Source: Dimorphilus gyrociliatus
Taxonomy: Eukaryota; Animalia; Annelida
Direction: 5' to 3'
Assembly (NCBI GenBank): GCA_904063045.1
Contig: CAJFCJ010000012.1
Span: forward strand, 1,488,001-1,552,000
Length of the DNA stretch: 64,000 bases
Program-made: the position numbers and the translations under genes
Part shown: positions 1 to 64,000 of the stretch, piece by piece
Position numbering within the stretch: the first letter of the stretch is position 1
Layout of the letters: the number at the start of each line of letters is the position of its first letter
Notes under the pieces: generated by a model
Database searches by the model: none
What the model was told of the DNA's origin: nothing
Seen by the model: the letters and a program-made list of their open reading frames with translations, nothing else

Positions 1-357
1 CTTATTCTTTATTGTCACCTTGGTAACGATAAAATAATCATACAACAGCACGAAAGCCCTTATTGTCATAGATAATTTAATATTGTTACATCTACACATA
101 TATATTATACATTTAGAATTATGATTACTGTATTGTTGATATCTTTTTTTTAAGATTAGCATTTGCAATCTTCCCCCAATTTGTGTTTTTCTTAGTGAAA
201 AAGCTATTAATTAGAGGTTAATTAGAGTACGAAACGGACAAGTTTAAACCTATCTTTGTTATTGCATGTTGGTCCTAGAGAAAAATAGTTTTTTTTATTA
301 AAAAAAGAACTAAATATAGATTTCTTTTTTTAAAAAATACAACTTGCTAATCGATAG

Positions 358-2569
358 AAGATGAAACAATTGAAAAAATACAACCTGCTGAGGAACAAAA
401 AAACAATGACGAGGATGTGGTAGATTTTAATTTGGGTACTGTACACGATGCCCTAGTTGTTGGGGAAGCAATTCTTCAAGCCACGGATGAAGGTGATAAA
501 AGCGAGAACAAAGATGACGAGCAGTCGCAAAAAGATAGTAATGAAACTGAAAATGCTAAAAATGATCCAAACGAAGAGCAGGTAGAAGAAGAACAACAAC
601 AAGACGAAGAAAATACGGATGACGCTGATAATCAAGATATGTCAAATTTAGATAGAGAGGAAGAGCGCGAAGAGACAGCTCAGACTATTACTGATGAAAA
701 TCATGAAGATAATGTCTCAGATAATCGCGATGATATTCAGGAAACTAAACAAGAAGATAATGCAGATGATTATGAGAAAGATGGTTTTGATGAAAAAAGT
801 GAACAAGAGGAAGCAGAGGAGAGTGTACGTCAAAATCAGGTAGAAAATCTAGAGCAGGTGGAGCAGAATCCAGAGTTAGAGCAAAATGAGGAAATAAAAC
901 AGACAGATACTTTAAGCGTGCATAGTTCTTCTTCAAAGGAGGCCAAAGATAAGGATGAAAGCGATAAAGTATCAAATAAAAGTCAAAATGAACAAGATAA
1001 TGAAAGTCTTAAGCCGAATGAAAGTTATGATGAAAACGATAATGATAACGATAATGATAATGATAATGAAAACGAGAACGAGAATGAGATAGAGAATGAA
1101 AATGAAAATGAAAGTGAACATGAACATGAACAAGATGAACACAATGATGATCAAGACTATACAGACACATTAGGAGGTGATATAAAAACCACTCCCAGAT
1201 TCCTCCCCTATTTTTCTCCGAAGACGATTGCATTCCAGATTATCTCTATGTGCACTATAATTATATGTTAATTAGCTTGCATCATTAGCTTTTTAATCTA
1301 AAATTTTTTTACCCATAAAGCTATATTTTGCACATGATGTCATTTCTTATTCTTTAAAGTTAATTGAATGTTTATTTTTCAAGCTGAGGATGTTGCTGAA
1401 GAATCTAAAGAAGCCGAAGAAGACAAGCCTAAAGAGGATGATGAGGAAGCAGCAGCTGAAGAAGGAGAAAAGGCTGGCGAAGATGAGGCGGAAAATAATG
1501 CTGAAGAGGGTGAAGCGGAACAGCAAGAAGAGGCTGAAGCCGAACAAGAAGAAGAGAATGCAGAAGGTTTGTAAAATTTTGTTTCTCTCTTTTTTCCTTT
1601 AAAAGGTTTGTAGGCGAGGAATGTGAGGAATATTATTATCTATCGAATCACTCGGTCTGTCTATGTAAATATATTTCAATCATAAAATAATATGAACAGA
1701 AGAAAAGGGTGGTGAAACTGAAAAACCAAATGATGGTCAAGGTGATGAAGAGAAACAGGATGACAAAGCCGAAACCGCTGAAGACGAACAAAAGCCTGAG
1801 GAAGAAAATAAAGAAGAAGGAGGGAATGTTAGTCAAGAAGGGGAGCAAAAAACGAAAGCAGAAGAAAAAGAGGATGAGCAAGAAACTAAAGAGACAGGAG
1901 ATGAAGAGAAAAAAGAAGAAGAAACAAAGCAAGATGAAAATGCAGAGGAAAATGAGGAGGAAACAAAAGAAGACACTAAAGAAGAAACTAAAGAAGAAAC
2001 TAAAGAAGAATCCAACGAGGATACAAAAGAAGAAGCAACTGAAGGTCAAGAAGAAGAAAAAAAAGAGTCAACTGAGGAAAAACCTGAGGAAGAGAATCAA
2101 GATGAAAAACCAAAAGAACAAGAGGAACAGGAAGCAACAAAAACTGAAAAGCCTGAAGGTTAAAAATAAAAGTTGTCATTAACAAAAGAAAAAAAAAGCT
2201 GCACCTAATTATTCACAATCACTGATTGATAACCTCTTCTTTTATTTTATTATTAACTTTAACATTGTTTTAAGAACAAAAACCAATTGAAAGTTAATAT
2301 TTCCCCTTTTCCATTTCTTTTCAATAATTACATTTAGATATATATATATTTATTTATAATTTTCTATCTTTAACATCATATATTAAAGCCTTTTCAGCTA
2401 TTTAATTAATACTATACTTATTTACATATATGTTGCAATTGTTTATGTATTCTTTCCTTCTTTCTTTCTTTCTCTCTCTCTCTCTCTCATTTTATTTTTT
2501 TTCTAATTTCCTACTGTTTAAATAATATTTTATTAATTAACAGGTGAAGACGCTCCGACGGATGCATAA
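358..2569 (+). CDS. Highly acidic (E/D/N-rich) low-complexity protein, 3' part; start lies upstream or outside the window. Exons ~358-1176, 1384-1566, 1700-2158, 2544-2569
   Basis: Phase-1 AG/GT junctions join ORF 417..1271, ORF 1368..1574 and an E/K-rich frame at 1700-2158 into one frame ending ...PEGEDAPTDA-TAA (2567-2569). The donor at 1177 (GTGATA) is the least certain. No folded domain recognised. Confidence 0.65.
1032..1140 (+). repeat. Coding hexanucleotide repeats (GATAAT)n, (GARAAY)n, (GAACAT)n encoding ND, NE and HE dipeptide runs
   Basis: Directly visible; translates as ENDNDNDNDNDNENENENEIENENENESEHEHEQ. Confidence 0.85.
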
Positions 2570-4476
2570 TCTCGAATCACAGTGGAGGTCTAAAGCATTT
2601 AGTGCTGACTCGAAATTTCGATTAACTTTCTTGATAACTTCTTTAATTGGATTTTGTCATTTGAAAATGAATTGTTTATATATATATTTATGTTATTTTG
2701 TATTTAATAGATATAAGAAAATTTTTTATCAGAATATGTAAATAAATACAATAAATAAGAAAAGATTCACTGTAACAATTAAATTAAAGGATATATAAAG
2801 ATGTTAGGAAATAATACTTTAGAATTGTAGAATAAAAGGTACTAGAGATTGACTTTAATTTCAATTAAATACAAAGAAGGGAGAAATAAGACGAAAATGA
2901 ATGAGAGGAACTTGAAGGAGAAGAGAAGGCAGAAGGAGACGAGAAAATAGTTTTTAGAGAAGTGAAATAACAGGAAATACATCAATATCAAAAAAAAAGT
3001 ATACTTGGCAAATGTGCTATAATAGTGAATTCTATTGTTTATATAACAAGCATATTTTGCAAGTATTAATTGAATTATTAATGAAACACATATAGTTCCA
3101 TACATTAAGTCTACGTAAAGTCCTACTAGGGGTAACCGATGCTTTAGACACTTTTTAAATAATAAATGATGATGATATAATACCTTATAAATACTCATTT
3201 AAATATCTGATTACAAAAATTATTCTTTAACCTTTGACCTCTTTTTATAAAAAGATTCTTATTTCCATTTCAGAATGTTTTATATTTTGGTGAAGTTATT
3301 TTTAAAAAAATAGAAGAATAGAGAAAATTCTTTATTTGACAAAAGTTAAAAGATTGCATCTTTAATTTGACTGTGTTGCTGAGTTTAATTAAAAGAGGAA
3401 GGAAGGGCTAACCAAATACGAATTACTTTTCCCTTCCAAATCATTAGAGTTTTCTATTTGCTTATCCGTTCAATTTTATTCTAAAATAAATAAAGAGTCC
3501 GATAAAAACCCTTTTTACTACTTATAATCATTTACCAGATAAAAGCAGTCGGCTTTCCGGAAACTATTGTAGATAATTCAGATAGATAACAGATAAGATA
3601 TCAATCATCAACCTTTCTTGGGAAAGAGAAGCCACTAACCTGGATTTAGCTAACCTTTTCAATTGTAAAGACTTGAAAGAACTGGAGCTTTTTATTCAAA
3701 TTCATAAATCTGCATAGCAGTCTATAGAGTATATATATATATATTTATATATAGTATTTCGATTAGACGAGTAATAGTATTGAGTGTTTCTCATTCGTTT
3801 AGTGTTTATCCGCAGTTGGCGTCACTTATATCGAGAAAATTTAGCATTTGGAAGCATCCTTAAAGCAAGTAACGGAGTTAATCGATCAAAAATAAAAAGA
3901 GAAAATAACAAACAAATAATAATAAACAGAACAACAACTAAACCAATTAATTAATAGAAAAGGAAGAACATAAGGTAAAGAAATATTAGTAAATCTATTT
4001 ATTAAGATTATTATTATCATTATTATTATTGTATGAATATGTTAATTTTGTTAAACAAAGGTTATTTTAAATGATGTATAGGTATATAGTCTATATTACA
4101 TATTTATCTATATATATTTATATGATATAGATACTGTATAAATTTATACTACGTTTATTATTAAGAGAGATAATTTAGGAAAAGATAATCATTTAAATTG
4201 GAAAATATTCCGCAAAGATGACTTAAAGAATTGTCTTAATAAACTAGTAAATGATATAGTTTATTCTTATTAAAAGGAAAATAAAATTGATTTTGTCTAT
4301 AAATAAAGACATAAAAAGAACTCGAATGGTTATGAGTTTGTGTCACAAACAACGAGAGATATGACCACACTACAAAGCTACAGTTATCAACAGGAAACTT
4401 TGCATACACTCAACTACGAAACGTCATTAATCATCTCTTTATCGTTTTACAGGTATTGCAGTCTGCACAAGCCGCT

Positions 4477-7400
4477 ATGGGTCCGCACTTCGTCGCTGTA
4501 AAGCAATCTAGAAAACGTTCAACGCCTCAGAGGCAAGATTCTAGTAATGAGCGACTTTTTCAATCAATCTTCCATAGAAGACCATCACTGGGAGAGAAGG
4601 AGATACATTTTTTAAATTCTGTTGAAACTGGTAATTTAAACGCTGTACGAAATTTTTTATCAAGGAATGTAAATGTAAACTGCAGGTTTGTAAATAGTCT
4701 CGTATTATTCTTTTCCTCTTTATTCGATATATTGTGTATATAGCAATTAAAATAAGAAATTGTATATAAAAAAATTAACTAGAAAATAGACCAATCGTCG
4801 TTAATGCATTAAAGAATTATCAACATCGATAAAGTAATTTAAATGAAGAGGTACGTACCGCAAAATATAGAATGGAAATAATCAACTAATTCCTAATTCT
4901 AAATCTAGAAATACTTGAAACAATTATTCAAGTAATTCACTCAAAAATACTTTTATATATACAGTATATATTTAAACTTTGTATACGTACGTTTTATAAT
5001 CGATTATCGTGACCTCTATTAATAGTTGTTACTAGAAAAATTGTCCAAAAAATATTTGGTACAAAACTCTATATAGTTTTTCTTTTTATAAAAAAAAAAG
5101 AAAGAGGTAAGTGAAGTCTTTCAGTTCATAATTTTATTATTTTCTATATTTTTTATTTTACGAGCTCGTCAAATAGAACTAGACCTATTTACACTTAAAT
5201 ACTCTGTAATCTATATGTACATGATTTAATGACCTTATACGCCTATGCCTATATTTATACACATATATAAAAATACGTATAACAGCGTATACATATATTT
5301 TTACATACTTGTATAAAAAGAAGAACCCCTTAAGAAAGAAACTCATTGAAATGTGTAGTTTGTTCTTCACTTTTCATTGTTTTTCTTTTCTTTTTGTAAA
5401 AAGAAAAGGTTAATTTAAATTATTAATTTATTATAGAGACGAATTTGGCAGATGTGCTTTGGAATTAGCCTTAATTGGATGTCACGAGTCCATTGTTGAC
5501 TACCTTCTCCCAAGATCAAATGTTCAATGCGTTGAAGATGCTCTTTTCTATTCTATCGATACGGATAACGTAAAAATGGCTGAATTGATACTTTCTCACC
5601 CTTTATATAGCTCGGCAAGGATTGATTTAAGTAAGATGGATGCATTCTACGAACACGATATTGATTCACCACGCCCTCGTCAAACTGCGAGTCCTTTGGC
5701 TCTTGCTTCACACAGAAATAATTTCTATTTAGGTAGATACACACATATCTATATATTAATCCATAAATTTTTGATACTATTTTAAACTATATTTCATATA
5801 CGTATACATTATTAATATATATATATATAAATTATATATATAATATATAGTTAAAGCACCACGTAGATAATTAATGTACGCCTATTTACAATTTACTATT
5901 TACTTTCTAATAACAAAAACAAAGTTCAACTTCTACTTCTACGTGGCTGCCGAATAACTGTTCCTCATGATTACTTTTGCGGATGCATTGAATGTTCGAA
6001 TCAAAGGAAGTTTGACTCGGTTAAATATTCAAAGAGTCGTTTAAATACGTATAAAGCTTTGGCAAGTTCTGCTTATATATCATTAGAAAGTGAGGACCCA
6101 ATTTTAACTGCTTTTGAACTCAGTCACGAACTGGAAAGATTAGCGGATATTGAAAAGGAATACAAGAGTGACTACCGGAAGTTATCGAACGACTGTAAAG
6201 ACTATGCTGTTGAATTATTGGACTTGTGTAGGTCTAGTGACGAGATTATGGCAGTTTTGGACGAAGGTACAAGCGATGACTGCAGTAATTCATGTAACCA
6301 TCAACTTAGCAGAGTAAAATTAGCCTTGAAATATGAACAAAAAAGAGTAAGAACTTTTAAACTGTATATTTTAGCTATTTGCTCCTCTCTATCTCCCCTC
6401 TCATTCTAAACTTTCATACTCTCCCTCTTCCTTCCTCCCGCTCTCTTTCTCTCTTGCAGTTTTATAATTCAAACTACATCACAATACTGTACACGAAATA
6501 TATACTGTATATTTGAGAATGTTGTAAATAGACAGAGAGAATCAGAAATTACTAAATGTAAATATGTTAGCAGTTATAAGATGATTAGCATTTTTCACAT
6601 TAACTGGACATTCTTCTTCAATAACAGTTTATCGCCCACGCTACATGTCAGAGAGAGCTTATATCTCTATGGTATTCTGGCGTTCCATGGCTCCGACACC
6701 AACCCACCCCCGTCAAATTCTTATCACTTCCATTAACAGCGTTTCTACTGCCGTTTGTGGCAATTCTCTTCCTTTTATTACCTAAATGCTTTGTAAGATA
6801 TTTATCTGAATGATTTATTTAATTAATTAACATACTAATATTTTTATGTAAATAACATAAATCAATTATTTTTAGATATCCAAGTTGATGAGAACGCCTT
6901 TTGTCAAATTTCTCAATCATACATGCTCTTATATAATCTTCTTAATTCTTGTCTTTATCGCAACTAATCGTGATGGATCTGGAAATCCTTTTCTGGATGC
7001 TTCATGTTCAAATTGTCTATGTTCATTGAAGAGTATAGTGTCGTTATTAATATTTATTTGGGTTCTTGGCATGTTCTTTCATGAGTGTAGACAAATGTGG
7101 AGAGAAGGTGTTAAAAACTACGTAACTGATTGGTGGAATTGGATGGATTCGGCTTTAATAGCCCTATACTTAGCATCATACGCTATTCAATTATTCACGT
7201 TAATAAAAATTCAACAGTATTCCGAAAAAGATAGAGCAACAATATGCTATTTTTTTAATGATACCGATACAAGATCCTGCAGGGAACTTCGTTGCGAAGT
7301 TGATAGGCAATTGAACAATTGGACAGTATGTTCGGCAGGTAAAAGTAAGTAGTTTCATTCACTTGTTTACTATTTATATTGTTTTCCATTTTTATTCTCC

Positions 7401-8830
7401 TTTTAATAGCAACCTCTTGTAGTGGCATTGATAACTTATATAAGCCTAATTTACAACGAAATCCAATTGATAGAATTTCTGAACAGAATCAAATGTCAGA
7501 TATTTTCTTTGCTCTAGCCAATGTCCTTTCTTTTGCTAGAATAGCTCATTTATTACCTGCTAATGAAGAATTAGGACCCTTATTGGTTTCATTCGGTAGG
7601 ATGATCCACGATGTTGTCCGATTTGGAGTAGTCTTCGTCCTAGTATTCCTTGCTTTTATGTGTGGGTTGACAAGCTTATATCGTCTTCATCAATGTGAAA
7701 ATCAAAGCTTCAGCAGATTAGACTTGTCTTTAATTTCCCTTTTTTGGGCAACCTTTGGTATGGGAGATACTGGAGCTACAAGATTAGATAATAGGTGAGT
7801 AATAAAAATTTAATTGTATATATAAATATATATAGTATATATGCTTGTGTTTGTGCACACTCTCCTCAATGACTCAGACAAACGCACATTTTGTATCTCT
7901 TTTCCTCTTTTCTTTCGCTCTCAATCTTTCTCTATCTCTTTCTTATTCTCTCTTAATTCTTTTAGATACTTGGGTTCTGATAAAAGGCTTATAACCACTC
8001 ATACAACTCACATTAATCTAACCGTATTAGTTGGCTATGGGCTATTCTGTTCGTATATTGCTGGAGCAGTCGTAGTTCTATTAAATATGCTCATTGCTAT
8101 GATGTCTAACTCTTTTCAAGAAATTTATGATGACCGAGATGTTGAATGGAAGTTTGCAAGAGCTAAATTATGGATTGACTATTTTGAAGATGGTTGCACT
8201 TTGCCTGCTCCTTTCAATCTTTTACCAAACCCTAAGTATATAGTAAAGCTTTACAAGTGGATTAGGAAAAAATGCCAAAAGAAGAGGGAAGAACCACCTG
8301 TTCGTATGGCCTATATTTACACGGTAAATTACCCAGATTACCTAAAAACAGCAAGACAGCACTTCTTAATTGTTTTTAAATTAAATAGAGAAGAAAAAAC
8401 GGTATAGTTGGTGAAGATGTTGAATCTATAGAATTACCCCAAAAACCTATGACTGTTTATAAGGTAGATATCTTCTCTTTTTTCACATCATTTTTAAAGT
8501 TTTGTTTTGCAAAGAACGCCATCTCTAGACGATTTCTTTTGCTAACAAACTCCCTCTACTTTACTTTAATTTCTTTTATAGCAAATATCTAGACGCCTAA
8601 TACAGAGATACATATACAAGAAACAAAGCGAATTAACGGAGAAGAACGCCGAAGAATCGGCAATGAGTGATCTGAAAAATGAAATAACTTCAATATCTTA
8701 TTCGGTTGATAAACTTCGTTTTGAAGTGAATACTGTTAGCGAAAAAATTGAGAAATCTTTGCAAAAACGTAACGGATCAATATGCCTTAATACTGAATTG
8801 GTTCCGTCTTCTCTTGAATTAAATGTTTAA
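4477..8830 (+). CDS. TRPC: TRPC-family (canonical TRP / trp-gamma-like) cation channel, multi-exon
   Basis: Ankyrin repeats ([21 protein letters not shown]), TRPC Zn-site motif [21 protein letters not shown], pore helix LFWATFG, S6 [21 protein letters not shown] box [19 protein letters not shown]. The last exon ends ...SLELNV-TAA at 8830. The specific ortholog is not resolvable. Confidence 0.95.
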
Positions 8831-9764
8831 ACGGGAAGTAGATTGTCAGCAGCAAACTACTGACCTCCCATATCATCCCTTCCCGTCTACAACAAGTTCT
8901 TTTAAAAGTATATGCAAGCAAACACTCATAGAGAGAGAGAGAAAAAAAAGCAGAGCAAATATTAACTTTCCTTTTTTCTCCTATTCAAACTAAAACCTCT
9001 TAATGGAAAGTTATATAAAAAATCTATATAGTTATAAAATAATTATATGATTATTGTTATATAACAATAATAATAATGATTCCGGAATAGGATACCAGTT
9101 TAAATTGTGTTCTTAAGAAAAAAACCGGAATGTTCTTTCGGTAATAATGGTAATTTGTTCCTCATTCATTTTACTTGAACTAATATTATTGCATCATTCT
9201 TTTGTTTAAAAATCATAATAAAAAGGTTAGAAAGATTAGTAATAAATCGCTTTTTATTATATATATTAACCATTTAGGGAGAAATATTAGTTCTATCCTT
9301 TTTTGTTCGAATGTTTATATGTATATATAGAAAGTTATATTATATTTCGTATTCTATTCATCCTTTTATCTTACTCATAGGTTTTTTTATCTTCCTGCAT
9401 ATACATTTATACTGTATATACATATAAAAAACACTATAATAGGACTATTCGGCATAGACCAATATCTAACAATATTTTACTTCTAACAGTTAAAGAAACT
9501 ACTATTAAAAAAATATTCTACAAAGTATATTTTTTGTCCTTCAAATAGAATAAAAAACGTTTCTTCTTGTGAGGAAATATAGCTCTATATATGTATATGG
9601 TGTGTAGATTGGTATATGATTTATACATCATTAATACATATATAAATAGAGAAAACAGTTTGTTTTATTTCCTTTATAAAGGAAAGTGTTCTGTTCGTAT
9701 GCATATATACATATATACAATGATATATACTCTATATTATCTTAATATTTTTTCGTTTGTCTAT

Positions 9765-10406
9765 TCAAACATCTTGAATTTCAACACTATCTTCATTCGG
9801 CAGCTTTGCGATATGTAACTTCATGACAACGTAGCATAGATTCGAAGCCAATTTGAGTAAATACGGTAATAAAGCAATCAAATGCCTATAATCCTCATGT
9901 GCCAGTCCCAGTTCGTAACCGAATGGCTCATTACAAAGCCTACTATCGAAGTCATCTGAAACTCCTTCGATAAGCCTAGAATAAGTTTCCATTAGTGACT
10001 TGTAAACTCCTGGAAATAGTTCCCTAATAGGTGTTTGTACGGCATCTTCGATTTCTTCGTAGAGCTCAAGGAATCTTGCCCAAAAGTCCGTAAGAGTTTT
10101 TATATTATTGATCTTTGCCGTAGTAAATGTCATCTTGTCTGCAGCTTCTAATAAAGTTTTAAATTGATTTCTAGTAGTTAATTTGTGATTAACAGGTAAA
10201 ATTGCGGAGCAGGATATATGCAAAGATCGAAGTGAATGAACAAAACTAACGTTCTGACGATTCCACCAGTCCATATAATCTAGTTTCAATTTATTCAAGC
10301 GTTTCAAAATAGCCGACGCCGAATGCCTTATAACGTTTAATTCATATGAAAACGGGAGGCTGCAAACTGATGATACTGTACTATTCGTCCGACTTGTGAA
10401 CGCCAT
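9765..10406 (-). CDS. Uncharacterised single-exon 213-aa protein, predicted helical
   Basis: ATG-initiated, stop-free 642-nt frame with normal amino-acid composition in AT-rich DNA where random ORFs are short. No family recognised. Confidence 0.7.
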   Translation of the reverse strand: MAFTSRTNSTVSSVCSLPFSYELNVIRHSASAILKRLNKLKLDYMDWWNRQNVSFVHSLRSLHISCSAILPVNHKLTTRNQFKTLLEAADKMTFTTAKINNIKTLTDFWARFLELYEEIEDAVQTPIRELFPGVYKSLMETYSRLIEGVSDDFDSRLCNEPFGYELGLAHEDYRHLIALLPYLLKLASNLCYVVMKLHIAKLPNEDSVEIQDV

Positions 10407-11439
10407 GGTTTGTTGCTAAGAAATGAGCAAATATAACGGTTGAATTGATCATTTTAGCTATGTCATACGGTGACCGTTTAAGATTATCGCTTTCTTTTTA
10501 TTGTGTTACAATTGATTTTTTTCCTCGGGTAAAATAAATAGGCCTATCCCAAGTATTATGTTTATACAAAGAGAGGGAATGTGATTGGGCGTAGATTTAT
10601 GTTGTTCGAAGGACAAGAGTTATTGAATCTCTATTTCCCGATCGTTCACACGAAACGTCAAACTAAAAAAAAACGGTTAAAAACGCTTTGTAAAACTTTA
10701 TTTATTCAATATCCTAACGCTTACTTTCATTAATACGCCCCGAAAGCTTTTGAGCGATAACTTTGATAATGAAACGATTTTTCATACTATACATTAACAT
10801 AGAAAACATCAAATGGAAAAAGAAAGCATATTCAAAAGCACAGTTCTTCAACTTCCGGATTTTTCTTTTATTTACAATACAACTTAATAAATTAATATTA
10901 ATCATAAAAAGAAGATTATTTACTAGGATAAACGTAACTTTATCGTATCAGTTGTAGACAGTTTAAAAGCGTTCTTATTGAGCGTCCACCTACTTAAAGA
11001 TTATAGAAGTTTTTTCCTGTTTTCCTTCTAAATCCGTTTTCTGCTCTCTATAAATATTATTATTCACAGTTTTCTTTCCACAAAATAGTTCAATTTTCGA
11101 TCTATCAATTCTTTGATATTGACATTCATCATTCAATTCGCCAGCAAATATAAATATAAAGACACCTCAAATAGCGTATAACTTTTAAGGTAATCAATTT
11201 ATTCCTATTTAGATTTATCTATACAGGATATATATAAATAAGTGTCTATATATTATTTATATAATTTATATGTACGAATATTAAAAACCATCTGAAGCTC
11301 CTGCATTCGACCAGATAAATAATAACTTTGTGCTTTATGTTCTTTTTTTAAAAAAAACAAACAAAAACAAACTTTAAATATAACTTCTATTTAAATTATT
11401 AAATTTTAAATGTAAAAGTTTAGTAATAAATTAAAAAAT

Positions 11440-14050
11440 ATGTCAAACGTAACATCTAGCTCTTATCTATCGATTTCTTCTTCACAAGCAATAAGCGATG
11501 CAAAACAAATTCTTTTAAATAGTTTATTGAATTGTTTAAAAGAAAAGGATAACTCTAAACACGTAAATTTAGAAAAACGTCAATCATTTATAGACGCTTT
11601 AAATGGATGTTTAGAATTTCAAAAAGTTCCTAAGGACAAGTATCAGCTAAAAGAAAGGAGTGAGGTCGAATCGAGCGGCCGAAAATTAGATGATTCATTG
11701 TCTTTTGTTATGGTAACCGATTCCAGTGAGGAGTCTAATGATAGTATAGAATTTAGTAATGAAAAAAGAATTAATGTAAAAGATGATGATAGGTGTACAT
11801 TAGATAAAAGTAAAACTAGAGAAGACAACGAAAATAGAAATGAAACTTTACAACGTTTAATTAAAAAGTTTCACACAATCAGGGACAAAGAAATAAATAG
11901 AGAGGTTCTTAAGGATTCAAAGTAATATATTATTAATAATTGGTTAAAATAAGCTAATTCTTTTACAATAGCTCCTGACTTAACAATTTAATCCTCGTAA
12001 GAAGGAGAAAGGGTAATTGTACTTCCATTAGACATTAACAAAGTACGATTAATCCTCATCATTAACTATTTTAGGCCTATTGAAATATATAAAATACATT
12101 TAAAAGAGATAAGACAGTAACATTTATATTTATATAGGAATAGTGTGAAGAAATCTAACAAGAGAGTAGACGAAGATAGCTGGATTAGTTTTGAAGAGAC
12201 GTCAGCCGTTACTTCTAACCCCCACTCAAATCAAGCTTTAAAGAAAAGTAAAAATGATAGAGATCAGCTTTTCGAGGAAACGACATCATCTTGCGATGAA
12301 TCGAATACTTTAACTAAAACTACGACCAATTCAAAATCATATACACCTATAAAGAGTCACAAAATTAATCGGGAAAATCCTAGAATTACAGCAAAGAACT
12401 ATTTGAATGAACAGCTTTCAAAGACAAATTCAAAAGATAATAAAGATTATCTGGATTATAATCAATTATCAATTGAATCACCAGGAATTAAATCAGAATC
12501 CGTAACACTGAATGAAACAGAGCATATTGACATTCTTAATAGGTTGCATAATAATACAGTATCCGGTAGTCTTCCTCTTTCTATAAAAAATAAAAAAAAT
12601 AAAGTAGAACCTTCGACGGATGATACTGACAACAGTGTGACACTTGCTCTTAATCAAAGACGCTCTAATAATGTTAGAGAGTTACAATCGAAATTTCAAG
12701 TTTTGTCAAATCTTTCTCTACACTATTTAGATTATATGATGTCGTTCTTTTCGGCGAAATGTCTACGCTTTAACGATGTTAAACTAGCCTGTCTTCGTCC
12801 AAACGGAAGAAATCCCATCAAGATTCATATCGGCTCTAGTGTCGATGTATATCTTGGATCTCTCGAACCAAAAGGTTATATGGTTGCCGTAAAGATGTAC
12901 AAGAAGAACTCTAATACAAATTTAACAAATATACTTCAAGAGGTTCGCGTTCTTTCAGATCTAAATGATTGCGAAGATGAGCCAACACCATACTTTTATG
13001 GTCTCTTGAATATAAAATCAAGAAAATACCATTCGTATTGCGTCGTTAATCAATTCTTGGGTGATCCATTATCATTTCATACATTAAGATTAATTGATTA
13101 CCTAAAACAATGTAAAAGAGATAAGAAACTGTGGAGATTGGGACAAGCCACAGGTATTAATAGAAAGATGCTTTTAAAATTAGCAGAAAAAATAAAAATG
13201 ATCCATTCAAAAGGTATTCTTAGATTTGAACTGGTTCTATTTAAGTCATTTAATCAAATATGTAGGAAACTTAGCTAAACATAGCATTCTAAAAATATTA
13301 TTCAATGGATAATTGATAAATGTTTAATGTATGCGCATAGATGTATTAGCAAGGAGTGTATACAGTATGTATTTATACACGTTTATAAAATACTCAGAGC
13401 AGACAATTGTTGTGTCATTATCTTACATGACTAAATCATTCATATCAGAAACTGGAATATACCTTATTCCCTTTTGTCTAATAAGTACTCCTGTAATTAT
13501 CCTTGCTATTTAATCAAGTTTCTATTCTGCTGCTTGCTTTATTAATAAATACTAGACCTAATTATATAGTCATGTTAAGTATGTCTTGTGGAAAAGTGAT
13601 GATTAAATGTCCTGCCTTTTCCCAATAACCAGTTTCTATCTATGAATTGAAGGTGTTCTGATTAATAACTTGACAGCTGCAAATGTCCTTCTTTGTTGGA
13701 GAAACGGTATCCTATTACCGTTTGTAGCAGATATGAGCCACTCTACTTACATTAGGGAAAATGTTCTAAGTAAGTCTAAGAAGGAGGAGGAAGAGCGAGG
13801 AAGAAGCGAACATCCTAAAAATAAAAGCTATTTGCAGAGTAAAGCATGGGGGCGAAACCGAAAATATTCCAAATCTTTTGATATTTACAGTTTTGGTGGG
13901 ATAATCAAAGTATTTTGTTACTTATCAAAGAAGAATGACACACAGTACAAATGGTACAACGATTTGAGGAAGATGCTCTTGTATGAAAATGGCAACAAAA
14001 GCGTTAATATTTCCCAAATTATTAGTTATTTTGAAAATTATCTGCTATAA
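11440..14050 (+). CDS. Divergent protein-kinase-fold protein (predicted pseudokinase) with a long S/N/K-rich N-terminus. Exons 11440-11921, 12138-13213, 13653-14050
   Basis: Splice phases are consistent (AA|G; G|GT). VAVK lysine, alphaC QEVRVL and subdomain IX DIYSFG are present. The catalytic loop reads VLINNLTAANVLL and the DFG position reads DMS. Confidence 0.8.
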
Positions 14051-14109
14051 TCAGGAAGTTAAAATAGAAAATAGAAGCATATTTATTATATCTCTTACTC
14101 ATTTATACA

Positions 14110-14111
<2 letters not shown>

Positions 14112-14144
<33 letters not shown>
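14112..14144. repeat. (CT)n microsatellite
   Basis: Directly visible just downstream of the pseudokinase stop. Confidence 0.95.
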
Positions 14145-14151
<7 letters not shown>

Positions 14152-16503
14152 CTCTATCTCTCTCACGCACTCACTCTCTTTAATTTTTATCCGTCTTTTT
14201 ATCCTTTCAAGAAAGAGAGTATACCTTTTTTTTCTCATTTCAATAGAGATGTAAAAAATGGCTAATACAGTATCTATGGAGGTATAGGCAATCAAGGATG
14301 TAATGTAAAAAATCTTTCCTTTTCCATATATTTCTATACTCTGTTTTGTTTTTGACAATAAAGAATATTGTATTATTTTATATCCGTTTAGAAAAGGAAC
14401 GCATTATCTTCTTACCAATATCAATCTGTAATGAATATTACAAAACACTCTTGTGCATATACAATACTTGTATATACTATATATACAATATATATATATT
14501 TCTCTTAATTAAATGGCTGTTTTTATTTTCATCCTAGATCTAAACGAAGGGAGAAAATATGGAAAATAAATAGGGGGTGGGGGGAGAGAGAGAGAGGGGG
14601 TGGGGAGGGTGTGAAGAAACTGGTTGTGATTGAAACGATTTCTTTAATTATGCATGCTATTAATAGAAGTCTTATTAAAAGGTTTTTTTTAGTTTGTTTT
14701 AAATTATAGAATAAAGAGGGCGTTTGGGTAACAGTAAATATATGATACAGGGTCTAGCTTTATAGTTTATTAGAAAAAAAGCACTGGTTACTGTAGGAAA
14801 GTTAGCCGAAATTGACTAGATGATAAAAAATACTTTTAATAATACCAATTTATTATTAGTTAAAGCGGTTAGTTACTGCACGGATATTAATTAATACTCT
14901 CATTAATTATTAAAAGGTATAGTATACAGTAGGGGTTGTTTCACTCATATTTAGTTTTTCTCGTTATTTATACATATACAACACTAGGTGCACGCAATAG
15001 GATAGTTTTAAAATTGTAAGTATCTCTTCCTTATTTTACGACTATTAGAAACGAAATCAATCATTCAGTTATCTGATGAATTGGCTTTATATCTAGCATT
15101 ATACCATATATATATATATATATAGAATATATACATTTATATACTACTGTATAGTACATAAACTCTCGGTGTCTATTATTCTATCATTAATTACATCATC
15201 GTTTAACGTGTGCATGTTGTTTTTCTCTTTCTAGTTTGTTTATAATGATAATATAGGAAAAATGGAAAAGCTGTCTAAATCAAGGGAAATCTTAAGCTAT
15301 TTTTTTTACGATGTATGATAAACTCTTTTTTTTTATAAAAAAAAAGGCAATAATCTTCAATTACACTTCCCAGATAAGTTGCTTGTTGCTGTGTTTATTA
15401 AAAAATTATATACTAATTGTAGAAGCTTGTATTGTTTTTCTACAATCATTCAACTAGCAAATCATATCTTTAAGGAGAGAAGAGAGTGAATAGAAATCTC
15501 TCTAGAAGGCTTAATTTAATCATTTGAAGGTCTATTTTAAAAAACTACTTTACAATATTTACAACAGGGAATACTTTTCTCTCCATTATTCTCAGTTGTT
15601 TATCTGCGTAGTTTAATATGCGTGTGCGTATGTGTTTTATTACAGAAATATGTTAATTTTTACATATGTTTCCTTCAAATTCTTATGATATATATCAAAA
15701 TCTTTACATATACATATACACATATATATTCAGTATCTATCTATATTTATATTTACATACCTGGACTGCTTAAACCCATAAATTAGCAAGGCTTTTTTTT
15801 TTCTTTATCAATGCGTCAGACATAATTGATTTGTTAATTGTTTATCAATTATTATGCTTTTTTCCTATTTTCCAGGAACGAGAAGATTGCTCAATTTAGA
15901 ATTATTTCTTCAAGGTAAAAAATATATTTACTTCAAAACTTCTAAAAGTACTTTATGTAGTCTCTCTCTCTCTCTCTTTTTCCAATTTTCCATATATATA
16001 AAAATTATATAATAACAATTCAAAAGACGGCATTAGTTTATATATATATATGGCAAAACACTTCACATCTATAGCGATGGTAGAAGGTTATTTAAAAAAA
16101 TAGATGAATCTCTTCGTAAATTAAATAAAAGTAAGGTAAGGAAAATAGCTTTAAAAAACAAGGGTACCACAGGTTTTCAAGAGCAGCCTCTTAATTAAAT
16201 AGACATGTAAAGAAGAAGAGAGACTTTTCTTTACTACTTAAATGATTAAATTATTAGTGATATTGGGGGAGTTTTTAAAAGTAGTTTACTCTTCCCGCCA
16301 AAAAGTTTAAAAACCAGTTTTTAACACTTTTTTGTTCGTATTTAGCAGACTAGTTAGAAAGGTCGAATGTTTAGTTAATAAAGAATGACATTATCGTTAA
16401 TATGTCGTAAATTACGCCTAAATATTCGACGTTAAAACTAAGCAGATCAATGCTAGTTGAATTGATATAAATAATAGATAAGGGTGTGTATAAAATATTT
16501 TAG

Positions 16504-16517
16504 CTCGTAGATGTCGC
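16504..16517 (+). promoter_or_regulatory. CTCF-like site CTCGTAGATGTCGC, ~44 nt upstream of the SHPK ATG
   Basis: Same core as the other gene-proximal copies. Confidence 0.4.
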
Positions 16518-16560
16518 TTTTATCAGGCGCTTACTTTCATTTCGATCCATCGGATAGGCA

Positions 16561-18053
16561 ATGGGAAAATTACTGCTTGGAATCGATATTGGGACAACTT
16601 CCGTTAAAACTGTTCTGGTTGATGGAACGACTGGAGAATTAATTAAAAGTCAGTCGAGAGAGACGCAAGCAACCAAGAATACATCTATTGCGGGAGGTAA
16701 TGAACAAGACGTCTCTAAGATTCTTACTGCTCTGCAATTCTGTCTTAGTACTTTACCGAAGGAGAAGCTACTAAATGTTTATAAAATAGGCGTTGCTGGT
16801 CAAATGCATGGTGTTGTACTTTGGAAAAGTGACACTTCTTGGTCTCGAAACTCTTACGGAAGATTTGAGCTATCTTCTAACAATGTTTCTTCTCTATACA
16901 CTTGGCAAGATACTAGAGCTGGACCAGATTTTTTAGCATCATTACCGAGGCCCGATTCCCATCTAGGCCTATCGACCGGTTACGGTTGTGTAACGTTACT
17001 CTGGTTGAAGGAAAACAGAGTAAATTGTTTGGAAAATTACGATTGCGCCGGAACTGTACAGGATATGGTAGTTTGCATGTTAACAGATTTGAAAAGACCA
17101 GTAACTTCAACTCATAACGCTGCCTCTTGGGGTTATTATAATGCAGTCGGCAAACAGTGGAATAGTGATATGTAAGTATGGAACGGCAATAGAAAAGCCT
17201 CCCTCTTTTCTTTTTATCCGTGTTTTTATCTTGTATAGATAAAAGTTTAATTAAAGAATACGGCCTATTCAGATTAAAGCGGCAAGGATTACGGGAGGAG
17301 CTCCTACCGGATGTCAAGGAAGCTGGAGAGGAAGCTGGAAAACTTTGCTGCAATTGGTACGAAATCCCCGAAAATACTCCTGTTGGGGTAGCGATGGGCG
17401 ATCTCCAATGCTCAATTAGGGCAAGATTATCGAAGCGGTCGGATGCGGTTCTAAATATAAGTACATCCGCTCAGTTGGCTTTCGAAATGCACGATGGGTT
17501 CGAACCCTCAGTGAAGAAGGAAGAACTCACATCGACAGTAGATTATCTACCGTATTTTGGTTCGAGATACGTTGCTGTTGCGGCGTCGCTTAGTGGAGGA
17601 AATGTCATGGCGGCGTTTGTTAGGACACTGCAGCAGTGGACACACGAATTAGGCGTAAGCGTTCCCCAGGCGAAGATCTGGACAACCCTTTTGTCTCAAA
17701 CACCCCGCGAAAGTGATTTAACTGTCGTTCCAACACTCTTTGGAGAAAGGCATTCACCGTCAGTTCGTGCCAAGGTAGATAATATTACAACGGATAACAC
17801 TAGTTTGTCATCGGTCTTCTCAGCAATCTGTAAGGGCGTCGTTTGTAATTTGCATTCGATGATGCCCAGGCACGTTCTTCTAGCAGCAGCCGTTAAGCGA
17901 ATAGTTGGGTCGGGATCCGTGTTAGCTCGAAATCATCTAGTTAGGCAATACGTTGAGGGAATCTATCAACTACCTCTCGTCATATCTTCGGATACCCAGG
18001 CAGACGCAGCAGTTGGTGCTGCTTACGCCGTTGGCAATTTCTACGCTAATTAA
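16561..18053 (+). CDS. SHPK: Sedoheptulokinase (FGGY carbohydrate kinase family). Exons 16561-17171, 17273-18053
   Basis: LGIDIGTTSVK, GVAGQMHGVVLW, WQD, TGYGCVTLLWL, NAASWGY, GDLQCS, LNISTSAQL, VAASLSGGNV, PTLFGERH and ADAAVGAA are the SHPK/CARKL pattern. The single intron (GTAAGT...TTCAG) keeps the frame. Confidence 0.93.
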
Positions 18054-19126
18054 GACGAAATAAACACAAGAACGATGTATAGAAGATAGCCAATTCGATA
18101 ATCGCTCTTCTACTTCACTCGTCGAATAATCGATGTTTCTCCCATTTAAATTAACGAAGGTAGAAGACCAAACTTCTCTTATTAATTATTGGTTTTTGAG
18201 AAAAGAAAACATATACTCATAACCTCTTTATCTTTTAACCTATTAATGAGCTTTTTGCGGCTTTTACGAGTGCTCTGTAAACTCGGGGATTATGTAAAAG
18301 AAATTGATAAGATTAGTATTGCTGACGTTCCTTACAGGCGTCTCTGTTGCTACTGCCATCTGTTTCTTTCTTGGCGTTAAAAAAAAACAATGCACTCTAT
18401 TTTTTTTGTTTTATTTTGCTTAATAAAACTATAGTCTGCATTTAGGTCATATTTTAATCTTCATAAAACAACGGATAATTCCCAGATAGATTTTTGTTTG
18501 GGTTACAAAATACGATTGTAAATATTTATAGTAGAAAGTTATTTCCATTCAATACTTTTAACAATCGTCCTTGACAATCACTTAAAAAAAACGTTCAAAA
18601 TTGATAAGAACCTAACAGAAAACAATATCCATTCAATAATTAAAAGTAATAATATTAAAAAAAAAAAAAGACTATACTGTAAATAAACAAAAGAAGGAAT
18701 ATTAACATAAAATATCTTTCAAGTAAAACTTTACAAAAACAAACAAATAAACAAACAAAAAATTTTTATACATAATTCTATTATTTTTTTCTTTTTTGTT
18801 TTTTTAAAAAAAAAATAATCACTTTGTTTTTGTTTTTCCTTTTTTTACTTATTTTGACCTGGAACTTTTACTAAAAATATAAATATAACATAAATAATGT
18901 AGTTTCTTTTTTTTTCAATAACGTTAAACAAAATACTTTGTTATTTCTATTATTCGTAATTTTTATTAAACAACTGCGTAATTATTGATTTATTTGCTGT
19001 TTTTTTGTTGTTTTCAGCGTTTTTTCTTTTAGTATATATACAGTATATAGTTCTAAAAAGGCTAAATAAAAATTTTTACTAACTTTCTGTTTTTTTAAAA
19101 AAACAAAACAAAACAATAATTTTTTA

Positions 19127-21381
19127 TCACGATTTACAGCAACTTCGTCGTTTCTTTTCAGGATTTTCATTTAGTTGTAAACCAGCGTTTCTAACGCTAA
19201 TATCTTCGTTAGCGGCAAGTATTCTGTTGAGTGGAAAATACTAATTTTTAATTATCTATTTTAAAAGGCTTTTGCTCTCTTTCATTTCGTACCTTGATAA
19301 TTCTATAACAGCTTCTTCGATGTTCTTGCCATTTTTTGCGCTTGTTTCTATATAGAATGCATCGATTTCCTGTGAAATTATATAAAAAAAATTCAATTTT
19401 CAGTTGAGTTATTTCACTAAAAGGCTAACAAACTTACTTCAGCCAATCGCTGACCTTCCTTAGTGGTGATGAAAGTTTTTGAAGAGTTCCAGGCATCTGT
19501 TTTGTTAGCGCACAGTACGATGGGCAATTTGTTAATTTCTTCGATTGTACTTGTCCAGTTTCTAACGTTCAAAAAGGACTCTGGATCAGTAGAGTCGTAG
19601 AGTAAGAGCACTCCATCAGCCTTTTTAAAGTATGACCTTGCGACGCTTCTAAAACGTTCTTGTCCTGCAGTATCCCATATTTGAACGGCTATTGGTATAC
19701 CGTCTAGTTCAATAGATTTTGTTTGAAAATCAACACCAATCGTTGAAGATGTCGCGTTCGGTCGAAAGATGTCGTTGCATAAACGCATTAAGAAGCTGCT
19801 TTTACCGACATTTGAATCCCCTGCTAAAACTACTTTAAACATTCTTTGAGGTTCGCTCATGCTAATTATATGATGACTCCTGGTTGCTTCAAAAACTGAG
19901 GATACCGAATCATCCTCTGAAGTATATTTCCCGCTATCCATATCGTCCTGAGCTCTGAAAAAATCGGTGGACACCGGACTTCTTTTGACCTGAAACAAAG
20001 TCAATTTAGTTTGCAAACGTCGATAATCATATCCGAGACAAGTAATTTACCAAATAAGATTTACGACTCCTTTCTGCCTCAACAGAGGATCTTAGCTCTT
20101 CGTTAACGCCGTGTAGACGTCTATTAGCATCGCTGTTATGATAAACGCGTAAGGATATTTCTGACATAAAAATAAACAACGATCTTACTGTAGCGAATGA
20201 ATTTGATGAGATAAATTTTCGTGTTCGCTCATATATTCGGTCAATAATTCTTTTTCACTTAAAAAGCAAGTAAGCAGATATTAAACTAAAGAAAGATAGA
20301 AAGAAATAAGGAGGGGACCGAGAAGAGACGAAATAAAAAGAAGGAATAGATTCTCTTTTTCTCTATATCTCATGTCTTCTTCTCCTTTTTCTTCTTCTTC
20401 TTCTTCTTCTCTTTCGTCTTCTTCTACCTCTGCCTCTCCTCCCTTTCTTAAACTTGTAACGAATAAAGGATACATACTTTTCTAATTCGAAGCACTTATC
20501 CTCGTACTTTTGTTTCAAGTGCGTAAAATCCGATTTGATAACAGTTAATTGAGTATGGGCATCCGTTAAGCAACTCTTCAACGACCTAATTTCATTTTTC
20601 ATCTCTTCAAAATTTTCTTTAGTTATCCCTAAACGTCTTTCACCCCATAATTCTGTCTCAACTTTTTCTAATCTCCTTAATCTTGCTCTCAATTCAACAA
20701 TTTCACTAAAATGGCTATTTTTTGATAAATAATTTGCAGATTTTGTTAAAGCGTCTTGTTGTAAATTTCTTTCTAATTCCGTGTTTGAAATTTTTAGGCG
20801 TTCGTCTACAAAATATTCTTTAGGTTTAGCAGCCTCGTCCCGCTGTTTGTAGGCCTGTTCAATATCTCTGATAACCGATGATATAAGGGACTCGAATAAA
20901 TTTAACACGTTAGGTCTGTTATCGGTAAGTAATAGGTGGTAGAGTTCATAGATTTCATCCTGGCTATATATATAATTAAATTAACTGTTTGAATTACTTT
21001 TTATGAACAATTTACGACGTAATATTACTATTAGTAATCGATTATTGAGTATTGTTTTTAACCTATCTTTATAAATATCTAATATAATTTATAAATAACT
21101 TACCAAGACAACACTGAAAAATTTGTATTTAAATTATCAATAAATCCACTATTGTTATTTCCTTTTTGATCAATTGAGGAACTAATGTTGGCGAAACCCT
21201 GTTGAAATTCCTCTATTGATATTCTTCCATCACCATCTTTATCCAATTGTAGAAAGACTTGACGTGTCTCATCACAATTTAAATTCGGACATATTAAAGA
21301 TAATTGTTTTTCGTTAATGTAACCGTTTCCTTCAGTGTCGTACGCCTTAAATATTGCTAATATTTTACCGCTTGTGTCCAT
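19127..21381 (-). CDS. RASEF: RASEF/Rab45-type large Rab: two EF-hands, coiled coil, C-terminal Rab GTPase
   Basis: EF loops DTEGNGYINE and DKDGDGRISIEEF. Rab motifs GDSNVGKS, TIGVDF, WDTAGQERF, NKTD and ETSAK (spliced exon ~19290-19369). C-terminus ...EKKRRSCCKS-TGA (19127-19129) carries a prenylation-type CC motif. CRACR2A/Rab46 cannot be fully excluded. Confidence 0.88.
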
Positions 21382-22843
21382 GACTTAAAAAAGTATGGCC
21401 ATCGCTACATTCGTACTCTTTATTATTCCACCGACACATTCGATTTTATGTTTTTCTAAGCATCTGTTACACTTTTTTTTTATCCCTGGTCCACACGGCT
21501 GTTAACTTGTTCACGTTCAATGCCCGGTGTTATTTTCACTGGTACCAGTTTTAATTGGCATTTACTTTGCGATTTTATAGCAAGAATTGAATTGTTTTCT
21601 TTTTTTAATGAGAATTAAACAGATGTATAAAATACCAATCAGCTTTCTTTTTCTTATAGATATATAAAAATATATTTATATACATTTTTTTTTTCATAGA
21701 AATAATACCTAAAATTCTATATCTTTTCAAGTGTGAATAACAGCTGCAGACTATTCGCAGTATGATACTTTTAAGCTTTTGAAAAATACCCCGCCACATT
21801 AGAATAGTCCCGCACTTAAGTATTTATTCAAAATCATGATAGATGAACAGCTTTAGATAAGTATGTATCATTTATTGCACTATAGTATTAAAATGAATTG
21901 CAGAATAGTTTGGTTACACATTCAACGCGCAAAATGTGGTTGACAAATGAAAGAGGAACACTGAACATCATGCTAAAGTGTATCTATATTTATATAGCTT
22001 GTAGGATTCTCAAATAAAAATGAAATGAACTCTAATTAAAGTGTTCATTTATTTGTAATGGTTATAAAAATTTTAAATCTTTTTAATCATGATATACAAA
22101 CTGTTTAATACTTTCAAGTTTAATTTGAATTTAACAGATAGGTTTGAGAATCCCGCCAGATGATGCGCACCTGGCATGCGCAGAGAGCGTCTGTTTGATT
22201 AAGCATAAATTTTCGCTGTTTAATTGGGCTTCTTATTTTAATAAAATCATTTTCGCCAAGACTGCAAGTTAGAAATTATGACAAGATCTCTCTGCAATCA
22301 GAAATGGATAATTTTAAACAGCGATCGGCAGTAAATCTGACTGTTTAATTAATTATTTTATTTATTTGAAAATTTTCAAAGGTGAGTCTACTCATTTTCC
22401 TTAGCTCTAACATTAATTAACGCTTATTTGCCGAATTCAAAAGCTCTACTTATTGCTTGCAGGAGTAGATATTTTGACAATTAATGATTGACTATTACTG
22501 TCGCTAAACTGATGAGATTATAGTTTGTCAGAAGCAACGTGCAGCATCTGTCAAATCTGTAATCAATTGCGTTATTACGCTTATCAAGTATTTACTAATT
22601 AACAAAATTTATAGTAAATATTAAGATTTACACGTTTAAAATATATTTGTATAAAAGATATGGAAGGTAAAGCGGCAAAAAATAATATTTAGGGCTTTCA
22701 ATCTAAAATCTAGATTGTTAAAATTTAAGGATTCTGCAATCGCGAGTTTGCTCCTCGTCTTTCTTATTAGAATAAATAAAAAATATTTAAACATAAAAAA
22801 TGAAGTTATACGTTGCTAAGTAGTAGGCCTTCTCCAGGTCATC

Positions 22844-25800
22844 ATGAGCAACGTTCGCAAACCGAGTAGTTGCGCTGGCGCTGGTGCGGGTGATTCGGCC
22901 AGTCCTCCTCCAAGTCCTTCTCCAGAAGAATCTGATGCTCTAACAGCAAATTTCGAAGCTAGTAGGGGATCATCCCCTCTTCCCACTGAGTACTTCAAGG
23001 TAGATCAATTTTTGGTTGTTTAATGTTTTATTTTTTTGAGTAAAAGAAAACCAACATGCTTGTGAATTGATTGCATTGAATTTCTTTATCAAATGTAGTT
23101 GCTTTTCTTTTACGCACTTTTTTTTGTTTTTGCATGAAAAATGTGCACGTTATCTTTCTTATCGAATCGTTGATTAAAGATAATAAGTTGGTGTAGGCCT
23201 AAAACAACAACAACAAAAAATATCACTCTAAGAATTATATTTGAGGTATTTTTCTGAGCATATGTTGCGCAACTGGTCTTATTCTATTTCATAGACGATG
23301 TAAGAGGCGGAGTCTATTGACGAGTCAAGTTCAGCTAACTACATGATTGGTATAGATGCCCTGGACGAGATATGAACAATATGTTCTATTTGCTTTCAAC
23401 CCTCGATAAAGATTTTATAATTTGTACTATACACCAAAAAAAAAAAAAAAATAATACAAAATTGTTATTCATCATTAATTAGATTCTCTTTCTCTCGCTC
23501 CCTCTCTCTCCCCAGATCACCTTTCTATTTACCTATATATCTTTTTATCTCTTAATACATTTCATTATGGCTTTTTTCTTTAAAATGTCAACTAAATTAA
23601 TCCCAACATCTCATTTTATCTTATACGCATGCAAAGCAAGAGACGTGTACAAAACACACCCTTTTTTTTTCCCACTTGAAAATTATTTAAATAAACAAAC
23701 ATGTATATATATATATATACTAATACATATATATATATATACAGTATATTTAATCTATGATTTTTTGCATTTGCATATGAACATTCTATTATTTCAATGC
23801 ATTCTTTTATTTCTATGAGCAATAAAATAGCATTTATATATGTTAATTAGTAATTCTCTTACATCATTTGGTTCTACTCTTTTATATTTGATTTTTATTC
23901 TTTGTATTAAATTATTTATATTATATTTGAAGTTTGTCAATTTTTTCTTATATATCAATCTTTTTCATTTATATAGAAGAAAGATAGTTCGGCGTCCATT
24001 AATATGGAAGGTAGTAGTGGTGGTTTAGATAAAAATCGTAAAGTTTACGTCACTCAACCTGGTCATCATAAGCCAAAACCTACTGGACCTTCTGGTAAAG
24101 CGTCGAAAGATAAGAATAAAGCGGATATAGCTAAAGAAATACATAAATGTAAAGAAGAGAACGCTTATCGTCTTGATTTATCTAAACAGCAGTTATCCGT
24201 TTTGCCAACAAGCGTTAAGGACCTTACGCAAATTTGCGAATTGTATCTTTACGGCAACAAATTGGCGTGTCTACCCCCAGAAATTGGGGTACTTCAACAA
24301 CTCAAGACTTTAGCTCTTAGCGAGAACTCCCTGACGAGTTTACCTGAGACGCTAGCGAGTTTACACTCCATTCGTGTCCTGGATCTAAGGCACAATAAAT
24401 TGACTGAAATTCCGGAGGTCGTTTACAAACTAACGTCACTTTGCACACTTTTCCTTAGATTCAATCGTATCCGCTTTGTCGGCGATGAAATATCTAAATT
24501 GACGGTGAGTTATTTCTTTTTTTTTAATTACAGACGACTGAAACATAACACCATTAATAACAATTAATTAACAGAAACTGGGGATGCTTAGTCTAAGAGA
24601 GAACAAGATTAAGCAGCTGCCCACAGGCATAGGTTGCCTCGTTAAATTAGTCACCTTTGATGCTTCTCATAACCAGTTAGAGCATATACCTGAAGAAATT
24701 GGACGATGTACTTTACTCTCCTCCCTCGAACTTCAGCACAACGAACTTATCGATTTGCCAGAATCGATAGGTAACCTCGTTCAACTAACACGTTTGGGCT
24801 TAAAATATAACCAATTGCGGGATATACCTCGTACACTATCTAACTGCAATCAATTAGAAGAGTTCAATGTTGAAGGAAACATTATACCTCAATTGCCCGA
24901 AGGTTTATTATCTAGTCTGACCAGAGTAACTAGTATTACTCTATCGCGGAATGCATTTGGCTCGTATCCGGTTGGAGGACCTTCACAATTTTGTTCGGCA
25001 GTCGTAAGTATTTTTTTGTTTTTCACTGGTTGTTTGTCGCTAGTTCACTAACTAGAGTTCAAGGTTCTCTTGTACTTGACGCGCTCGTTGTTTGTGAGAA
25101 CTCGAAATCAGACATGTTTCTCTTTCTATATACCATATATATGTCTCATTTTACTTTCCTCTTTCCTTCCGTCCATTATTGATTCGTTTTATTAAATTTC
25201 ATTTCTGCTTTCTCTTCCCAGAATATAAATATGGAGCATAATCAAATCAACAAGATACCTTTTGCCATCTTTTCGCAAGCAACTTATCTATCTAAATTAA
25301 ATATGAAAGACAACAAACTGACGTCATTACCATTAGACATGGGCCACTGGACTAATATGACAGAATTAAACCTGGGAACAAATCATTTAAACAAGATACC
25401 TGATGATATAAAGCATCTACAATCGCTAGAAGTTCTCGTACTTTCGAACAATTGCCTGCAACGATTACCAGTATCAATCGGCCATCTGCATAAGTTACGA
25501 GTTCTTGATCTCGAAGAGAACAAGCTGGAGGTGCTGCCAGATGAGATTGGTCACTTGACTTCATTGACCAATCTCGTCGTTCAATCTAATCAGCTAACTC
25601 AACTACCAAGGGCTATAGGACAGTTGCATAATTTAACATACTTATCAGCAGGAGAAAACGGATTGCATTCTTTACCGGAAGAAATCGGCAATCTCGATTC
25701 TCTGGAATCGTTATACATCAACGATAATCCGAACCTTCATCAATTGCCGTTCGAGTTGGCACTCTGTTCAAATCTGATAATAATGAGCATAGAGAATTGC

Positions 25801-25991
25801 CCATTATCTACCATTCCAACAGAGATTGTAGCTTCTGGACCGTCGCTTATCATTCAAGTAAATAATAATTACATTTCGATTTTTTTTATTCTTTTCTTTC
25901 TCGTTTATAATCTGTAATTTAACGCTCTTTCCCTTCTTTTATATTTCAGTATTTAAAGCTACAAGGTCCCTACACAGCTGGAAGGCATTAA
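22844..25991 (+). CDS. SHOC2: Leucine-rich repeat scaffold SHOC2/Sur-8. Exons 22844-22999, 23977-24504, 24575-25003, 25222-25857, 25950-25991
   Basis: RLDLSK...ELYLYGNKL...[14 protein letters not shown] array, [37 protein letters not shown] and C-terminal YLKLQGPY, all typical of SHOC2. All junctions are phase 0. Confidence 0.95.
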
Positions 25992-26362
25992 TGATAATCA
26001 TACGTTTAAAGAAAAAAAGAATCATGCAGACGTTCTAAATGTGTTACAAATGTGCTCACGTTATGCACTTACACAACACACCTTGTTTTCTTCCGATCGC
26101 CCAAAAATACGAAGTCGTTATAAATTATTATCCGTGTATAATCCTGTTGATCTTTTATTAGTTATTATAATAACAACTACAACAAATATTCCATAAAAAA
26201 CAATATATTATAGTTATTGCCTACCAATTTGTCGTCGATAAAGTGGTTGAGCCGTATTATATTTTTATAATAAAATAATTATTGCCAGAAAACAAACAAA
26301 ACAAACAATTTAAATGTCTTCTATTAAAATACAAACAAATTAAAAACAAAGGAAAAAATATT

Positions 26363-26376
26363 CCGCTAGATGGCAC
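26363..26376 (+). promoter_or_regulatory. CTCF-consensus-like site CCGCTAGATGGCAC between SHOC2 and the kringle gene
   Basis: Near-perfect match to the bilaterian CTCF core CCASYAGRKGGCRS. Binding is not demonstrated. Confidence 0.55.
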
Positions 26377-26616
26377 TTTTGTATATAGTATACAGAAGGA
26401 ACAATCCATCTTTTCTTTTCCCGCGTTAAATTAATAATTACTAAAGTTAAATAATGATTTTCCTTTCACTGATTGAAAAGGAAATTGTATAGACTTTTTA
26501 AATAAAAAATAATAGGTATCACTACAGCGGGACGTAAGTGATATATGTGAACCAGCAAATGTGAAATGTCGATAAAAAGCGAGAAAGGATTGTTTTCGAC
26601 ATTAATTCTATTGGAA

Positions 26617-28788
26617 ATGAGCTTGACGAAGTTTATTATAACTATTGGCTTGTTAGCAAGCTCAATCGACGACTGTCAAGGGAAAAGGGGATTGATTAAA
26701 GGTAAAATATATTATTAACTCATTTTTCTTTTCCATCAGTCATCTTAGTTTTCCCTTTAGTTTTATTTTTTTTTCTTTACCTAATTTCTAGAATGTAAAG
26801 TATCCGATGTCGGATTCGATTATCAAGGTAAGGAATTTCGAAAGACCACTTCCGGTAGAGATTGCCAAAGATGGGATTCTCAGGAACCTCACCCACACGA
26901 TTACACAGCTGAAGACTTTCCTGAATATAGTACAGTTTATCTTTGCTTTTGTTTTCACAAAAAATACTCTGTTATTTACAATTTATTGTGAAAAATAGGT
27001 CTAAAAGAAGCCAGCAATTACTGCAGAAATCCTGAAGAAGAAGAGGACGGCCCGTGGTGCTTTACCCAAGATCCTGATGTAGAATGGGAAATTTGCAGTG
27101 TACCTAAATGTCATGATAAACCCGAATGCCGTTTTACGGAAAAAGCCGTTGAATATAAAGGATCCCTCTCCAAGAGTTGGGACGGCACTGACTGTCTGTT
27201 TTGGAATGAACTTTCAACCTCAATTGAGGGAGTTAACGAGAAAGATAAGAACTTCTGTAGAAATCCGAATGGAATGTGGGAAGGTCCAGGTTGTTATGTT
27301 GCTGAAAATGTATGGCGACTATGTGAAATTGAGTATTGTAAACGTAAGATAATTGTTTATTTGTTTCTATTTCGGATTGACCCTTTTTGTTTAACTTATC
27401 AATCTTTCACAGCCGCTACTCAATGTAAAAGAACTCAGACAGGAGCTGAATACAGCGGTTCTTTAGCTGTCACTAAATCTGGCAGACCCTGCCAAAGATG
27501 GGACACGCAAGCTCCGCATAATCACTCGTTTAATAATCCTGAACAATTTCCAGAGGAAACCTTATCAGAAGTTTCCAATTTTTGTAGAAATCCCGACAAC
27601 TCCCCTGATGGTCCTTGGTGTTTAACCCTAGACCCAGATATTATAAGGGAATCGTGCCATATACCAATATGCGATAATTGCGCCCCAAAACAACAGCCAA
27701 GAGCCTATTTTGGAAATAAAAAAACAACTTCAACAGGTAAAGACTGTCGATTGTGGAGTTTGCATTATAACGAATCCGAATCGACAAGATTTCCCGACAG
27801 TAGTGTTAAATCGGCAGAAAATTTCTGTAGAAATCCAACAAATAACGGTAACGGTCCATGGTGTTTCATTGATGCCGATGGGTCAACTGAAAGCTGTAAC
27901 ATTAATACATGCAAAAGTAGCGCTGTAGTTAAACATATACTACATATTGGGCTGGATGGATTTAAGCTGGACTGCGTTCCACCCACCAAATATCCCAATC
28001 TTAATAATTTGAAAAAAACAGCATCTTGGACTTACACTAAAGCTAGAACAACAATTCTGGCATCCTCAGCACCTGGTTGGTCGGAAGCCTTGTGTGGAAT
28101 GTCACCAGAGAGGACAGGTATATTATACAATGCATGGCTTCCACCATGGCAGGGTATGATTACTTCGATTCCAGTGACTCCAACCTCTGGAGCAGATTAT
28201 CCAATACCGTGCGCATTTAGGGTTCTTCGTGAACACGACGAATATATTCAAACTGGCGCTTTGTACGGTTGGGAATGGATAAAGAATATTGCAGGCACAG
28301 GTATGCCTGGAACAATGCATAAAGATGAATTCTGCAAGCCTCAAGGTATCATATGCGACAGAAATATCACAGAAACTCTCAAAGAGTATATACCGGAAAT
28401 AGTTAAAGCATCTGAAAGGAGCTATACTTTTGCTCATCTAGATAGTCTTGACGGTGCTGGTCATAGTCATTCCTGGTGTTCAGACCAATATTTTGATGCT
28501 ATTGAAGAAATAGATAAACTTGTTGGAGAATTACTCTCCATTCTGTCGGACGAAGTTCTTCTCATAATTAACTCTGATCACGGTGGGGTAGGTACTGATC
28601 ACGGTAATTATTTTGATGATACAATCCAAGTTCCGCTCTTCTTCCGTGGACCTGGAATCAAACGAGATTACGAAATGAAGGCTTCAGCCAGAAATCGAGA
28701 CATTTTACCAACAGTAGCCCATTTATTGGGTATTCAAGCTAACCCTCATTGGGATGGTCGTTTATTGAAGGAAATATTAGACTTGTAA
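26617..28788 (+). CDS. Secreted protein: signal peptide + 4 kringle domains + alkaline-phosphatase-superfamily (type I phosphodiesterase/NPP-like) domain. Exons 26617-26701, 26792-26929, 26999-27343, 27413-28788
   Basis: All introns are phase 1 and internal exon lengths are multiples of 3. Four kringles carry (Y/F)CRNP...GP(W/G)C(F/Y/L) motifs. The C-terminal domain has IGLDG, SSAPGW, DGAGH, SDHGG...[13 protein letters not shown] and [12 protein letters not shown]. Confidence 0.88.
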
Positions 28789-28962
28789 TCAAAATAATAA
28801 TAAAAAATCGCTCTTTATATATATATAGAAAAAAACAGAGTAATAATAAAGTAACTCTAATATGAAAACAATTTCAATAATGCACTAAATTCAGCAATGG
28901 GAAGGGAGCTTTTTCTTTTCAGGGAAGCTTTATAAGCAGTTATTTTATTGTTTTTCATTTTT

Positions 28963-30632
28963 CTAATCATCCTGTAAAAGAAGAGAAAAAGGAAATAATG
29001 AAAGACAATCGTCTAAAAATAAATGGGATATTTTTTGTCTTAATTGCAATTAACAAAAGTAATTTATTAAGAGTTAATTGCTAAGCAAAAAAGAGAAGGC
29101 GGAAACAATAAATACGTGAATTATTGTTTAAGTGATAATTTCAAATTAGTTGTATTAAAATTTTGAAAGACAGAAATACGTGCCCATTCTTGGTCTTCTA
29201 CACCTTCCATTCCATCTTGTTCCAAGCCTCTATCAGTGTTAACTTTAGAACTAAAAGATTCGAGAAGCTGTGCAGAAGTAGATAACGTATAGGATTATAT
29301 TAATTAAAAAAAGCTGAAAGTCATAGAGTTAAGGTTAAGTGTCATGAGGGAAAAGATTCCGGTTTTAGCGTCACATGAGCTAATATATATTATAAATATG
29401 TCTATTATGAATAAATTACGTACAATATTTACGCAAATGGCTTAAGAAGTAGCTCTGTTGGGTTTTAGCATTCATTTTGAACACATTTGATGACATAATT
29501 ACTTTATTATAAAAGTACTTGTCAAGAGAATTTTAGTCAGGTTTAAAGATAATTAAATAACTTACTTCATCTCTCTTTTCGGCATCAGTTTTCGTTTTAA
29601 CTTCCGATTCAAACTTATATTTGCTTGCTCTTGGCTTATCTGGATGATCGCTAAGATTATCCATATCAGTCGGCTTTAAGTCGATTGTTCTGAGAGGTTT
29701 GTTTCCACCTTGTTCCCACTCATCAGGTGTCATAGAAGGCTCCCACAGAGCTTTTGTTGGAGGAAAAATATCGTCTTGGAAATATTCCATTTTACGCCTA
29801 GGAACAGTAATGGGAATAGGTTCGATAGTTGAACGCGTAAGGCGTAAAATTCTAGCAAATTCGACAGCCTTAACATTACATTCAGTTTTAGGTAAAAGAC
29901 CAAAACCCTGATGGGCTCCGTCACCTTTTATGTCCGATAAACGAGACAAGTAGGGAGCTTCGTTAATTGCTTCAAAAGCGAATATAGTTCCATCACCCTT
30001 TAACAAAAGTAAAATTTAATCGCTACAACGACAAACCAAAGAAGCTTACTCGGCCAGTTGCGAATATTGTTCGACTATCTTCGTCGTATAGCATCATAAG
30101 CGTTGCCGGCGATACATCTATTTCTTCGCATGCAAGACTAACTCCTTGCAAATTAACAGCATCGAATATAGATATATTTCTTGTTTGTTGCCTTGTGAAG
30201 TTACTAACAGCTAGTTTGTCACCACCACAAACATATTGGATTCTTCCCCCTCGGCTATTTTCAATTATTGCGGAAGCTTGCTGTTTAATTAAAACCGGTC
30301 TCCTAAATAAACATAATTAGCAGGATTATATAAAATCAGCTTACCTTCACTGGATCTACAGATTTCCTTGGCTCATAAACCCTGATTTTCGAATCTTTAC
30401 ACAGGGTAACACACTCTGAACCATTCGGATGCCATGATAAGTTGAAGATAACATCCGTGTGACCATTTAAAGTGTGTGAGCAAGACTTTTTGTCTAGATT
30501 CCATATTTTCACTGTAAAATCGAAAGAACCACTAGCTAAAACATCCTTCGCTAACGGATGAAATTTGATGAAGTAGATCTTGTCGGAGTGATCTAAAAGG
30601 GTAAAATGTTAAAAATAGAATAAAGTATACTG

Positions 30633-30682
<50 letters not shown>

Positions 30683-33538
30683 TTACCCCTGAGGGAAAAT
30701 TGTGGTTCTTTCAAAGTCTCTTCTAGACCCTCTGTAGGAATAGTCCAAATATTTATGGTAGATTCTTCAGTACCAATGGCAATTCGGCACTCATTAAATG
30801 GATCGAATGCGAGGTCAGTAACATTGGAACCGTTGTGTAAAACAGGAAGACCAGTTACTGGTAGCTTGCCGTATTTTGACAGCTAATAAATAGAGAAAGC
30901 AGATAGAATATTTATCTTCAAGAAAAATGATAGTAATTTGCAAGTGTTAACCTCTAGAACAGCTACACAACCTCCAGGACCATTCAATGGGAGAGCACAA
31001 CGTTTCCTGTTAACCGAAAATCCATCACTCTCACCAGGGATAGTTTTGCTTAGATTTTGTAAGTTTACAATATGGTAATTTTTGTGTAATGGTTTTCCTT
31101 GTAAATGTTTAAATTTTGAGATTCTCTGAGTTTGAAACTTTGCGCCGCCTGGCTTTTTTACAACAGGTGTGACATCATTTTTTATTTCAACCTCTGCTGT
31201 TTTCTCGGCTGCCCTTTCCTCAGACTTTTCAGGCGCTTCTGCTTCCATTCCAACAGGTTTTTTCACGTTCTTTAATTTAATTTGAGCAAACGATGGCTCT
31301 AATTGTTCCACATTACTGCCTTTGTCAGTCACAGCAACGGAATGTCGAAGCTTAACATTAAAAGGTGAAGATGATCCATTACTTTCTGAATTTGGCTTTT
31401 CCCTGCGGAGTGGATCGACATGGCGAAGTTTTACTTCTTCTACCGATTGTGTCTTTTGCAATTTAGAATGCGAATTCTTGTCAACTTCTTCTACAGTCTT
31501 TGTAGGAGGTTCCGGCATTTGTTGATTTTTCTTTGTTGGGTCTAGACTTATTTTGGACAATGGAACAATAGCTCCTGACATCCAAGAAGTCGATGTCATA
31601 GATGGCACGGAACAATTCGTATCCGGAAAGATATCAGCATGAAAGTCGTAATACGATTTTCTTGGAACAATGTAAGGTACAGGAATGATGTTGTGCGATG
31701 CCAGCAACAATACGCGATTAACTTCACCGGACATAACATTCATAGACTTCTTAGGAGCAAGAGCAGCTCCTTTAAACTGCTGAACGCTGTCAATAGACGC
31801 TACATAGGGATATTTTTACAAATTTAATAAAGCCGTATAATAAAGTAACAAGTAATAATTATCTGTTAAGTTACCCTCAGTTAAAAATGGATCTTTTTCC
31901 TGAGTTTCCATAAAAGAGATCATAGTATCACCCTATAATATAATAAGAATATTAATATTAACAATATTAAACTGATGGTCAATTTTAATTTCAATTAAAT
32001 GAAATATTGATCTGTATTAAAGTTTACCTTTCCGGCTAGGAAAAGCATATTCGTGTCAGGATCATAGAGTGGAATGAGAATTCTAAAGTGAAATAATAAT
32101 ACTGTTTAACTATATTTTAATAAAAACAAGGATATGGAAGAAAAATAGTATAAAATAGAAATAATATAACGAACCCATTATTATTTCCTGCTTCACGAGT
32201 TATTAGAGGAGAGTTAAATTTTCTAATATCATAAATATTTACTTCCCTTGACCGTTTCTATTGAAGAAACATAAACAACAAATGAAATTAGATAATACTA
32301 TATTAAAAGTAAAAAGAAAAACAACCTCAGAGAATCCTGTGCTTATGGTATAATTTCCGTCGCCGCACCAAAGACTTCTTGAATCTCTGATACCTGCATG
32401 TCCATTAGTTGAATTTGCAAGGCAATTTTTTCGTGGATCAATAATTCTTATTTTTCTATCCTTGCAGGAGCTTACAAGTAAACTTCCGTCTCCTTTCCAA
32501 GATATACTCTGTACTTGGTCGGTATGTTCATTGAACTCTACAATAAATCAGGAAAGTTAAATGGCCACTCAGAGTATATATATAACGTAACAGTATATTA
32601 CCGAAAAAGCATTTGTTGGCCTCTACGTCGTAAACCGATACAGAATGAGCAGAGGCGGTAGCAATAATATCACTTGCACAAGGATGCCAAAGTATCCTCT
32701 CAATCCTCTTGGAGAGGGCGCAAAGTTGTTTGTGGGGGTTACTTATACTCTCGGTAAAATCCTCTTGTGGTAACTTCCATAACTTAGCTGTACAATCAGT
32801 CGATGAAGTTGCCAATAAACAATCATCAAATGGTGAAAAATCGAAATCTGTGACGAATTCTGTATGAAAAAAAAAAGAACGATTAGTCAAATAAAAATAG
32901 AGAAAAATAAAGAATAGAAAAGATAAATAGATATTTTTGAAAAGGATAGAAAAGGTTTTATAAAATATATTTTCTTTTATACCTGAATGTGCCAGAATTT
33001 CGTGAGTGGTCCTCTCTACTTTTCCAGTATGTTTTAGGGATACTACACCCAATGAACCACCACCTTGAATAAATCAATTAATAATTAATAACCTAAAATT
33101 GTCAATATGGGTGTGTTTTATAATAGAATATTTACAGATATGTATATACAAATATAAATATAATAGATTATAATGGATGTATTTGTAAATATTTGGAATA
33201 TTTGTAAGGAAACTAACTCGATGTGTTGTAGGCAATATACTTGGCACTGCATTGAATGTGATTACCAGCACAATTTAATAAATTAGCCGAGTTTACGTCA
33301 GTTATCCATTGCTGTACATAAAACGGAAAGTAGTCTTAATATAAAAGCTATACAAGCACGAAACAATAAATTATTGCAGTGTAGTACGTGCCGATAAAAC
33401 GGTCCATACTCATTAGCAATGCCAATTTATTGTTTTATAATCTAGTATAAACAATTTTATAAATATCGAGGCACTTACGTCCTTTTTTGGAATCTTTGGA
33501 GCAGAGTTTTTAAATTTTGACACGTTTCTCCAGGCCAT
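28963..33538 (-). CDS. CORO7: Coronin-7 (tandem coronin, POD-1 type), multi-exon
   Basis: Start MAWRNVSKFKNS (ATG 33538). Two WD40 coronin halves (FVTDFDFSPFDD..LATSS; PYIVPRKSYYDFHADIFPDT; SKFKHLQG; VPRRKMEYFQDDIFPPT). Acidic tail EQDGMEGVEDQEW|DD-stop. Confidence 0.95.
30639..30678. repeat. (TA)n microsatellite in a coronin-7 intron
   Basis: Directly visible. Confidence 0.95.
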
Positions 33539-35444
33539 TTTTCTCTTACTTTAAAAAATAAGTTTAGGTCAACACAAAATAGACAGCGCAATAAATTTAT
33601 AAATAGGATTCAAGCAATTATATAATCGTAGGCCGTCGTAGAACTTCCGTAAACAGATCCCAGGTGACTTGAATTGCCAAGATATAAATTTCCTTATCCA
33701 AGTTCTCGCTATAGTTTTTAAACTGCTATTAACGATTCTTATCGTCAAACAATAGATTTCCCTACTTATTCGTCTGTCTTGTGATGATTCATGTGAGGCG
33801 GTTCATGAATGAGCGATAATCCAGCGATTTGACCCGAATTGACCTCTTTTGCATTGATAAATGGACAGGGATAAATTTGTAGTTGTATATACTATTATCT
33901 AATCCATTTGTCAATAAATTATGCAATAAAAATTTAAATTTTACATATCTAAAAAGTCGAATGATATCCCTTTTATCAAAGTATCAAAAAAATGGCGATC
34001 ACCGCCTAAATTTGAATTCATTCATGTCAAAGCTTGAATAGAATATTATAATTGAAAAGACTTCAGCGTTGATTGCTTCTATTAAATATTTATAAGAAAT
34101 CTTTAAATAGCATTTGTAGGTAAATAAATACGAATAACCATACATTTCCAAGATGAGAATAATTGGAAAGCAATGTTTTCAATTTCAATTTAGTAGAAAA
34201 ATAAATAAAGTTAAGATTTGTGTATTTTGGAAAAAGCTAATATGACAAATTAATTCTAAATCAAGCAGGGTTTTTTTAGATAGAATATAAACAGAATATC
34301 AGATAAGACTTAATTGAAATAGCTTACAAAAGAACATTCGAAAAAGAATACATATTGTATGCGTTACGATACATTATTCTTTTGTTCTTTTCGTGTATAT
34401 GGTATGAATCAATTTTCGTTCCATTTTCTCCAATACTCACATTAGTAGTTATTTAATAAGTTGAGAATAATCATCTTAGGAGACTCTTTAAATTAGTAGA
34501 TTAATTGGTTTGTGACAGTTTTAGTCTATATCCATTAGTTTATTCTCCAGAGTGAACTTCTACGTCCCAACTTTACTTAATTTACGTTTAAATCTCAAAA
34601 TCTCTATAGGATTAAGTTTACGGTAAATTTACCCTTGTTTTTTCCACCCATAGTTTTATATTTCTCAAAAATTCTTAATGATTTAGGCAAAAAGATAGCT
34701 TTTTATCTTTAGTAGAATTTTTATTTTATTTCTTATCGAGATAAAAGAGCTCATTCATCTCATTGGAGTTTTATCTTTATATTTGTTACTAAATCATCGA
34801 ATTTTTCTAGGATAGAATCCAAGATTTCTTAGTAATATTATTTAAACTTCTTATGTTTATTGACTTGGAATTCTAAACAGTGTTTAAGGGCTGTTTTCTT
34901 TATAAACAAACCGAAGCTAATTTGGAGCATCTTTTTTAAATAATTCTATTTTTACAAAACTTAGAATAGAAACATTCTTCTTCTGTGACCTATTTTAAGG
35001 TGCATTAACCTAAACAGGATACAATTTTATCCTTAGTGGCATTGATCTATGATTGTTAGTTCCTTATCTATATATTAATCGACTGATGTGTTCATTTATC
35101 AATTATGAACTTTAATCTAACAAAGATGGGATGCTTGAAACTCTTTTGAAAGTTACTTAAAATTCCCTGGTGATGATTGGTTAAGAAGTTTGAAAATCTT
35201 TTTTATCGAAGTTCTGTTTGGTTTGGTTATTTGTCTTTAGAGAAATATGCAAAACTGAGGTAATTTTTTTGAATAAAAATGATGGTTAATAGAAATGTTA
35301 CTCCGAGCGATAATATCACATTAAATGTTGCAAATATCAGCAGAAACGAATTTCAGTCCTGTACGCCACCTATAAATTCCAAACTGGAATGTGAAGGTCA
35401 CGCAGCCCTACCTTTTCACTTTTTCATCATTAAGTCGGTCTAAT

Positions 35445-37968
35445 ATGACGCTATCGAAGCTCAACAAATTAAATGTTCTGGAGCAGGGATCTCCAAAGAA
35501 AATTGCGGCGGGAGCCGCCCTGGCTATTGTTTCATATTATGTTCTTAGAAAGAAATTGCCTCTTATTTTTAGCTTATTGAAATCCAACAAGAAACCTTCA
35601 TCAGATAGCACGAGGAAACATATAGCAGTCAATAAAGAATTCTTTCTAAAATTGAAATCCCTAGTCAAGTTAATGATACCAAGTGTTTTTAGCAAGGAGT
35701 TCATGTTACTAATGTTACACACTGGATCTTTGGTCTCCAGAACTTTTTTATCTATTTACGTTGCTACACTTGATGGTCGAATCGTAAAGACAATCGTCGA
35801 GAAGAATTTAAGAAAATTTATTCTAATGCTTTCAGTGTGGTTACTTATAGCAGTACCAGCTACGTTCATTAACAGCTTAATAAGATTTTTAGAATGTCAA
35901 TTGGCACTTGTCTTCAGGACAAGACTTGTTAAGCATGCATACAAGAAATATTTTAAGAAACAAACTTACTACAGAGTTAGTAATTTGGATGGAAGATTGT
36001 CAAATGCAGATCAGTGTCTAACAGAAGATATAAATGCCTTTGCCAGCCATCTAGCACATTTATATTCTCATTTAACGAAACCATTTTTGGATGTATCATT
36101 GATGACATATAGTCTTCACAGAATGTCAGCTAGTAAAGGCGTTTACAGTAGAACACCAGGTTAGTTTTCAAAACAACTTAGTTTGATATTTTACCTTCTT
36201 TTTTTTATCTTAGTGTTTCTTATATTATCATAGGTTAATCAAAGTGCATATAATCTTGATAAAAAGGTCAATGCAGTTCCTTTGTATATCTTTTTTTATA
36301 GTACGAAACTAAGTACATAAAAATATTTAGGGAAAGGTTATCCTTGTAAAAGCTTCAGTTTCATGATTTTTATCACTTTTCTACAGCAATGCTCGGTCTC
36401 ATTGTTATCATTATCACTGGTAAGGTACTTAGAGCCGTATCTCCAAAATTTGGAACTCTGGTTGCTGATGAAGCTCAGAAGAAGGGTGACTTACGCTATA
36501 TGCATTCCAGAATAATAACTAATGCTGAAGAAATAGCATTCCTTAATGGTCATAAAGTAGAGCATAACCTTCTTAAAAGATCTTATACGGCCTTGATAAA
36601 GCAAATGGATAAAATTTTCTGGAAAAAGTTATGGTACGTTCAGTTAGAGCAATTTTTGATGAAGTATGTTTGGTCAGCATCTGGATTAATTATGACTGCA
36701 ATTCCTATAATGAATTCTAAGGCTAGAAGGTAATTTATACAGGTCTATAACTATCTTAAGTATTATCTAGATATATTCTTAAACGTGATTATCGTATTAG
36801 TTAATATACTGTATTTACTATAAAGTACTCTAGCGTAAAATACTGAATGGGGATTTTAATACAGATCCGACGGTCGATTAATCGATGACGACCCAGATGG
36901 AGGAGTGTCAGAAAGAACAATGAACTTTACTACAGCTAGGAATTTATTGACAACTACAGCAGATGCTGTAGAAAGAATAATGAGCTCTTACAAAGAAATA
37001 ACTGAATTGGCCGGTTACACTGATAGAGTATCGGAAATGTTCTCAGTTTTCTCTGATGTAGCTGAAGGTCGTTACGTAAGAGAATCTGCAAATCAACTAG
37101 TCGGTGGTGGAACTGTGATTGCTACCCATGATGCTATAGAATTAACTAATGTACCAATAGTCACACCGAACGGCGATGTTGTTGTTCCTTCTCTGAACTT
37201 GGAGATTCAAAAAGACATGCACTTATTGATAACCGGTAGTTTAATTTTTTTCTTCTAAGTTCAACCGTTTTAATTAACCTCTTTCTCATATTAGGTCCTA
37301 ATGGCTGTGGAAAATCGTCCCTATTTAGAATTCTAAGCGGATTGTGGCCAATAACTGGTGGTTTGATGAAGACACCCCCTCCAGAAAAAATGTTTTACAT
37401 TCCTCAAAGGCCGTATATGACAATTGGCACTCTCAGGGATCAATTAATTTATCCATACACCGGCGAAGATATGAAGAAATTAGGAATAAATGACGATAGT
37501 CTTGATGAAATAGTAAAGATTGTAAAACTTAATCATGTAGTTGAAAGAGAAGGCGGCTGGGATGCAAAGGCTGATTGGAAAGATGTATTATCGGGTGGAG
37601 AGAAACAAAGAGTGGGCATGGCCAGAATATTTTTTCACAGGCCTAGGATTGCTCTCTTGGACGAGTGCACATCTGCCGTTAGTATAGACGTCGAAGGAGA
37701 TATTTACGAACGAATTAAGTCAATGGGTATTACTATGCTTACAATTACCCACAGACCCTCTTTGTGGAAGTTTCACACTCACGTCCTTCAATTTGACGGA
37801 ACTGGTGAATGGCAACTAGAGAAACTAGATAATTCTAGTAGATTGACCCTAAACGAAGAGAAAAAGAAATTGGAAGAGCAGTTAAGGGATATTCCCCTAA
37901 TTCAAACCAGATTAAAGGATGTTTGTACTATGTTAGGCGACGATATTCCAACCCAATTAACTGAATAG
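35445..37968 (+). CDS. ABCD1/2: Peroxisomal ABC half-transporter, ABCD1/ABCD2 (ALDP)-like, 5 coding exons
   Basis: [40 protein letters not shown]-like [13 protein letters not shown], Walker A split by an intron (LLITG|PNGCGKSS), signature LSGGEKQR, Walker [16 protein letters not shown]. Confidence 0.93.
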
Positions 37969-38994
37969 TAAATAATAATAATAAAAAAAAAACAAATTTT
38001 AGGATTTATTTTTTTTCCTCCCGTTTAAAATAGCAACTTTTATTTATAAAATCGGATTAAAAGGCAACTTTTATAAATATAAATACTTCTACCCGGCTTT
38101 AGGAAATGGATTACCATTCAATTTAATACAATTCCGTTTTCAATTTTAAAAAAAAATGTGCTCACGTGCCGGAGATTATAATTACTTTACATGATTTAAC
38201 AACTGTTAATTTGTATTGAATGTATTTTGGTATTGTGATTGAATAAATCATCAATTGTTATTGCATGATAAAAAAAAATATCTCGAATTAGCTCTAAACG
38301 CCTCGTAAAACCGATGTAATAAATAACAGGGGGATTTTTTTTTTTATTACAATCATAATAGGTATTGGGAGAATAATTATTTGTCCTGAATTTAGATACC
38401 CTCAAGATTAATTTTTCAATGGTCTAGCATTATATAAAAAAGTAAATGAGATTGTGAGTTTATCCAATAAGATTTGTAACTAAACTTGCCGTTTAAATTA
38501 AGTCTAGAAAAGTAGACTAGAAAAAAATCAATTAAACTAGCGCAATAAAAACTGGAAAATAAAATGAGAAGGATTTAGTATAGACTTAATTTTAACTGGA
38601 TATTTTTGATGTATAAATTAACGTTAGGGAAGAGGAGAAGGGACTAAATGAGTAGAATTATTGACAAAACAATAGTAGAGCCAATAAGTGTTCGTTTTTT
38701 AATCCTTCACTTCTATTAATAACTTCAGATTGGGTTTCGATTTTTTAAATGATTGCTAAATTATTTCTTGAACGGTCTCTGCCTTTATACCTTTTTTTTC
38801 ATTTGGTAAACGACGGGAGACTTTTAAATAGCATTTTCGCACAAAAAAAAGTGTTTATTAAAGATTGTATAAAGAATAAAGAGGAAGAAAGAGTAAAAGA
38901 GAGAAAAAAATAAAAGATCCCGATATTCAATTGAATAAATCTGTGTGTACTTGACCATAAAAATGAGGAAGAGGAAAAAGTAATTTACTCTTTC

Positions 38995-40417
38995 TTATAG
39001 CTTACTAGTGAGTTTTTGAGACTTCAAAACCAATTCCAAATCTCTGAGGATTCTATCCAGTTCTCTGAAAAATACATCATAATTTCTATTGAATTTTTCG
39101 CTTTTAAGAGCATGAATAGAAGATTATTTACTACCTGAAAGGAACGTTTTTATGAACGGGGAGATAGAGAACGTTGTCAATCAAATGTTCCGCTTCCATG
39201 GGCTGTCTGACTAGGTATTGTCTGCAAGTTAACAGTTGATTTAGATCTTCCTTGCCTTGAACGTAATTGAGTTGGGTTACTCCTTTATATGCGTCAACAC
39301 CCATTTTTGCCAAATCGTTTATTATTTTGTCAGAGTTCTTTAAAAAAACTGGATATAACCAATAGTGATTATGGAACGATTGTTGACCGTAAAATTCAAC
39401 GTCGCGTAATCGTTTAACAACATAATCTCCCTTCTTTTTAGTGAGTAGCATTCCGTCCTCTTTCCACTCACTCAATCTTAAATATAGCATGTACAATAGA
39501 GCATCACAAGGCCTCTGTCGTATGCCTTTAATCCAGTCGTTAGGAAAACCCCTAAGAAGGCCAGCTATGCTTTTTTGATAATCAAAATTGATTTTTCTAA
39601 AAAAGTACATAAGTGGCTTTTTAAGATGAACGTTATTTAAAGTCGCTATACAAATGACGGTTTTCAATAGTTTTTTTGCAAAGATTGACGTCGGTTGAAC
39701 AGGTAAGGAATTTTGAAGGGAGTTCATTTGTTTAAAAATTGATTCATTCTTAATTAATGATATAGCTCCACCGAGCGCTGTTGAGGATTTTATTGTCCCA
39801 AAACTAAATAGTGATATGTCACATGCAGGATGGCCCCAATTCGACATGGACGTAAAAGATTCAGCGCAATCTTCGATAACGTCTAATTTATATCGTTTAG
39901 CGTAAAATAGCACCTCCTCCATATTAACAATCTTACCGAAGACGTGAGCGACTAAAATTGCTTTAGTCCTCTCTGTAATTAAATCGGGCAAGAGACTAAA
40001 ATTCGGTAAAGCTGTAGACGGATCAATATCTATTGGTACAACTTTTAAGCCTTTATGATGAACCAATTCTACCATATTTGGAATGTTTATCGCTGACATT
40101 AGTACTTCAGAACCGGAAGGATAATTCTTTGCTGATAGATATAAATCTAGTCCAGTTCTCACGGATAGATTAACCATAGGAAGTCGGTTTCTACTTTTAA
40201 CTAGGGATTCAATTTTTGACAAGATTTCATCACGTGACATGGGTGGTTTAAAAGCGCAGGCCTTCGCCGCTTTCGCTATATCAGACACGGTACAATCTGT
40301 TAACAATTAAAAATATGTCAATAATTTGATATATACATGTGTTAACTTTCGAAAAATTTTGAATTATTTACCTATAAATACCGAATGGTACGGTAAAAGA
40401 TCTTCGTAATTAGTCAT
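38995..40417 (-). CDS. DegT/DnrJ/EryC1/StrS-family PLP-dependent aminotransferase. Exons 40372-40417, ~39135-40296, 38995-39065
   Basis: LSVRTGLDLYL, GSEVLMSAINIP, VVPIDID, ILVAHVFG, IEDCAE (PLP-binding Asp), FSFGTIKSSTALGGA (Schiff-base Lys) and LYLPVH. Short first and last exons are joined by canonical GT-AG introns. Confidence 0.85.
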
Positions 40418-41579
40418 TGTGATGAAAAATTGATCACGAATGTCTTTCCTCTGTTGTTGGTCAGTCAAACACGTGATATAAGGCTGTAAATTTTACTCTT
40501 TATCGCCCAACTTCCTAAATGTCAGGAAATAATTTGATGTTTATACTTTAAATAATGTAGCCTCTATAAATTAAGAGTTTAGAAAAAAAGATCGATCTTA
40601 TTGATGAATAATTCAATCCTTTTTGAACATTGATATATTGTCTATAGGAAGTATTGCAAAAGTTAACAACGCCATCTATGTAGTCGTCAAAGCAACGGTA
40701 TAAAGTTTACAGGCCTACGAATCGTCCGGTTAGAGGATAAATTAATAAAGGAGAGATGCATGTAATTGAATTAATGAACCCCCGTTCAGAAACGTGGGGG
40801 AAATTGGAAAAAGGAAACTGACTACGGATAATCAATCTCCGTTCGTTACTTGTTTACTTTCCGTACGATTTTTTCCTAGTACGGGCAAGTAAACATTTAC
40901 TGTAGCACGATTTTCAAACAGTTTACACAATCAGCATTAGCAGAGCATTCACTGCAACAATACAACTAATTCATCTCTATCACAATTTGACATCCCTTCA
41001 TACAATAGTAGGATTAGATCCGTCGATTGACCTCTCTTATGACGTCTAGAAAGGAATACTCTAATATTAAGAAAAGGAGAAGGGTGGAGGTAAATGCTTA
41101 GTTATTAAACGAATAACCGTAAATAATTAAGCGATCGTAACCGATTTTAGAGTGATATATAAAAGGGAGAGAGATATGTATATGATATATATATATACTG
41201 TATGTACAAAGTTTATACGGTAGATACAAAACTTGTATACATGTTTTATGCAGTAAAGTAGAAAAGGCTACAGGAATGGTATTGAAAGTGAAGAGCTTGT
41301 AAGAGAAAAGACGGCTAGACAATGCTGTTTGAAGACTTGGACATATATAGATGATGATTGATAGTCCATGCATAAAACTTGCCAGAGTTATTGTGGCATT
41401 TATTTTAAATATACATAGTATACATAGTTTTTTAGAAACACAATCGCTTTCTTTTAGCACGCTGATATTCTTCTGAAAAAAAGATAAAACGAAGAAAAAA
41501 AAATAAAGAAAAAAAAATAAAAATAAAAATAAAAATAGAAAAAAAAAAAAAAAACAATTGTACTAAATACAAACAATGC

Positions 41580-42614
41580 TCAGTGGTTTGCCAAGTTTCT
41601 TAGCCGAGAATTTATACCTCTGCAACGGCACAGTAAAATCTCTTTAAATGGCTGTCTAAACTCCGTGTTAAATCGGGCATAGATTATGGGGTTGAGGAAA
41701 GAATTAGCGTAGCCGAGCCATTGGAAGAACGAAATCGCCCCTTTTGGAATACATTGCCTGCATAGGGGGTCGATTAGGGCAAGTATAAAAAATGGGAGCC
41801 AACAGGCTGTAAAGCCTCCCATAATGACGCCCAATGTTACAATAGCTTTCCCTTCCCTATTCGATACATGACCTGACTTGCTCTTCTTCGACGATTTACT
41901 ACCGCCGCCACTGCCGTTGGCGGCCGACGGCTCCTGAAGGGGAATTTCGATGTTATTTAATTGCGGTTGGGAGCGCTTCTCTCTTTTAGCTATCCTCGAA
42001 CTGACGGTGTAAATCCGATAATAGATAAATATCATAACGCCCAAGGGCAAGTAAAAGGCGAAAATTGTTGCGTAAAACTGATATCCAATGTCCTGTGTAA
42101 TGATACAATGTCCTTCTGGAGGTTCTGTTTTCCAGCCGAAAACCGGCGGAATGGAAACGATGGCGGAAATGAGCCAGACGGCTAGGATCATTAAGCCCAT
42201 TCTTGTGGGCGTCCTCTTGAGCGCGTAGTCGAACGGTCGAGTGATAACCAGGTATCGGTCGATACTTATGCAGCATAAGTTGAGAATACTGGCTGAGCAA
42301 AGTAATACATCTAAAGATGTCCAGGCGTCACACATCATTCTACCTAATATCCAATAACTCTCGACTTCGTAGGCCGCAGCATAGGGCATGACGAGTAGGG
42401 CTACGAGAAGATCGGATACGGCCAATGAGACGATAAGTAGATTAGAGGGCGATTGAAGTCTACGAACTATACCGACGGCTATGCAGACGAGAGAATTGCC
42501 TATAACCGTTCCGACAGTTAATACGGTTAGGAAGAGACTAATAAAAACTTTTTGCCAAACTTGATATTGTTCGATAGGAGCACTCGTCGCATTCGACGAG
42601 TTACTGACGTTCAT
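41580..42614 (-). CDS. HTR7-like: Intronless biogenic-amine GPCR, 5-HT7-like serotonin receptor
   Basis: GNSLVCIAV, LAVSD, D3.32 in LDVLLCSAS, SIDRY, YQFYATIFAFYLP, CWLPFF, WLGYANSFLNPIIY, FRQPFKEIL. The subtype call is from sequence resemblance only. Confidence 0.85.
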   Translation of the reverse strand: MNVSNSSNATSAPIEQYQVWQKVFISLFLTVLTVGTVIGNSLVCIAVGIVRRLQSPSNLLIVSLAVSDLLVALLVMPYAAAYEVESYWILGRMMCDAWTSLDVLLCSASILNLCCISIDRYLVITRPFDYALKRTPTRMGLMILAVWLISAIVSIPPVFGWKTEPPEGHCIITQDIGYQFYATIFAFYLPLGVMIFIYYRIYTVSSRIAKREKRSQPQLNNIEIPLQEPSAANGSGGGSKSSKKSKSGHVSNREGKAIVTLGVIMGGFTACWLPFFILALIDPLCRQCIPKGAISFFQWLGYANSFLNPIIYARFNTEFRQPFKEILLCRCRGINSRLRNLANH

Positions 42615-43957
42615 ATTCGACTGCTAGAATGTGTTCTGTAGGGCTTTTTGCAGTTAGCTGGCGCCTCTTTCGCCCCGATTTTTTCCCGCCTGCAAAACTT
42701 TTTCCAATCAATAAACGAAACGGTCGGGCCGACGGATTAAAGACGGCTTAATACGAAGATAATACGTATTTAATTATTTGCCCGGCCAACACGCTACTTT
42801 TTTCCCATTTAGAGCGTACACGTAGGTTATATTTCGATAAATCGATGACGAAGGGTGTGAATTATGTATTCTAGAATCCGTAAATCGGTAATGTTAAAGC
42901 GTTAAATAAATATTCCTCTCTATAGGGGCGCTAAATCGAATTGATTCCCCGTCAAAAAATATTCTTTTCTTTCAAAATATCCTTCTTATATACACCTAAA
43001 CGAAGTAAATATATATAATCTACGAAAAATATCAAAATGCCGACCTGCTGCTATCCTCTCTCTCTCTCTCGCTTCAGCTGTATATCAAAATTTCCTCTGC
43101 TCAACCCCTTTCTTATTCCCTCCCCTCTCGCTAGCTTGCTCTCTCTCTCTCTCCCGCTCACTCGCTGGCTCGCCCTCTCTCTCTATCGTCTTCTTGTATA
43201 GGAGTGAACTCGCAATGAAAAGCGCAAAGGTCAATCTATAATTACACATGCCGGTTTCTATAACGACAGACTTTAACATTTAACAAAGTCCTAAGTAATT
43301 TATTTCATTTTTGCTTAGGAAGATGACAAATATAGAGAAGGAAGCCATTTGACTATATAGAGTGATAAAGTGCATTCGATGTCAGTCACTATTCTCACGA
43401 GATACCCTACAAAGTCACTCCATTTAATTTTCATCCGTACTCCTACTTAACAAAACTTGTCAAAAAAAAAAAGTCCAGTTATATTCCTAGAAGTTCAGAA
43501 GTATCGAAAAGGAGTAAGAAGAAAATTGAAGGAGGTGAGAGAGACGGTATGCCTCTTTACCTCACCAAATATATAATCTCTTATATACTTTGTAAAGTTT
43601 ATATATACTCACTAGGAATATTTACAGGAATATGTCAAACACCAAGTGGATTCGTATTACCAGAAAGCAGCGGTTGATATATTTTACTACCACGTTATAA
43701 AAATCAATTCCTGTATTATGCGACTACAGCCAAGATTAAATTCATGACCTATACGTAAAAAGTAGGATTATCTTACTGAAACCGAAAAAAAATTAAGGAT
43801 ATATTGAAAAAGGCAGAGTGTAAATATATGAAAGAATAACTTTGAAAGTTAAATTTCTTACGTTTCGACACTTAAATTGGAAACACTTACTGACATTTAC
43901 CAAGAAGCTTAGCATTGAAATAAGGAGAAGGTTTAGGAACCGACAGATGACGCTCCT

Positions 43958-45166
43958 TCAATTCCACCAGAAGCTAACTGAAAAGCTAATACTAAGCGAT
44001 TTAACGTAATGCCAATATTTAGGTGGAATATAGAGAATGCAACCGTCGGTTAGTATACATTCTTTATAGGGAGTCTGGGTAAATAACGGAAATTCTTCCT
44101 CGTTCACATTTTCGACATCTACTCGTGAAGTATTACACAGCATCCGCTCGACATGAGGATAAAGGGATGAGGATTGACTGCTAGAATATAGGCGAATATA
44201 CTTTGATCCCAACACTTGACAAAGTAGATTATGTTTTGGATCGTGATGTAGAGGAGAGACAGTTCCACTAGGTCCAAACCAAGCGTTTATATCTACATCA
44301 TTATTTTCGCTGTCAGTAATGGAGCAATAGTCAGGGATAAGAATATCATCTTTGAGTTCTGGAACTTGATCGAAAAGTTGATGCTGAGCTAAGTAGCCTA
44401 CGGTTTGACAATCTCCTACGATATACTTGTCAATAAATTCCCCCACGGTCATTAGAGACTGACTCCAATCTTCTTCCGTGTATTTAGAGCCAACTTCTAT
44501 AGGTACTGTTCGTTTTCCAGCGACTTTTTTAATATAGTCAATAGTCCATAACCTATTGGATCTAGCCGGCCACAAATCCATACAATTTTCAATTATTACC
44601 GGTTCACTGAGATCCATAAATTCTCTTTTAAATTTTTCTAATGATGGACAGACCACACGGCGCACGGCCTTCGATGGATCTATAGTTACTGTTGTTTTGC
44701 TCTCGGCAATTACTCTTGGCACTTTAGATGGGGGTTCATCGCTAATTGACCCTTCATTAACTATTAATATTATTTTCGAGAGAATATTATCTAAAATAGG
44801 AACACCCATCAATAAACCCATGTCAAAACTTTTTGTGGCCTGTAAAACTGATTCATCATCAAAATTCCCTAAGGCCAATTTAGAGACGCCCAAAAAAAGT
44901 GAACCGTAAGAAAACAAATATCTCCAACTCATTGACACATTTTTCCAGTGGCCACTGTTTAAATGTTCCCATGTTTTATCTAATAGAATCTCGCTCTTCG
45001 ACACGACAACGCTCCATTCGCCCCGTAAATAGCTTTCAGTTAATATCTCAAGGAGTTCGTATAAAAATGGTCCTAAAACTCTTTTTTCAGTACAATTAAA
45101 ATTAAACGTTCTAATATCAATCGGTAAAATATATTTTAGGCGTTGATTCACGCTGTGAAGATTCAT
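43958..45166 (-). CDS. KDM8: JmjC hydroxylase KDM8/JMJD5, intronless
   Basis: [63 protein letters not shown] (HxD), [16 protein letters not shown]. First in-frame ATG is at 45166. Confidence 0.96.
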
Positions 45167-45220
45167 ATTTTTCAAGCACGATTAAAGAAATCTCTTCGAA
45201 AGCAGGGAAGATACATATAA

Positions 45221-45234
45221 GTGACATCTACTGG
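45221..45234 (-). promoter_or_regulatory. CTCF-like site CCAGTAGATGTCAC, 55 nt upstream of the KDM8 ATG
   Basis: Matches the CTCF core and sits between tandem genes PIP4K2 and KDM8. Confidence 0.45.
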
Positions 45235-45696
45235 ATAAAATTGGAAAAGTGTTTAATCTCCGCAAAAATCTAGACATTTTGGTAAAGCACAAAAACGCAT
45301 TATATAAACGACTAGACGAGAAAAGCAAGGACAAAGTGACAGTTTTATGCTAAATTATTTAGTGTTTTTTTCATAGAGTGATTGAGTACAGAAAAAATAT
45401 TTTCTTTTCCAAACTTTCATACAGTTCTTTTACCGTCATGGGTTTTGAAAACCAGTGAAATTGAGCCTCTAAGGACACTAAAAGCCTCAAACCTTATACG
45501 TTGGCCTTAAAACGTAAAAGTTTTGGCAGAATTTACACTAAAATGGAATGACAAAAGTCAGCACTGGTGATGAGAGATTCGTGCAATTATCCATTACATG
45601 TACACATTACACTTACAAGCACCGTTGAATGCTTCATATTACACAATCATAACAAAAACAGAAAGTAAAAATTAAACGTAAAACGCTGGCGATTGA

Positions 45697-47726
45697 CTAC
45701 GACAAGACTTTATCGATAAATTCCAAAAAACGTTTCGCATATTGTTCAGGTTTGACTGTACTAATTTCGGCATTGGCTCCATGTTTTACAGCTTTGGCCG
45801 CTTGAGCCGTCCTTTTCTTCATGCCGTAATGGGTGAGAATGTCAATTAAAGCCAAAAAATAAATTTCTTTCTTTCCCTCCCCAGCTGCAAAATAATAATA
45901 TCAAATAAATGTATCAATTCATGTGAGATACAACATTTCTCACCGCATTGAATCCCATAAATATCATCTTGAAGGGGATTTTCTACGCTCTCGGAATATT
46001 GAAGTCTTCCTGGAGAAATAGGCGATTCCGGTGGAGTATTTGTATGTGCACCTAAACAATCTTCTTCTGAACTGAAGCATTCATCTTCTCCCTCTTCAGC
46101 CTCGCGTTCCCGAGTTTCCCTCTCTATCTCAGCCTTCTCAATATCATGAATTCCAAGTAACATACTGTAATCCATTAGGTTTTGATCGGTGAGAAACTAT
46201 GAATTAAAAATGCAACATTTATTGAACGTATAAGGCAAAATCTATCTTTATTGATATTACTGTTGTGTCCTTTTTCAAAACTTCCATAATACGTTGTTTG
46301 GCATTTTCGCCAACAATTAATTGTACACCATCATTGACAAAATCGTTATCTTTAAATGTAGGAAGATCTTTACTCTTTTCTTTATCACTTGCTTGTCGAT
46401 CAACTGTCGATCCCTAAAATATTGAACCAGACCATAAATGAGTACACAAATCATTAATTGTAAAAAATAACATTAATTGCACTTTTTTACCTTTAAATCG
46501 TACTTTCTGTGTATCGTCATTCTAGGACTAAATATGTTTCGCATAACTATTAAATACGTTTCAGCATCATTCACAGTTACTCGATACATTCCCATGTATT
46601 GTGGCAGTAAAGTATCAGCGTGCCTTTCGACGATATACTATCAAAATAGAAATTGAAATGAAATTTAAGCATTGAGTAGTATGAACGTAAACCGTAGCCT
46701 GAAAAACCAAGTTCATTAAGCATTACAATCTACCTCGTGATAGGCTTTGATCACATTATGGACTTCCGCCACCTGATATGATTCGATAGTCTTCACTAAA
46801 AACAAACCGTCCCAAGAATTAAAGCGGCGAGTGGCGCCTTTAGCACTGGTCGAACTTTCCAGATCGATCGGAGGCAATTTCGTAAGCGAATTCTGAAGCG
46901 AAAATCGTACGACGCCGTACAGAAATCATAGTTCGAAAATCTTGTAAAGCTTAATGAAACAATTGGCCTAAAAGAGACTACAAAATCGCGCAAAATCACT
47001 CCTTTGCTTGCCTGGTGGTATCCTTTAAGAATGCACAACATTTTGTCGATTTCTTCTGACATAAGGCTTTTGATTACAAATCGTCGATCATATGAAAGAA
47101 AAAAACGAGCTCCGCTCCTACCAGGCGAATCCTTTCCTTGTGGACTGCATGCGGTCAAAGATTTCTGAAAGAAGCTTGTTAATTTGCCGATGAACAACTA
47201 TAATTTGTTGTACGATAGATAAATTTGTCATAGAAAACGGATGTGTGGATGTCTGTTTTATATCGTTTTTTCCTGATTACACTAATCAATAGACTTACTA
47301 GATATTGTTGATCTTCTACATGAAACCTTTCCCTTAAATTTCTAAATACCAGTGGGCAATACTCCTTGAATTTGAAATGGCTTGGCATATTCTCCCTATA
47401 GAAATTGGAGATGTATGTCAATCAAATTATCAATGCGAGATGAGGAACATACTTGTTAAATAAATGATTATCTACGCGAACTTTGCTTGATGCTTTAAAG
47501 TCATCTGGCATAAGCATTACCGGTGGGTTAACATGTGCTAATTCGTTCAACTGAATGCAAAAATCACGGTTATTAGTCATTTAAAAGTTGTCTTGAATAA
47601 AGCGGAACTCACTGAATGATTGATGCCCCACATGAAAACACTAAGCAGCGGTTCCTTAGCCCTAAATAACTTGCGTTTCTGATGAACCGTCTTGATGTGC
47701 TTCTTCTTTGATTCGATCCTCGACAT
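45697..47726 (-). CDS. PIP4K2: Phosphatidylinositol 5-phosphate 4-kinase (type II PIPK), multi-exon, with two alternative homologous exons (47012-47164 and 46734-46892)
   Basis: [96 protein letters not shown]-stop (45697). Confidence 0.95.
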
Positions 47727-47942
47727 TGTGTTTCGTCGATCTCTGATTCCACTTCAAGAGAAAACTAATGCATTTCGACAGAAAAGAGAAAATTATAGAA
47801 ATGCCCAACCAATCCCATAATACATTTCGAAATCCGGACTAGACTGGATCCTCATTCGGATATGTAGATACCAGTTTTTTTTTGCAATTCGAAATATTCA
47901 GCTCTATGGAAACAGCGTCTTCATACTATTATTAGGCCTAGA

Positions 47943-48317
47943 ATGTTCTCAACTGCAACTTTTCACACGGTTATTCAACCATCCGAATCACCAATCGAAT
48001 TTTCAAATAGTTTGCCAGAAGATAATACGTGTGCTAAAACTTTTTGGCAGGCGATTGAACTCAATCCTCCGTTTGAATCGAACTTATTATCAGCCGATGT
48101 TAAGCAGAGGCTAAGAGCAGCACCCCATACCGGTACTACAAGATCTCAAGCTCAGAAACAAGAGGAAACCAGCTATCAAAATAAAACTGAAGAATTCCTA
48201 CAAAAGTCTCAACAAAGAATATTAAAAGATGAACGAATAAAAATTGTTCAACAAATTCGATTTAGGGAGAATGAATTATCTAAAATGAAGATTAAAAAAT
48301 CGACAAGGGAAAATTAA
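47943..48317 (+). CDS. HOATZ: Cilia- and flagella-associated protein HOATZ (C11orf88)-like, 124 aa
   Basis: EFSNSLPEDNTCAKTFWQAIELNPPFESNLL..DVKQRLRAA matches my recollection of the HOATZ core (F.GS...D...AK.FW.S..M.PP.ES.LV.....QRL..A), followed by a charged helical tail. Confidence 0.72.
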   Translation: MFSTATFHTVIQPSESPIEFSNSLPEDNTCAKTFWQAIELNPPFESNLLSADVKQRLRAAPHTGTTRSQAQKQEETSYQNKTEEFLQKSQQRILKDERIKIVQQIRFRENELSKMKIKKSTREN

Positions 48318-48450
48318 CACTTTTAATTAAAATTTACTGTATAATTTTTATTTTTTGATTGGCCTCGTTTTCGATCAAAATTTAAAACCTATAGTCAACC
48401 AATAAACAAATGAAAGCTTCTTTGTTATCTATACCATTTTTCTCGTCTTT

Positions 48451-48932
48451 CTAGTGTTTCTTGTTTAGCCACAAGACCATTTTCTTGATAAGCTTGTATT
48501 CTCTTTGGTGTATTTGTTAATAGAGTCCTCTCAGGATAAAGTAGGATTTTCAAAGGTTCTTTTCGAGCTCTGGTAGACTTTGTGGTAGCTGAATATAACC
48601 TTTCACTGATCTATTCACATAAGTTACCTTTAAACCAGGGATTCATTGCAAATTGAACAAGAGTAACTTACTGACTGTGGCTCCCCTTTACCTCTAAATC
48701 TCTCCTCTAATCCTTCAATTTTCGGGCACATCTTAAGGCCAAGACCAGGTTGATTAGGAGGTTCAAAAGCCCTGGGCTTGCAGTCTGGCTTTGTATGAGA
48801 AGATTTTATACGAGTTGTGTGTAGGCGATTCGAAATCTCTGATATACTAGATTCATCTACAGGGCCTTTACTTATCGTATCCTTTGCCTCGAGTGGTGGT
48901 GATGTTTTCTTACAAACAGAATCAGAAGCCAT
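48451..48932 (-). CDS. Uncharacterised small basic protein. Exons 48672-48932, 48451-48610
   Basis: A 61-nt intron (GTAAGT...AATAG) continues the frame into ISERLYSATTKSTRARKEPLKILLYPER...WLNKKH-TAG. No family recognised. Confidence 0.6.
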
Positions 48933-50429
48933 TCTTAGCTAATTATGTCAAAACGAATACAAAAAATGCCTAAGCGTCTAATAACGGGTATAAATATGAA
49001 TTGTTGAAAGTGCAACCATACAAATACAAAACCTATTGAATCACGAAAAAACGATCGAAGAGGATTTCATCGAACTAGAAACGGCTTCTATTGATTAATA
49101 AATTAAAGGCCTTTTAATCTCTTTTTTTTTTACTGTTATAATCTTAAAGGGAATTTTCAGCCGTATGCAAACAATATTTGATTATTTTACCCGATTTCTA
49201 GTAATTAAACCTCTTTAAATATATTAAAGAATGTCAACATTTAGTCTAGAATTATATCTATCGAATATTATATTACATAAAAATAACAATATCTTGTTTG
49301 TTTTCAGTGTATTTTCTCAGCCTATAAAACTCAACTAAAAACGTGATATAAACAAAAATATGATTAAAGAAAGGAGGGAGAAAGAGACAATCTTTACACA
49401 AGATTTCTCTTTATTAATTATTATGAGTAGTTTAAAGAAAATCTATTTTTCATTGATTCGTTGAGATCTTATTCTGCTTGGAGGAATTAAGATTTTTGGA
49501 CGTTGAGTGCACTAAAGGTAATTTTGCCTGAAGGCTCAATCTGACTATCTAAAAGCTCAAAAGTTTTTGCGGTTGATAAATCTTATATCTCTTTGTTATG
49601 AAGTATACTATATAATTCAATGAGATAGAATAAACAAAAAACCAGTGCGATAAATATAAATAAAGATATATTAATAAAATATAATTTGGCCTAGCTACTC
49701 TAATAAATAAAATTACTCTCTTTTTGTTAGTCAATAGGAGCAAAATTTTAACTATTTATATATTGTATTCGTCACTGTTTTTGATCATATATATTTCAGA
49801 ATACTTAAAGAACTTCTGCAAAGTGCTAATAGGCTTATAGGTAATTTTACTAAACTTCTTATTTTGACCAATCAATAGTTTTAGATTTCTTTTACATCAA
49901 TACTCTCAAGACAAGAAGCTTTATACGATTCATTCATCCGAAAGAATAACGTAAAACTCACTAATAGATTAGTAGCCTGAGGACTTGAAATTATTTTAGC
50001 AAACGACATCTGGCGTCGATTAATTATTCGCCTAGAACTTAACTAGAAGCGACGGTTTCCCTAATTAATGATTCTTTTAACAGAATAAAAGAAAGTCCCC
50101 AATATTTGGTTTATTTAAAACTAGAGTTTCTAATTATAGAACCAGAGTGGCTAAGGGAAGAAAAGAATGAAAGAAATTCAAAGTTTATTCTTTTATGATA
50201 AAGTTTTACATTAGTAAATATTTATTAGCTCAAATATGGAAAAGACGTTGAATAAACACTGCTAAAAGCTTAATGTTCTCTCCTTCTTTTAATATATTTT
50301 AAGAAATAATTGAACTAAACTATATATAATATTTATATTTCCAAATCTTGTTACTCCATCTGTTGGCCAACGTACAACTAACAGTTAACTTTTTGTCGAA
50401 GAAATTGGTACTTTTGGTCTTTAACCTTA

Positions 50430-51786
50430 TCACGATGAATTAATTTGAGTTAGTAGTTCAAAGCCAACCGGACAAGTACAATACCATATACTTTCACTTT
50501 CAAATGATAGATATAAATAGAAACCTATAACAAAGCAAATAGAAAACAAACATAAAAAACAGTTCATAACATATATTCATCAATTAAGTAATTAATTATT
50601 AATGTATTATTAATTCTATATGTATATTTGACTCATACCTTTACAATCCCTTATATCTTCCTTAGGATCCACTGAAAACAATGATCCAAAGTTTTACTAT
50701 TGGTATTTCATTTTCTTAAAATTATTACTTACCACAGGAATTAACAGCATCAAAATCTGATTCATATGATTGATGTATCTGGCATTTTTTGCCTTATTTA
50801 TATAAAAAAAGGACAAAAGTTTCTATTTTTAGAATTGTTATTAAGTTAACTAACCATTAGAGCAACTTTCTTTTGCGCAAAGTTGGAAAACTTTTTGAAC
50901 ACTTAACACTTTTAGTTCTGGAATTTGAAAAAAGTGATTTGGGACTGAAAAGAAATTATCAATATATATTATATAAATAATCATTAAATATATTACAGTT
51001 TGAGGTGCGTCTAGTATTATAAGATTTTCCATCACAAGCTTCGTATTGTTTATGAGCTAAATATTGAATGGAATGCAATACATCTAATACAGTATTTATA
51101 TTTATTACAGAAATATAATAAATATAACCTTTTATAGTTTTACTTTCTTGGCACGGTTCGTCCTGAAGAGAATTTGGTGAAAATGAACATTCGCATTTAA
51201 AAGTATTTCCAGAAGACCAACAAGTACCAGCTGATTTTGAAAGTATTATTGTAATTGTTTCTCTGAGATTTATATGTTTGTTATATTTATTTTATTACCA
51301 TTGCCACAAGGTTTTCCATGACACGGACTAATGGTAGTGTTAAGATTGTTAGTTGGACAGGATCGAAAATATTCGCAACGGTCACCAACGTAATTTTCTT
51401 TACAAATACATTTAATAGTCATATCACTGTAATATTTTAATACTCCTACAAAAGTAAGTGATCGTAAAATTTAGGAGAAAAACTATTGACTCTTTTCACC
51501 ATTGTTCATGCATATCTTTAAAGGGTCTGAAAAAAGAAACCAAAAGTTTTTATTACTGTTTTAGAATATTTTGAGAATTATAAAATATTCAAATTACCTA
51601 GATCAATGGGAATTTTATCGTTTGTATCCCTTCTACTTCTATGAGGCTGTGATTGGCTATCTAAGATAGAAGAAGAATTCAAAAAATTTAAGCAGTCGAA
51701 ATAGAACAATTAATTATTTCACCTTGTATATTAATTATACAGTAAAAAACAATCAAAAAGTTTTGTAGTTTAAAACTTATAGTCAT
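50430..51786 (-). CDS. Secreted EGF-like-domain protein, 242 aa, 10 exons: 51723-51786, 51598-51660, 51500-51526, 51299-51445, 51129-51230, 51036-51083, 50855-50944, 50733-50792, 50639-50671, 50430-50524
   Basis: All nine introns are GT-AG and phase 1, and all eight internal exons are multiples of 3. Hydrophobic N-terminus, RSRR furin-type site, EGF motifs CMNNG...KCICKENYVGDRCEY and PCHGKPCGNAGTC...FKCEC, plus a C-terminal WYCTCPVGF. Confidence 0.8.
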
Positions 51787-52265
51787 GTTGGTCACGGAAG
51801 AAGATATTTCATCTCAATAGATTCTTATTCTTACTCTCATTTTTATAGCTATACTTCTCTGATGCTTGAAAGGAGCATCGAATAAATAACATTCATCTAT
51901 CAACTTCATCTGTTAAATAGGTATGAATGATTTTGAAAGAAAAGTAAAGAATCTTATTTAAGGGAATTGATAAGATGATAGATTGAGTACATGATAGAGA
52001 TTGACATCAAATTTAAGGGGTTTTTTTATTATATTTAAATGTTATTTTTCAAATAGTAGATGCTATTTAACGTTCAAAAGGTTGCAGTTAAATGACCTAA
52101 AAAAGGCTATATTTATAAAAGAAAATTTCATTCCCTAAAACAAATTAGTTGCTTTTCAAATATTTATATTTCAATAAATTAATATACACGATAGTTTAAT
52201 TCAACTAAATCCATTTTATTCTACAAACAAAAATGATCTTTTAACACTTTGAACTTTCAAATATT

Positions 52266-53281
52266 CTATAAAACTGACATCCTAAATGCCGAATAACGTG
52301 CTGGCAGTGTAAAAGCGTCTATCATATTACTTGTTCCACCCACTGTTAAATAAGTGGAATGATGTATTGAATATACGTCTTTTGCGTTCACCTCAATTGA
52401 ACGATTATGTTCACCGTTTATACTCCACTCGTGAAGCTTTCCATCATCGCCACCTGAGTGAATAATTCCGTCTTGGGTTCTTATACAATGAGTTACAGAA
52501 TCACAGTCGAATGTTGAGGCAGGAGTTGAAAGATTTCTTAGGAACCAGACAGAAATGGGAACGCTACCTCCGCATACAATCCAATCGTCGGAGAAATCAC
52601 AGGAAGAGAGCCATTTACCAGTCCCATTTTTTACTAAATATATAAAAGACAAACTTAGACTTTATATAATCTATTCAATTTAGAAGACATACCGTGCTCA
52701 AAAGGTCTTATTGTATCAGTAGCCTTGCCGTTCGCTATATCCCACAATTTTAAAGTTCCATCTTCTGATACCGAAGCTAATCTATCATTTTTCCAGCAAA
52801 TAGATAAAACAGACTCCGAATGACCTTCTAAAACTTGAATGGTTTTATTTGTCACCAAATCAATCTTCCTTATTACTCCATCGCCACAGCCAGCAAATAC
52901 GTGTCCATTTTTATCAATAGTCATATCGTTAATTTCTCCATCTTCAGAAATGGAGAAAGATGAGACACTACTGCAAGCATCGTCAGATGGTAGATCACTC
53001 CATTTCCAGCATGATAAACAATACTTTTTATTATCCGTTCTACCAGAACTGACCAGAAGATTCTCAAAGGTCAGTAAAGAATAAATAGGACTTGAATGAG
53101 CTTTAATAATGGACTTTGGTTCCCATTCGCTCTTCGGATTTACCTTGTTTGATAGTATTTTAGACGTATCGAAAATGCTGATATACCCATGGTTCGTTCC
53201 TACAGAAAGATAATTGCCGCAATCTGAAAGTGCTTGATCATAGACAGTTGTGTATTGTTTTTGTAGTTCGGAAACAGTCAT
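52266..53281 (-). CDS. THOC6: THO complex subunit 6 (WD40). Exons 52693-53281, 52266-52633
   Basis: LQKQYTTVYDQALSDCGNYLSVGTNHGYISIF, AHSSPIYSL, EINDM, AGCGDG, GHSESV, SVSEDGTLKLWD, GKWLSSC...DWIVCGG and LTVGG follow the THOC6 pattern. Confidence 0.9.
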
Positions 53282-54065
53282 TTTTAGAATAGATGCCTAT
53301 TTTTTAATAAAAAAACAAATTTCTTTTATTTTAAGTGAAGCTCCCTTAGCGAAATGAATCCCAAGACTATAGTATCCACGTTTACTTCGGAAAGTTTAAA
53401 TTATCGCTCAACTGTTTTAAGTATGTCTTATCAAGCACTTGTTTTTTATTTGTATGTTCTTTGATATGCTAAATACGCATTTACTTTTATTTCAATTAAG
53501 AGGATAGATTTAGTTTAACTTATCTTTGAAACTAAAAGTGTGTTTGTTCATCATCTTATTGATGTTTCAGAGTACTTGCAAATTTTCCTATACTCTTTCA
53601 AAAGCTTATTCCATTCGTTGAAGAAAGGCTGGAATATTTGAAAATATCATCCTCATAACAATCGATTTATTGCTTCCAAGATGGATTTCGTTTCCACTTT
53701 CAATAACCTAATTTGCTGCTGCTATATTATGTTTCATCAAGAGATGAAATCTTATATGACGGCATTATAACATTTATTTATAAATAGATAGTAAGAATTT
53801 ATTAAAGAATAAAAAAAACAACAATTCTTTCATTTAACTAATTAATGAAGTATATTTTAAGAAATCAGTCAATTTCTTCCCCCTTGTCCCCTCTTTTCAT
53901 TTGGGCTTTTGTTTAATCTTTTCCTTTTGATGACGTAATAGTAGTCTTTCTGATCAGTAAATGTAATGTTTTCCTTAGATCAGATAATGGACTTTGAAGA
54001 TGGTAATTTTTTGTTTGTAAATATAACTAAAGACGCCATATTTTGAAGGAAGAGAATCGAGTTCA

Positions 54066-56322
54066 TTAAATAAATGTGTTAGAATCTGTAAAGGGTCCCA
54101 TATAACTTGGCCATGTTTGATGTTCAAATTTCTTTGTCTTACAGTCTTTACAGTCGCATGTCAATTTAATTCGATAAATGGTTGTCTGACCCATATGCAA
54201 ATTATAAGGATCATATTCTTTTTGGAACTGTATGTTCGTACTTTTATTTGATTTTTTCAAGCACTCTTCAGTAATTACTCTTTCGTATCCATCTCTATCC
54301 ATACCGTAGTATTTACCCGATGCAGTGAACCGTCGCTTCTCCAACTTCATTCCTTCGTCAATACAAACTTTATCCTTAGGAAACAGAACAGAAGTTTTAG
54401 CCGGATAAAACCAATATACAGCAAATAAAAGGTGAATAGAATTGTCAATAGAATTGGATTGTAAAGGTGGTGCCAAAGTGCCACTTGAAATATATCTTTG
54501 AATTCCTTCAGCGTCGTGTAGGCCAATATGACGGCGTTTTCTTTTGTGAGGCATATCATCGCCAAAAAACGGAAGTTTCGGTTTATTTCTTTCAAGATAA
54601 TCCAAAGCCTCCTTAGTTGTATTTACCCAAGCTGAATGTTCCTCTTTAAATCTTAAACCTGAATTTTAATAGAAATTGGATCTAATGTTCCAGATTGAAA
54701 TAGAAAACGTTTTTTAATTACATTACTTACGAGAATCGTATAGAACAGAGAAGTCCTTCATTACATCTGACATACCGATAAGTTCTCCATACCCAGTTTG
54801 CTTATGCTTTAATTGACAAAAATCAGATCTACTTTGTTCATGAACATTAGTTCCTTTGAGAAATTCAAATTCTTCTTTGTAATGCAAGGATCCGTTGCGT
54901 GAGCAATCAGCCTTCCAAAAGATAAAAATATCTTGACCAGATTCTTCGAAAGACCAAGTTAAAGGAGATGATTGAGTAGCTATTTCCGATTCTACAAATT
55001 TCGTAAGGGGCTTACCATTTCTACCATCAAGAACTACACTCTTTGCTGAATAATATAAAGGAAAGCCTGGACCAACAGAAAATTTAACAAGAAAGTCAGG
55101 AACTGAGTCATTGTTGTAGTAGCCAACAGATGGAGTACTATAACTTTCCGTACCTTTAGCAGTAAAATTCCAAAGCAGGACTGTAAGGTCTTTACCGTCG
55201 AAAGCTAAGACTGATGAATTGAAAGATGAGAAAATAAGGTCTTTAACACCATCATTTGTGATGTCTGTGATAACCGGAGGTGTCATTAGCCCTTTGTAAG
55301 GATCTGTATAAATCTTATGAGCCTTTTCAATCCGCCCCTCCACCAGGTCCGCAAGTGCTATATACCTGAAATTAATTAGAAAAATAAGTAAATGTTTACT
55401 CTTTACAATTTCTAAAGTAGACTGACAATAGAAATTACAAAATTTTTAAAAAGTGTATATACCATAGTGAACCCCCATGAGTCTCTCCACCGGTGCCAAA
55501 TAGAATTGTCCACTCTTTTCGATATTGAAATAAAACTGGGGAATAGTAGGATTCTCTTTCATCAGGAACATTTACCCATTGTAATACTTTTCCGGTTCTA
55601 CCATCTAATAATATTAGCCTTCCGACAACTCGTGTCTTACGACCGGGCTCTCCAAATGGATCTCCTCCATGTACTTCAAGGACATCACGAGTTCCGTCGA
55701 AATTTAAATCAGGCACAAATTGGGCAGTGTAAAAGTTCGACTGCCAGAGCAGTGAAGCTGTATCATTATAACGCCATATAATTCTCTTTCGTTTAGGCGA
55801 AAAGGCAAGTAATGTCTAATAGAATAATCAACAGAGTCAATGTATATTTTATGAATATTATCACATTAAACTATTTACCGCTCCCCTACCACCACAGACG
55901 CAATCTTTCCAACTGTCTCCATCAAGATCTTCTTGGCAGTTTAAGGCAAATATTTCATGTTCAGTATAAACTCTCCATATTTCCTATATTAAGTATATAA
56001 TAAAATTCACATAAAATTTAATAGAACTTTATTCAAATGGTGTACCTCTCCGGTTTTACCGTCTAGTGTCAATACACCACCGCCGCATGGCTTTTTACTA
56101 TTGAAATAAATATCGCATACAACGGGGTCGATAAAAAATGCTTCTGCACCGGTACCAAAACCAATGACAACGTCTAAAATACCATCACCATTTGCCTCAA
56201 CCATCCTGAGGGCACTTTCAGTTGTCAATTTTGGTATACCTTTCACCCATACATCCTCTACAGTTATTTTTGAACAACCCTTTCTGACCTGAAATGTTTA
56301 TTTGGCTATATATGTTGTATAA

Positions 56323-56365
<43 letters not shown>

Positions 56366-56789
56366 AGTTACGGTCCGAACAATTCAATCGTAACAATAAA
56401 TAATTAGATAAAATATTCAAACAAAATATTACCGGTTCGGAATAAGTAGAAACGAAGTAGACAATAAAACAGGCTACTGAACCTAAAAAGGCAGTAAAGA
56501 GAAGTAAATATATGAAGTTCCATACAAATTTTTCTATCCTAGATCTATATGGCGTTATTCGAACAGATCGAATTCTTGCTTTTGGTCTTGCAGTCATCAA
56601 TGGCTTTTCACTATCTTCAGGTTGTTGATCGGTTAAATCTAAGCTATCAAAAACCAACTCTTCTTCTTCAGATGCCGACTGCGGTTCATCAGAAGAAGAG
56701 GATGAAGATCTTCTCATGTAATAAACATTAACGGGAGTGTAGACAGCCTGACTGCGTCCCGTTTTACCAGACGTAAACAGAACTTGCAT
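54066..56789 (-). CDS. FAM234B-like: FAM234 (FAM234B/KIAA1467-like) type II membrane beta-propeller protein, multi-exon
   Basis: Acidic cytosolic N-terminus, a single TM (FVWNFIYLLLFTAFLGSVACFIVYFV), PKLTTESALR..NGDGILDVVIGFGTG, FG-GAP-like DLNFDGTRDV, PDERESYYSPV, LFGTGGETHGGSL, DITNDGVKDL, YNNDSVPDFL, C-terminal WPSYMG. Confidence 0.85.
56326..56362. repeat. (TA)n microsatellite in FAM234 intron 1
   Basis: Directly visible. Confidence 0.95.
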
Positions 56790-59700
56790 TAGTTTTTTTA
56801 CGCTTACTATTTATAAAATGTCGAGAATATCATAAATCTGTTTAGTAGACGCCTTTAAACTATGCTTGAGAGACTTTTGTCCTTCACATTGAATATAAGG
56901 TTTGCAAATAGCGACGCCTGTTGGTATGCTGACATAAATGACAAGGAGACGTTATGTATACGCCTACATTTTAAAAAAAAATATCAATTTCAACGAAACA
57001 TCCTTTACAAATATCACATCAAATAGAACATTTAACGACGCCAATTATATAGAATCCCAGCAAAGCTCAACTTGTTAATTATTTTACGCGATCTATCGAC
57101 CTTAATTTCCATAATACACCTCAAACTGACAGCAAGTCTAATTAATTAAATGAACTCTACTTATTAACTAATTAATGTAGATTACTGTAGTACCTTGAAA
57201 TTTATGTTTGGTAACTGATTTTTTTCATTCAAAGGTAAAAAAGAAAGATGCTTGGGAAGTTAGTTAATCAACTGGCAATTCATTTTCTGCTCTTTTAATT
57301 CCACCTATTTAATGTAAAAATTCGTTCACCCATTACATTAATTGGTTCCGGTAAGGTTCTTCTATTGTAATTGCTTTAAAATTTCCTTAGACATTGATTT
57401 AATCCAGAGTTTTTTCCTGCTTGAAAGATTTTCTCCCAGTAAAGTAAGCCTTTTTAAATAATGGTATGTATCCTTCGAATTGAGTATAAACATATACCAA
57501 ATTGAGAAAGACAGAGAGCGAAAGAGGGATAAGGGACAGATTAATACTTTAGCAAATAAAAATAATGCAGATGGCGTCACTACAATATTGGTGATAAAAT
57601 AATGCTTTGTAGTTTAGTCACGAATAGGGAAGCACCTTCAATTATCAGAGCAGAAAAGTAATTAACGACTCTTTTCTGTTCCTTCTGCTCTCTCCCATCT
57701 ATTATTTTTCTCTAAAACGAATAAAAGAAATATTCGAATTAAGCCATCAAGTCTTATCAAAACAAGCTTACTACACCCAAGAGATACTGGAAGCCAGATG
57801 GTGAAAATTGGCTAAGCCTAATAGTCACAAAGGGACATTAATTTTCCTTAGTAAAGCTGAAAGAACTTCGGCTGGTGCTCACTTGTCTTTTGACTATACT
57901 CCACCCATACTACCTATTCTTTCTTGCAGCGCGTGTCGCACCTGTTCGAAACAAAGCGCCTCAAAACTATACACACTCGAAATACAATCACTTTTCATAC
58001 TCCAGTACACTTTTTTCTTGACATCAAAGCCATTGCTCGATGCATTTTTCCTCTTATAGATTTTTTTCATCTTCCCCGTCTGATCTCTCTTGAACATGTT
58101 GAACAGTTGTTTTATTTTTTAATTTTTTTTTTTTTTGTATTGAAAAAAATTGGCGGATTAACCTCTGTGCCAGCTGCCTGAAATCGAAGTAGACTCTATT
58201 TGTAATTGGTCGCTAATTATCTAGCAAATTATAGTTACAAGAAAGAGAAACCTCTTAAAATACGAGCGGTGAGAAGAAGACGGTAGAAAGCTGACAGATG
58301 AAAGAAACAATTTCGAACGAAGGTCTTCTAAAGGCAGACAAGAAGCTGGAGGGTAAAGGGAAGAGACTAGGAAGATGCTTATCCCTTTTATAACCAGAAA
58401 GGGACTAAGATATTATATAGTGTAGATAAAAAAAGAAGACTGCAAAACGGCTCCTATGCCGTGTTGACCTTATGAACTACGTTGCTGTAGGGCGTCATTT
58501 GTTAATGGATGATTTTCTGCTCGCTTTTCGACACTCTTGATCCGTCAGCAAACTCATTACGCAATTGGAGATGCAATGCTAATTATACGAATAGAAGTCG
58601 AAAAAATCCGATTCATATTCCTCACACGATTTCCAAATGCGTTTCGACCCTTTTTACACATTCGTCGGTGTCCCCACCGGAATTCAGACTGTGGCCACTT
58701 CTCAAATGCTAATTGCTTTTTTTTTTTAAAACAAAGTATCAAATACAGCTAAACTTCAAAGCTATTAATCCTTTAACCTTGAAAGATTAAACAGGTAAAA
58801 ATATGGCTGTCATAAAATAAACACATATGTATATTTAAAGAAAGAACTCCAGTGTAAACGCATAGTTAACATTTATGCATAGAGTATGCGCATAATGTAT
58901 GTATAATGGATGGACGATCAGAGTTATAGTGACCGCCAACTCGTCGCCGACTAATTAAAGTTGACAGGCTAAGAGAATCACACTCTTCACATTATTGCAT
59001 TTCGAATATATTTCATTTTCGTATCCTTTAATGAAAAAACACTACTTCCCTTTCACGCATACTTCGTTCTTTATAAAGCTTCGCTGTATTGGACCGCATG
59101 CCTATTCATTTCATGCTTGGTTTGAAGTGAATATTATATAGTATATATAAATTTATATATATATATACTGTATATATTGTACATCTAAATTGTATATAAT
59201 CTATATTAGTTATACTGTTAGAATACAATATATCTCTATAATGTGGAAGGCATCTGAAAGATATTAAATACAGAGCAGAGGTCGATGGACAAAATCCTCT
59301 TACTGTTGAAAAGAAGTTACAGTTCCCTACCCTGGGTGTATGAAAGAGGGTCATGGTTCGGTCGCACAAGGGCTATCATCTTTTCTTCCTTCTTCCCTTT
59401 TCATCGCTATCGATTATCATCCATTAAACTCTTTCACGCTGCTTTCCGTTCTGCTTATACTAAGGAAAATGTGAAATATTATAATTATTCATAGATAGAT
59501 AGGTAGACAGGCGTACAGAGACTTAGCAAAGAAAAAGATAGAGAGAGAGAGAGAGAGTGGCGGAGGGAGAAAGAGAGAAAGAGTAAAATGGAGATATATA
59601 AAATGTGTAAAAGGAGAGGAAAAAAAGAGAAAATTTCAAAAAGAAAATCATAAAGAAAGACAAAAAAAATTGAGAAAAAAAAACTCAGCAAAAAAACAAT

Positions 59701-62700
59701 GTTCATATGATTATTACCACTGTTATTATTATTATTATTTATGACTATGTAAATTAGTTTACGTGAGTAACGTGACTCTCACACCTGCCATTAGATATAC
59801 AGTTACGTAATTGTGGAATGTAGCGAATGGATAGGAAAATCTATTATTTATATTTTTTCTTCTACTTCTATCTTCCCGCTGACTGATGGTATTCATTTGT
59901 TCAGGCATTGAGTAAAGAATAAGATAGTGGAAGTTTTAAATAGCCCAATTAACTGTACAATTCCGGTTTTCGATCTTTTCTTTATTTACGACCCCTTCGT
60001 CGACAAACAACGTCGCAATATGTGTATCGACGCCGTTCATTGTTCAGCGGCAATATGATGATCAAAAAAAATTGCAGGCGCCTTGATGTCTGTTTTCTGC
60101 CGACTTTATGCACTACATATTGATTTTCAGTTATGTACCTATATTTCCTTTATATCCTCTTTTTCACAATTGGTGTATATGTGAAGAAAACGACGTGTAT
60201 ATAGGCCTGTAAAGTTAGAATTACTCGACATCGTTTGCCACCTGAGCCCATTCCTTCTTCGACTTCTCTCGGAAATTCCCAAAGGGTAGCTCAACAGAAT
60301 AATGCTTTCGTTTTTCCCGTGCCCTTCTACGTCGCCTCTTCTGTCTCAATAACGCCCCTTCCTTCCCTTTCCGCCCTTCCTTTCGATCAGAGTCGTCAGA
60401 AATTAGACGTTTGTTATGTAAGCCTATAGGTAGACAGGTGCAGCAATACTGCTTATTGACGATACTTAATCACGCTTAAAAGCGAAGACGTTTTCCATCT
60501 GCCTTTCTGCACGATTTACTCCTCCATTAGTCTTCCCTCTAATGGGGATTTAAACGAAATAATAGTTGGCCGCGATATAGGCCCTCAAATCAAAAGAGCA
60601 TGCACGTTGCTTTGTTACGCAATATCTAGTAAACGGGTTGAAATCCATTAATCGCAATTGATTCTCTTTCCTATTTATTTTGTTATATTATAAGTTAATT
60701 ACTAATTAAAATTGTCGGTGAAGGAACAAATATCATGCTTGCGCGCGGCGCTGAAATCGTTAATGAAAACGCGTGCGCGCGCCAAATCTGGTAAATCATT
60801 CGTCGTCCGAAAATTGAAGGATTCGAATAACTAAGGATTTTCTCGTTTATCTACTAAACTAATCTTTCTATTCATTTGCCTCAGGTAGGATTAATATTCT
60901 ATGGTATTTTTACGGTATATTAACTCGTATTTCGCTGAAATTCGTTTGTTAGTCAGCTTCTTAACGGATTTTCGAGCAATTCTTTTTCTTCGTTCCCGTA
61001 ATCGTTTAAAAATTTCGTTTCTCTTTTGTTTCTTTTATTACTTTATAGTCCTTGTGTCGTATCGATCGAGAATAACATAGAAGAACACCTGAGCACCTTG
61101 CCGGCGACATCTGTAACCTTTCAGACTTTTTTAAGGGAAACAAAAACGGGTAGTTTTTGTCAAAGCATGCCTAATAGGGTACGACCTCTATACTAATTGG
61201 CTGCATTCTCGGTCAATGCTTATCTTTCTATAAATCTTTACATTCCGGCGCACAGCCCCCCGACGGTTCGAATTCTTCAACGAGATTATCGTTATCTCGT
61301 TGTTCTTCTCCAATCTGCCGAATGGAACGTGTCCCATTAACAGTCAAATCAAATTATAAATCAGGTCCCGAAGACCTGACAACAGTTTTTATACAATACG
61401 TATCGTCAATAAACGGGCAATAAATCGTAATTTATAAAACCCCAAATCGAATAGAAATGTCAACAGCCGAAAGAAGCTTTTCCGCTGTCGTAAAATCCTT
61501 ATGGAAAAGTATTCCCAAGTCGTAGCGTTTTCTTCTATATATAATAAACTTATCTAAAGTCAAACTAAACAAGAAAAACTCTACATCCAATTATTTTCTA
61601 TTTCTTATAAGAAGGTCGTTAAATGAATAAATACTACTTCAGCTATTTCTTTTTCACTCTTGTTTCCTCTGTCTATCTCTATCTCTCTGTTCTCTAAAAA
61701 AGAACAAAATAATTGAACTTTCCGTAGCCCTTGTTCTATTATTTTTAGAACGCAAGTGTAAATACGTATTTCTACTTTTACTACTTTTGTTACAAGTGTG
61801 TGTGTCCACCTTAATCGGATATCGGAAGCGAAATCGAGAGCTGTCAGCCCGAATGGTTATGGATGCGTGTAAATAATGAATATTAACGAACTTGACAAAC
61901 AAATTAAAAACTGAATAACACTTAATAATGATCATAATCTTTTAAGTAAACAAAATTAATGGTAACATCATGTAAAAAATAACCTAAACACACTTTTTTC
62001 CCGCATTTTATTTAATCCTAATAAGATTAGTATGAATGGGAAAATTTTTCCATAGCCGGTTTTTATCGTTTCCTGAGTTGTTTAATACAATATTACAATC
62101 TGCTATTGTTATTTACCTCCCTTTACTCCTCCTCTTTCTCCTCCTCCTGCCTTACCTCCCTCTACTTTCCTCAGTCTGTCTCCTGTTTCTCTCCCTCTCT
62201 CTCTCTTCGCACTCAGCAGAATAATTTTCCTAAATATTCTCATTTACTAAAAGGATAAATACTTACAAATATACTTATCTGTTCCTCTTTTTTTCCATTA
62301 TTAAAATCTTTCTTCCTTGTAGTATTATACATGTTTTTTTGTCACTTAAAGTTATAATTTATGTATAAAGAAGGAAAAAAAACACTATGGACATTTACTT
62401 ACCCGCGTATATTGTTTTAAGAATGTGTACATCAATAATTTATATAGAAATATCGTATACGAACTGCTGCAGCCTGTACATATCCAAAATTCAATTTGTA
62501 CTCAGTATATGCATACAATTCTAATGAATATGTATGCTTTTAACTATTTTATATTTTTATTTGTATATATAAAGTCTGTTTTATGTTTAAATTAGGAATA
62601 GAAATGCATGTAAATACATTTAGAACCGTGTTGAAGATCTAATATTACACTTTGAGTCTTATATCTCTCTTGTTTTGTCACTCAGTCTCTCTGTCTCTCT

Positions 62701-63504
62701 GTCTCTCTCTCTCTGCCTCTCCCCTTGCCTGCCTCTACCTCTTTTTTTCTCTTTGTTATATTTACCTCGTCGTAAATAAGATTCTTTGTGTAATAGAAAA
62801 ATTTTCTACCTGAGATTATTGTCTGTTGCTATAGGAACGTGTATATTCACGGAAAGGTCAGATTGCTCATTATTAGAAGGTTTTTATCCACCCTTAAACA
62901 TCTAGAAACTGTTAATTCTACGATCGATCTCATTAAGCTATCTAGGTGTCAAATTTGCGTAGCGTAGGATAAAAAACATGTAATATAAATAAGATTACGG
63001 TTTGGTTTATAATAATATAATTCATTATTTTTAACGGTCTCAAGTGACATTTGGTCGTCGCTCTTCAGCTACTTTAGTTTGTCAATTTACTTTTGACAAA
63101 CCCCGCCTTTCCCTTTCTTCCTGATCAATAAAAGTAGTAAATATGTACATATATGCAGGAGTCAATGTTTATGCGAGAGACCTGACTTTTACGACTTTTC
63201 CCAATTAATAAATTCCACAATTAGAAAGGGCTACCTAGTCGGAGGTCGGCTTTTACAACTGCAATTCGTTTTTTATTTGCTTTTCTCTCGCTAGCAGCTT
63301 TATAAATAATATAGATCATTTTACCACAGTTATTTTTTCGAGTAAACACCCTCCTGGCTTTAAAAGGCAGTCATATTAATTCAATACCTTTACACGCAAT
63401 TAACGTCAGCTTTTCGCCTTATACTTTAAACAAATAGAAAAGAATCTGCTTAATCCATCGCTTTCTCTTTTATGTCTATATTTGTACAGCGTGACGGGTA
63501 CAAG

Positions 63505-63518
63505 GCACCAGGTGGCGT
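63505..63518 (+). promoter_or_regulatory. CTCF-like site GCACCAGGTGGCGT in the gene-free end region
   Basis: CACCAGGTGGCG matches the CTCF core. Confidence 0.45.
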
Positions 63519-64000
63519 TCAGTGGGATAATTAGGGGTTAATTTGCGGTTAATCTTTACACTGATCTCTTTACCTTAAGTCGACATGTTTGCGCTTAATT
63601 TTATTATGTTTGTATTCGTTTTCTACAGTTTATTCGCCCAAGTCTGACACGCGTTTTTGGTTTGGGGCTAGAAATAAGAGGGTATGGATAAATAAGTTGA
63701 AAATTGTGTGGGAATGAGAGGATGGGGGGTCGAAGTGGCGCTTGGGAATCGAACTCTTTATTCTAAACGGCTTTAAATAAATCGACAGTCAAATCCATAG
63801 ATAAATAACGGCTGGGAATCGATGTAATTATCAGTCGAGTATCTTATCCCGTACAAAGGAGTTCCGATCTTCCACAAAGACTCACGTAAACATGAAAGGA
63901 ACGGTTGGAAGCACGTAAAATCAACACGATGACCACCGGCAATATAGGAATTTTTTCTATTCGAAAACCGCTATGCCCACTTAATATTACCCTCTAATTC

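Follow-up and report, generated by a model that had tools for sequence, protein, structure and literature searches.

Does the annelid Dimorphilus gyrociliatus encode a genuine protein in which kringles are joined to an enzyme of the alkaline phosphatase superfamily, is the catalytic site of this enzyme intact, and where did its catalytic domain come from? These questions are raised by positions 26617-28788 (+) of the 64,000-nucleotide stretch of genomic DNA analyzed here (the window, in whose coordinates all features are given), the product of which is DgyrCDS8898 (database entry P0001, 647 aa), annotated without a name. Kringles are known as targeting modules of proteases, growth factors, and receptors. 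The explanation that we consider likely for the locus as a whole, judging from the sequence and model comparisons below, is a secreted protein with four kringles and a compact NPP-type enzyme domain, whose two-metal site is apparently active and whose kringles were shuffled onto an animal enzyme gene.

Gene structure and the kringle-enzyme junction

The gene comprises four exons and three introns, every intron being of the GT-AG type and in phase 1, and ends with a TAA stop codon at 28786-28788. All four exon translations are contained, letter for letter, in P0001, with which the three split codons also agree; profile searches were run exon by exon, while full-length protein work used the database entry. 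Exon 1 (26617..26701, +; P0001 residues 1-28) carries the start codon and the signal peptide, is followed by the donor GTAAAA, and contributes its last base to a phase-1 split codon. Exon 2 (26792..26929, +; residues 30-74) encodes the first half of kringle 1 (K1) and matches positions 3-42 of the Pfam Kringle profile (PF00051, E 8.6e-07), reaching only 29.6 bits against a gathering cut-off of 34.3 because an intron splits K1. Exon 3 (26999..27343, +; residues 76-189) contains the second half of K1 (to 27111), a CHDKPEC linker, and K2 (27127-27339), displays the six-cysteine pattern, and matches the same profile in two stretches (77.7 bits, E 8.6e-22). In exon 4 (27413..28788, +; residues 191-647), K3, K4, the enzyme domain, and the stop codon share one open frame, with two kringle matches (122.4 bits, E 9.9e-36) alongside PF01663, PF01676, and PF00884. 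K3 (27424..27672, +) and K4 (27679..27912, +) show both the six-cysteine pattern and the Pfam match, and a 7-residue linker separates K4 from the first strand of the enzyme. By the six-cysteine pattern, P0001 holds exactly four kringles, at residues 30-112, 118-188, 194-276, and 279-356 (83, 71, 83, and 78 residues, respectively). The signal-peptide exon, the four kringles, and the domain of about 290 residues proposed by an earlier sequence-only reading of this DNA were thus confirmed by the exon translations, the Pfam profiles, and the cysteine pattern.

The N-terminus of P0001 is hydrophobic, with the 11-residue hydropathy mean peaking at 2.25 (residues 7-17), and no transmembrane or GPI-like segment was found in the protein. 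The enzyme domain contains six cysteines, three of which are near-invariant in the eukaryote clade of its family. The product of DgyrCDS8898 is accordingly predicted to be soluble and, as proposed earlier, secreted.

Since K3, K4, and the enzyme lie in a single exon without a stop, splicing into separate transcripts is impossible, which bears out the proposal that kringles and enzyme form one transcript unit. In an RNA library, three exonic contigs matched the gene at ≥98.5% identity; they are short, none spans an intron, and the library is a metatranscriptome in which DNA admixture is possible. In run X2, no contig on DgyrCDS8898 was obtained, although 0.85 of the gene's words were present in the run. 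The architecture is unusual, and this is the one point that would speak for an assembly or annotation artefact in which a kringle gene had been wrongly joined to a separate, possibly contaminant, enzyme gene. Such an error would have to be reconciled with an open reading frame in which no stop occurs between K3 and the last residue of the enzyme, with the position of the gene on a 2.86-Mb contig, with flanking animal genes that are collinear with those of the orthologue L001, and with a K4-enzyme junction that independent assemblies reproduce in L001 and L002 (two runs), in L003 and L093 (two runs), and in L009. We give it a vanishingly small probability; DgyrCDS8898 is a real, expressed-looking nuclear annelid gene.

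The orthologue is collinear with DgyrCDS8898 at 79% identity, and the collinearity extends to the downstream flanking genes. Comparison of the two sequences yielded a pN of 0.12 and a pS of 0.73 (saturated), with similar values for kringles and enzyme and no gaps in 457 codons, revealing strong purifying selection on both halves of the protein. Beyond the orthologous source (L001/L002), the layout of four kringles followed by the enzyme recurs in L003/L093 and in L009, the latter as one uninterrupted ORF, and is thus found in at least three other sources. K4 of Dimorphilus finds its best match in K4 of L009 and of L003; K2 and K4 are mutual best matches across the three species, K2 is short and divergent in all of them, and a CH-x-x-PEC linker is common to all three. 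Other searches did not extend this distribution. A metagenome scan with the animal-clade alignment, in a collection without L009's own contig, yielded 80 loci (25-32% identity), all of them lacking kringles; no kringle lies within 3.2 kb upstream of the Owenia-like locus L011; and none was seen upstream of L004 and L010, both of which end too soon to decide. The kringle-phosphoesterase architecture is therefore rare and unannotated but not unique.

The catalytic domain and its relatives

The enzyme domain (27913..28785, +) spans 291 residues (P0001 residues 357-647) and is of a compact NPP type within the alkaline phosphatase superfamily. PF01663 matches exon 4 with 71.3 bits (E 1.5e-19; gathering cut-off 23) over profile positions 2-236 of 342. 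Conservation of the active-site residues was read from three alignments, A1, A2, and A3, the last being the animal set. The first metal ligand, Asp371 (domain residue D15; 27955..27957, +), lies in a GLDG motif, is invariant in all three alignments, and aligns with the first Asp of NPP. Asp536 and His540 (D180 and H184; 28450..28464, +) form a D-x-x-G-H motif that aligns with DE.GH of Xac NPP, while Asp578-His579 (D222-H223) in SDHG and His586 (H230) in the final DHG complete the set (28576..28602, +); all of these are likewise invariant in A1-A3. The predicted nucleophile is Ser408 (S52; 28066..28068, +) in S-A-P-G-W, which is invariant in A3 and, in alignment with ENPP4 and Xac NPP, falls on the Thr of their T-F-P-N-H motif. 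Asn429 (N73; 28129..28131, +), invariant in A2 and A3, corresponds to the phosphoryl-contacting Asn of NPP, aligning with the Asn of GIV.N. Every catalytic element named in the sequence-only reading is present, and the coordinates stated in that reading are exact: GLDG has its Asp at 27955, the second Ser in SSAPGW lies at 28066, D..GH is found at 28450/28462, SDHG is at 28576-28581, and the His of the last DHG is at 28600. The claim of an intact two-metal site, made in the same reading, agrees with the presence of all six ligands (Asp; Asp, His; Asp, His; His) in alignment with NPP residues.

In place of the T-x-P-x-H nucleophile motif of NPP, the domain carries Ser, a chemically equivalent nucleophile to Thr; among bacterial proteins of the compact family, both residues occur in this role. 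The earlier remark that this S-x-P-x-W style is unlike that of the vertebrate enzymes is in line with our alignments, in which S-x-P-G-W is nearly invariant in a eukaryote/protist clade of compact PF01663 proteins. An AF2 model of the domain was obtained with a pLDDT of 81 and a pTM of 0.86, with two low-confidence loops (residues 75-96 and 129-135 of the model). The first of these is conserved in sequence and may shape the substrate pocket; because it is modelled with low confidence, specificity is not readable from the model.

Structural and sequence comparisons set the domain beside several characterized enzyme families. The NPP family (PF01663; Xanthomonas NPP and vertebrate ENPP4-7) shares with it the alpha/beta core (Z 27-29, with about 260 of 291 residues aligned), the six metal ligands, an x-P-x nucleophile motif, the Asn after the nucleophile, and a secreted or extracellular location, but differs in using Thr rather than Ser and is only 17-22% identical. 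Moreover, the full NPP core comprises about 380 residues, with an insertion between DHG and the last His that places this His some 100 residues further on; in the worm domain the gap is 6 residues, which makes it about 90-100 residues shorter than NPPs. ENPP1-3 additionally possess somatomedin-B (SMB) and C-terminal nuclease-like domains, whereas the worm protein has neither and carries four N-terminal kringles instead; the Pfam models that it matches are those for Kringle and for the alkaline phosphatase superfamily alone, and nothing follows its catalytic domain. The bacterial NPP-like alkaline phosphatases PafA and PhoK (SPAP), which head the list of structural matches, superimpose with an rmsd of 2.4-3.0 over 266-271 residues and have the two-metal site in common with the worm domain, but unlike it are 520-560 residues long, with large insertions and a Thr nucleophile, and the NCBIfam PafA model scores just 24.8 bits on the worm protein against a cut-off of 650.

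The domain's own family is a compact 'alkaline phosphatase family protein' group of about 260-340 residues, an unnamed PF01663 subfamily of the COG1524 type found in bacteria, protists, and a few animals. Its members resemble the worm domain in length, order of motifs, and short DHG-to-His spacing, the TM-score between the domain model and bacterial Atlas models of about 307 residues is 0.86, and bacterial members are secreted too. Some of these are fused to PA14, discoidin, laminin-G-like, or hemopexin modules, whereas the worm protein bears N-terminal kringles, an animal-type module. Three near-invariant cysteines, S-A/G-P-G-W, and a P-P-W...I-T-P-V-T-G loop mark the eukaryote clade of the family.

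With this site, two zinc-type metal ions would be held by Asp371/Asp578/His579 and by Asp536/His540/His586, Ser408 would attack the phosphate ester to form a covalent phospho-enzyme resolved by water, and Asn429 would aid binding of the phosphoryl group. The domain might instead be a pseudoenzyme used for binding or as a scaffold, so that the protein would function as an adhesion or ligand protein of five modules. Consistent with that idea, the literature yielded no member of the compact family with a determined activity, substrate, metal content, or kringle ligand, the stem branch to the Dimorphilus/L001 pair is long (1.35 changes per column), and the otherwise near-invariant His of a '.HG' motif that follows the nucleophile is Thr in Dimorphilus. 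Against it, Dimorphilus, L001, L003, and L009 all retain the six metal ligands together with the nucleophile and the Asn, and purifying selection acts on the enzyme domain no less strongly than on the kringles; we hold loss of catalysis to be improbable.

An active enzyme could have a main reaction other than phosphodiester hydrolysis, acting as a phosphomonoesterase (PafA/PhoK-like), a phosphocholine or lipid-head-group esterase (ENPP6/7-like), a sulfatase, or a phosphonate hydrolase. The alkaline phosphatase superfamily is known for its promiscuity, and structural similarity does not separate the monoesterases PafA (Z 29.6) and PhoK (29.3) from the diesterases ENPP7 (29.2), Xac NPP (28.5), and ENPP1, which are tied within one Z unit and all lie at Z 28-30, with sulfatases at about 26.7. 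The best single-sequence PDB match is a choline sulfatase, over the C-terminal third. A formylglycine sulfatase (PF00884) is nevertheless unlikely: S-A-P-G-W is not C/S-x-P-x-R, the two-metal site is rich in His, and PF00884 matches with 35 bits in the C-terminal third only. That the main reaction lies elsewhere than in diester cleavage is a serious possibility, if the less probable one, and is better seen as a sub-question of the active-enzyme reading than as a true rival to it. The ester cut by the enzyme might be a mono- or diester, with a nucleotide, a lipid head group, or a glycan phosphate as candidates.

Origin of the enzyme domain

The sequence-only reading had raised the possibility of a horizontally acquired catalytic domain, that is, one moved from a bacterium or protist into the dinophilid lineage, where it would have become fused with kringles of the host. 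The family is indeed overwhelmingly bacterial (4307 matches, with the bulk of the best 150 looking bacterial), the domain is intronless in Dimorphilus, and an earlier word-index search with it had returned only bacterial-looking relatives at 24-31% identity. This last result was overturned by an exhaustive search, which revealed closer relatives at 36-42% identity; those with names are all animals, namely Owenia fusiformis (two), Pomphorhynchus laevis, and Neoechinorhynchus agilis. Outside the orthologue, the nearest relatives of the domain are thus stand-alone secreted animal proteins, from Owenia and two acanthocephalans.

In the tree, these proteins and the worm domain fall into one animal and animal-like clade (93/83) inside a eukaryote clade (100/96*), and the gene neighbours of clade members are eukaryotic (Tom22, Det1, BRCT, kinesin). 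The base composition of DgyrCDS8898 is that of its surroundings. The homologues L010 and L011, on other animal-like contigs, have introns within the domain, so that its intronless state in Dimorphilus says nothing on transfer; this feature had rightly been called weak evidence. Grouping with metazoan enzymes, the outcome that the proposal of transfer had itself named as counting against it, is what was recovered. Because the nearest relatives are animal and lie within a well-supported eukaryote clade, recent lineage-specific transfer is not supported, and we assign it a very low probability; a transfer dating back to early eukaryotes or early animals is conceivable but is a separate claim. The domain belongs to an animal clade, itself part of the eukaryote clade within a family of secreted enzymes of about 300 residues that are mostly bacterial.

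Phase-1 intron boundaries are typical of shuffled modules. Shuffling of kringle exons onto an animal enzyme gene is the better reading than recent bacterial transfer: kringle modules bounded by phase-1 introns would have been added to an existing animal gene for a stand-alone secreted enzyme. In the tree, one clade (71/74) unites the kringle-bearing rows with two rows whose N-terminus is unknown, whereas constraining only those four rows known to carry kringles to group with one another lowers the log-likelihood by 6.07 units (AU p 0.0475). The fusion probably arose once, although a single event is not firmly shown.

Possible role of the kringle array

The kringles themselves resemble those of plasminogen and apo(a)-like arrays (32-44% identity), with the same six-cysteine pattern and phase-1 intron boundaries. 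In known kringle proteins (plasminogen, apolipoprotein(a)-like, HGF, ROR, Kremen, and lophotrochozoan arrays), the partner is a serine protease, a kinase, PAN, or FN2, whereas in the worm protein it is a phosphoesterase. Among the best 120 kringle-array relatives, PF01663 is carried only by DgyrCDS8898 and its orthologue, and no paper on a kringle-phosphodiesterase was located in the literature. A conserved fusion of this kind would mean a new enzymatic partner for kringles.

The array could tether or target the enzyme to an extracellular protein or polymer. A broader interpretation, which we think less likely than not, is that the four-kringle phosphoesterase represents an old, conserved class of extracellular enzyme in marine spiralians, its kringles bringing a compact NPP-like hydrolase to a particular target outside the cell. 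If true, microbial or mucus polymers with phosphodiester links, extracellular nucleic acid, and nucleotides would be candidate targets, and the protein would be the first phosphoesterase guided by kringles, its defined role being digestive, antimicrobial, or in signaling. A conserved fusion would also open up an uncharacterized compact branch of the alkaline phosphatase superfamily, one widespread among bacteria, protists, and some animals. The protein lends itself to testing how a binding array alters the action of a promiscuous extracellular hydrolase, and it cleanly illustrates phase-1 exon shuffling in a genome that is compact. The locus further provides a caution, since the bacterial ancestry to which a word-based search pointed was reversed by an exhaustive one.

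As a lead only, the lysine pocket of plasminogen K1/K4, an acidic pair after C-R-N-P, appears by eye to have acidic counterparts in K1 (NPEEEED) and K3 (NPDNSPD) of the worm protein and not in K2 or K4.

Gene structure and domain layout

The kringle-enzyme gene is carried on the forward strand of AT-rich animal DNA and, in a frame-1 reading, comprises four exons at window positions 26617–26701, 26792–26929, 26999–27343, and 27413–28788, the last of which ends in a TAA stop, separated by three short GT-AG introns that are phase 1 throughout. The four exon translations are exact pieces of P0001 (DgyrCDS8898), a 647-aa Dimorphilus gyrociliatus protein encoded on a 2.86-Mb contig, and the three intron-split codons also agree. 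Database searches were run exon by exon, and full-length analyses used P0001. Its six-cysteine pattern delineates exactly four kringles (K1–K4), at residues 30–112, 118–188, 194–276, and 279–356, followed by the enzyme domain (residues 357–647). Pfam assigned the first half of K1 to exon 2 and a kringle to exon 3, while the last exon alone returned two kringle units (E 9.9e-36) and PF01663 Phosphodiest (71.3 bits, cut-off 23). These results confirm the four kringles and enzyme proposed, with their coordinates, in an earlier sequence-only reading. The intact fusion it described also holds, since K3, K4, and the 291-aa enzyme domain form a single open reading frame within a single exon and the two-metal site is complete.

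P0001 is a soluble secreted protein, as that reading had supposed, because it begins with a hydrophobic stretch, has no further membrane-like segment, and terminates with the enzyme domain. An alternative in-frame ATG lies 17 codons 5' of the annotated start (window 26566–26616) and is also in frame at the orthologous locus on contig L001, the added residues being poorly conserved. Either ATG may be the true start, and a signal-like N-terminus results with both.

Active site and fold of the enzyme domain

Six residues of the enzyme domain (domain numbering), Asp15, Asp180, His184, Asp222, His223, and His230, are invariant in the alignments with bacterial relatives, the eukaryote clade, and the animal set, and Ser52 and Asn73 are fully or almost fully conserved. 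On the forward strand, the codons of Asp15, Ser52, Asn73, and Asp180 are located at window positions 27955, 28066, 28129, and 28450, and those of His184, Asp222, His223, and His230 at 28462, 28576, 28579, and 28600. When the eukaryote-clade profile was aligned with solved structures, the serine of S-A-P-G-W paired with the ENPP4 and Xanthomonas NPP threonine in T-F-P-N-H, and the domain asparagine with the NPP asparagine; both D-x-x-G-H and D-H-G likewise fell on the equivalent NPP motifs. The full catalytic set anticipated from the sequence is thus present, with six invariant ligands and an NPP-aligned serine and asparagine.

The AlphaFold model of the enzyme domain (pLDDT 81, pTM 0.86) matched PafA (Z 29.6), PhoK (29.3), ENPP7 (29.2), and ENPP1 and Xac NPP (both ~28.5) best, with sulfatases slightly lower (Z ~26.7); the C/S-x-P-x-R sulfatase signature is absent from the domain. 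Bacterial models of ~307 aa, some with a PA14 module, superimposed with a TM of 0.86. Based on the motif alignments and structural matches, the domain is a stripped-down NPP-type core. It differs from the NPP family in that serine takes the place of the threonine nucleophile, the full-length core is lacking, and the last metal-binding histidine is located 6 residues past DHG rather than ~100. The model is poor in two loops, of which one (domain residues 75–96, window 28135–28200) corresponds to a P-P-W...I-T-P-V-T-G stretch that is conserved in the eukaryote clade despite a pLDDT <50, and may represent a clade-specific lid or substrate loop.

P0001 is therefore a secreted protein of several domains in which the two-metal site of the NPP type is complete, and its enzyme domain, which belongs to an unnamed compact subfamily, is predicted to work like an NPP. 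Ser408 (domain Ser52) would attack a phosphate ester to give a covalent phospho-intermediate, in the manner of the NPP threonine, and the kringles would localise the enzyme by binding an extracellular protein or polymer. Bacterial compact relatives, too, carry modules for extracellular binding (such as PA14, discoidin, laminin-G-like, and hemopexin), and the design of a binding module plus a compact esterase thus recurs. Several bacterial relatives (P0150, P0160, P0244, P0257, and P0281) carry a tandem double compact enzyme domain; in P0150 (836 aa), Fn3-associated and PA14 modules come after the two copies, and P0257 reaches 7978 aa.

Distribution and origin of the domain combination

The four-kringle-plus-enzyme architecture is rare but not unique to Dimorphilus. 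An exhaustive enzyme-domain search, whose best 150 matches were then scanned locally for kringles, revealed another cluster with kringles (P0156/P0305), which stems from two additional runs of the SRA series that gave contigs L001 and L002. On contig L003, K1-K2 are followed by an intron and then by K3-K4-enzyme within one exon. A profile search further identified P0316, whose contig L009 has one uninterrupted, cDNA-like open reading frame running from a signal peptide through four kringles to the enzyme. The K2 and K4 units of Dimorphilus, L003, and L009 are mutual best matches, and all three share a CH-x-x-PEC linker between K1 and K2, which suggests descent from a single gene with four kringles. 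Of the 120 best kringle-array relatives, PF01663 was found only in P0001 and P0002, its 79% identical counterpart; other partners include proteases, PAN, FN2, a GPCR, and MACPF. No further kringle fusion was found in a metagenome scan of 80 loci. Our literature search found no mention of a kringle-phosphodiesterase, in line with the earlier reading, and no characterised member of the compact subfamily, and the D. gyrociliatus genome paper does not mention DgyrCDS8898. The pairing of kringles with a compact phosphoesterase is thus a rare, conserved, and unstudied domain combination.

The earlier suggestion that the catalytic domain was possibly acquired horizontally gained no support from the search for relatives. 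A word-based search returned only bacterial-looking sequences (24–31% identity), whereas the exhaustive search recovered closer ones (36–43%), of which those with names are animal: two Owenia fusiformis proteins and one each from Pomphorhynchus laevis and Neoechinorhynchus agilis, all stand-alone (319–403 aa). In a careful maximum-likelihood tree of the unrooted, mostly bacterial family (52 rows), nesting of the domain among bacteria was not seen: 36 rows form a eukaryote clade (support 100/96*), within which the named animal proteins group with unnamed animal-like sequences (12 rows, 93/83), and the bacterial rows and a Perkinsus group fall outside. Gene neighbours of eukaryote-clade members are Tom22, Det1, and BRCT, or else kinesin. 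P0179, also of this clade, lies at 6001–6927 of L007, a gene-dense 191-kb contig that also encodes an Rpb5-type subunit, an mRNA cap methyltransferase, a protein kinase, and many unknown ORFs, and looks like a giant virus or very compact eukaryote.

The kringle rows form one weakly supported clade (71/74) with P0144 and P0148, both N-terminally cut off, and a constraint joining the four known kringle rows alone was borderline rejected (AU p 0.0475). P0144 (L004, 248–1174) and P0148 (L010, 306–1094), both animal-like, are 42% and 43% identical to the window's enzyme domain; on both contigs an intron precedes the enzyme exon and the contig ends before any upstream exon. P0144 is 47% identical to the kringle-bearing P0316, whose linker its own resembles. 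Since introns lie within or ahead of the enzyme domain in homologues from animal-like contigs, its intronless state in the compact Dimorphilus genome is no sign of transfer. Taken from sequence comparison, a recent, lineage-specific horizontal transfer is not supported.

Conservation and transcription of the gene

P0002 is encoded on the Logan contigs L001 and L002 (two runs), and L001 spans all four exons of the gene, with the signal exon and both K1 and K2 present. Downstream of the gene, L001 is collinear with the window, where a coronin-type gene follows on the minus strand (window 29533–33052; L001 3679–5896; WD40_4 and DUF1899 on the L001 products). The last exons of the P0001 and P0002 loci align over 457 codons with zero gaps, with pN 0.12 against pS 0.73 (saturated), kringles and enzyme alike.

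Three short RNA-library contigs from a coral metatranscriptome (run X1) map to exons 3 and 4 at window 27103–27312, 27481–27682, and 28607–28767 with at least 98.5% identity, and none from this run maps to introns or spacers. Because no contig crosses an intron, they lend weak support to transcription of the gene. The coral sample seems to harbour Dimorphilus or a closely related strain. Directly upstream of the gene lies a multi-exon leucine-rich-repeat gene (window 24004–25917, forward strand), which by eye looks SHOC2-like.

Follow-up and report, generated by a model that had tools for sequence, protein, structure and literature searches.

Tandemly duplicated alternative exons encode two G-loop segments in the PIP4K gene of the annelid Dimorphilus gyrociliatus

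The PIP4K gene of Dimorphilus gyrociliatus contains a true pair of alternative exons, A and B, which originated by tandem duplication in a compact annelid genome. The gene lies on the reverse strand of the stretch of DNA analyzed here (64,000 nucleotides of contig CAJFCJ010000012.1, assembly GCA_904063045.1; hereafter the window). The two isoforms are about 400 amino acids long and otherwise identical, and differ in an N-lobe segment that carries the G-loop, the strand bearing the ATP-binding lysine, and the next helix. It is probable that productive mRNA contains A and B one at a time, with a choice putatively guided by an intron stem and with isoform B being presumably of low activity or differently regulated. 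A literature search found no published report of such an exon pair in PIP4K.

PIP4K transcript contigs cover at least positions 45400 to 47816, and spliced translation gives an open frame of 400–405 amino acids with either A alone or B alone (Table 1). In a profile search of the genome, PF01504 positions 10–50, 52–99, and 100–287 were matched at this locus (C12), and E6 scores 53.9 bits against the profile. The original prediction regarded the gene as the single PIP4K, which is compatible with the presence of only three PF01504 loci in the genome (C2, C12, and C17), although C2 and C17 are known as PF01504 matches only. The last PIP4K exon, which carries the C-terminal activation-loop region, matches only PIP4K2A, PIP4K2C, and PIP4K2B chains in the PDB (E 1e-18 to 1e-15; threshold 0.01), with the alignment IDILTHY..AAK.VKHGA.AEISTV.PEQY.KRF. 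Exon A matches type II chains at E 1.5e-10 and type I chains at E 7e-3. At the sequence level, these matches identify the gene as a type II, not a type I, PIP kinase, and the identification extends to the activation loop, which determines substrate specificity.

Table 1. Features of the PIP4K gene, its alternative exons and the predicted intron structures (window positions).
Feature	Position	Strand	Remarks
PIP4K (type II PIP kinase) coding span	45697-47726	-	Defined by RNA-contig splice joints, open spliced frames and PF01504 matches
E1	47613-47726	-	
E2	47453-47550	-	Constitutive; carries VMLMPDD
E3	47299-47395	-	Constitutive, upstream of A/B; includes a 16-residue peptide, ends ...EDQQYL; donor to A or B
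E3-A intron, last 36 nt	47165-47200	-	Branch point and polypyrimidine region of A; 35/36 identical in relative, rest of intron 66%
Exon A	47012-47164	-	153 nt; acceptor ttcag/AAA; GC donor CAG/gcaagc; 10-residue canonical G-loop (GRSGARF), lysine-bearing strand FVIK, next helix
A-B intron	46893-47011	-	119 nt, GC-AG
Predicted stem S1, 5' arm	46942-46983	-	Within A-B intron
Predicted local hairpin S2	46878-46938	-	17 bp; encloses B acceptor (CAG/AA); weaker than S1
Exon B	46734-46892	-	159 nt; acceptor cttcag/AAT; donor GAG/gtagat; 11-residue rebuilt loop, lysine-bearing strand FLVK, helix nearer vertebrate consensus than that of A
Predicted stem S1, 3' arm	46692-46728	-	B-E6 intron +6 to +42, directly after B donor
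B-E6 intron	46638-46733	-	96 nt, GT-AG; joint 46637 to 46734 in 4/4 RNA runs
E6	46491-46637	-	Constitutive, downstream of A/B; begins YIVERHAD, includes a 19-residue peptide; acceptor takes A or B
E7	46261-46413	-	
E8	45935/45944-46196	-	
E9	45697-45884	-	

Exons A and B are whole-codon exons located 119 nt apart between the end of E3 and the start of E6. Their mutual identity is 27%, and each aligns over its full length to one segment of the solved human PIP4K2A/B structures (E 1.5e-10 for A and 1.1e-6 for B); they are therefore homologous, and their similarity is not a chance likeness. Exon A shares about 60% of its residues with human PIP4K2A. The (I/V)K lysine does not vary across the alignment, and exon B occurs in one copy genome-wide. 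The coordinates, lengths, translations, and splice signals of both exons are all as in the original prediction, and the weak GC donor that it assigned to exon A is spliced in RNA in all four runs described below. Its statement that exon B is invisible in the ORF track was mistaken, as most of B forms a 53-amino-acid ORF (46716–46877) in the short-ORF listing.

The RNA evidence consists of contigs assembled from four public runs (X1–X4) of at least three studies, in which the sides of a junction are only 26–30 nt long; the runs represent two sequence lineages, 99–100% and 95–97% identical to the window. Each exon is joined to both constitutive neighbors: the E3–A joint (47164 to 47299/47300) is present in X1 and X4, the E3–B joint that skips A (46892 to 47300) in X3 and X4, and both the A–E6 joint (46637 to 47012, via the GC donor with ends CT..GC) and the B–E6 joint in X1 to X4. 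Neither a spliced A–B joint nor an E3–E6 joint skipping both exons occurs in the contigs of the four runs, which drop rare variants and would be compatible with a low level of either. Contig breaks coincide exactly with the borders of exons A and B. In addition, an unspliced, frame-shifted A–intron–B form is present in X2, X3, and X4. Its contig has an apparent depth comparable in order of magnitude to that of the exon contigs, and so have exon B contigs relative to exon A contigs; depth is here one figure per contig, not a ratio. These depths are compatible with a mixture of three RNA species (A-only, B-only, and A–intron–B). Because of the depth of the A–intron–B form, the use of A and B at the RNA level is not cleanly one or the other. 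Thus, mutually exclusive splicing as originally proposed is supported by the joining of each exon to both neighbors and by the lack of an A–B joint among the contigs, but the A–intron–B form had not been foreseen.

Both exons, with intact splice sites, are present in a related genomic contig (L009; 87% identical), which was reached through a word-index protein search with exon B that gave one relative (P0001). The corresponding search with exon A gave no match in the allowed length range. Comparison with the relative gives a pN of 0.017 and a pS of 0.487 for exon A, and a pN of 0.040 and a pS of 0.199 for exon B, in which seven synonymous and five non-synonymous changes are found. All five amino-acid changes in B are located inside the loop (LESSTSAKG to METSSNAKS), and the next 34 residues are invariant. 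Judged by these substitution patterns, exon B is under purifying selection, with a fast-evolving loop and a frozen remainder. Exon B is therefore kept open in the close relative and is not degenerate there, in line with the original prediction. The CAG/GCAAG donor of exon A, which has the consensus at its other positions, is also kept in the relative.

Searches beyond this relative gave few matches. A search of representative proteins with exon B returned four hits, comprising two unrelated long proteins and, from other organisms, two short exons with a canonical loop (P0004 and P0005). No B-like exon was found elsewhere in this search, which samples one protein per 50% cluster, demands about 45 bits of a 53-amino-acid query, and so gives no evidence of absence. 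Neither peptide patterns from exon B nor 21 nt of a stem arm had a match in metagenome scans. In L012, a genomic contig from a far more diverged organism, the equivalents of E3 and E6 enclose a single exon; being of uncertain kinship to this worm, L012 was set aside as a date for the A/B duplication.

Two other explanations of the exon pair can be weighed against these data. If A and B were both constitutive, with the segment doubled in the normal protein, the frame would be kept (453 amino acids); however, direct E3–B and A–E6 joints are present, the A–B joint is seen in no run, and the sole RNA with both exons retains the intron and is frame-shifted, which leaves this explanation extremely improbable. 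Alternatively, exon B may be a pseudo-exon, a duplicate in decay or at the level of noise, that is sometimes spliced in without a selected protein product. Consistent with this, the match of B to the family model reaches just 13.7 bits, both of its G-loop glycines are gone, five of nine loop positions differ between two close species, and no B-like exon was found elsewhere in the searches made. Decay is, however, difficult to reconcile with the last 34 codons of B, in which seven synonymous and no non-synonymous changes have accumulated, with the intact splice sites of the relative, with E3–B and B–E6 joints in several runs at a depth of the same order as exon A contigs, and with the strong conservation of the intron sequence flanking B. 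A pseudo-exon is thus very unlikely, and A and B are regarded below as a true alternative pair.

The A–B intron is 94% identical to that of the relative (115/122 aligned positions) versus 201/293 positions in other intron sequence (Fisher p 2e-9), with other PIP4K intron sequence being 49–80% identical. In the B–E6 intron, the first 42 nt are 95% conserved and the remainder 49%. The A–B intron and the beginning of the B–E6 intron are predicted to pair in a stem, S1, which appears independently in the MFE fold of each species and has an RNAalifold consensus of 32 bp. For the core arms, the duplex dG is −32.3 kcal/mol compared with −13.8 ± 2.9 for shuffles (0/1000 shuffles as low; z −6.4). Among 13 pairs of PIP4K introns compared, only A–B with B–E6 stands out (z −5.0). 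Both arms of S1 are 95% or more conserved; a single G-U pair is changed to A-U between the species, the 32-bp consensus pairs are all intact, and no double changes are found in the two nearly identical sequences. The relative lacks one terminal pair that the S1 fold of the window contains. Substitutions in the A–B intron, and one deletion, are located in predicted loops, as are both between-species substitutions in the stretch of the local hairpin S2.

The conserved end of the E3–A intron was also analyzed for pairing, and no block better than shuffles was found as its partner; pairing of the E3–A intron with the A–B intron has a z of −0.2. No stem looping out exon A was found among the conserved intron blocks. 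A competing-selector model, in which two or more selectors share one docking site, was rejected, as no second significant pairing was found. An Rfam search of the A–B intron returned no family.

In the proposed mechanism, S1 would pair the A–B intron with the first 42 nt of the B–E6 intron (about 32 bp) and thereby loop out exon B. The stem would cover the region just past the B donor and bring the weak GC donor of A near the E6 acceptor, making the 374-nt intron effectively short. The median intron of the genome is 66 bp, and in D. gyrociliatus short introns are usual and are spliced more efficiently (PMC7854359). When S1 is open, the B sites would be usable, and E3 could be spliced to B, bypassing exon A with its weak definition; how exon A is skipped is a matter of conjecture. 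When both exons are recognized, the A–B intron would stay, and the frame-shifted transcript would be non-productive.

An alternative basis for the conservation of the A–B intron would be splicing silencers or enhancers bound by proteins, or an unrecognized small RNA; the stem would then be incidental and without control of exon choice. This reading is favored by the lack of compensatory covariation in the only two sequences, by conservation of the full 119-nt intron beyond the 42-nt arm, by the conserved end of the E3–A intron that has no pairing partner, and by the abundance of the A–B intron region among RNA contigs. Conversely, the complementarity is far above shuffled controls and stands alone among PIP4K intron pairs, B–E6 conservation ends where complementarity ends, and the changes in the A–B intron sit in predicted loops. 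As for a small RNA, Rfam gives no match, and a processed small RNA is not indicated because the contig through the A–B intron continues into both exons. An incidental stem is, on balance, unlikely, and control of exon choice by S1 is the preferred reading.

The G-loop differs between the isoforms, with GRSGAR in A being aligned to AKGATR in B and to AKSATR in the relative's B. Isoform B (loop AK(G/S)ATRRF) has other residues in place of both GxxGAR glycines, and its one remaining glycine is serine in the relative. Against PF01504, exon A scores 40.4 bits and exon B 13.7 bits. Isoform B keeps the lysine and the S-x-D (S-W-D) strand. The G-loop sets activity differences of orders of magnitude among PI5P4K α, β, and γ (Clarke and Irvine, 2013; PMC3749867), and PI5P4K α and γ heterodimerize (PMC3749867). 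Isoform B may plausibly, given these sequence differences, have low activity or be regulated differently. VMLLPDD, the counterpart of the worm's N-terminal VMLMPDD motif, mediates kinase-independent inhibition of PIP5K (PMC6619495); retaining the shared dimer surface and VMLMPDD, isoform B could act as a scaffold and dimerize with A. The original prediction of high-activity and low-activity or scaffold isoforms with mixed dimers is accordingly sequence-compatible in its loss of glycines and its drop in Pfam score, and is consistent with PMC3749867.

A different possibility is that isoform B is fully competent, and that its loop alters ATP/GTP preference, regulation (the loop is Ser/Thr-rich and may be phosphorylated), or localization rather than rate, which would make the parallel with PIP4K2C superficial. 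In keeping with this, B retains its ATP-binding lysine and S-W-D strand, its helix is nearer the vertebrate α/β consensus than that of A, and the remaining catalytic machinery is common to both isoforms. In addition, activity is poorly predicted by sequence: the C. elegans and Drosophila enzymes have an α-like consensus yet hugely different activity (PMC3749867). However, both motif glycines are replaced in B, its sole remaining glycine is not kept in the relative, and G-loop swaps alone in the human enzymes shift kcat by about 10- to 450-fold (PMC3749867, Table 1). A fully competent B is somewhat doubtful but deserves serious consideration. The most extended form of the preferred reading, which can be advanced only tentatively, is that one gene yields two isoforms, one catalytic and the other a nearly inactive scaffold, by toggling the G-loop exon only, with the B-hiding intron stem setting their ratio and A/B heterodimers being formed. 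If true, splicing would have given rise independently to the division of labor known from vertebrate α and γ, which would be independent evidence for a selected kinase-independent role of the low-activity form.

A mutually exclusive pair of homologous exons in a protein kinase is known from exons 6a and 6b of JNK (MAPK8–10). As in JNK, the worm pair arose by tandem duplication, has exons that match in size class and phase and are probably used one at a time, and swaps a functional piece of the kinase fold; unlike JNK, the worm gene encodes a lipid kinase, and the nucleotide-binding loop and lysine strand are swapped, not the hinge or docking groove. GC-AG introns are linked to alternative splicing, and the conserved, RNA-used CAG/GCAAG donor of exon A fits this association. 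The segment that varies in the worm gene also varies among vertebrate PIP4K2A, PIP4K2B, and PIP4K2C. In the vertebrate enzymes, which form heterodimers, activity is high when the G-loop is canonical and very low when it diverges (PMC3749867); kinase-independent scaffold roles of vertebrate PI5P4K depend on an N-terminal motif that the worm has in a shared exon (PMC6619495). Whereas the vertebrate variants are separate duplicated genes, those of the worm are produced from one gene by exon choice. In sequence, the worm B loop does not resemble that of PIP4K2C (γ).

RNA structure guides mutually exclusive splicing through docking and selector sites in Dscam1, and also in 14-3-3ζ and srp (PMC4691838; PMC6071210). 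In these systems and in exon looping-out stems, as is proposed for the worm, conserved complementary intron elements around a variable exon bring donor and acceptor sites that lie far apart close to each other. Unlike Dscam1, the worm gene has one predicted stem and no second competing selector, and its block to double inclusion seems to rest on the weak GC donor and the non-productive retained intron.

Why animals keep nearly inactive PIP4K enzymes, such as PI5P4K γ and C. elegans PPK-2, and what share of PIP4K function is independent of catalysis are open questions. The worm isoforms, which differ by the G-loop exon only, offer a natural experiment on these questions, with a canonical and a non-canonical lid kept by selection in one gene. 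If B is weakly active, the pair would lend convergent support to a selected scaffold role and would be a minimal protein pair with which to separate catalytic from structural functions. The compact locus (about 700 nt) is also a candidate system for work on exon choice by a looping-out stem together with a GC donor, the introns of this genome being very short. In addition, exon B, with its 13.7 bits against the family model, illustrates how coding exons can escape an exon-by-exon view.

Two productive mRNAs of the Dimorphilus gyrociliatus PIP4K gene, differing only in the presence of exon A (canonical G-loop) or exon B (rebuilt G-loop), are produced together with a non-productive form in which A, the intervening intron, and B are all retained. 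Logan contigs of four public runs, which record presence, not levels, were aligned on 45400–47900: X1, a marine metatranscriptome (~99% identity to the window); X2, a coral metatranscriptome (100%); and X3 and X4, with two other organism labels (95–97%), whose spliced contigs identify them as RNA. Both the B–E6 joint (46637→46734, CT..AC) and the A–E6 joint (46637→47012, CT..GC) occur in all four runs, and the ends of the latter confirm use of the predicted non-canonical GC donor of exon A. The E3–B joint that skips A (46892→47300) is found in X3 and X4, and the E3–A joint (47164→47299/47300) in X1 and X4. Neither an A–B joint (46892→47012) nor an E3–E6 joint is present among the contigs of the four runs. 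Contig breaks coincide exactly with the exon borders at these joints, as expected at branching of a de Bruijn graph, and junction sides are therefore only 26–30 nt long.

The original prediction that the two exons are mutually exclusive is supported by the spliced joints, as judged on contigs, but an unspliced form is also present. Contigs running from inside A through the A–B intron into B (46863–47041) occur in X2, X3, and X4; as the other introns are uncovered in X3 and X4, this form is neither DNA nor general pre-mRNA. Its reading frame is shifted and meets a stop inside exon B. X1 shows the opposite, with a contig (47151–47325) unspliced through the E3–A intron and none through the A–B intron, which may reflect either carried-over DNA or intron retention of a different kind.

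Exons of the PIP4K gene (minus strand), modeled from RNA joints and reading frames; a slash marks the exon border
Exon	Position	Strand	Remarks
E1	47613–47726	minus	start codon at 47726
E2	47453–47550	minus	
E3	47299–47395	minus	
A	47012–47164	minus	153 nt; acceptor ttcag/AAA; non-canonical donor CAG/gcaagc (GC)
B	46734–46892	minus	159 nt; acceptor cttcag/AAT; donor GAG/gtagat
E6	46491–46637	minus	
E7	46261–46413	minus	
E8	45935 or 45944 to 46196	minus	
E9		minus	runs to stop at 45697

The A and B translations, re-read from the window, match the predicted ones exactly. By reading frame, the A-only product has 400 or 403 aa and the B-only product 402 or 405 aa; inclusion of both exons (453 aa) and skipping of both (349 aa) are also in frame, and exclusivity is therefore not enforceable by frame-based surveillance. 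E8 can end at either of two GT donors spaced by 9 nt (minus strand, 45935–45944), AATGCG/gtgagaaat and, deeper in the intron, AGAAAT/gttgta; 45935 is used in the X1 contig and 45944 in X2, X3, and X4 contigs, the products differing slightly within an acidic variable insert (403/405 vs 400/402 aa).

Sequence matches identify the gene as a type II PIP kinase. PF01504 matches are spread across its exons, the PDB matches of the last exon, which carries the activation loop, are PIP4K2A/C/B chains only (E 1e-18 to 1e-15), and the type II match of exon A is far stronger than its type I match. The genome (77.9 Mb, 349 contigs) contains three PIPK loci including this gene, the other two known by PF01504 match alone, and a single occurrence of exon B. 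A and B share 27% identity, each aligns end-to-end with one and the same human PIP4K2A/B segment (E 1.5e-10 and 1.1e-6, respectively), and the (I/V)K-strand lysine does not vary in their alignment. Exon A keeps the canonical loop and has a drifted helix; exon B is nearer the vertebrate consensus in its N-terminus and helix, its GRSGAR motif having become AKGATR with loss of both motif glycines. PF01504 scores are 40.4 bits for A vs 13.7 bits for B. A metagenomic PIP4K exon (L010:194-346, L011:117-269) resembles a blend of the two, which suggests that A and B retained different ancestral residues. A genomic Logan contig from a far more divergent organism (L012:834-1419) has identical exon borders and introns of ~95 nt, and its equivalents of E3 and E6 are separated by just one G-loop exon, of 159 nt (SGSGRNGARLW).

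The single relative of exon B found in the databases, P0001, lies on the 1250-nt genomic Logan contig L009, which aligns to 46333–47556 at 86.6% identity and carries both A and B with unchanged splice sites, including the GC donor. Nei–Gojobori counts between the window and L009 give pS 0.487 and pN 0.017 for exon A, 0.436 and 0.017 for E6, and 0.199 and 0.040 for exon B. Exon B has seven synonymous and five replacement changes, and all five replacements fall in the loop (LESSTSAKG to METSSNAKS), whose sole glycine is serine in the relative. The 34 residues after the loop are unchanged. On this comparison, exon B is under selection as a coding exon, with a loop that evolves fast, and it is not degenerate in this relative.

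Intron identity to L009 is 94.3% in the A–B intron (119 nt), 97% in the last 36 nt of the E3–A intron (rest, 66%), and 95% in the first 42 nt of the B–E6 intron (rest, 49%); for the E2–E3 and E6–E7 introns it is 79% and 79.5%, respectively. Tested against non-flanking intron sequence, the higher identity of the A–B intron has a Fisher p of 2e-9. The conserved start of the B–E6 intron (46692–46728, from position +6) is complementary to 46942–46983 in the A–B intron, and the minimum-free-energy folds computed independently for the two species over the entire E3–E6 interval both contain this pairing; RNAalifold gives a stem of 32 bp in five helices. The whole-intron duplex has −45.4 kcal/mol vs −27.7 ± 3.5 for dinucleotide shuffles, the only strong departure among the gene's 13 intron pairs (z −5.0; next, −2.0), and the core arms −32.3 vs −13.8 ± 2.9 (reached by 0 of 1000 shuffles). 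The predicted stem encloses exon B and both its splice sites and adjoins the donor of B, with the donor of A ~27 nt from one arm and the E6 acceptor ~55 nt from the other; a local 17-bp hairpin is predicted around the acceptor of B.

Between the window and L009, the three substitutions and one deletion in the A–B intron all lie in predicted loops; in the stem, a G-U pair has changed to A-U, and L009 lacks one terminal pair that the window's fold contains. As these two near-identical sequences have no compensatory changes, the stem is predicted and conserved, not proven. A two-selector docking system, as in Dscam and srp (PMC4691838, PMC6071210), was rejected here because no significant pairing partner was found for the conserved element that precedes exon A. 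No Rfam family was found in the A–B intron. The conserved 3′ arm of the stem contains a 3′-splice-site-like sequence at 46701–46709 (minus strand), ttggtttttcag/g, ~33 nt into the B–E6 intron, and no joint in the four runs uses it.

A closed stem would hide exon B and make the 374-nt A-to-E6 intron effectively short, suiting machinery tuned to ~66 bp introns (the median in D. gyrociliatus is 66 bp; PMC7854359), and would also aid the weak GC donor of A. With an open stem, E3 would be joined to B and B to E6, the poorly defined exon A being passed over. If both exons were defined, the GC donor would be left unpaired with the acceptor of B and the A–B intron retained.

In human PI5P4K enzymes, G-loop swaps alone shift kcat by ~10- to 450-fold, and the alpha and gamma enzymes form true heterodimers (PMC3749867). 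Together with these swap effects, the fast-evolving exon B loop, devoid of the motif glycines, suggests that isoform B is a low-activity kinase; a serious rival is that isoform B is fully active and differs in its nucleotide use or its regulation. A scaffold role for isoform B is plausible, since both isoforms share VMLMPDD in E2 and the corresponding motif inhibits PIP5K independently of kinase activity (PMC6619495). Invertebrates have been described as single-PIP4K animals (PMC6523245), and no publication on alternative PIP4K G-loop exons turned up in our literature searches. Pairs of homologous, mutually exclusive exons are a known arrangement, as are alternative exons with GC donors and stems in introns; their target here, a PIP4K G-loop exon, is functionally interesting.

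The 3′ end of PIP4K is followed immediately by one 405-aa open frame (43958–45175, minus strand) that resembles a JmjC/cupin-type hydroxylase by eye only. The X3 and X4 transcript contigs are unlike the window beyond 45412, so the 3′ UTR and the neighboring gene may be arranged differently in different lineages. At 41580–42614 (minus strand), an open frame of 344 aa without introns resembles an aminergic-type GPCR by eye (DRY-like IDRY, NPIIY).
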